Assembly: GCA_046497275.1 (NCBI GenBank)
Contig: JAWOFX010000178.1
Location: forward strand, 1 to 12,779
Source of the DNA: Promethearchaeia archaeon
GTDB taxonomy: Archaea; Asgardarchaeota; Lokiarchaeia; Sigyniarchaeales; SOKP01
Length of the DNA stretch: 12,779 nt
Direction: 5' to 3'
Shown: in pieces, positions 1-12,779 of the stretch
Numbering within the stretch: position 1 is the stretch's first letter
How the letters are laid out: each line of letters begins with the position of its first letter
The notes under the pieces: model-generated
Databases searched by the model: none
What the model was told of the DNA's origin: nothing
Seen by the model: the letters and a program-made list of their open reading frames with translations, nothing else
Program-made: the position numbers and the translations under genes

Positions 1-414
1 CGAGATATTGGTCCTCCTATGTATCCTCCTTATATAAATTATAATGGAGTCTATGGGCAATTTGATCCCATTGAAGTTGATAAGAGAGAGGATTGCTTGG
101 CGTGTGGAGATATCGAGGGTGAGGAAAATGTTCAAATTGTTGTTCCTTTTGATGCAGATATTAATTATATATTCAATGCTATGAAAATCACTGGATATGA
201 ATTGGAACCAAATGAATGGTTAATAACCAATCCTCGAAGTAAAGAAATATATTGGGATCCTAATGCAAATAATCCTATTTTCAAAGATCCTGAAGTAAAA
301 TTAAGAGGTGAGTTAAAGGTAGAAAGCAATGAAATTTTAACTTTAACACCACTTGGAAAAGCAAAAGAAAAGTCTAATATTAAGAAATATAATGTAATCG
401 TGACCTATATGTGA
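1..414 (+). CDS. Ubiquitin-activating E1/ThiF-MoeB family enzyme, C-terminal part (5' truncated by window edge)
   Basis: Frame 1 is open from base 1 (RDIGPPMYPPY...), so the ATG at 19 is probably internal. 'YNGVYGQFDPIEVDKREDCLACG' matches the E1/ThiF C-terminal CxxCG zinc motif. It is followed by about 100 aa that could be a ubiquitin-fold (E2-binding) domain. An E2 gene lies 2.5 kb away. Confidence 0.7.
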   Translation, partial: RDIGPPMYPPYINYNGVYGQFDPIEVDKREDCLACGDIEGEENVQIVVPFDADINYIFNAMKITGYELEPNEWLITNPRSKEIYWDPNANNPIFKDPEVKLRGELKVESNEILTLTPLGKAKEKSNIKKYNVIVTYM

Positions 415-419
415 TTTCT

Positions 420-1040
420 TTAATCTTTTTGCTGGTTATTTACAAATTGGATTAGATCATCAATAAGATACGCCTTAACTCCAGCATTTGTTCCTGTTAA
501 AAGATCTTTTTTCATATCCCCAATAAAAAGCATCTCATCAGTTTCCACATTAAAATGATCTTTAATTATAATCAAACCTTCGGGCTCAGGCTTCCATCTT
601 CTTACATCTTCTCTTCCCACAATAAAATCAAAATATTTTAAAATATCTTCTTGTTTAAGCGACTTTTTTATAGTATTTCTAGAATTAAGGGATAATATTG
701 CCAATTTAGTATCTTCGGGAATACCAAATTTTTTCTTATGTTTGATTAACTCAATAGTTTGAGGTATAGGTATATTATTTTCAATATTTTTTATCTCGAA
801 CTCTCTAATAATCTTAAAATGGTTGTGCAATTCTTCTTTCTGATCTTTTGCTACCACAAAACTGAGACATTCAGAAATACTGTGAAATTCACATGACTCA
901 TCAAAGATTTTAGAGTATCTATTGGACAGAATATTTTTTAATTCTTGCCAATTCACATCCAATCTTACAATTGTTCCATCTAAATCAAAAACAATTACTT
1001 TTTTACCTTGAAATGCAGATTTGTTTAATATATAAACCAC
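420..1040 (-). CDS. HAD-superfamily hydrolase (phosphoglycolate phosphatase-like, subfamily IA)
   Basis: Motif I FDLDGTI, motif II LSLNS, motif III WKPEPEG, motif IV FIGDMKKD. GTG start. Confidence 0.9.
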   Translation of the reverse strand: MVYILNKSAFQGKKVIVFDLDGTIVRLDVNWQELKNILSNRYSKIFDESCEFHSISECLSFVVAKDQKEELHNHFKIIREFEIKNIENNIPIPQTIELIKHKKKFGIPEDTKLAILSLNSRNTIKKSLKQEDILKYFDFIVGREDVRRWKPEPEGLIIIKDHFNVETDEMLFIGDMKKDLLTGTNAGVKAYLIDDLIQFVNNQQKD

Positions 1041-1311
1041 CTTAGGAAAAGAGATAATCTTGAAAAGGAAAATTAAAGTTCAAAAAAGAATTTTTGGACA
1101 ATTTATTAAAAATAAATTATAAACTGAAGAAATTGATTTTTTTAATAAAAATTCTTTCACTTGATTTTCTTGTTTTTTTTTAGATGAATCCCGAGAGATT
1201 TTAAAAATTTATTAAGTTTAAACATCTGTTAATAGAGAAAACTAAAAAAATCAAGAAATGGGTAAAGAATTTCAAAAATATAGAAAAAGGAATGAATTTC
1301 GAAAGAAAATC

Positions 1312-1347
1312 AATCCATTGCATATTTTTGCGCAATTTTTCTGCCTT
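1312..1347 (+). repeat. Direct repeat copy A: degenerate duplicate of the E2 gene 3' end
   Basis: aatccattgcatatttttgcgcaatttttctgcctt versus 2871-2907 aatccattgcatatttttgcgtccatttttctgcctt. The first 21 nt are identical; overall 35/37 with one mismatch and a 1-nt gap. On the minus strand it reads ...GCG CAA AAA TAT GCA ATG GAT TGA (AQKYAMD*). Confidence 0.9.
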
Positions 1348-1399
1348 AACAATTTTTCGAAAATTCATAAGACCCTCATATTTTTAAAAAAAGAATAGA

Positions 1400-2824
1400 T
1401 TGTTAATTTTAATGGATAGAAATCTGTTTGAAGCTTGGAGAGAGGTAAATCATCATTATAATAAAATAAAAATATGCAGAAAATCATTAAAAAGTTCAAT
1501 TGTAAGACATAATTATGTATTTTTCAAAAAAGGTGATAAAGGCGTTCTTCGTTGTATTTATTGTGGAAATAAATTAGTAAATGATGAGTTTTCTAAAGGA
1601 TTTTTAAATCATAGAAATAAGTCTAAAGAAGATCAAAATAAGGGTTTTGGGGATATTACAATTTATAGAATTTATTGGTATAAAAATATTAATGGGGGTT
1701 TTTTGGAGTTTCCTGGATTAAATTATGTTGGTCAAACTAAAAATTCAGCATATAAAAGGATATTGGGTAATGGTGGTCATTTCAATAAAGCATTTAATGC
1801 TCCTTCGACTTCAATTGAATATTCCATTAAGAAATATGGAAAGAATTTGGATTTAGCAAAAAAAATATTTCGCTTTAAAATAATTCAGATTGTGAAATTT
1901 CAAGGCAGTTGGACTCTAATAGAAAAAATAAAGGATTCAAATAAACGGAAGAAAATGATTAAAAAATGGCAGAGAAAAACTCAAGAATTAGCAAATAAAA
2001 TAGAACAATTCTGGATAGGTTTCTATCATTCTCAATTTTATCGATTTGGAAGAAATATTCTTCCAGGAGGGAAGAAAACTCGTAGTTTTGCTTCTTTAAA
2101 TTATAAAACATTGGATAAAGTGTTAGAAGAAGCTTGTGTACTATCTAGAATTGCTGTTAGAAAAGATTATGTGTTTGAGAGATTAGATTTAAACGTTACT
2201 CAAAATAGAATTTTGGATAATAACATAAGAAGATGGTATGGAATTAGGAAAAAACCATTTGAGACAATTATAAGAAGAAAAAGGTTAAACAGGATTAAAG
2301 ATCTCTTTGAAAAAGGATATAAAATTAGTGATATTGCAAAAAATATCAATGCTAATAGAAGTGATATTAGAAAGTGGTTAACATCAAGCATTTATAATAA
2401 AAAATTTCCGAAAAAGAGTACAATGGAGATTAGGAAAATAGTTATTTCCACAAAAATTAAATATCTCATTGGCCTCGGTATTAAAAATCCGTCAGATCTT
2501 CTACAAAAATTACCCGGATTTAAGAATTCCGAAGCTATAACGCATTTTATAAGAAGAAATATTAGCTCTTGGTATGATTTAATTAATGAGTTTGCTCCTA
2601 AAAAAGATTATTGGAATATAGCGAAGAAATTAATTATAAAACGATATAAGAATAATTTAAAGTTTGGAAAAAAACTTTATACATCAGTAGAGTTTGCTAG
2701 AATCCTGGGTTCTAAAGCTAATAGTTCCTCTGCTGCTATTAAATACATAAAGAGAAAATTAAATACGGAGCTCTCTTGGTCAGAAATTATGGATTGTGTA
2801 ATTGATAATTTTACTAATAAGTGA
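1400..2824 (+). CDS. GIY-YIG family endonuclease (homing-endonuclease-like) with C-terminal HTH-like DNA-binding region
   Basis: TIYRI...YVGQT...KRI...H, followed by IEQFWI (putative catalytic Glu) and FGRNILPGG (the GxN..PGG motif of intron-type GIY-YIG enzymes). HTH-like GYKISDIAKNINANRSDIRKWL. Very Lys/Arg-rich. Start is either TTG 1400 or ATG 1412. Confidence 0.8.
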   Translation: MLILMDRNLFEAWREVNHHYNKIKICRKSLKSSIVRHNYVFFKKGDKGVLRCIYCGNKLVNDEFSKGFLNHRNKSKEDQNKGFGDITIYRIYWYKNINGGFLEFPGLNYVGQTKNSAYKRILGNGGHFNKAFNAPSTSIEYSIKKYGKNLDLAKKIFRFKIIQIVKFQGSWTLIEKIKDSNKRKKMIKKWQRKTQELANKIEQFWIGFYHSQFYRFGRNILPGGKKTRSFASLNYKTLDKVLEEACVLSRIAVRKDYVFERLDLNVTQNRILDNNIRRWYGIRKKPFETIIRRKRLNRIKDLFEKGYKISDIAKNINANRSDIRKWLTSSIYNKKFPKKSTMEIRKIVISTKIKYLIGLGIKNPSDLLQKLPGFKNSEAITHFIRRNISSWYDLINEFAPKKDYWNIAKKLIIKRYKNNLKFGKKLYTSVEFARILGSKANSSSAAIKYIKRKLNTELSWSEIMDCVIDNFTNK

Positions 2825-2868
2825 ACTGTTTAATATTAAGTAAAAAAATTTAGAAAAAAATATGATAT

Positions 2869-2990
2869 TTAATCCATTGCATATTTTTGCGTCCATTTTT
2901 CTGCCTTTTTCTGAAAACTCTTATGTGAGCGAAAATATTGCTCACCTGCTTCGTGATTCAGCGGATCTCCAGGATTGAAAAAGGGCGGCT
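2869..2990 (-). CDS. Ubiquitin-conjugating enzyme E2 (UBC fold), exon 2
   Basis: Encodes (E)PPFFNPGDPLNHEAGEQYFRSHKSFQKKAEKWTQKYAMD*. This resembles the UBE2D/Ubc4 C-terminus (NPDDPL...EWTQKYAM). Confidence 0.85.
2871..2907 (+). repeat. Direct repeat copy B: the functional E2 3' end (KAEKWTQKYAMD)
   Basis: Matches 1312-1347 at 35/37 and lies inside E2 exon 2. Confidence 0.9.
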
Positions 2991-3022
2991 TTATGCTCTC
3001 AAGCAATAAATTTGCAGGAGAT
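2991..3022 (-). other. Putative 32-nt bulge-helix-bulge (tRNA-type) intron in the E2 mRNA
   Basis: mRNA sense: GC-AUGU-AG^A-UCUC-cu-GCAA-auuua-UUGC-uu-GAGA-GCAU-AA^A-GC. The 4-bp central helix AUGU/GCAU is flanked by 3-nt bulges AGA and AAA, with intron helix UCUC/GAGA and exon helix GC/GC. Cutting after the second nt of each bulge removes exactly 32 nt, including a UAA stop, and joins the two E2 frames as ...MMHVEPPFFNP.... Confidence 0.85.
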
Positions 3023-3410
3023 CTACATGCATCATGCCCTTTAAAGCTTCTATTATGCTTATCAGAGTTTTCGAAGGAGTCCATCCACTTGCTCCTGTTG
3101 CAGGATCAACCTTTCCAACTTTATCTGGATTTATTAAGTCCAAACAAATATTTAATTTTCCCGGGGGGATCGAGGAATCAATATTTGGATGCCACATCAA
3201 GGTCACCGCATAGACATAGGGGGGAGCAAAAGGATAATTATCAGGAAATTTAATTTCAAACACGAATCGTCCATTCTCATAAGGTGTATCATCCTTTCCT
3301 ATAATAGTTAATCTGAGATGGTCAATACTCCTACCCCAAGGTTCTAATATGACATGTTCATCATCTTTATATGCTTCTATTGCTTCTGCATAGTCAGTCT
3401 CTTCTCTAAT
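3023..3410 (-). CDS. Ubiquitin-conjugating enzyme E2 (UBC fold), exon 1
   Basis: The stop-free frame runs from 3416. It encodes REETDYAEAIEAYKDDEHVILEPWGRSIDHLRLTIIGKDDTPYENGRFVFEIKFPDNYPFAPP...WHPNI...NICLDLI...GWTPSKTLISIIEALKGMMHV, containing the TPY, YPFxPP and HPN motifs and the catalytic Cys. There is no in-frame ATG/GTG/TTG before 3263; the start is placed tentatively at ATT 3410. The spliced CDS is 388+122=510 nt, or 169 aa. Confidence 0.85.
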
Positions 3411-3416
3411 CGTTTG

Positions 3417-3423
3417 TCACCTT
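3417..3423 (-). promoter_or_regulatory. Putative archaeal Shine-Dalgarno (AAGGTGA) for E2
   Basis: GGTGA matches the archaeal SD core (GGAGGUGA) and lies 6 nt upstream of ATT 3410. Confidence 0.45.
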
Positions 3424-3801
3424 AGCTTTATGTTTACAAATATTAAATTATTTTTAAAACTTAGATTTTGTAAGTTTATAAAATTATATATTGAATAGTT
3501 AAAAAATTTTGTATAAACAAGACCTAAATTTTATTTTTTAGTTGTTATATTCTTGGTAAAGTATAATATTTTATACATTAAAATTTCAATTATTTTTTAT
3601 TATAAATGTGATATTATCCAACTCAGTGGGAATAAAGACCCAAATTGTTTTATAGTTCCGAGAGTATGATATGAAAGATTCGTGCAAATTCAAGAGCACA
3701 TAATTTAATAGCTCTATTACTAACAATTATAAAATCGAAAAAATTAAATTAATTCCACAATTATAATTTTTATCATAATCCCCTCTTAACTCAGTTGGTA
3801 G

Positions 3802-3829
3802 AAAATATTCTTTTCGAATATTTATCAAA
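3802..3829 (+). other. tRNA intron 1 (28 nt, non-canonical position 22/23 in the D arm)
   Basis: Central helix TGGT(3796-99)/ATCA(3824-27), bulges AGA (3800-02) and AAA (3828-30), intron stem AAATATTC/GAATATTT. Confidence 0.88.
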
Positions 3830-3844
3830 AGTGCTCGGCTGTAG

Positions 3845-3892
3845 ATATAATCGCGTATAAAGGCATCTGCCGATGAATATACGTCAGCCGAA
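3845..3892 (+). other. tRNA intron 2 (48 nt, canonical position 37/38)
   Basis: Removal restores the anticodon loop CTGTAG|A and stem CTCGG/CCGAG. Bulges are AGA and AAA. The central helix CTGT/GCCG has one mismatch (relaxed BHB). Internal stem CGTATA/TATACG. Confidence 0.82.
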
Positions 3893-4128
3893 ACCGAGAT
3901 GTCGCCAGGTCGAGACTGGCAGAGGGGATCACCTAATTTTCCTTCTCAGCTTTTCAATATGTGAATTAGAAATTGAATTTGATTTATGAAATAAAATATT
4001 CATTATCCATAAAGAGAATAAGAATAATATTCCCAAAAAATTTTAATCAGAACAAGCATTATTTCCGCCTTTAATAAAAGTTCTTTTTTATATTGTTAGT
4101 ATTTAATAACATCAGAATTCTCACACCC

Positions 4129-4154
4129 ACTCGAAAAATTTATATAATTCGAGT
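4129..4154 (+). promoter_or_regulatory. vapBC promoter: TATA box flanked by a 7-bp inverted repeat (likely operator)
   Basis: ACTCGAA(4129-35)-aaatttatataa-TTCGAGT(4148-54). TTTATATA at 4139-4146 lies about 25 nt before the ATG, with a purine-rich BRE-like stretch upstream. Confidence 0.6.
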
Positions 4155-4166
4155 ATATTTTTATGT

Positions 4167-4421
4167 ATGATGACAACTGATATGGATACTATAATTTTAA
4201 AGATTGGATCGAAGGGAGAAATCTTTCCTCCAAAAGAAATCCGAGAGAAATTAGGATTTGAACCTAATCAACCAATTTTGCTGCATGTTCATGAAGATCA
4301 ACTAATCGTAAGAAAAATTTACTCAATGGAAGAGATATTGAATGTTCCACCCAAAACGAAAATAAGTTATCATGCTTGGAAACAATTTAAAAAAGATTTA
4401 CTTGAGGAATATGAGTCATGA
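4167..4421 (+). CDS. vapB: AbrB/MazE/SpoVT-family antitoxin
   Basis: IGSKGEIFPPKEIREKLGFEPNQPI matches the AbrB-type swapped-hairpin motif. Its stop overlaps the toxin start (ATGA at 4418-4421). Confidence 0.85.
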   Translation: MMTTDMDTIILKIGSKGEIFPPKEIREKLGFEPNQPILLHVHEDQLIVRKIYSMEEILNVPPKTKISYHAWKQFKKDLLEEYES

Positions 4422-4909
4422 AGATACTCATTGATACTTCATACTTTTTACCTCTTATTAAAATTGGGATTAAAACAATTCCTAATAAGCTCTTAATTGA
4501 TATTCTCGCGAAATCCAACAATACCTATTTTTACTCTAATTTGACCCTTTTTGAGCTCACGGCGAAAGGGTTAAAATTATCATCAAAAGAGAATAAAATA
4601 ACACCCCAAGATGTAAGGATCGGAATTGACACCATTCGAAACGATGCACGACTAACAGAACTATCGTTTACAAATAATCCTTTTATAATCGAATTAGCAT
4701 CTGATTTAAAAAAAGTGCATAATGATACTATAGACTGCTTGATTTTCGCGACTGCAATTTGCACCTGTGATTGTATCATCACGATGGATGAATTTCTCTT
4801 CACTCAAATAAATACAAGGCCTCCATTACTTAAAACGGTGAGAGAACTTAATAGTAGCTTCCAATTTTGGTTTAATGACCTTTCAGGAGAGTTAAAGTCC
4901 CTCAAATAA
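4418..4909 (+). CDS. vapC: PIN-domain ribonuclease toxin
   Basis: ILIDTSYF at the N-terminus, TLFE, DTIDCLIFATA and IITMD give the PIN acidic tetrad. Translationally coupled to the AbrB-type gene. Confidence 0.85.
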   Translation: MKILIDTSYFLPLIKIGIKTIPNKLLIDILAKSNNTYFYSNLTLFELTAKGLKLSSKENKITPQDVRIGIDTIRNDARLTELSFTNNPFIIELASDLKKVHNDTIDCLIFATAICTCDCIITMDEFLFTQINTRPPLLKTVRELNSSFQFWFNDLSGELKSLK

Positions 4910-5027
4910 ATGATCTATAAGAAAAGAATACTCCCATGATTATTTTTTCAAGTGAGGATACTACAGGGAGGGAAAAAATTCGCATACAAAAAAATATAAA
5001 AAGAATTGGGGTTTATAAATAATATAT

Positions 5028-5375
5028 TTAAATTTCTACTCCGATTTTGTTCCGTTTTAATAGCTTTAATATATTATCTTCTTTCGAAATAAAATTACTC
5101 CTTAGATCAAATAACTCCAAACTTTTTAATTCTAAAATTGATTCGGGTAATTTAGTAAAGTTATTATTATCATCTAAATAAAGAATCTTAAGAGATTTCA
5201 ATTTTCATTAATCCTCTGGAAGAGAATTAAAATTACAAAATGATAAATCTAATTCTTCAATTTCATTAAAATTATTTCTATATTTGTCTAAAAAGGCAAT
5301 AAGAAGCTTTCTTTCACTATCCCAATTTCTTTCAAATCCTCCTACAATTTCTGGAGGTAATTTTCTGAGAGAAAT
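5028..5375 (-). pseudogene. Leucine-rich repeat protein remnant (missed by the ORF track)
   Basis: One minus-strand frame reads ...LRKLPPEI...IEELDLSFCNFNSLPED**KLKSLKILYLDDNNNFTKLPESILELKSLELFDLRSNFISKEDNILKLLKRNKIGVEI*. These are LxxLxLxxN..LPxxI repeats, with in-frame stops at 5210-5205 (TAA TGA) and 5378-5376. Confidence 0.8.
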
Positions 5376-5493
5376 TTATCCATAAAGAGAATCGGAATAG
5401 TTTTCCCAAAAAATTATTATGGGAACAAGAATTATTGTTAACTTGAATAAAATAAGAAATAAATCATATATCTGAATTGGGAAGAGATTTAAT

Positions 5494-5919
5494 ATGAATG
5501 ATACTCAAGAAAATGATGAACACGAATTAGAAAAAATCCGAATGAAAAAGATGCGTTCCTTGATGGAGCAAAAAAAACAACAGGAAAATTATGAAAAACA
5601 GACGGTTTCCGTTCAAGATAAGGTTGATTTTGTGTTAAAAGTCGTTCTAGAACCACAAGCATATCAACATTTAAAAAATTTAAAAGAAAATGAACCAAAC
5701 GTTTATCAGTATATCTTTAATGAGCTCGTAGGACAAGAAGTTATTCAAAACATCGACTATTTAATTGCAATTATTCAAAGTAGGGGAGGAGTGCCTCGAC
5801 GAATCCCATTGGATGTTATAATTTATTTAGAAAGGCAAGCAAAGGGAATCAAGAGCCAAATTAAAGTAAAACGTGGCGATGAGGTTATGGATTTAGGTTC
5901 TTATTTAAAGAAGGGCTAA
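5494..5919 (+). CDS. PDCD5/TFAR19-like DNA-binding protein (divergent)
   Basis: The N-terminal DEHELEKIRMKKMRSL, central VLEPQAYQHLKNLK...P and C-terminal basic IKVKR follow the PDCD5 pattern. Confidence 0.65.
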   Translation: MNDTQENDEHELEKIRMKKMRSLMEQKKQQENYEKQTVSVQDKVDFVLKVVLEPQAYQHLKNLKENEPNVYQYIFNELVGQEVIQNIDYLIAIIQSRGGVPRRIPLDVIIYLERQAKGIKSQIKVKRGDEVMDLGSYLKKG

Positions 5920-6023
5920 GTAGTAATTTTGTGTGTCATAATAAAATTATTATATAAAGCATTCTAATTTTTATCCTTAATGATAATTTAGCGAGAATAA
6001 TTCAAATATTTAACCGTGATAAA

Positions 6024-7001
6024 ATGAAAGATTTTATAACGACTCAAGACTGGGAAAAATCGGAATTAGATAATTTATTGCGCAGAGCGGAGGATATGAA
6101 AAAGAATCCTAAAAAATACCAAAATCAATTAGATGGAAAATCAATATGTATGTTTTTCTATAATCCTTCCACTCGAACCCGTAATTCAACTCAAGTCGCC
6201 GCTTTCCAACTTGGAATGCATCCGATCTTTAATAGTATCAAGGATGCGTGGATAGGATATAAATCAGAATCAATTAAAGATACCGCTGTAGTTCTTTCCA
6301 GATATTATGACGTTATAGGTATTAGAATTTTTCCGAATGCTGTGAATTATATATATAAAGAAGGGAATCGAATCCTGCGTGAATTTGCTAATTGGTCTAA
6401 GGTTCCCATCATTAATTTTGAAGATGATATGTATCATCCTCTTCAAGCACTCACAGATATTTTTACCATGCAAGAAAAAAAGCAGAATCTTAAACACAAG
6501 AAAATAACAATTAGTTGGGCGTATCATCCAAAACCACTACCATTTAGCGTACCCAATTCTATTCTTCTTAATAGCACACGATATGGGATGGATGTAACCT
6601 TAACACATCCTAAACATTATAATTTAGATGATGAAATTATTCAGATGGCAAAAAAAAATACAGAAGAATCGAATGGTTCCCTTTCACTCTCGAATAATAT
6701 TGAAGAGGCATATTCAGATGCGGATATTGTGTATATAAAAAGTTGGGGTGCGAAAAAATTCTACACAGACGCGAAAAAAGAGAAAGAATTGCGATTACCT
6801 CACAGAGACAAATGGAGAATAAAATCAGAATATTTAGAGTATACTAAAAAAGATTCAATATTTATGCACTGCTTACCTATTAGGAGAAATATTGTTGCCG
6901 ACGATGATGCGATTGATGGTCCACATTCTGTAGTATATGATCAAGCAGAAAATAGATTATATACTATAAAATCTTTACTTTATGAATTATTAAAAGATTA
7001 A
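6024..7001 (+). CDS. argF': N-acyl-ornithine carbamoyltransferase (ArgF' type, AOTCase/SOTCase subfamily)
   Basis: STRT carbamoyl-phosphate motif, HPLQALTD and MHCLP. SWAYHPKPLPFSVPNS, KSWGA and HCLPIRRN are characteristic of the acetyl/succinyl-ornithine enzymes rather than classical OTC. Confidence 0.8.
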   Translation: MKDFITTQDWEKSELDNLLRRAEDMKKNPKKYQNQLDGKSICMFFYNPSTRTRNSTQVAAFQLGMHPIFNSIKDAWIGYKSESIKDTAVVLSRYYDVIGIRIFPNAVNYIYKEGNRILREFANWSKVPIINFEDDMYHPLQALTDIFTMQEKKQNLKHKKITISWAYHPKPLPFSVPNSILLNSTRYGMDVTLTHPKHYNLDDEIIQMAKKNTEESNGSLSLSNNIEEAYSDADIVYIKSWGAKKFYTDAKKEKELRLPHRDKWRIKSEYLEYTKKDSIFMHCLPIRRNIVADDDAIDGPHSVVYDQAENRLYTIKSLLYELLKD

Positions 7002-7030
7002 TTAGAAAAAGGATTCATTTTAATCTTTAT

Positions 7031-7609
7031 TTACTGTTCTCTTCCAGAAATAACCGCTTCAACTTCATATTCTCCAGAGTCTAATTTCTGACCATTTATG
7101 CTGGAGAATTGAAATGCGAAAGGTCTTCCAAATATCTCTTGGACCATTGGACCAAATGAACTTACAGTAAAAATAATAACTCGTTTCATCGTACTTTCGG
7201 CAAGTTCATCCACAGTTTTATTCTCTTCTCGATCTAATTCTAAATTGTTTATTATTCTCTTTATAGCATCAATTTCCCTTGGTTTAAATACATAAGTAAA
7301 ATTTAATTTAATATCCACAGGAGTAGGAGTCTCAATAGAATCAATATTCAATCCTCTCTTACGAAACGGAAATAAAGTATTGAAATAAAAGTTGAAAAAT
7401 TCTTCGTGATGATCCTTTAAAAATTGTGATACTTTTGATTGTTGCTGATAGTCAGGCCAATGCTCTTTCATTTTTTTAAGCAGACGCGGATAATTTTTGT
7501 ATTTTCTTTCCGCCTCTTCGATAAGTGAATTTTGCAATTGACTTTTCATTGGCTTAAATTCGCTTTCCTTGCCCACTCGTTCGACAAAGTTTTGAAATCT
7601 GATCGACAT
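7031..7609 (-). CDS. Hypothetical protein
   Basis: 192-aa ORF with natural composition filling the gap between flanking genes. No family recognised. Confidence 0.75.
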   Translation of the reverse strand: MSIRFQNFVERVGKESEFKPMKSQLQNSLIEEAERKYKNYPRLLKKMKEHWPDYQQQSKVSQFLKDHHEEFFNFYFNTLFPFRKRGLNIDSIETPTPVDIKLNFTYVFKPREIDAIKRIINNLELDREENKTVDELAESTMKRVIIFTVSSFGPMVQEIFGRPFAFQFSSINGQKLDSGEYEVEAVISGREQ

Positions 7610-7898
7610 AGTCCACGTAATATATATAGGTTATAAAAAGACTTATTATTTTCTATATTTATTTTTTGTTATATTATTTCAATAATATAAATTCGATTAT
7701 TTAATACTTTCAAGAACAGCAAATAATAGACCTATTATGATCATATATATTTCATAAATTCCTTATAATAGGATAAATTTGACTTCAGAGTAATTTATAT
7801 ATAGGCGGCTTAGAGAATAATTTTAAAAGCTTTTTGAAAATTTTATAATTTTAAAAAATAATAAATTAGTTAAAATAGACTTCAAATTTATATTTATT

Positions 7899-9095
7899 AT
7901 GAACCCTAAAAAAGTGGGATTAATCTATACAGACCAGTATTCAAAATACAATTTTGGTCCATCCCATCCGTTAAGACCTTTAAGATTAGAGCTTACCTAC
8001 AGTCTTATGGAAAAATTAGGGCTTCTTAATCATAAGAATTTAGAGATCTTTCAACCAAGACTTGCGACTAAGCAAGAAATTGCGAGAGTTCATTCCTCTG
8101 ATTATATTAATGTAGTCGAAAGATTAAGTAAGAATCCTAAGAACAAAGAAATTAAGCCTTTTATATATGGGTTAGGACCGGGAGATAATCCAATATTCGA
8201 AGGGATGTATGAAGCTTCCTCGTTAGTGTGCGGAGCAAGCATAAAAGCAGCTGAAACAGTTTGGGATAATGATGAATTTCATATTGCATTTAATCCCGCT
8301 GGAGGACTTCATCATGCTCAAAAAGATAAAGCATCGGGTTTCTGTATTTTTAATGATATCGCAGTAGCTATAAAACATCTTAAATCTTTAGATAAAGATA
8401 TTCGAATTGCATATTTAGATATTGATTGCCATCACGGGGATGGAGTTCAATGGCTTTTTTATGATGATCCGAATGTGTTAACTATTTCTCTTCATGAAAG
8501 TGGGAAATATTTATTTCCTGGCTCAGGAGGTACAGAGGAGACTGGGGCTGGCAAAGGAACAGGATACTCGATAAATTTTCCGTTGATTCCTGGAACCAAT
8601 AACAAGATGTATCTAAAAATCTTTTCTGAATGCATTCCAAAGATTCTTGAAAAATATCAGCCAGATATCTTAGCGACCCAATTAGGGGTTGATACGCATT
8701 TTAATGACCCGTTAACACAATTAGGAGTATCCATTAGATTACATAAAACATTAGCAAAAGAAATAAAAAATTATGCTGAAAAATACTGCAATAATAAATG
8801 GTTAGCATTTGGAGGTGGTGGCTATTTAATGACAGTAGTACCACGAGCATGGTCATTATTTTTGGCTCAAATGCTCGATGTTGATCTCCCTAATCATTTG
8901 CCTGATGAATGGATTGAAGAGGTTAGAAAAAAAGTTACATATGAAGAGACACCTCATGAATTATGGGATCACGACGATAAAATAGAAGTACAGTTGTTAT
9001 CACACCCCGAATTAGCCGCAAAGATGCATGATTATGTGAATAAGCTCATTGAAATTTGTCACGAGAAATATCTTCCTAATTTAAAGGGCCCTTAG
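7899..9095 (+). CDS. Zn-dependent histone deacetylase / AcuC-family deacetylase
   Basis: HPLRPLR, GGLHHA, GFCIFND, DIDCHHGDGVQ, SLHE, LFPGSG, GVDTHFNDPL and GGGGY motifs. Confidence 0.95.
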   Translation: MNPKKVGLIYTDQYSKYNFGPSHPLRPLRLELTYSLMEKLGLLNHKNLEIFQPRLATKQEIARVHSSDYINVVERLSKNPKNKEIKPFIYGLGPGDNPIFEGMYEASSLVCGASIKAAETVWDNDEFHIAFNPAGGLHHAQKDKASGFCIFNDIAVAIKHLKSLDKDIRIAYLDIDCHHGDGVQWLFYDDPNVLTISLHESGKYLFPGSGGTEETGAGKGTGYSINFPLIPGTNNKMYLKIFSECIPKILEKYQPDILATQLGVDTHFNDPLTQLGVSIRLHKTLAKEIKNYAEKYCNNKWLAFGGGGYLMTVVPRAWSLFLAQMLDVDLPNHLPDEWIEEVRKKVTYEETPHELWDHDDKIEVQLLSHPELAAKMHDYVNKLIEICHEKYLPNLKGP

Positions 9096-9101
9096 ACAGA
9101 T

Positions 9102-9878
9102 TTAAACGGCAATACTATTTTTTGAAATAATCCATTCATCAACTAGAAATGTTTGGGAAATATCTTTTTTTACTATAAAATTTGATTTAATGCTTGATTT
9201 TGGAATCCAGATTTCATTCCCTGACGTTAATTTTAATAATAAAGCCTTTTCTGTTTCCTTTTTAATATTGGCGATAACTTTTGAAACTTTTTCATTATTT
9301 TTGTTTGTCTTATGTGGATTACTACTTAGTGGCTCGATGGATTCTTCTACACGAATTTGACCTGGTAATTTTTGATTATAATTTGTGTTTTTCTTCTTCT
9401 GTGATTTGGAGATTTTTCCTGTTATCTTATTATTTGATTTTGATTGGTTTTTTTGTTTATTTGAGTCCGTTTCATTTGATGCAGTCGCAAATATTATTTT
9501 TTCTTCTAAAATATGAGTTAAAAGCAAACATAATATCTCGATTTGCGCGAAATCCAACATTTTTGAATATTCTCCGATATGAATCCATAATTTTTTGTTA
9601 TCATTTGGATCCCATGAAAATGAAATTTGAGTATTAATATCCTTAAATTTATGATAAGTTGACCAGGATTCTTCTTTTTTATTTAAGACTTGCAGAATCA
9701 TCACGATCTCTTCCATAGAGCATTTGATATTTTTTCCTTCTCCCTTAGAAGGCTTTTCCCACTTTCCATTTGACTTCTTCTTAATGCATTGAAAGAATAT
9801 TGACGGGTCTGATTTTGAAGAACTCTGAAGAATTAAGGCGGTTGATTGACCAAAAAAACTTTGATTATGATTATCCAT
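9102..9878 (-). CDS. Hypothetical two-domain protein with a low-complexity N/K/S/Q linker
   Basis: Globular N-terminal ~130 aa, a polar linker, and a small C-terminal domain containing ETEKALLL...EIWIPKS. Confidence 0.75.
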   Translation of the reverse strand: MDNHNQSFFGQSTALILQSSSKSDPSIFFQCIKKKSNGKWEKPSKGEGKNIKCSMEEIVMILQVLNKKEESWSTYHKFKDINTQISFSWDPNDNKKLWIHIGEYSKMLDFAQIEILCLLLTHILEEKIIFATASNETDSNKQKNQSKSNNKITGKISKSQKKKNTNYNQKLPGQIRVEESIEPLSSNPHKTNKNNEKVSKVIANIKKETEKALLLKLTSGNEIWIPKSSIKSNFIVKKDISQTFLVDEWIISKNSIAV

Positions 9879-9995
9879 CTTTTCCTCATAAATAGTAAAA
9901 CAAGATAATTTTTAAGATAAGAGAGATGGCAGATTTATTGAATTATCATCAATTAATTAAAGAAGCCCCAAGCTCTTAATAAAATCTTAAAAATA

Positions 9996-10370
9996 TTAAA
10001 ATGGTAAAGGAATCGAGAATACCGGAAAGAGACCAAATATTATTATTGATAATGCGATTAAAATAGGCAATAATCCTGCAAGGAGCCATATTCCGATTGC
10101 TTTTAAGAATCCCGTGTCATGACGACTTGAAATAAAAATCCATTGAAGAATAACTCCAAGTATTGGAATCCATCCTACAAGTGCCATCAAAAATGCGGTT
10201 AAAAATACAGATCCAAAGTTACTGTTTTCTGCTCCCACGATTTTTAAAGCGATATAGAGAAATAACGTCTCAAACAACAAAGCGAAAAATATTATTGCTA
10301 AAATGATTAAAATTATTGTAATCCATCCCAACCCGATAAACCAATCCCAAAATACTCCAAACGCTTCCAT
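9996..10370 (-). CDS. Small integral membrane protein
   Basis: 124 aa consisting almost entirely of 3-4 hydrophobic segments. Confidence 0.75.
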   Translation of the reverse strand: MEAFGVFWDWFIGLGWITIILIILAIIFFALLFETLFLYIALKIVGAENSNFGSVFLTAFLMALVGWIPILGVILQWIFISSRHDTGFLKAIGIWLLAGLLPILIALSIIIFGLFPVFSIPLPF

Positions 10371-10497
10371 TAATGTTCACTTAAACTCTAATATTTTTTA
10401 TTAATTTTTAACCTTTATTTAATCCATTGTTAATAAATTAAAAATTCAGCATGCTCAGAAGTATTTATATTATAATTGGGATCCACTAGTTTGGAAT

Positions 10498-11382
10498 ATG
10501 AGTTCCATGTCATTTAAAGGATCCCAAGCAGAATCTTTCTCTCATAAAGCGATCAAACGTCTCGTATTCAAATATATTACTTCCAATTGTCATGATATTA
10601 GAGAAAGTAGCCTGGAAAAACATTTTGGAACGAGAAGAGCTGATGTCTATTTCAGGTTACACTCTGGCGATGAAGTCGCTGTTGAGATTCAAAATTCTTA
10701 TATCACTGTAAAGGAGATAATTGATAGAAGTTCTGATTATACTAAAAAAGGAATCTTTATACTTTGGATCTTAAATGGGAAGGGAAACGCAGTTGGAAGC
10801 CCTAAAGAACCCAGAGACGGGAAGAACCTAAAAATTAGTCCTGTTGAACAGTTCTTGCACACTATTTATGGTGGAAGAGTATATTATGTAAATCTTAATC
10901 AATATTTTCATAAATTAACCATCACTCCTCCTTTTGCACTTCATTTTTCTCCCTCAGATAACATATCAGATAAAATATTTAGAGATAAATTTGACTATTA
11001 TTTTATCAAGAATGCAAATTATGTGCCTATTCCGAGTTGGGATATTGTTTGTACCCAATATAAGTTTAAGATCGCTCGATTTTATGATAAAAATGCTGTT
11101 AATATTCTAAATAATAAAATATTTCAATTCCTTCAGAAAAGCAAGCAAATAAAATGTGAAAATTGCTCAAAGAAGTTTAAATTTTTAAGAAGTTGTTCAA
11201 TAAATTCTGAATGTGATTTCCAACCATATCGAGGAAAAAAACTTATAAAGATGATTTTAAGCAAATTTAGATTCAGATACGGAGATTCAATAATATATGA
11301 TGCTCTACATAAATTATCCGATGAGAGAAGTATCCGAATATCCAAAAAATTAATTGAGGATCTATATCAAAAGTATTTTTAA
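10498..11382 (+). CDS. CoiA-like PD-(D/E)XK nuclease-domain protein
   Basis: H...K...E...RRADVY...VAVEIQNS matches the CoiA-type nuclease motif. A Cys cluster (CENC...C.....C) lies near the C-terminus. Confidence 0.7.
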   Translation: MSSMSFKGSQAESFSHKAIKRLVFKYITSNCHDIRESSLEKHFGTRRADVYFRLHSGDEVAVEIQNSYITVKEIIDRSSDYTKKGIFILWILNGKGNAVGSPKEPRDGKNLKISPVEQFLHTIYGGRVYYVNLNQYFHKLTITPPFALHFSPSDNISDKIFRDKFDYYFIKNANYVPIPSWDIVCTQYKFKIARFYDKNAVNILNNKIFQFLQKSKQIKCENCSKKFKFLRSCSINSECDFQPYRGKKLIKMILSKFRFRYGDSIIYDALHKLSDERSIRISKKLIEDLYQKYF

Positions 11383-11814
11383 AATGTTAAGATAACAACT
11401 TTCTAGTTAGAAAAAGAAATCTTTTTGGTTATTTTAGTTCATAATTTTAATCTTATTCATTTTAGTGGTCGTATATTTTCATGAGAATATCTTAATCACC
11501 CATGGATTCGATTTTCCTTTTAGTCCTATGAAAAGATAGGATTTATATATGAGTGTTTCTAATTAATAATATAAGGAAATCGGAAAACCATGATAAAAAA
11601 ATATATTCTTATACCTAAAGTCGATAAAATTCGGCTTAATACCTCAACCCTTAACCCTGTTATTAGATAAATACGTCTCCTCTTTTTTTCATTTTAAAGC
11701 GTCATGGGGTCCGATTTTCACTCTTTCTTTTTTCAAATCTTTTACGAATCAAATCTTCTTATTTTTAGCGATTAAATATTAAAGGTATTTTAAAAAAAGA
11801 GATTTATTTGTAAT

Positions 11815-12408
11815 TTATAAGAAGAGAGACGCAATAGCTATAGTAAGGAGAAGGAGAAGGAGACAAATTTGTATGAACGCACCAGTTACGATTGAATTAT
11901 CCTCTTTATTAATCCCGTGAAGAATTAAAAAACCAAACGCAACAATAAAAATAATTTCACTAATAATGGAATTGATGGTAAAGATTGTAGAGATCATCGT
12001 TACACTGAATCCTAATATAGATAATAGAATATTGATGTATTGAGTTGCTATGGCAAAAATATGACTTATAAGGATCAATTTTGCGCCGGTTAAAAAATGA
12101 GTTTCAAAATATTTCTTATTCTCATACGCGTATAATAACAAAGAAATACATCCTACGATCACAAGGATATTTATAATTATGTTCACAACTACAGAACCTA
12201 CGAATGAGTTATAGACTGGAATAAAGCTTGATAAAATCCTATTGAGAGATAATGCGATACCTATCAAAGCGAAAAGAATTAAAAACTCCGGGTTTTCTAT
12301 GTGTTTGCCTTGTTTTTTCGCTGAATTTATGAGTAAAAGGTAAAATAAAATCGAAATAAAAGACACTATTGCGGTAACGAATTGAATATTTATTAATTCA
12401 CTAATCAT
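11815..12408 (-). CDS. Multi-pass membrane hypothetical protein
   Basis: 197 aa with about six hydrophobic segments. Confidence 0.75.
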   Translation of the reverse strand: MISELINIQFVTAIVSFISILFYLLLINSAKKQGKHIENPEFLILFALIGIALSLNRILSSFIPVYNSFVGSVVVNIIINILVIVGCISLLLYAYENKKYFETHFLTGAKLILISHIFAIATQYINILLSILGFSVTMISTIFTINSIISEIIFIVAFGFLILHGINKEDNSIVTGAFIQICLLLLLLTIAIASLFL

Positions 12409-12668
12409 AGGATTTTCGCCGTTTTGGATGCATTTTTGAGTATTAATATTTTCTCAATTTTATTCTATTCCCTCTAATTTATAAAGATAAAGATCTTGAT
12501 GAGATTTGAAAGTGGATAAGGAATATAATAATTCTTTTCTAAAAAACCTACAATTCTTCTTGGAAAGATATTTTTGGAAATGATTTTCAGATTAAAAAAG
12601 AATTCATTAAGAAATAAATATTTTTATTATCCAAATACAAATTTAATGAAATTTTCTAATTATGTAAT

Positions 12669-12779
12669 ATGAGTCTTGAAATATTAAATAAAGTTAAAAA
12701 TCATAAGAAGTTTGATGAGCTAGATGCTCTCTTAGTGACAAAACCCGAAAACATTATATATCTTTTAGGATTTCGAATT
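12669..12779 (+). CDS. Probable Xaa-Pro aminopeptidase (M24), N-terminal creatinase-like domain (3' truncated)
   Basis: ATG 12669 is open to the window end: MSLEILNKVKNHKKFDELDALLVTKPENIIYLLGFRI. The LDALLVT.PEN..YL.GF pattern is typical of the M24B N-domain. Confidence 0.65.
   Translation, partial: MSLEILNKVKNHKKFDELDALLVTKPENIIYLLGFRI

Follow-up and report, generated by a model that had tools for sequence, protein, structure and literature searches.

A putative free-standing I-TevI-type endonuclease gene beside a duplicated ubiquitin-conjugating enzyme gene end in an Asgard archaeon

Why should the 3' end of a ubiquitin-conjugating enzyme (E2) gene occur twice in an archaeal chromosome, with a single reading frame enclosed between the two copies? 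We addressed this question in a stretch of 12,779 nt (the window) on contig JAWOFX010000178.1 of a Promethearchaeia archaeon (assembly GCA_046497275.1), with positions counted on the forward strand. The terminal 12 codons of E2 are present at 1312-1347 (copy A) and again at 2871-2907 (copy B), and one long open reading frame (ORF) alone lies between them (1400/1412-2824, plus strand). The copies align as AATCCATTGCATATTTTTGCG (21 nt exact) and ATTTTTCTGCCTT (13 nt exact) on either side of C-A versus TCC, that is, a 1-nt deletion and one mismatch. Both read on the minus strand. The E2 frame closes with copy B (..KWTQKYAMD-TAA), and the sequence preceding copy A (..IAQKYAMD-TGA) is not in frame with it; with its deletion and a TGA in place of the TAA stop, copy A looks like a duplicate of the last 12 codons and stop that has been displaced and is decaying. 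The 21-mer of the repeat has two occurrences in the window and no match in 200 dinucleotide shuffles, and the repeat as a whole is found at two places in the entire 3.85-Mb genome, both in the window. Alignment, shuffles and whole-genome search therefore bear out what a first-pass annotation had described here, namely a doubled E2 end with a lone ORF in between.

The E2 gene itself (2869-3410, minus strand; Pfam UQ_con, E 1.8e-21) has orthologues in 59 of 61 relatives. A 32-nt intron at 2991-3022 keeps it from being one continuous ORF and separates exon 1 (3023-3410, with an ATT start) from exon 2 (2872-2990, followed by the stop codon at 2869-2871). A sister contig from a JGI metagenome (L028) has the same layout as the window with a longer stub of 84 nt (658-741), to which window positions 2861-2944 are 82% identical; relative to this stub, that of the window carries a 74-nt deletion. 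The repeat still surviving in the window is confined to 2871-2907, and the segment that is duplicated in L028 corresponds to the last 24 codons and stop of the working E2 gene (2869-2944, minus strand). The upstream edge of this segment, 2944/2945, is referred to below as site S. The ORF and E2 stand tail-to-tail, with a spacer of 44 nt between their stops (2825-2868) that has T-runs on both strands; homology to the E2 downstream sequence of relatives reaches to about 2833-2842. On the other side of the ORF, the A/T-rich stretch 1351-1411 (plus strand) is near-identical between the window and L028 and sequence further upstream has diverged; we presume this stretch to be the promoter. A HAD-family hydrolase gene follows at 420-1040 (minus strand; Pfam HAD_2, E 2.5e-23). 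Searches of the window with ARAGORN and with Rfam at the gathering threshold found nothing.

The window is a short (12.8 kb) contig of a metagenome bin, and the first-pass annotation had itself raised the possibility that the duplication is an artefact; repeat and ORF would then have been joined by mis-assembly. Contigs from other studies contradict this. Both junctions are bridged, by contigs of an independent sediment run (X2) covering 1229-1478 and 1449-2941 and by a single contig of run X3 covering 1536-3421, and L028 shows the same arrangement with sequence differences of its own. On these grounds the duplication is no assembly artefact, and we regard that reading as refuted, its probability being negligible. 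A further X2 contig joint (648->3476) was set aside, one of its sides being only 21 letters long, and uncovered stretches in runs X3, X5 and X8 were not counted as absence.

The free-standing gene (1412-2824, plus strand), which lies outside any intron or intein, encodes 470 amino acids from its ATG and is open from a TTG at 1400; its product combines an N-terminal CxxC, a predicted GIY-YIG domain and a C-terminal tandem helix-turn-helix (HTH) region. The predicted catalytic domain (1649-2083, about residues 84-228 of P0001) contains Y89, Y109, R120, H127, E202 and N219 together with a helical insertion of about 25 residues. The C-terminal, putatively DNA-binding region (2102-2821) is predicted to be all-helical (pLDDT 76-95) with several HTH modules, weak HTH_7 and HTH_40 Pfam matches and fold matches to AraC-type tandem HTH proteins. 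The Pfam GIY-YIG model PF01541 did not match the whole ORF or residues 75-235 at E values up to 10, because the sequence is too divergent and carries the insertion; Pfam returned weak zf-BED, HTH_7 and HTH_40 matches only, for the whole ORF and for its sub-regions. The ORF had no match below E 0.04 in PHROGs, and the domain alignment, run as a profile against PDB sequences, had no meaningful match. However, a profile of the ORF family finds four proteins (P0056, P0058, P0059 and P0062) that all pass PF01541, and hhalign places this profile with PF01541-positive proteins at 99.3% (E 3.2e-20). The set of two tyrosines, Arg, His, Glu and Asn is conserved in 21 family members, among which Y109, G111 and E202 are invariant and R120 and N219 at least 90% conserved, and Y89, R120, H127, E202 and N219 are invariant in six full-length homologues. 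Since the whole 474-aa model, whose N-terminal half has low pLDDT, had matched HTH regulators only when folds were searched, the GIY-YIG domain was folded alone (pLDDT 89). Its top Foldseek match is the I-TevI structure 1mk0 (probability 0.99), on which it superposes with Z 10.1 and an rmsd of 2.6 Å over 95 of 97 residues, compared with Z 5.2-5.8 for UvrC GIY-YIG domains. The assignment to GIY-YIG, made at first from motifs, is upheld: although Pfam has no match, profile-profile and fold comparison confirm the ORF product as a predicted I-TevI-type GIY-YIG protein.

How is this gene distributed? A protein query with the ORF found it in none of 60 relatives, and the domain profile detects the family in 10 of 161 genomes of the class; within the genus of the window the gene is present in one of seven genomes. 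In ten genomes of five genera (L008-L012, L014, L015, L017, L020 and L021) E2 is followed directly by the HAD gene, at a distance of 44-156 nt. This is the empty site that had been anticipated, though only in part: genomes of the same genus that are free of the ORF have the order E2-geneX-HAD instead of E2-HAD, and a search for a geneX orthologue in the genome of the window yielded 21-37% paralogues only. The gene is in any case not one that stands in synteny in all relatives. Homologues at 44-87% identity were found in six lineages, all of them tail-to-tail with E2 at 29-90 nt, and their neighbours on the far side vary from lineage to lineage.

Such a tight pairing, conserved down to 44% identity, would also be expected of a vertically inherited, domesticated GIY-YIG/HTH gene with a functional link to E2, such as a regulator or a repair factor might have, the gene being ancestral and often lost and the doubled E2 ends incidental rearrangements. 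The gene does appear to be maintained: compared with the 87%-identical copy on L028 it is free of stops and has a dN/dS of 0.29, synonymous divergence between the window and L028 is similar for the ORF (0.21) and E2 (0.28), and pieces of the ORF are present in metatranscriptome contigs of two studies. We nevertheless consider domestication quite improbable in view of the sparse distribution, the changing far-side neighbours and a second and independent case of duplication, G132:C91, in which native and foreign gene ends and a mosaic E2 require recombination between diverged genomes.

In G132:C91 the duplicated E2 end is 107 nt long. Stub and working end encode identical protein over 22 codons, with 13 synonymous and no non-synonymous differences. 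The stub matches the E2 ends of G138 and G143 at 64-65 of 69 positions (93-94%), and the working end matches any E2 end sampled at 56 of 69 positions (81%) at most. Judged by these identities, what was displaced is the end that the gene originally had, and the end now in use is the imported one. The E2 gene upstream is a mosaic: its first 192 nt are 96% identical to G132:C185, and from there on identity is 71-83%. G132 is 8% contaminated and has two E2 loci, so that this 'native' reference may belong to a co-binned strain. The annotation of copy A as the displaced original end agrees with the native-versus-foreign signature of G132:C91. This signature is blurred in the lineage of the window, where the stub has 84.5% identity to the lineage's own working copy and 75% to the nearest ORF-less species. 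Copies A and B are there each the nearest relative of the other, so that copy B is not demonstrably foreign in this lineage. A comparison of the window E2 with G002 and others gave no clear break. Around the intron the window E2 is locally 98% identical to G004 and G017; this was not counted as co-conversion, since the exon bases GCCGCCC take part in the outer helix of the intron and selection on them may equally be the cause. Downstream of site S, reduced identity may reflect a less constrained C-terminal helix.

The order of gene body, inserted C-terminus, ORF and displaced C-terminus is shared by the window, L028 and L062. As to whether homologues generally sit beside duplicated gene ends, L028 and G132:C91 do; beside those of L029, L030/L031, L032 and L047 a second E2 end did not rise above shuffled controls at the DNA or protein level, nor did a duplicated neighbour-gene end beside the distant homologue in L037.

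A repeat-insert-repeat arrangement could also arise by Campbell-type or site-specific integration, in which a small circle of DNA, with the ORF and a 3' fragment of E2 on it, recombines once with the chromosomal E2 tail. The acting agent would be host homologous recombination or an unseen integrase, and the ORF a passenger or a DNA-binding protein. One crossover in the shared segment would give direct repeats resembling attL and attR, the close mutual relationship of copies A and B would follow, and the C-terminal region does have weak resolvase-type HTH_7 matches. Yet the sole ORF of the 1.56-kb unit encodes a GIY-YIG nuclease, in which an integrase or recombinase domain was not found beyond those weak matches, and its catalytic residues are conserved throughout the family. 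Furthermore, G132:C91 and the window lineage have their duplication boundaries at one E2 position to within about 5 nt, and the mosaic in G132:C91 extends far upstream of the repeat. Recurrent boundary and distant mosaic are better explained by break repair with co-conversion than by a crossover confined to the repeat, and we hold integration to be unlikely.

The reading that we favour, and consider probable, is that 1412-2824 is a free-standing I-TevI-type (GIY-YIG) homing endonuclease gene which, together with the last ~25 codons of E2, forms a cassette that was copied into the E2 3' end. Empty sites, the I-TevI-type domain and the location of all homologues at 44-87% identity at the E2 3' end support the earlier proposal of a selfish endonuclease element inserted at this position. 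The enzyme would cut cassette-less E2 alleles near 2944/2945, in the conserved stretch before the last 25 codons, and a cassette-bearing donor would template repair of the broken chromosome. The upstream broken end would pair with E2 and the downstream end, the recipient's own E2 tail, with the stub of the donor, so that the donor E2 tail and the endonuclease gene would be copied in between. The recipient's tail would be pushed downstream and decay there. The stub would in this way act as a portable downstream homology arm, and the presence of different genes beyond it in different hosts would be accounted for. To judge from its sequence, the event in the window is old: the stub is frameshifted and down to 36 nt, while the endonuclease gene remains intact and evolves under purifying selection. 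Since site S is re-formed by the cassette and looks intact in the window, self-immunity would need another explanation, possibly the intron.

This intron (2991-3022, minus strand) lies 46 nt upstream of site S in the sense of E2. It has a canonical H/B/h' bulge-helix-bulge structure with compensatory changes, the insert is absent from about 41 E2 orthologues, and an exactly spliced form of E2 was found in an RNA contig of run X5. Inserts of 29-32 nt at ATGAT^GCATGTAG^AG are present in six of six ORF-linked lineages and at five of 46 ORF-less E2 loci, counts that come from mutually related lineages and do not amount to an independent-sample test. One of the five ORF-less loci with an insert retains an ORF remnant. 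In ORF-linked E2 genes the small tRNA-type intron lies 46-52 nt upstream of the duplication boundary. Moreover, one and the same intron haplotype accompanies an intact ORF in L029 and an ORF remnant of 25 codons in L070, and stands without an ORF in L081; these would represent intact, degraded and lost stages in the life cycle of a selfish gene.

A tentative extension, which we put forward as possible though rather doubtful, is that the endonuclease family and the tiny E2 introns form a collaborative homing system. The enzyme would recognise highly conserved, uninterrupted E2 between the intron site (ATGATGCATGTAG^AGCC) and site S (GGNG^ARCAATA), and introns would split the recognition sequence in the DNA and so protect the genomes that carry them. 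Break repair would then spread the intron, alone or along with the endonuclease cassette, according to which donor sequence the broken tail pairs with, the working end or the stub.

The Allomyces atp6 ORF encodes a GIY-YIG enzyme, and its gene belongs to the closest known comparisons for the arrangement described here. Fungal mitochondrial mORFs with C-terminal duplication are found in Allomyces macrogynus atp6 and in Glomus atp6, atp9, cox2 and nad3 (PMC3630166 and its ref. 48), in the order gene 5' part, inserted C-terminus, endonuclease ORF and displaced native C-terminus (PMC3630166). In Glomus the displaced copy groups with close relatives and the inserted copy does not, in Allomyces the displaced copy is identical to that of the sister species and the inserted copy divergent from it, and the atp9 case of Glomus involves a GIY-YIG enzyme (PMC3630166). 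The order of parts and, in G132:C91, the native and imported ends are alike. Unlike these organelle respiratory genes, however, the host gene here is a nuclear-type ubiquitin-system gene on an archaeal chromosome; the ORF lies on the opposite strand, tail-to-tail with E2, where the mORFs are read in phase with their host gene; Pfam does not recognise the endonuclease family, which has diverged too far; and a foreign origin of the working end in the window is not demonstrable. With I-TevI and the Seg proteins of T4-like phages the ORF shares an N-terminal GIY-YIG domain (Z 10.1 to 1mk0) with a separate C-terminal HTH DNA-binding region, a free-standing position between host genes and a sporadic distribution. 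It differs from I-TevI in sequence (~23% identity), in the ~25-aa insertion in the catalytic domain, in its extra N-terminal CxxC and in having several HTH modules, and from both in its Asgard host.

For collaborative (trans) homing, the precedents are F-CphI, which lies in cyanophage S-PM2 beside a psbA gene that contains an intron, and, in T4, mobE together with the td/I-TevIII intron (PMC6083498, PMC2790892). There, too, a free-standing endonuclease gene lies beside a conserved gene with an ORF-less intron, and the correlated presence of intron and endonuclease (six of six versus five of 46, in related lineages) is a further likeness. In contrast to the self-splicing group I introns of these systems, those in E2 are protein-spliced bulge-helix-bulge introns of 29-32 nt, and the duplication boundary is 46 nt from the intron site.

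In a 2006 survey of the GIY-YIG superfamily, the I-TevI-type enzymes listed all came from viruses, bacteria or organelles (PMC1564403). The family described here would add a divergent, Pfam-invisible I-TevI-type group that is free-standing in Asgard chromosomes and aimed at a eukaryote-like gene of the ubiquitin system. The archaeal homing endonucleases known to us are LAGLIDADG enzymes within rRNA introns and inteins, and replacement of a gene end with displacement of the old one has, to our knowledge, been described mainly in fungal mitochondria and phages. The Asgard family appears to use the same trick of bringing its own gene end as the fungal mitochondrial mORFs. It also exemplifies recombination between Asgard genomes that have diverged, and offers a putative series of intact, degraded and lost states of one selfish gene. 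Finally, the tight link between this family and the small tRNA-type introns of E2 makes it possible to test how ORF-less introns reach, and move between, archaeal protein-coding genes; if the collaborative reading is true, ORF-less archaeal introns in a protein-coding gene would have a mechanism of mobility at the level of DNA.

The end of the ubiquitin-conjugating enzyme (E2) gene occurs twice on contig C79, which makes up the whole window (12,779 bp) and belongs to a MAG of 3.85 Mb and 98.9% completeness; going by the organisms from which homologous proteins come, it falls within the Promethearchaeota, or Asgard archaea. The working copy closes the E2 gene (2869-3410, minus strand), while the second copy, a 36-nt stub (1312-1347, minus strand), lies between an ORF of 470 or 474 aa (1412 or 1400 to 2824, plus strand) and a HAD hydrolase gene (420-1040, minus strand), beyond which follows the end of a conserved ORF (1-414, plus strand). 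The repeat was already noticed in the first-pass annotation and was recovered here as 21 exact bases, a 1-nt deletion with one mismatch, and 13 exact bases. A shuffled-sequence control put the chance expectation for such a repeat at none, and the whole genome holds just these two copies. The working copy closes the E2 frame with TAA; the stub reads ..AQKYAMD-TGA and is frameshifted against its preceding sequence. Contigs from two other studies and a sister contig (L028) rule out an assembly artefact as the source of the duplication: the stub-to-ORF junction is bridged by a contig of sequencing run X2 (1229-1478), the ORF-to-E2 junction by contigs of runs X2 (1449-2941) and X3 (1536-3421), and L028, an independent JGI contig, has the same arrangement.

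The E2 gene is not the uninterrupted ORF assumed at first, as it is split by a bulge-helix-bulge intron of 32 nt (2991-3022, minus strand). An exactly spliced E2 was found in an RNA contig. The gene apparently starts with ATT (3408-3410, minus strand), 6 nt after a Shine-Dalgarno-like GGTGA motif, and no in-frame ATG, GTG or TTG occurs before residue ~80; orthologues use ATT, ATC, ATG or TTG at the same aligned start codon. Elsewhere in the window we found a tRNA-Tyr-like gene (~3780-3930, plus strand, anticodon GTA) with two introns (D-arm and 37/38), which is kept in relatives and which neither ARAGORN nor Rfam at gathering threshold detected, and a VapBC-like pair of a MazE/AbrB-type antitoxin overlapping a PIN-domain toxin (4167-4909, plus strand).

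The ORF (1412-2824) had no naming match in Pfam or PHROGs, and an exhaustive profile search of 1.8 billion representatives returned 64 relatives. The most distant of these (P0056, P0058, P0059 and P0062) pass the Pfam GIY-YIG model and bear NUMOD or HTH_7 DNA-binding modules; profile-profile comparison of the family's N-domain with them gave 99.3% probability (E 3e-20). Folded alone (pLDDT 89), the domain superposed best on the I-TevI catalytic domain 1mk0 (Z 10.1, rmsd 2.6 A, 95/97 residues), followed by UvrC GIY-YIG domains (Z 5-6). Both the profile comparison and the superposition thus back the GIY-YIG assignment originally made by eye. The catalytic Tyr/Tyr/Arg/His/Glu/Asn pattern is kept throughout the family, and the C-terminal half is confidently predicted as an array of helix-turn-helix modules, so that the protein resembles I-TevI/Seg-type homing endonucleases in combining a nuclease domain with a separate DNA-binding region. 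In one 1795-aa protein (P0008) the whole module is present as a C-terminal fusion. Compared with the 87%-identical L028 copy, the ORF shows a dN/dS of 0.29 and zero stops. Metatranscriptome assemblies from two studies contain pieces of it, and the spliced E2 is also present in one of the two; this is weak evidence for expression.

Genome comparisons show that the ORF is an insertion. E2 orthologues were found in 59 of 61 relatives; a protein query detected the ORF in none of 60, among them the six other species of the genus, and a domain-profile search found a family member in 10 of 161 class genomes, all in one family. The anticipated empty site, with the HAD gene only 44-156 nt after E2, exists in ten genomes of five genera, but within the window's genus the "empty" state holds another gene. 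There, and in two other genera, a conserved gene of ~465 aa ("geneX"), oriented like E2, separates E2 from HAD; no orthologue was found in the window's genome, just paralogues of 21-37% identity. GeneX (e.g. L022 4408-5802, L027 972-2387, L023 6790-8178, and others) carries the sequence MVYFE.SR.GF.CG.., has a weak MIT-like C-terminus, and is missing from the window and L028.

All close homologues of the ORF (44-87% identity; loci L028, L029, L030/L031, L032-L036, L047 and L062) face E2 tail-to-tail at a distance of 29-90 nt from the E2 stop, and their far-side neighbour differs, being HAD, a trypsin/CARDB gene or small ORFs. Distant members (about 30% identity) border other genes at their 3' ends. 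Two of them (L048 2188-4170 and L037 10001-12094) lie tail-to-tail against, or overlap, the 3' end of an unrelated gene, namely a DUF2229 gene and a 120-aa ORF.

L028 shares the window's duplication event. Its stub measures 84 nt and has 82-84% identity to the working end; all differences in the first 16 codons are synonymous, and the last eight have decayed. Compared with it the window stub has since lost 74 nt. The suggestion that homologues elsewhere might sit beside duplicated gene ends was borne out in an independent lineage (L062, contig G132:C91), whose ORF is only 47% identical and which again carries an E2 stub. This stub comprises 22 codons plus stop and encodes a protein identical to the working end, and all 13 nucleotide differences are synonymous. 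Decay at random should have produced mainly non-synonymous changes, and the differences are therefore older than the duplication. When compared with E2 ends from neighbour species, the stub agrees at 65/69 (G138) and 64/69 (G143) positions, whereas the best match of the working end among sampled ends is only 56/69. The E2 of this contig is a mosaic: its identity to the other G132 E2 is 96% in the first 192 nt and 71-83% thereafter. A native displaced and an imported working C-terminus are the diagnostic pattern reported for the mORFs of Allomyces and Glomus mitochondria (PMC3630166), and G132:C91 matches this pattern. A displaced original and a foreign working end are thus shown for this sister case. 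In the window lineage the pattern is not recoverable, as the stub there resembles its own working copy most (84.5%, versus 75% to G002), which points either to a very close donor or to sequence exchange between the copies. As for the Allomyces-like layout, a duplicated end does flank the ORF, but the ORF runs on the strand opposite to E2. No stub was seen in the other four ORF-bearing lineages, which is consistent with decay.

In the two independent lineages the stub boundaries fall within about 5 nt of the same E2 position, GGNG^ARCAATA (window 2944/2945). The enzyme would break a cassette-less E2 near this position, the upstream broken end would invade the donor's E2, and the downstream end, the recipient's own E2 tail, would pair with the donor's stub, with donor tail and ORF being copied in between. 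The stub would then act as a homology arm that travels with the cassette, and the variety of far-side neighbours would be accounted for. The same topology would also result from a Campbell-type single crossover, which appears improbable to us, given that the unit has no recombinase and that the G132:C91 mosaic reaches far beyond the repeat.

The cassette is also associated with introns. All six ORF-linked E2 lineages, which are related to one another, have an insert of 29-32 nt with bulge-helix-bulge structure at ATGAT^GCATGTAG^AG; it lies 46-52 nt upstream of the duplication boundary. Among the ORF-less E2 loci compared, just 5 of 46 have it, and one of these keeps an ORF remnant. In both the inner hairpin and the 4-bp central helix (AUGU/GCAU, ACGU/GCGU, AAUG/CGUU), these inserts differ by compensatory changes. 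The G132:C91 E2 (L062 2700-3380) has three introns, after ..FAPP, at ATGAT^GCA and at GGAG^AACAA, one of them exactly at the duplication boundary (GGAG^..^AACAATAC), and the L047 E2 (1600-2171) has two, one at ATGAT^GCA and another of 31 nt that lies 27 nt ahead of the stop. Sequence matches hint at more split E2 genes in G014, G016, G024, G128, G144 and G157. The association at E2 would fit collaborative homing as described for F-CphI/psbA and mobE/I-TevIII (PMC6083498, PMC2790892), with the intron shielding carrier DNA; this whole reading is tentative.

At locus L070 (G132:C185) the E2 contains an intron, and of the endonuclease gene only the last 25 codons (84% identical) follow it. The same intron type occurs with an intact ORF at L029 and without ORF at L081 (G142), and together these loci look like a series of intact, degraded and lost elements. 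Two E2 loci were binned into the G132 MAG, which is 8% contaminated: C91 has the intact cassette and C185 (L070 1189-1263) the last 25 codons only. They probably come from two strains that were binned together and represent different stages in the life cycle of the element.

Overall, a selfish endonuclease insertion at the E2 3' end is supported, with three corrections to the first-pass annotation, which concern the strand of the ORF, the gene present at the same-genus "empty" site, and the foreign working end, which is shown in the sister case and not in the window itself. The element is probably of a known kind, a mORF/Seg-like homing cassette. Here it sits in an Asgard chromosome, belongs to a family too divergent for Pfam, has a ubiquitin E2 gene as its predicted target and is associated with tRNA-type introns.

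Follow-up and report, generated by a model that had tools for sequence, protein, structure and literature searches.

Evidence for a tRNA-type mini-intron in a ubiquitin-conjugating enzyme gene of a Loki-type Asgard archaeon

We find that a gene for a ubiquitin-conjugating enzyme (UBC/E2) in a Loki-type Asgard archaeon is interrupted by a 32-nt insert, and that this insert is very likely a tRNA-type (bulge-helix-bulge, BHB) intron that is cut by the splicing endonuclease EndA, joined by the ligase RtcB and probably spliced constitutively. The action of the two enzymes and the constitutive nature of the splicing are inferred, without an enzyme assay. The window, meaning the whole stretch of DNA analysed, is a complete contig of 12,779 nt (C79) from a 3.85-Mb genome (30% G+C, 98.9% complete). 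A first-pass annotation of the window had proposed a probable Asgard host, and this held: the organism is Lokiarchaeial (Promethearchaeia), and the nearest loci are in Promethearchaeota MAGs. Coordinates are collected in Table 1.

Table 1. Features of the E2 locus and the neighbouring tRNA gene, in window coordinates
Feature	Position	Strand	Details and basis
E2 exon 1	3023..3410	-	Opens with the inferred ATT start codon (3410-3408) and closes with the G of GUAG; codes for residues 1-129 plus base 1 of codon 130; translation
BHB intron (very likely), 32 nt	2991..3022	-	Alignment to the nearest intronless CDS, BHB geometry, RNA and DNA contigs
E2 exon 2	2869..2990	-	Completes codon 130 (Glu) with its bases 2 and 3, continues as PPFFNPGDPL...WTQKYAMD; stop TAA 2871-2869; translation and orthologue alignment
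Whole hBHBh' splicing motif	2980..3042	-	Single-sequence fold, RNAalifold of 13 orthologous introns, pair counts with controls
GGUGA, Shine-Dalgarno-like	3417..3421	-	6 nt upstream of the inferred ATT start codon; sequence
tRNA-Tyr(GUA)	3780..3928	+	Two predicted BHB introns (3802-3829, D-loop; 3845-3892, position 37/38); ARAGORN after intron removal

A split E2 gene and its splicing motif

The E2 is encoded by positions 3410-2869 of the minus strand, in two reading frames. The first frame opens with ATT at 3410, passes the HPN motif and the catalytic Cys (NICLDL), both within exon 1, and continues through ...ALKGMMHV into DLLQIYCLRA and a stop, its translated C-terminal end being ...MMHVDLLQIYCLRA*. 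The remainder of the gene, PPFFNPGDPLNHEAGEQYF...WTQKYAMD, sits in a different frame. An in-frame UAA inside the intron truncates the unspliced reading, which stays open for 10 codons past the break. In Pfam searches, exon 1 matched UQ_con (PF00179) at profile positions 22-108 (E = 1.8e-21), and exon 2 matched it at positions 112-139 of 140. Thus, a single domain has been split in two, with almost nothing missing. Exon 1 shares 82-95% identity with Lokiarchaeial E2 proteins. At 169 residues, the spliced product can be aligned over its full length with orthologues of the same size and is complete through the C-terminal helices; its junction-spanning stretch is GMMHVEPPFFNPGDPLNHEAGEQYFR.

Orthologues without an intron at the junction agree with this reading. 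A protein search returned 84 relatives (where named, E2 proteins of Lokiarchaeota, Promethearchaeota, Helarchaeota or Hodarchaeota), most of which have 169 residues and an unbroken ...ALKGMMH(V/M)E(P/A)PFFNPGDPL.... Approximately 150 intronless orthologues have ...ALKGMMHVEPPFFNPGDPL... at this point, matching the predicted junction product (MMHVEPPFFNP) exactly, and the 507-nt CDS is uninterrupted in 153 of 168 DNA sequences (the window plus 167 fetched loci). Protein identity between the window's E2 and the nearest intronless orthologue found is 88-91%. The first-pass annotation had expected removal of the 32 nt to give V-E-P within a 169-residue E2, and orthologues to carry a contiguous MxHxEPPFFNP. 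Both expectations held, the former by translation and by orthologue alignment, the latter with M-x-H-x-E-P/A-P-F-F-N-P in the orthologues. Two further loci were rejected as intron cases and treated as sequencing errors: L167, a plain frameshift without an insert, and L166, a 0.9x-coverage contig with scattered small indels.

No ATG, GTG or TTG start is available in the window's E2, and its ATT start codon is inferred from orthologues, in which the aligned first codon is ATG (88), ATC (45), ATT (19), TTG (12) or GTG (10). Because orthologues often start with ATC or ATT, commonly preceded by GGTGA, the absence of an ATG is no sign of gene decay.

The insert and its flanks meet the requirement for an hBHBh' motif, with two 3-nt bulges (AGA and AAA) on opposite strands, four base pairs apart, and outer pairing of 2 + 7 bp. 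In the minus-strand RNA, the 5' half comprises AAAGGGC (3042-3036), an AUGAU internal loop, GC (3030-3029), AUGU (3028-3025) and the AGA bulge (3024-3022); the 3' half comprises GCAU (2996-2993), the AAA bulge (2992-2990), GC (2989-2988), a C and GCCCUUU (2986-2980). The intron reads A UCUC CU GCAA AUUUA UUGC UU GAGA GCAU AA, with its interior running from UCUC through the AUUUA loop to GAGA. AUGU pairs with GCAU to form the 4-bp central helix, the inner helix has 4 + 4 bp (UCUC/GAGA and GCAA/UUGC), and the distal exon helix is formed by AAAGGGC and GCCCUUU. The proximal outer helix (GC/GC) has 2 bp only and is followed by an asymmetric internal loop. Relative to the central helix, the 5' bulge lies towards the intron and the 3' bulge towards the exon, as in pre-tRNAs. 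Cutting past the second bulge nucleotide on both sides takes out exactly 32 nt and leaves GUA G|AG CCG (V-E-P) in a 169-codon E2 reading ...MMHVEPPFFNP.... The ViennaRNA centroid for the intron region is this BHB structure, and every coordinate and helix of the motif, as it had been proposed from sequence alone, was confirmed to the base.

An equally strict motif (4/4 central pairs, at least two outer pairs and at least four inner pairs) has a chance of ~1e-4 per position, for a fixed position and length in this 30% G+C genome. The fold energy of the single sequence was not significant against shuffles (z = -1.34). Because free energy alone is unremarkable, the evidence for an intron rests on geometry, relatives and RNA data, and not on stability. 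The insert does not meet the criteria for group I, group II or spliceosomal introns, as it has 32 nt only, begins AUCU and ends AUAA. Rfam gave no match on 2600-4100.

Genes for the splicing machinery are present in the genome. We found two EndA-family ORFs (C46:30059-30664, 201 aa; C168:8025-8627, 200 aa), each with PF01974 and PF02778, and two RtcB ORFs (PF01139). For the C46 protein, the nearest matches are the crenarchaeal chains 3p1z_B, 3ajv_B and 2zyz_B, which we take to be catalytic (alpha) subunits from the heterotetrameric enzymes of Aeropyrum and Pyrobaculum; the protein from C168 is the more diverged of the two. Asgard EndA has been assigned to the (alpha-beta)2 type with an L1 loop, which is linked to broad substrate specificity (PMC5829648). 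The first-pass claim of splicing by EndA is consistent with the genes present, and the action of the enzyme itself remains an inference.

We propose that, in the pre-mRNA, exon 1 would pair both with the intron's 3' end (AUGU/GCAU) and with exon 2 (GC/GC and AAAGGGC/GCCCUUU), a pairing that would offer the two bulges, four base pairs apart, to the endonuclease. The two-subunit host EndA would then cut past the second nucleotide of each bulge (3023/3022 and 2991/2990), and RtcB would join the E2 exons. With the in-frame UAA gone and the frame restored, the full 169-residue enzyme could be translated.

A likely example of a substrate for the same machinery, presuming that the enzymes are the same, lies within the window. 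This is a tRNA-Tyr gene in divergent orientation, 370 bp from the E2 start, whose two introns share the bulges AG|A and AA|A with the E2 intron. ARAGORN found no genes on the raw window and called tRNA-Tyr(gta) only with both predicted introns removed. Elsewhere in the window, a neighbouring ORF of 474 residues (1400-2824), considered by eye to be a GIY-YIG homing endonuclease, was dropped as a candidate; Pfam gave only sub-threshold zf-BED and HTH_7 matches.

RNA, DNA and homologous introns at the same site

Exact joining of the E2 exons was observed in RNA. Twelve runs holding this stretch are recorded as RNA, and three of these were examined (X4, X5 and X8, from three studies; salt lake, 2025). 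Each had one contig in which 2989 is joined to 3022, with exactly 32 nt skipped. The joint has a 1-nt ambiguity, and this join is identical to removal of 2991-3022; the junction position in all three contigs is that of symmetric cuts after the second nucleotide of each bulge. These contigs carry ...CAUGUAG|AGCCGCCC..., have zero other differences from the window over 600-700 nt, and extend 255, 176 and 99 nt on the shorter side of the joint. The tRNA-Tyr region was seen in the RNA runs only as 33 nt (3896-3928) of a 182-nt X4 contig, the remainder of which is unlike the window. A spliced junction in RNA had been named in the first-pass annotation as a check, and it was found in contigs of three studies, not in raw reads. 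We conclude that the intron is very likely spliced from the E2 message, noting that the evidence consists of assembled metatranscriptome contigs, with no spliced-to-unspliced ratio and no excised or circular intron.

The insert is also present in independent DNA. A contig from run X2, which belongs to a different study (freshwater sediment), is contiguous through the insert with zero differences. This bears on the possibility of an assembly or sequencing artefact, in which the 32 nt would be a spurious insertion or a chimeric join. Such an artefact is conceivable in that the window is a 12.8-kb MAG contig. It is all but excluded, however, by the X2 contig, by the separately assembled contig L161, which has the same insert with a single loop base different, and by diverged homologous forms in species of five genera. 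The assembly indel that would have refuted the first-pass reading can thus be set aside.

The insert could alternatively be kept in the mRNA, with the ribosome hopping over it (translational bypassing) or undergoing a programmed frameshift. Points in favour are the short hairpin insert, the in-frame stop just past the take-off region and the similar inserts at several sites of the gene. Such inserts resemble the byp elements of Magnusiomyces mitochondria and the bypassing of T4 gene 60. However, bypassing supposes that the insert is retained, and it is absent from the RNA contigs of all three studies. The conserved feature, moreover, is a BHB with exon-intron pairing and two 3-nt bulges rather than matching take-off and landing codons, and a BHB likewise borders both introns of the untranslated tRNA-Tyr. 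We consider this explanation all but ruled out.

The spliced reading must also be weighed against an allele of a near-identical strain. In this scenario, the message is never spliced, the joined contigs derive from an intronless allele, either as DNA carry-over or as transcripts, and the window's copy is a pseudogene. RNA libraries can contain DNA, and other species of the genus do have intronless alleles. The runs compared included no salt-lake DNA, and a DNA allele that lacks the intron and is 100% identical everywhere else is therefore not formally excluded. Nevertheless, apart from the skipped insert, the joined contigs from three studies show no mismatch to the window over 600-700 nt, whereas protein identity to the nearest intronless orthologue found reaches only 88-91%. 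The deletion would also need to match the BHB-predicted cuts exactly, and the frames on both sides of the insert are intact and conserved. Furthermore, the covariation described below indicates selection on RNA structure, which is not expected for a dead insert. Taken together, we regard this alternative as very unlikely.

Splicing of a BHB intron is further supported by relatives with an intron at the same site. We identified 13 distinct introns after CDS nucleotide 388, in metagenome contigs and species-representative genomes from five genera of the family. They are 29-32 nt long, and their inner hairpins vary widely yet stay paired. Central helices take the forms AUGU/GCAU, ACAU/GUGU, ACGU/GCGU and AUAU/GUGU, with pairs varying among U-A, C-G and U-G and between G-C and A-U. 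The 5' strand of this helix encodes His-Val/Met/Ile, and the intron strand tracks synonymous or conservative changes in these codons, so that the changes are paired. In a species of the window's genus (G147, L209), the intron is clearly homologous to that of the window and differs at four compensatory pairs.

RNAalifold, given only the MAFFT alignment of the 13 introns, recovered the BHB, with double changes in 12 of 19 pairs. In the named structure, 95% of cells are paired, compared with 34-53% when partners were slid by 1-3 columns, and compensatory changes occur in 11 pairs, compared with 0-3 in the slid controls. The covariation score was reached by none of 500 shuffles. Note that the alignment (A2) mis-registers three inner pairs between 32-nt and 30-nt introns, and that those columns were left unpaired in the 95% count. 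A count anchored on the cut sites gave 160 of 180 paired, compared with 25-49% when slid. Structure, not sequence, is therefore conserved among these homologous introns, and the covariation shows that the RNA structure is under selection.

Most close relatives, congeneric species among them, lack the site-388 intron, for which a weakly resolved CDS tree requires at least 11 changes among 203 sequences. Repeated loss, repeated gain and exchange are each possible explanations of this patchy distribution, and they are not distinguished.

Introns at other E2 sites and in other genes

At six or more additional positions in the E2 of relatives there are inserts, 29-39 nt long, after CDS nucleotides ~169-171, 193, 220, 380, 436 and 478. 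Nearly all have a 4/4 central helix (a few 3/4), 3-nt bulges and a hairpin, as in CUCC AU|U ... GGAG AA|A at 193 and UGGC AU|A ... GCCG AU|C at 220, and their removal at the BHB cuts restores 169 residues. The site-380 inserts of L164 and L204 gave no canonical BHB fit (at most 2/4 central pairs). Three introns in one copy are found in L204 and L216. An interrupted E2 occurs in ~18 of the 149 genomes of the order that have a match.

Similar introns occur in other genes of the window's own genome. In EF-1alpha, a 32-nt intron (C83:19114-19145; AUGG UA|U ... CCAU AA|A) is one whose removal restores GHIDHGKSTMMG (GHIDHG|KSTMMG), and in rpoA1, a 30-nt intron (C83:1644-1673; GGGC AU|A ... GCCC AA|A) does the same for GHFGH|IELA. 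A cold-shock gene on C121 has a 29-nt intron, removal of which restores the cold-shock domain. These three cases came from targeted searches that followed a null result. The genome-wide scan for frame-restoring BHB motifs suggested by the first-pass annotation, run on this genome (3.85 Mb) for strict motifs that fuse two open frames, found such motifs no more often than random pseudo-introns would give; for lengths of 25-40 nt and inner helices of 7 bp or more, for example, 8 were observed and 7.9 expected. The test is too noisy to weigh either way, as 1-3% of random cuts pass, and by requiring a contiguous helix it overlooks genuine introns, the inner helix of the E2 intron being split into 4 + 4 bp.

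We thus view the E2 intron as one of a population of mini-introns, with seven or more sites in the E2 of relatives, together with those in EF-1alpha, rpoA1 and the cold-shock gene. This bears on whether splicing is regulated, as the first-pass annotation had suggested. Unspliced, the message would give a 139-residue E2 that keeps the catalytic Cys and loses the C-terminal helices, a truncated product with which the reading frame agrees, and which could serve as a switch on ubiquitin-like conjugation. Such regulation would add to the main explanation rather than compete with it. In its favour, the unspliced frame is open for 10 more codons, with the stop inside the intron, and the intron persists in several genera; no measurement directly favours regulation, which rests on plausibility alone. 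Against it, all three RNA contigs are of the spliced form, and EF-1alpha and rpoA1 in the same genome have similar introns, where an off state would be lethal. Any regulatory role must be dispensable, because the intron is missing from most close relatives, even within the genus. The break also falls at UQ_con position ~108 of 140, and we infer that the truncated protein, without two helices of the UBC fold, would probably be unfolded. The proposed switch is therefore unsupported and, in our view, unlikely. Constitutive splicing is favoured because all three RNA contigs are spliced and because EF-1alpha and rpoA1 carry similar introns.

Our findings also open a bolder reading, towards which we lean without firm commitment: Loki-type Asgard protein genes, essential ones included, may harbour a genome-wide and dynamic population of endonuclease-spliced mini-introns that are repeatedly gained and lost. 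If so, mRNA splicing by proteins alone would belong to routine gene expression among the prokaryotes most closely related to eukaryotes. It is also possible that pre-existing complementarity between exons (e.g., AAAGGGC/GCCCUUU) serves as a proto-splice site and so determines at which positions introns are kept.

Significance and relation to known splicing systems

Until now, tRNA-type introns in protein genes have been regarded as an oddity confined to cbf5, a single crenarchaeal gene. The present case is a second, in which a eukaryote-signature gene of an Asgard archaeon needs such splicing, seen at the RNA level. Given introns at many E2 sites across relatives and split essential genes, the lineage nearest eukaryotes would therefore appear to have split protein genes and obligatory non-spliceosomal mRNA splicing. 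This provides a concrete system in which to study how interrupted genes are tolerated by cells that do not yet have a spliceosome. There is also a practical consequence. Databases hold "E2" fragments of 120-146 residues (e.g., P0003, P0004 and P0018). Gene callers truncate intron-bearing genes, and wherever such introns occur, this makes both the proteomes and the pseudogene counts of Asgard archaea wrong. Intron-aware annotation is needed for Asgard genomes.

In the literature that we searched (most subscription journals were outside its scope), crenarchaeal cbf5 is the only documented case of pre-mRNA splicing in an archaeal coding sequence. The intron in the pre-mRNA of this pseudouridine synthase (Watanabe 2002; Yoshinari 2006; Yokobori 2009, PMC2738675) resembles the E2 intron in being a short BHB intron within protein-coding sequence, removed by a heteromeric (alpha-beta)2 tRNA-splicing endonuclease (for E2, by inference). 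Both are patchily distributed, with gains and losses among relatives, and in both the unspliced reading is truncated. The two differ in gene and lineage, here a eukaryote-type ubiquitin E2 of Asgard Lokiarchaeia, and in density, since seven or more sites are used in one 507-nt gene across relatives (at most three per copy), with further examples in EF-1alpha, rpoA1 and csp. They differ also in evidence: cbf5 splicing was shown by RT-PCR and in vitro cleavage, whereas E2 splicing is supported only by metatranscriptome contigs.

BHB introns of archaeal tRNAs, including those of the heavily interrupted Asgard tRNA genes (bioRxiv 10.64898/2026.10.13.758758; Marck and Grosjean 2003), have the identical hBHBh' motif and cut positions, and the enzymes are presumably the same. 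The E2 substrate, in contrast, is an mRNA, its outer helix is drawn from coding exons rather than a tRNA stem, and its reading frame must be restored. The 2026 preprint on Asgard tRNA genes does not mention mRNA.

Among eukaryotes, HAC1/XBP1 mRNA is spliced in the cytoplasm by the endonuclease Ire1 together with tRNA ligase or RtcB. Likenesses to the E2 intron are a short mRNA intron, a protein endonuclease with a tRNA-type ligase, no spliceosome and a changed C-terminal frame. Ire1, however, reads twin stem-loops rather than a BHB, the process is stress-regulated, and there is no homology to the E2 intron.

The spliced product itself resembles class I E2 enzymes of the UBE2D/UbcH5 type (UQ_con, PF00179) in its HPN motif, catalytic Cys and PxxPP/NP...DPL loop. 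Its C-terminal ...WTQKYAMD is also reminiscent of UbcH5. It differs from them in being archaeal, in its expanded active-site loops, in its inferred non-ATG (ATT) start and in needing RNA splicing. Compared with these systems, the mechanism is of a kind already known. The novelty lies in the gene and the phylum concerned, in having direct RNA evidence, and in how densely a single small gene is populated with sites.

BHB introns in other genes

Bulge-helix-bulge (BHB) introns also interrupt the genes for EF-1alpha, rpoA1 and a cold-shock protein in the window's own genome (G000), and excision restores the motif in each of the three (see table). Within the window, a tRNA-Tyr(GUA) gene carries two further BHB introns and remained invisible to ARAGORN unless both were taken out. 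Both tRNA-Tyr introns and the intron of the ubiquitin-conjugating enzyme (E2) gene have in common the exon end GUAG and the bulges AG|A and AA|A.

Coordinates of introns, genes and irregular E2 segments (C83 and C121 are contigs of G000; L numbers are E2 loci of relatives)
Feature	Location	Strand	Details
EF-1alpha BHB intron	G000 C83:19114-19145	+	32 nt; within P-loop, GHIDHG|KSTMMG; 4/4 central helix
rpoA1 BHB intron	G000 C83:1644-1673	+	30 nt; GHFGH|IELA; 4/4 central helix
Cold-shock gene BHB intron	G000 C121 17266-17294	minus-sense	29 nt; 4/4 central helix
tRNA-Tyr(GUA) gene	window 3780-3928	+	two BHB introns; ARAGORN call after intron removal
tRNA-Tyr(GUA) intron 1	window 3802-3829	+	D-loop; BHB
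tRNA-Tyr(GUA) intron 2	window 3845-3892	+	position 37/38; BHB
MazE/AbrB-type antitoxin and PIN-domain protein	window 4167-4909	+	84 aa and 163 aa; 4-nt gene overlap
Insert after E2 CDS nt 380	L164:716-745		30 nt
Partial second E2 C-terminus	L114:2697-2825		residues 127-169

Exon pairing and irregular E2 genes

At the E2 intron, the exon-exon helix covaries at its outermost pair, which is A-U in six sequences and G-C in six (columns 7 and 69 of the intron alignment A2, or window 3042 and 2980), and both bases lie within coding exons. Because the conserved LKG and PPF codons encode the exon complementarity AAAGGGC/GCCCUUU, this complementarity may be older than the intron itself.

After E2 CDS nt 380, loci L164 and L204 each carry a 30-nt insert that is in frame and without stops. 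The encoded peptides are alike (ILGNNSFLNCK and ILRNVSFLNCK, respectively), and a 9-bp hairpin is kept in both. Neither insert fits a canonical BHB, with at most two of four central pairs; at the same site, L210 has a canonical BHB intron. The two inserts could represent a relaxed motif or an intron becoming coding sequence.

In L114, the complete E2 gene is followed 1.1 kb downstream by the partial copy (72% identity), which starts near the intron position, after CDS nt 388. Two database orthologues have in-frame deletions: that of P0069 (~30 residues) ends exactly at the nt 388 junction (LVG-C-EPPFF), and P0065 lacks 23 residues, the catalytic Cys among them. Imprecise intron loss, larger introns cut by the gene caller and misassembly are all conceivable explanations for these deletions.

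Start of the E2 gene

The E2 gene starts with ATT, six bases downstream of GGUGA (window 3408-3421, minus strand); it has no in-frame ATG, GTG or TTG start. Among distinct orthologues, the first codon at the aligned position is ATG (88), ATC (45), ATT (19), TTG (12) or GTG (10). The spliced RNA contig of metatranscriptome run X4 has sequencing-adapter sequence at both ends (window 2705 and 3410), and the boundary at 3410, which coincides exactly with the A of the ATT start codon, is not established as a real RNA end. Contigs from runs X5 and X8 reach further, to 3447 and 3534.

A toxin-antitoxin-like pair

The PIN-domain Pfam match at window 4167-4909 is sub-threshold (22 bits versus a 23.6-bit cut-off). 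The antitoxin and PIN-domain genes resemble a VapBC-like toxin-antitoxin pair.

Follow-up and report, generated by a model that had tools for sequence, protein, structure and literature searches.

A bulge-helix-bulge intron removed from the RNA of a Lokiarchaeial E2 gene, and its likeness at the borders to the two introns of the adjacent tRNA-Tyr gene

A 32-nt intron of the bulge-helix-bulge (BHB) kind interrupts the gene of an E2 (ubiquitin-conjugating enzyme, UQ_con) in a Lokiarchaeial genome, and this intron is taken out of the RNA in environmental samples. As the original prediction had pointed out, its borders are matched by those of both introns in the neighbouring tRNA-Tyr gene, in which the same sequence GTAG^A...AA^A, with the bulges AGA and AAA, is present under the standard BHB geometry (a caret marks the cut). 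It is probable that these are three separately maintained, ordinary BHB introns, whose likeness arises from the tRNA consensus, from a bulge consensus of the lineage and, in E2, from chance. The window, i.e., the whole stretch of DNA analysed (12,779 nt), is contig C79 of a Lokiarchaeia/Promethearchaeota MAG of 3.85 Mb and 30% GC (hereafter G000), and the homologues of its E2 carry the database labels Lokiarchaeota/Promethearchaeota. The closeness and divergence of the genes were also borne out, since E2 lies on the minus strand and tRNA-Tyr on the plus strand, separated by an AT-rich intergenic region (3411..3779, delimited from the sequence), with the three introns covering 2991..3892. This arrangement of neighbours was found again in many relatives. 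On the other side of E2, an ORF at 1400-2824 gave weak Pfam matches only, and the GIY-YIG-like motif noticed in it is an unconfirmed impression.

The whole E2 gene extends from 3410 to 2869 on the minus strand. Exon 1 (3023..3410) runs from an ATT codon, placed where the homologues have their Met, to ..CAT GTA G, and it was matched by the Pfam UQ_con profile with E=1.7e-21, over profile positions 21-108 of 140 only. Exon 2 (2869..2990, minus strand) starts with AGCC.. and encodes ..EPPFFNPGDPLNHEAGEQYF..KYAMD, followed by the stop codon. Between them lies the 32-nt intron (2991..3022, minus strand; ATCTCC...GCATAA), for which the borders 3021..2990 fit equally well. The geometry applied throughout comprises a 4-bp central helix and 3-nt bulges that are cut between their second and third bases (Yokobori 2009, PMC2738675). 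In E2, the central helix is formed by ATGT (3028..3025) and GCAT (2996..2993), flanked by the 5′ bulge AG^A (3024..3022) and the 3′ bulge AA^A (2992..2990), while the intron interior folds into a hairpin, TCTC..GCAA/TTGC..GAGA. This corresponds to a pairing of 4/4/2 (pairs among the four central positions, inner helix and outer helix, respectively), and the centroid fold contains the motif. The unspliced reading frame hits a TAA within the insert. Once the insert is removed, the protein aligns end to end and free of gaps with uninterrupted 169-aa Lokiarchaeial homologues across ..KGMMHV^EPPFFNPGDPLN.. (junction KGMMHV^EPPFFNPGD), and its C-terminus equals that of the intron-less homologues residue for residue over the junction. 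Truncated E2 products of 131-146 aa (e.g., P0012) are found in databases. Another homologue (P0015/L004) may hold a larger insert after ..EAL, on a contig that has a coverage near 1 and ends within the gene.

Removal of the intron was observed in metatranscriptome contigs from three runs, which have three study codes but come from one habitat and one year. Each of these contigs joined 2989 directly to 3022, skipping 32 nt, and showed 0 mismatches over 490-617 nt. Since this evidence consists of contigs and not of reads, it establishes that the spliced form exists but gives no measure of its abundance. An independent DNA run (X2) yielded a perfect unspliced contig (2912-3047), in which the joint 2989->3022 was absent; the same run also contained the E2 allele of a relative, apparently intron-less. 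It might be argued that the insert is an assembly error, a lesion of a pseudogene or a site of programmed frameshifting, given that the unspliced frame stops at the TAA of the insert and that gene callers record truncated products. Such a reading is refuted, however, because the 32 nt are present in the DNA run and missing from the RNA contigs of all three runs at exactly the predicted borders, and four genomes retain the insert with compensatory changes.

The distribution of the intron was followed in 80 related genomes together with G000, and an E2 match was obtained in 72 of these 81. At the position occupied in the window (site A), 32-nt introns were found in G000, in G004 of the same genus, in G017 and in G012, and 30-nt versions in two metagenome contigs. 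The intron is absent from G002, which belongs to the same genus and has a protein 97% identical, from G001 and G005, and from most others. In five of the six carriers the exon context and the bulges are identical, whereas their inner hairpins differ in a compensatory manner. In the sixth, L002, the codon AUG stands where the others have GUA, giving ACAT[GG^A]..GTGT[AA^A] (bulges in brackets), so that its central helix covaries and the GTAG is lost. Over the six orthologues, 92% of the cells were paired and 8 of 20 pairs were compensatory, with both sides changed; slid controls gave 29-42% paired, and none of 500 shuffles reached the covariation score. The site-A structure is thus conserved through compensatory change, and its covariation extends over more than one genus. 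BHB introns occur at four different sites in total among the E2 orthologues, the further ones being a site that precedes site A by 7 nt (AATG[AT^A] on the 5′ side, with either CGTT[TA^G] or CATT[AA^G] on the 3′ side), one in ..QPP^YAY.. (CTCC[AT^T]..GGGG[AA^A]) and one in ..FPE^NYPF.. (CCAG[AA^A]..CTGG[AA^A]).

The second gene of the pair is a tRNA-Tyr(GTA) with two introns (3780..3928, plus strand), whose mature form has 73 nt and a C1-G72 pair. Neither ARAGORN nor Rfam detected a tRNA in the raw window, and ARAGORN calls the tRNA-Tyr only after both introns are taken out; in the census described below, its cloverleaf score of 30 was the highest of all. The first intron (28 nt; 3802..3829, plus strand) lies in the D-arm, between positions 22 and 23, and reads TGGT[AG^A]AAATATTC..GAATATTT ATCA[AA^A]GTG. 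Its junctions, TGGTAG^AAAAT..TCAAA^AGTG, are held by a central helix TGGT/ATCA with 4/4 pairs (BHB 4/8/2), and the whole precursor, including the D-arm hairpin, folds with a z-score of -3.7. The second intron (48 nt; 3845..3892, plus strand) occupies the canonical 37/38 position of the anticodon loop, CTGT[AG^A]TATA..GCCG[AA^A]CCGAG, with the junctions CTGTAG^ATATA..CCGAA^ACCG and a central helix CTGT/GCCG of 3/4 pairs (BHB 3/1/5). This BHB has to be regarded as relaxed, since the minimum-free-energy fold pairs CGGCUG with CAGCCG instead. At least one of the two flanking helices (h, h′) reaches 2 bp or more in the E2 and D-arm introns and also in the anticodon-loop intron (inner/outer 1/5). 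All three introns of the window begin with A and end with AA, in agreement with what had been noticed. Every complete, solvable tRNA-Tyr orthologue examined has the 37/38 intron, of 48-59 nt, while the D-arm intron was found in G000, G004, G012 and G046, others having a T-loop intron instead. RNA contigs across tRNA-Tyr were of low depth and unspliced, which makes them uninformative on tRNA splicing.

The frequency of these borders in the genome was assessed by a tRNA census that is blind to the bulge bases. In this procedure, the T-arm and acceptor serve as anchor, BHB candidates are proposed and spliced, and the products are ranked by cloverleaf score; an own pipeline was used because the intron option of ARAGORN mislabels many genes. 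The census returned 40 genes in G000, about 40 of the roughly 46 expected, with Thr-GGT and a second gene on contig C180 left out as they gave no BHB solution. Twenty-nine of the genes are interrupted, by 38 introns altogether. These were pooled with eight mRNA introns, seven of them outside the window, into a set of 46 BHB introns, in which the tRNA bulge positions encoded by exons are non-independent observations. The seven were each checked by restoration of a family motif. They comprise a 31-nt intron in rnhB (TGGG[AG^T]..CCCA[AA^A], with only 2 contiguous inner pairs), introns in two csp genes (30 nt on C20, TCGC[AA^A]..GTGA[AT^G]; 29 nt on C121, CCGC[AA^C]..GCGG[AA^A]), a 30-nt intron in a TFS-like gene (AATG[AC^A]..CATT[AA^A]), a 32-nt intron in the EF-1alpha gene (ATGG[TA^T]..CCAT[AA^A]), a 29-nt intron in a Rab-like GTPase gene (CGGG[CA^A]..CCCA[AG^A]) and a 30-nt intron in an lsrF-like aldolase gene (CGGA[AA^A]..GCCG[AA^A]). 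The rnhB, csp, TFS and EF-1alpha introns were missed by over-strict automatic filters and were found through direct reading of the breaks; no break was seen in the matched part of PF03063 (cdhA). Genome-wide scans for BHB motifs whose removal merges ORFs delivered 1540 candidates at a cut-off of at least 4 contiguous inner pairs and 509 at a cut-off of at least 5, without excess over decoy geometries with wrong bulge sizes (~1500 and ~520). Given this decoy-level yield, and an inner-pair cut-off that fails real cases such as rnhB, the scan is unfit for counting mRNA introns.

A clear composition pattern of the bulges emerged from the pooled set, which upholds the suggestion of a sequence bias in this host. 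The 3′ bulge has A as its first base in 42/46 introns (91%; binomial p = 2e-15 against the 35% A of introns), and AAA, with 18/46, is by far its commonest form. At the 5′ bulge, AGA is joint commonest (8/46). In BHB-like background motifs, the corresponding frequencies are 6-7% for AAA and ~3% for AGA. Of the 38 tRNA introns, 22 end in AA and 20 start with A, and in the same set the last position of the 5′ strand of the central helix is occupied by C in 15, G in 11, T in 7 and A in 5. Working introns with other bulges, such as AAT, GAA, TAT and ATG, were also encountered. The full context GTAG^A is present in five of the 46 introns, namely E2, both of tRNA-Tyr and the D-arm introns of Ser-GCT and Asn, hence in 2/43 of those outside the window. 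All four tRNA cases fall on tRNA-consensus positions, either G19-U20-A21-G22 or the anticodon GUA plus G37, whereas GTAG^A was not found in the seven other verified mRNA introns nor at the three other E2-orthologue sites. When GTAG^A/AAA with frame restoration was applied as the proposed search signature, the whole genome yielded the E2 intron alone. This is the outcome by which the original prediction itself was to be refuted, the GTAG context being attributable to the tRNA consensus plus the bulge consensus and the 5′ contexts of the other mRNA introns being unrelated. To judge from the sequences, target-site-specific insertion at GTAG^A does not recur beyond the consensus of the host genes.

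These results are compatible with a common route of processing for three separate substrates. A two-subunit EndA would cleave every precursor at its two bulges, after which RtcB would rejoin the exons; in E2, mRNA left unspliced would give a product truncated at the TAA of the intron itself. The genes for both activities exist in the host: G000 carries two EndA-family genes of ~200 aa each (PF01974 matches on C46 and C168) and two RtcB genes (PF01139 matches on C100 and C145), and their action on these precursors is predicted. In the tRNA, GTAG^A would be exon sequence set by tRNA identity, with G19-U20-A21-G22^A23 in the D-arm and G34-U35-A36 plus G37^A38 at the anticodon. The lineage consensus would be [A R ^ A/U] for the 5′ bulge and [A A ^ A] for the 3′ bulge, AGA/AAA being its commonest combination, and it probably goes back to a preference of the enzyme or of the structure, not to shared ancestry of the introns; EndA itself may favour such bulges, or the plain stability of unpaired A's may produce them. 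In E2, the exon would merely happen to read CAU GUA GAG (His-Val-Glu), to which the intron supplies the complementary GCAU. As the tRNA consensus dictates GTAG at two of the three sites, the match in E2 is the sole remaining coincidence. Its probability is put at a few per cent given the consensus, and it was spotted after the fact and is left unexplained.

The original prediction had offered, as one possibility, a single lineage of small introns with a GTAG^A target that moves between tRNA and mRNA. Spelled out for this locus, a BHB intron would have spread between tRNA-Tyr and E2, for instance through reverse splicing at GUAG^A, reverse transcription and recombination, and the border would be the footprint of that event. 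The points in its favour, several of which also weigh against separate maintenance of the three introns, are these: all mature junctions read GTAG·A, the 6-mer TGTAGA is common to the E2 and anticodon-loop junctions, which lie 800 bp apart, GTAGA makes up only ~0.2% of the background BHB-like motifs from the ORF-merging scan (3/1540), and the site-A intron co-occurs with the D-arm intron of tRNA-Tyr in G000, G004 and G012. Moreover, the genes adjoin one another in conserved synteny, and transposition between tRNA genes is known in Thermoproteales, as cited in Goswami et al. 2026. The co-occurrence may come from shared ancestry, with linked gain as the alternative, and G046 has the D-arm intron but lacks the E2 intron. 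The likeness between the intron sequences stays at the level of shuffled ones. The best local score of the E2 intron against the 38 tRNA introns was 15, compared with a mean maximum of 16.1 for shuffled sequences; the introns of the window scored 8-12 with each other, and the best all-against-all score of the 38 tRNA introns was 18, against shuffled maxima averaging 20.5. With introns this short, and with interiors that have apparently diverged beyond tracing, this absence of similarity leaves room for an old common origin. In addition, the tRNA consensus imposes GTAG at both tRNA-Tyr sites, the seven other mRNA introns and the three other E2 sites have no GTAG, the signature search gave no additional case, and no general copying route is seen in Asgard tRNA introns (Goswami et al. 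2026). A mobile lineage is accordingly disfavoured and, in our assessment, unlikely.

Two further accounts place the weight on the endonuclease. Introns may have been gained at random and only those with bulges fitting EndA, with A at 3′ position 1 and a purine at 5′ position 2, may have persisted, so that GTAG^A would be a favoured recognition context of the enzyme. The excess of A at the first 3′ position and of AAA and AGA far over background speaks for such a filter, yet the GT before the bulge is not conserved, as the mixed bases at the last helix position show, many working introns have other bulges, and thermodynamics alone predicts unpaired A-rich bulges at 30% GC; we regard a pure filter of this type as decidedly unlikely. 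Just as doubtful is a combination in which EndA has a real bulge preference (3′ A-A^A; 5′ A-R^W) and introns also spread by reverse splicing, with E2 site A seeded from tRNA-Tyr and GUAG^A as the footprint. The reading of three separate EndA/RtcB substrates, and not one mobile lineage, is preferred on account of the bulge consensus of the census, the GTAG set by the tRNA consensus and the absence of similarity between the introns. The earlier reading of this locus is thus partly supported, its description of the borders and, as a pattern of composition, the host bias being retained and its single lineage with a target site not.

Archaeal pre-mRNAs with BHB introns were already known from crenarchaeal cbf5 (Watanabe 2002; Yoshinari 2006; Yokobori 2009, PMC2738675), and the E2 intron adds a member to this kind. 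As in cbf5, a short intron interrupts a protein gene, its borders fall between bases 2 and 3 of both bulges of a (relaxed) BHB, and some relatives have it while others lack it, which implies that such introns are gained and lost; the hosts of cbf5 introns likewise have a hetero-oligomeric EndA. Unlike cbf5, the host is an Asgard archaeon (Lokiarchaeia), the gene encodes a eukaryote-like E2, the intron has only 30-32 nt, the orthologues have four sites, and other mRNAs of the same genome contain at least seven further introns; splicing was seen here in metatranscriptome contigs, as opposed to cDNA from culture for cbf5. In the literature searched, essentially only crenarchaeal cbf5 is on record as a coding sequence with BHB introns, and no report on an Asgard protein gene was found. 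The tRNA introns agree with those described for Asgard archaea, in which D-arm, anticodon-loop and T-loop introns of ~20-35 nt occur at BHB motifs, many per genome and without families (Goswami et al. 2026, 10.64898/2026.10.13.758758). This preprint, which covers neither mRNA introns nor bulge composition, reported cross-isotype families for 1.5% of 1,062 Asgard tRNA introns versus 28.3% in Thermoproteales. In the latter, introns of different tRNA types form families with identities of 80% or more, which were interpreted as transposition (Sugahara 2008; Fujishima 2010, as cited in 10.64898/2026.10.13.758758). In contrast, no cross-gene families of high identity (at least 70-80%) emerged in the genome of the window.

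Regarding the enzyme, the Asgard EndA was reported as (alpha-beta)2 with an L1 loop, a feature linked to broad specificity and relaxed substrates (PMC5829648). The two EndA-family genes of G000 would fit a two-subunit enzyme such as that of the (alpha-beta)2 class with its L1 (Crenarchaea-specific) loop (PMC5829648; PMC2724299), and relaxed motifs such as the 37/38 intron of tRNA-Tyr would need an EndA of broad specificity. No description of a bulge base preference for this class was found in the literature. The bulge consensus, with AAA at the 3′ side and A as first base in most introns, amounts to a testable prediction on how specific EndA is. Intron searches would likewise have a better prior in this consensus than in GTAG, which is unfit as a search key because the claim of a target site for a mobile lineage fails.

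These findings also bear on how genes of this lineage are read. Gene callers truncate intron-bearing genes, as shown by the short E2 products in databases, and the annotation of Asgard proteomes is affected as a consequence. Were E2 site A seeded from tRNA-Tyr after all, it would represent an event of mRNA intron gain among the archaea most closely related to eukaryotes. Environmental RNA supports the view that the E2 of an Asgard archaeon depends on tRNA-type splicing of its mRNA and, with four E2 sites among the orthologues and at least eight mRNA introns in one genome, endonuclease-dependent mRNA splicing looks routine in this lineage.

In E2, the UQ_con gene on the minus strand (3410..2869), the position of the homologues' initiator Met is occupied by an ATT codon (3408-3410), and the stretch from the upstream stop to codon 50 contains no ATG, GTG or TTG. 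Many relatives likewise carry ATT or ATC at this position (loci considered: L006, L007, L010-L013, L017, L025-L027, L034, L041, L043 and L046), each preceded at 5-7 nt by a strong Shine-Dalgarno-like motif, GGTGA, which is mostly weaker in relatives starting with ATG, GTG or TTG. Moreover, the RNA contig of E2 ended at 3411/3413 in two runs, with adapter sequence following one of these ends. Codon, motif and RNA ends together suggest an AUU/AUC initiation of E2 that is conserved among relatives.

Regarding the neighbourhood of E2, positions 1-414 (plus strand) encode the C-terminal portion of a CxxC-motif protein; this portion had no Pfam match and, given its position beside E2, may be the end of a putative E1-like (ubiquitin-activating) enzyme. 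Convergent with E2 lies a 474-aa ORF (1400-2824, plus strand), whose only Pfam matches, both weak, were to zf-BED and HTH domains; its N-terminal ..IYRIYW..NYVGQT.. may recall GIY-YIG nucleases, a likeness that was unconfirmed by Pfam. Since this ORF is single-copy in the genome and was not found beside E2 in any relative's locus, it may represent a strain-specific, perhaps mobile, insertion. Downstream of tRNA-Tyr(GTA), adjoining plus-strand genes (4167-4909), one for an 84-aa MazE/AbrB-like antitoxin and the other for a 163-aa protein with a PIN domain, likely constitute a VapBC-type toxin-antitoxin pair.

Elsewhere in this genome, eleven tRNA genes, located on contigs C25, C32 (two genes), C34, C122, C172 and others, contain a T-loop intron of 30-47 nt (30-34 nt in ten), inserted after position 58 in seven genes and after position 59 in four. 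Seven of these introns present the junctions GTTC[AA|A/T]...GAAY[A A/T|A]TCCC (bulges in brackets, bars marking the cuts), and the likeness among the T-loop introns is confined to the exon-complementary part. Two tRNA genes on contig C180, Thr-GGT and a second gene identified by ARAGORN as Asn-GTT after trial splicing (5385-5487 and 5672-5802), have odd T-loops (ATCATAA and TTCATAT), and no recognisable bulge-helix-bulge (BHB) motif was found at the expected borders of their inserts.

Within E2, orthologues from related genomes hold 30-32-nt BHB introns at three further positions (L036 in G024, L035 in G014, L037 in G016, L039 in G044, and L003), implying at least four independent intron sites in the gene family. 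The intron at 2991-3022 is precisely missing from the 97% identical E2 of a member of the same genus (L006, G002:C118), and a seemingly intron-less allele was also present in DNA run X2. These observations point to a recent and exact loss or gain of the E2 mRNA intron within one genus.
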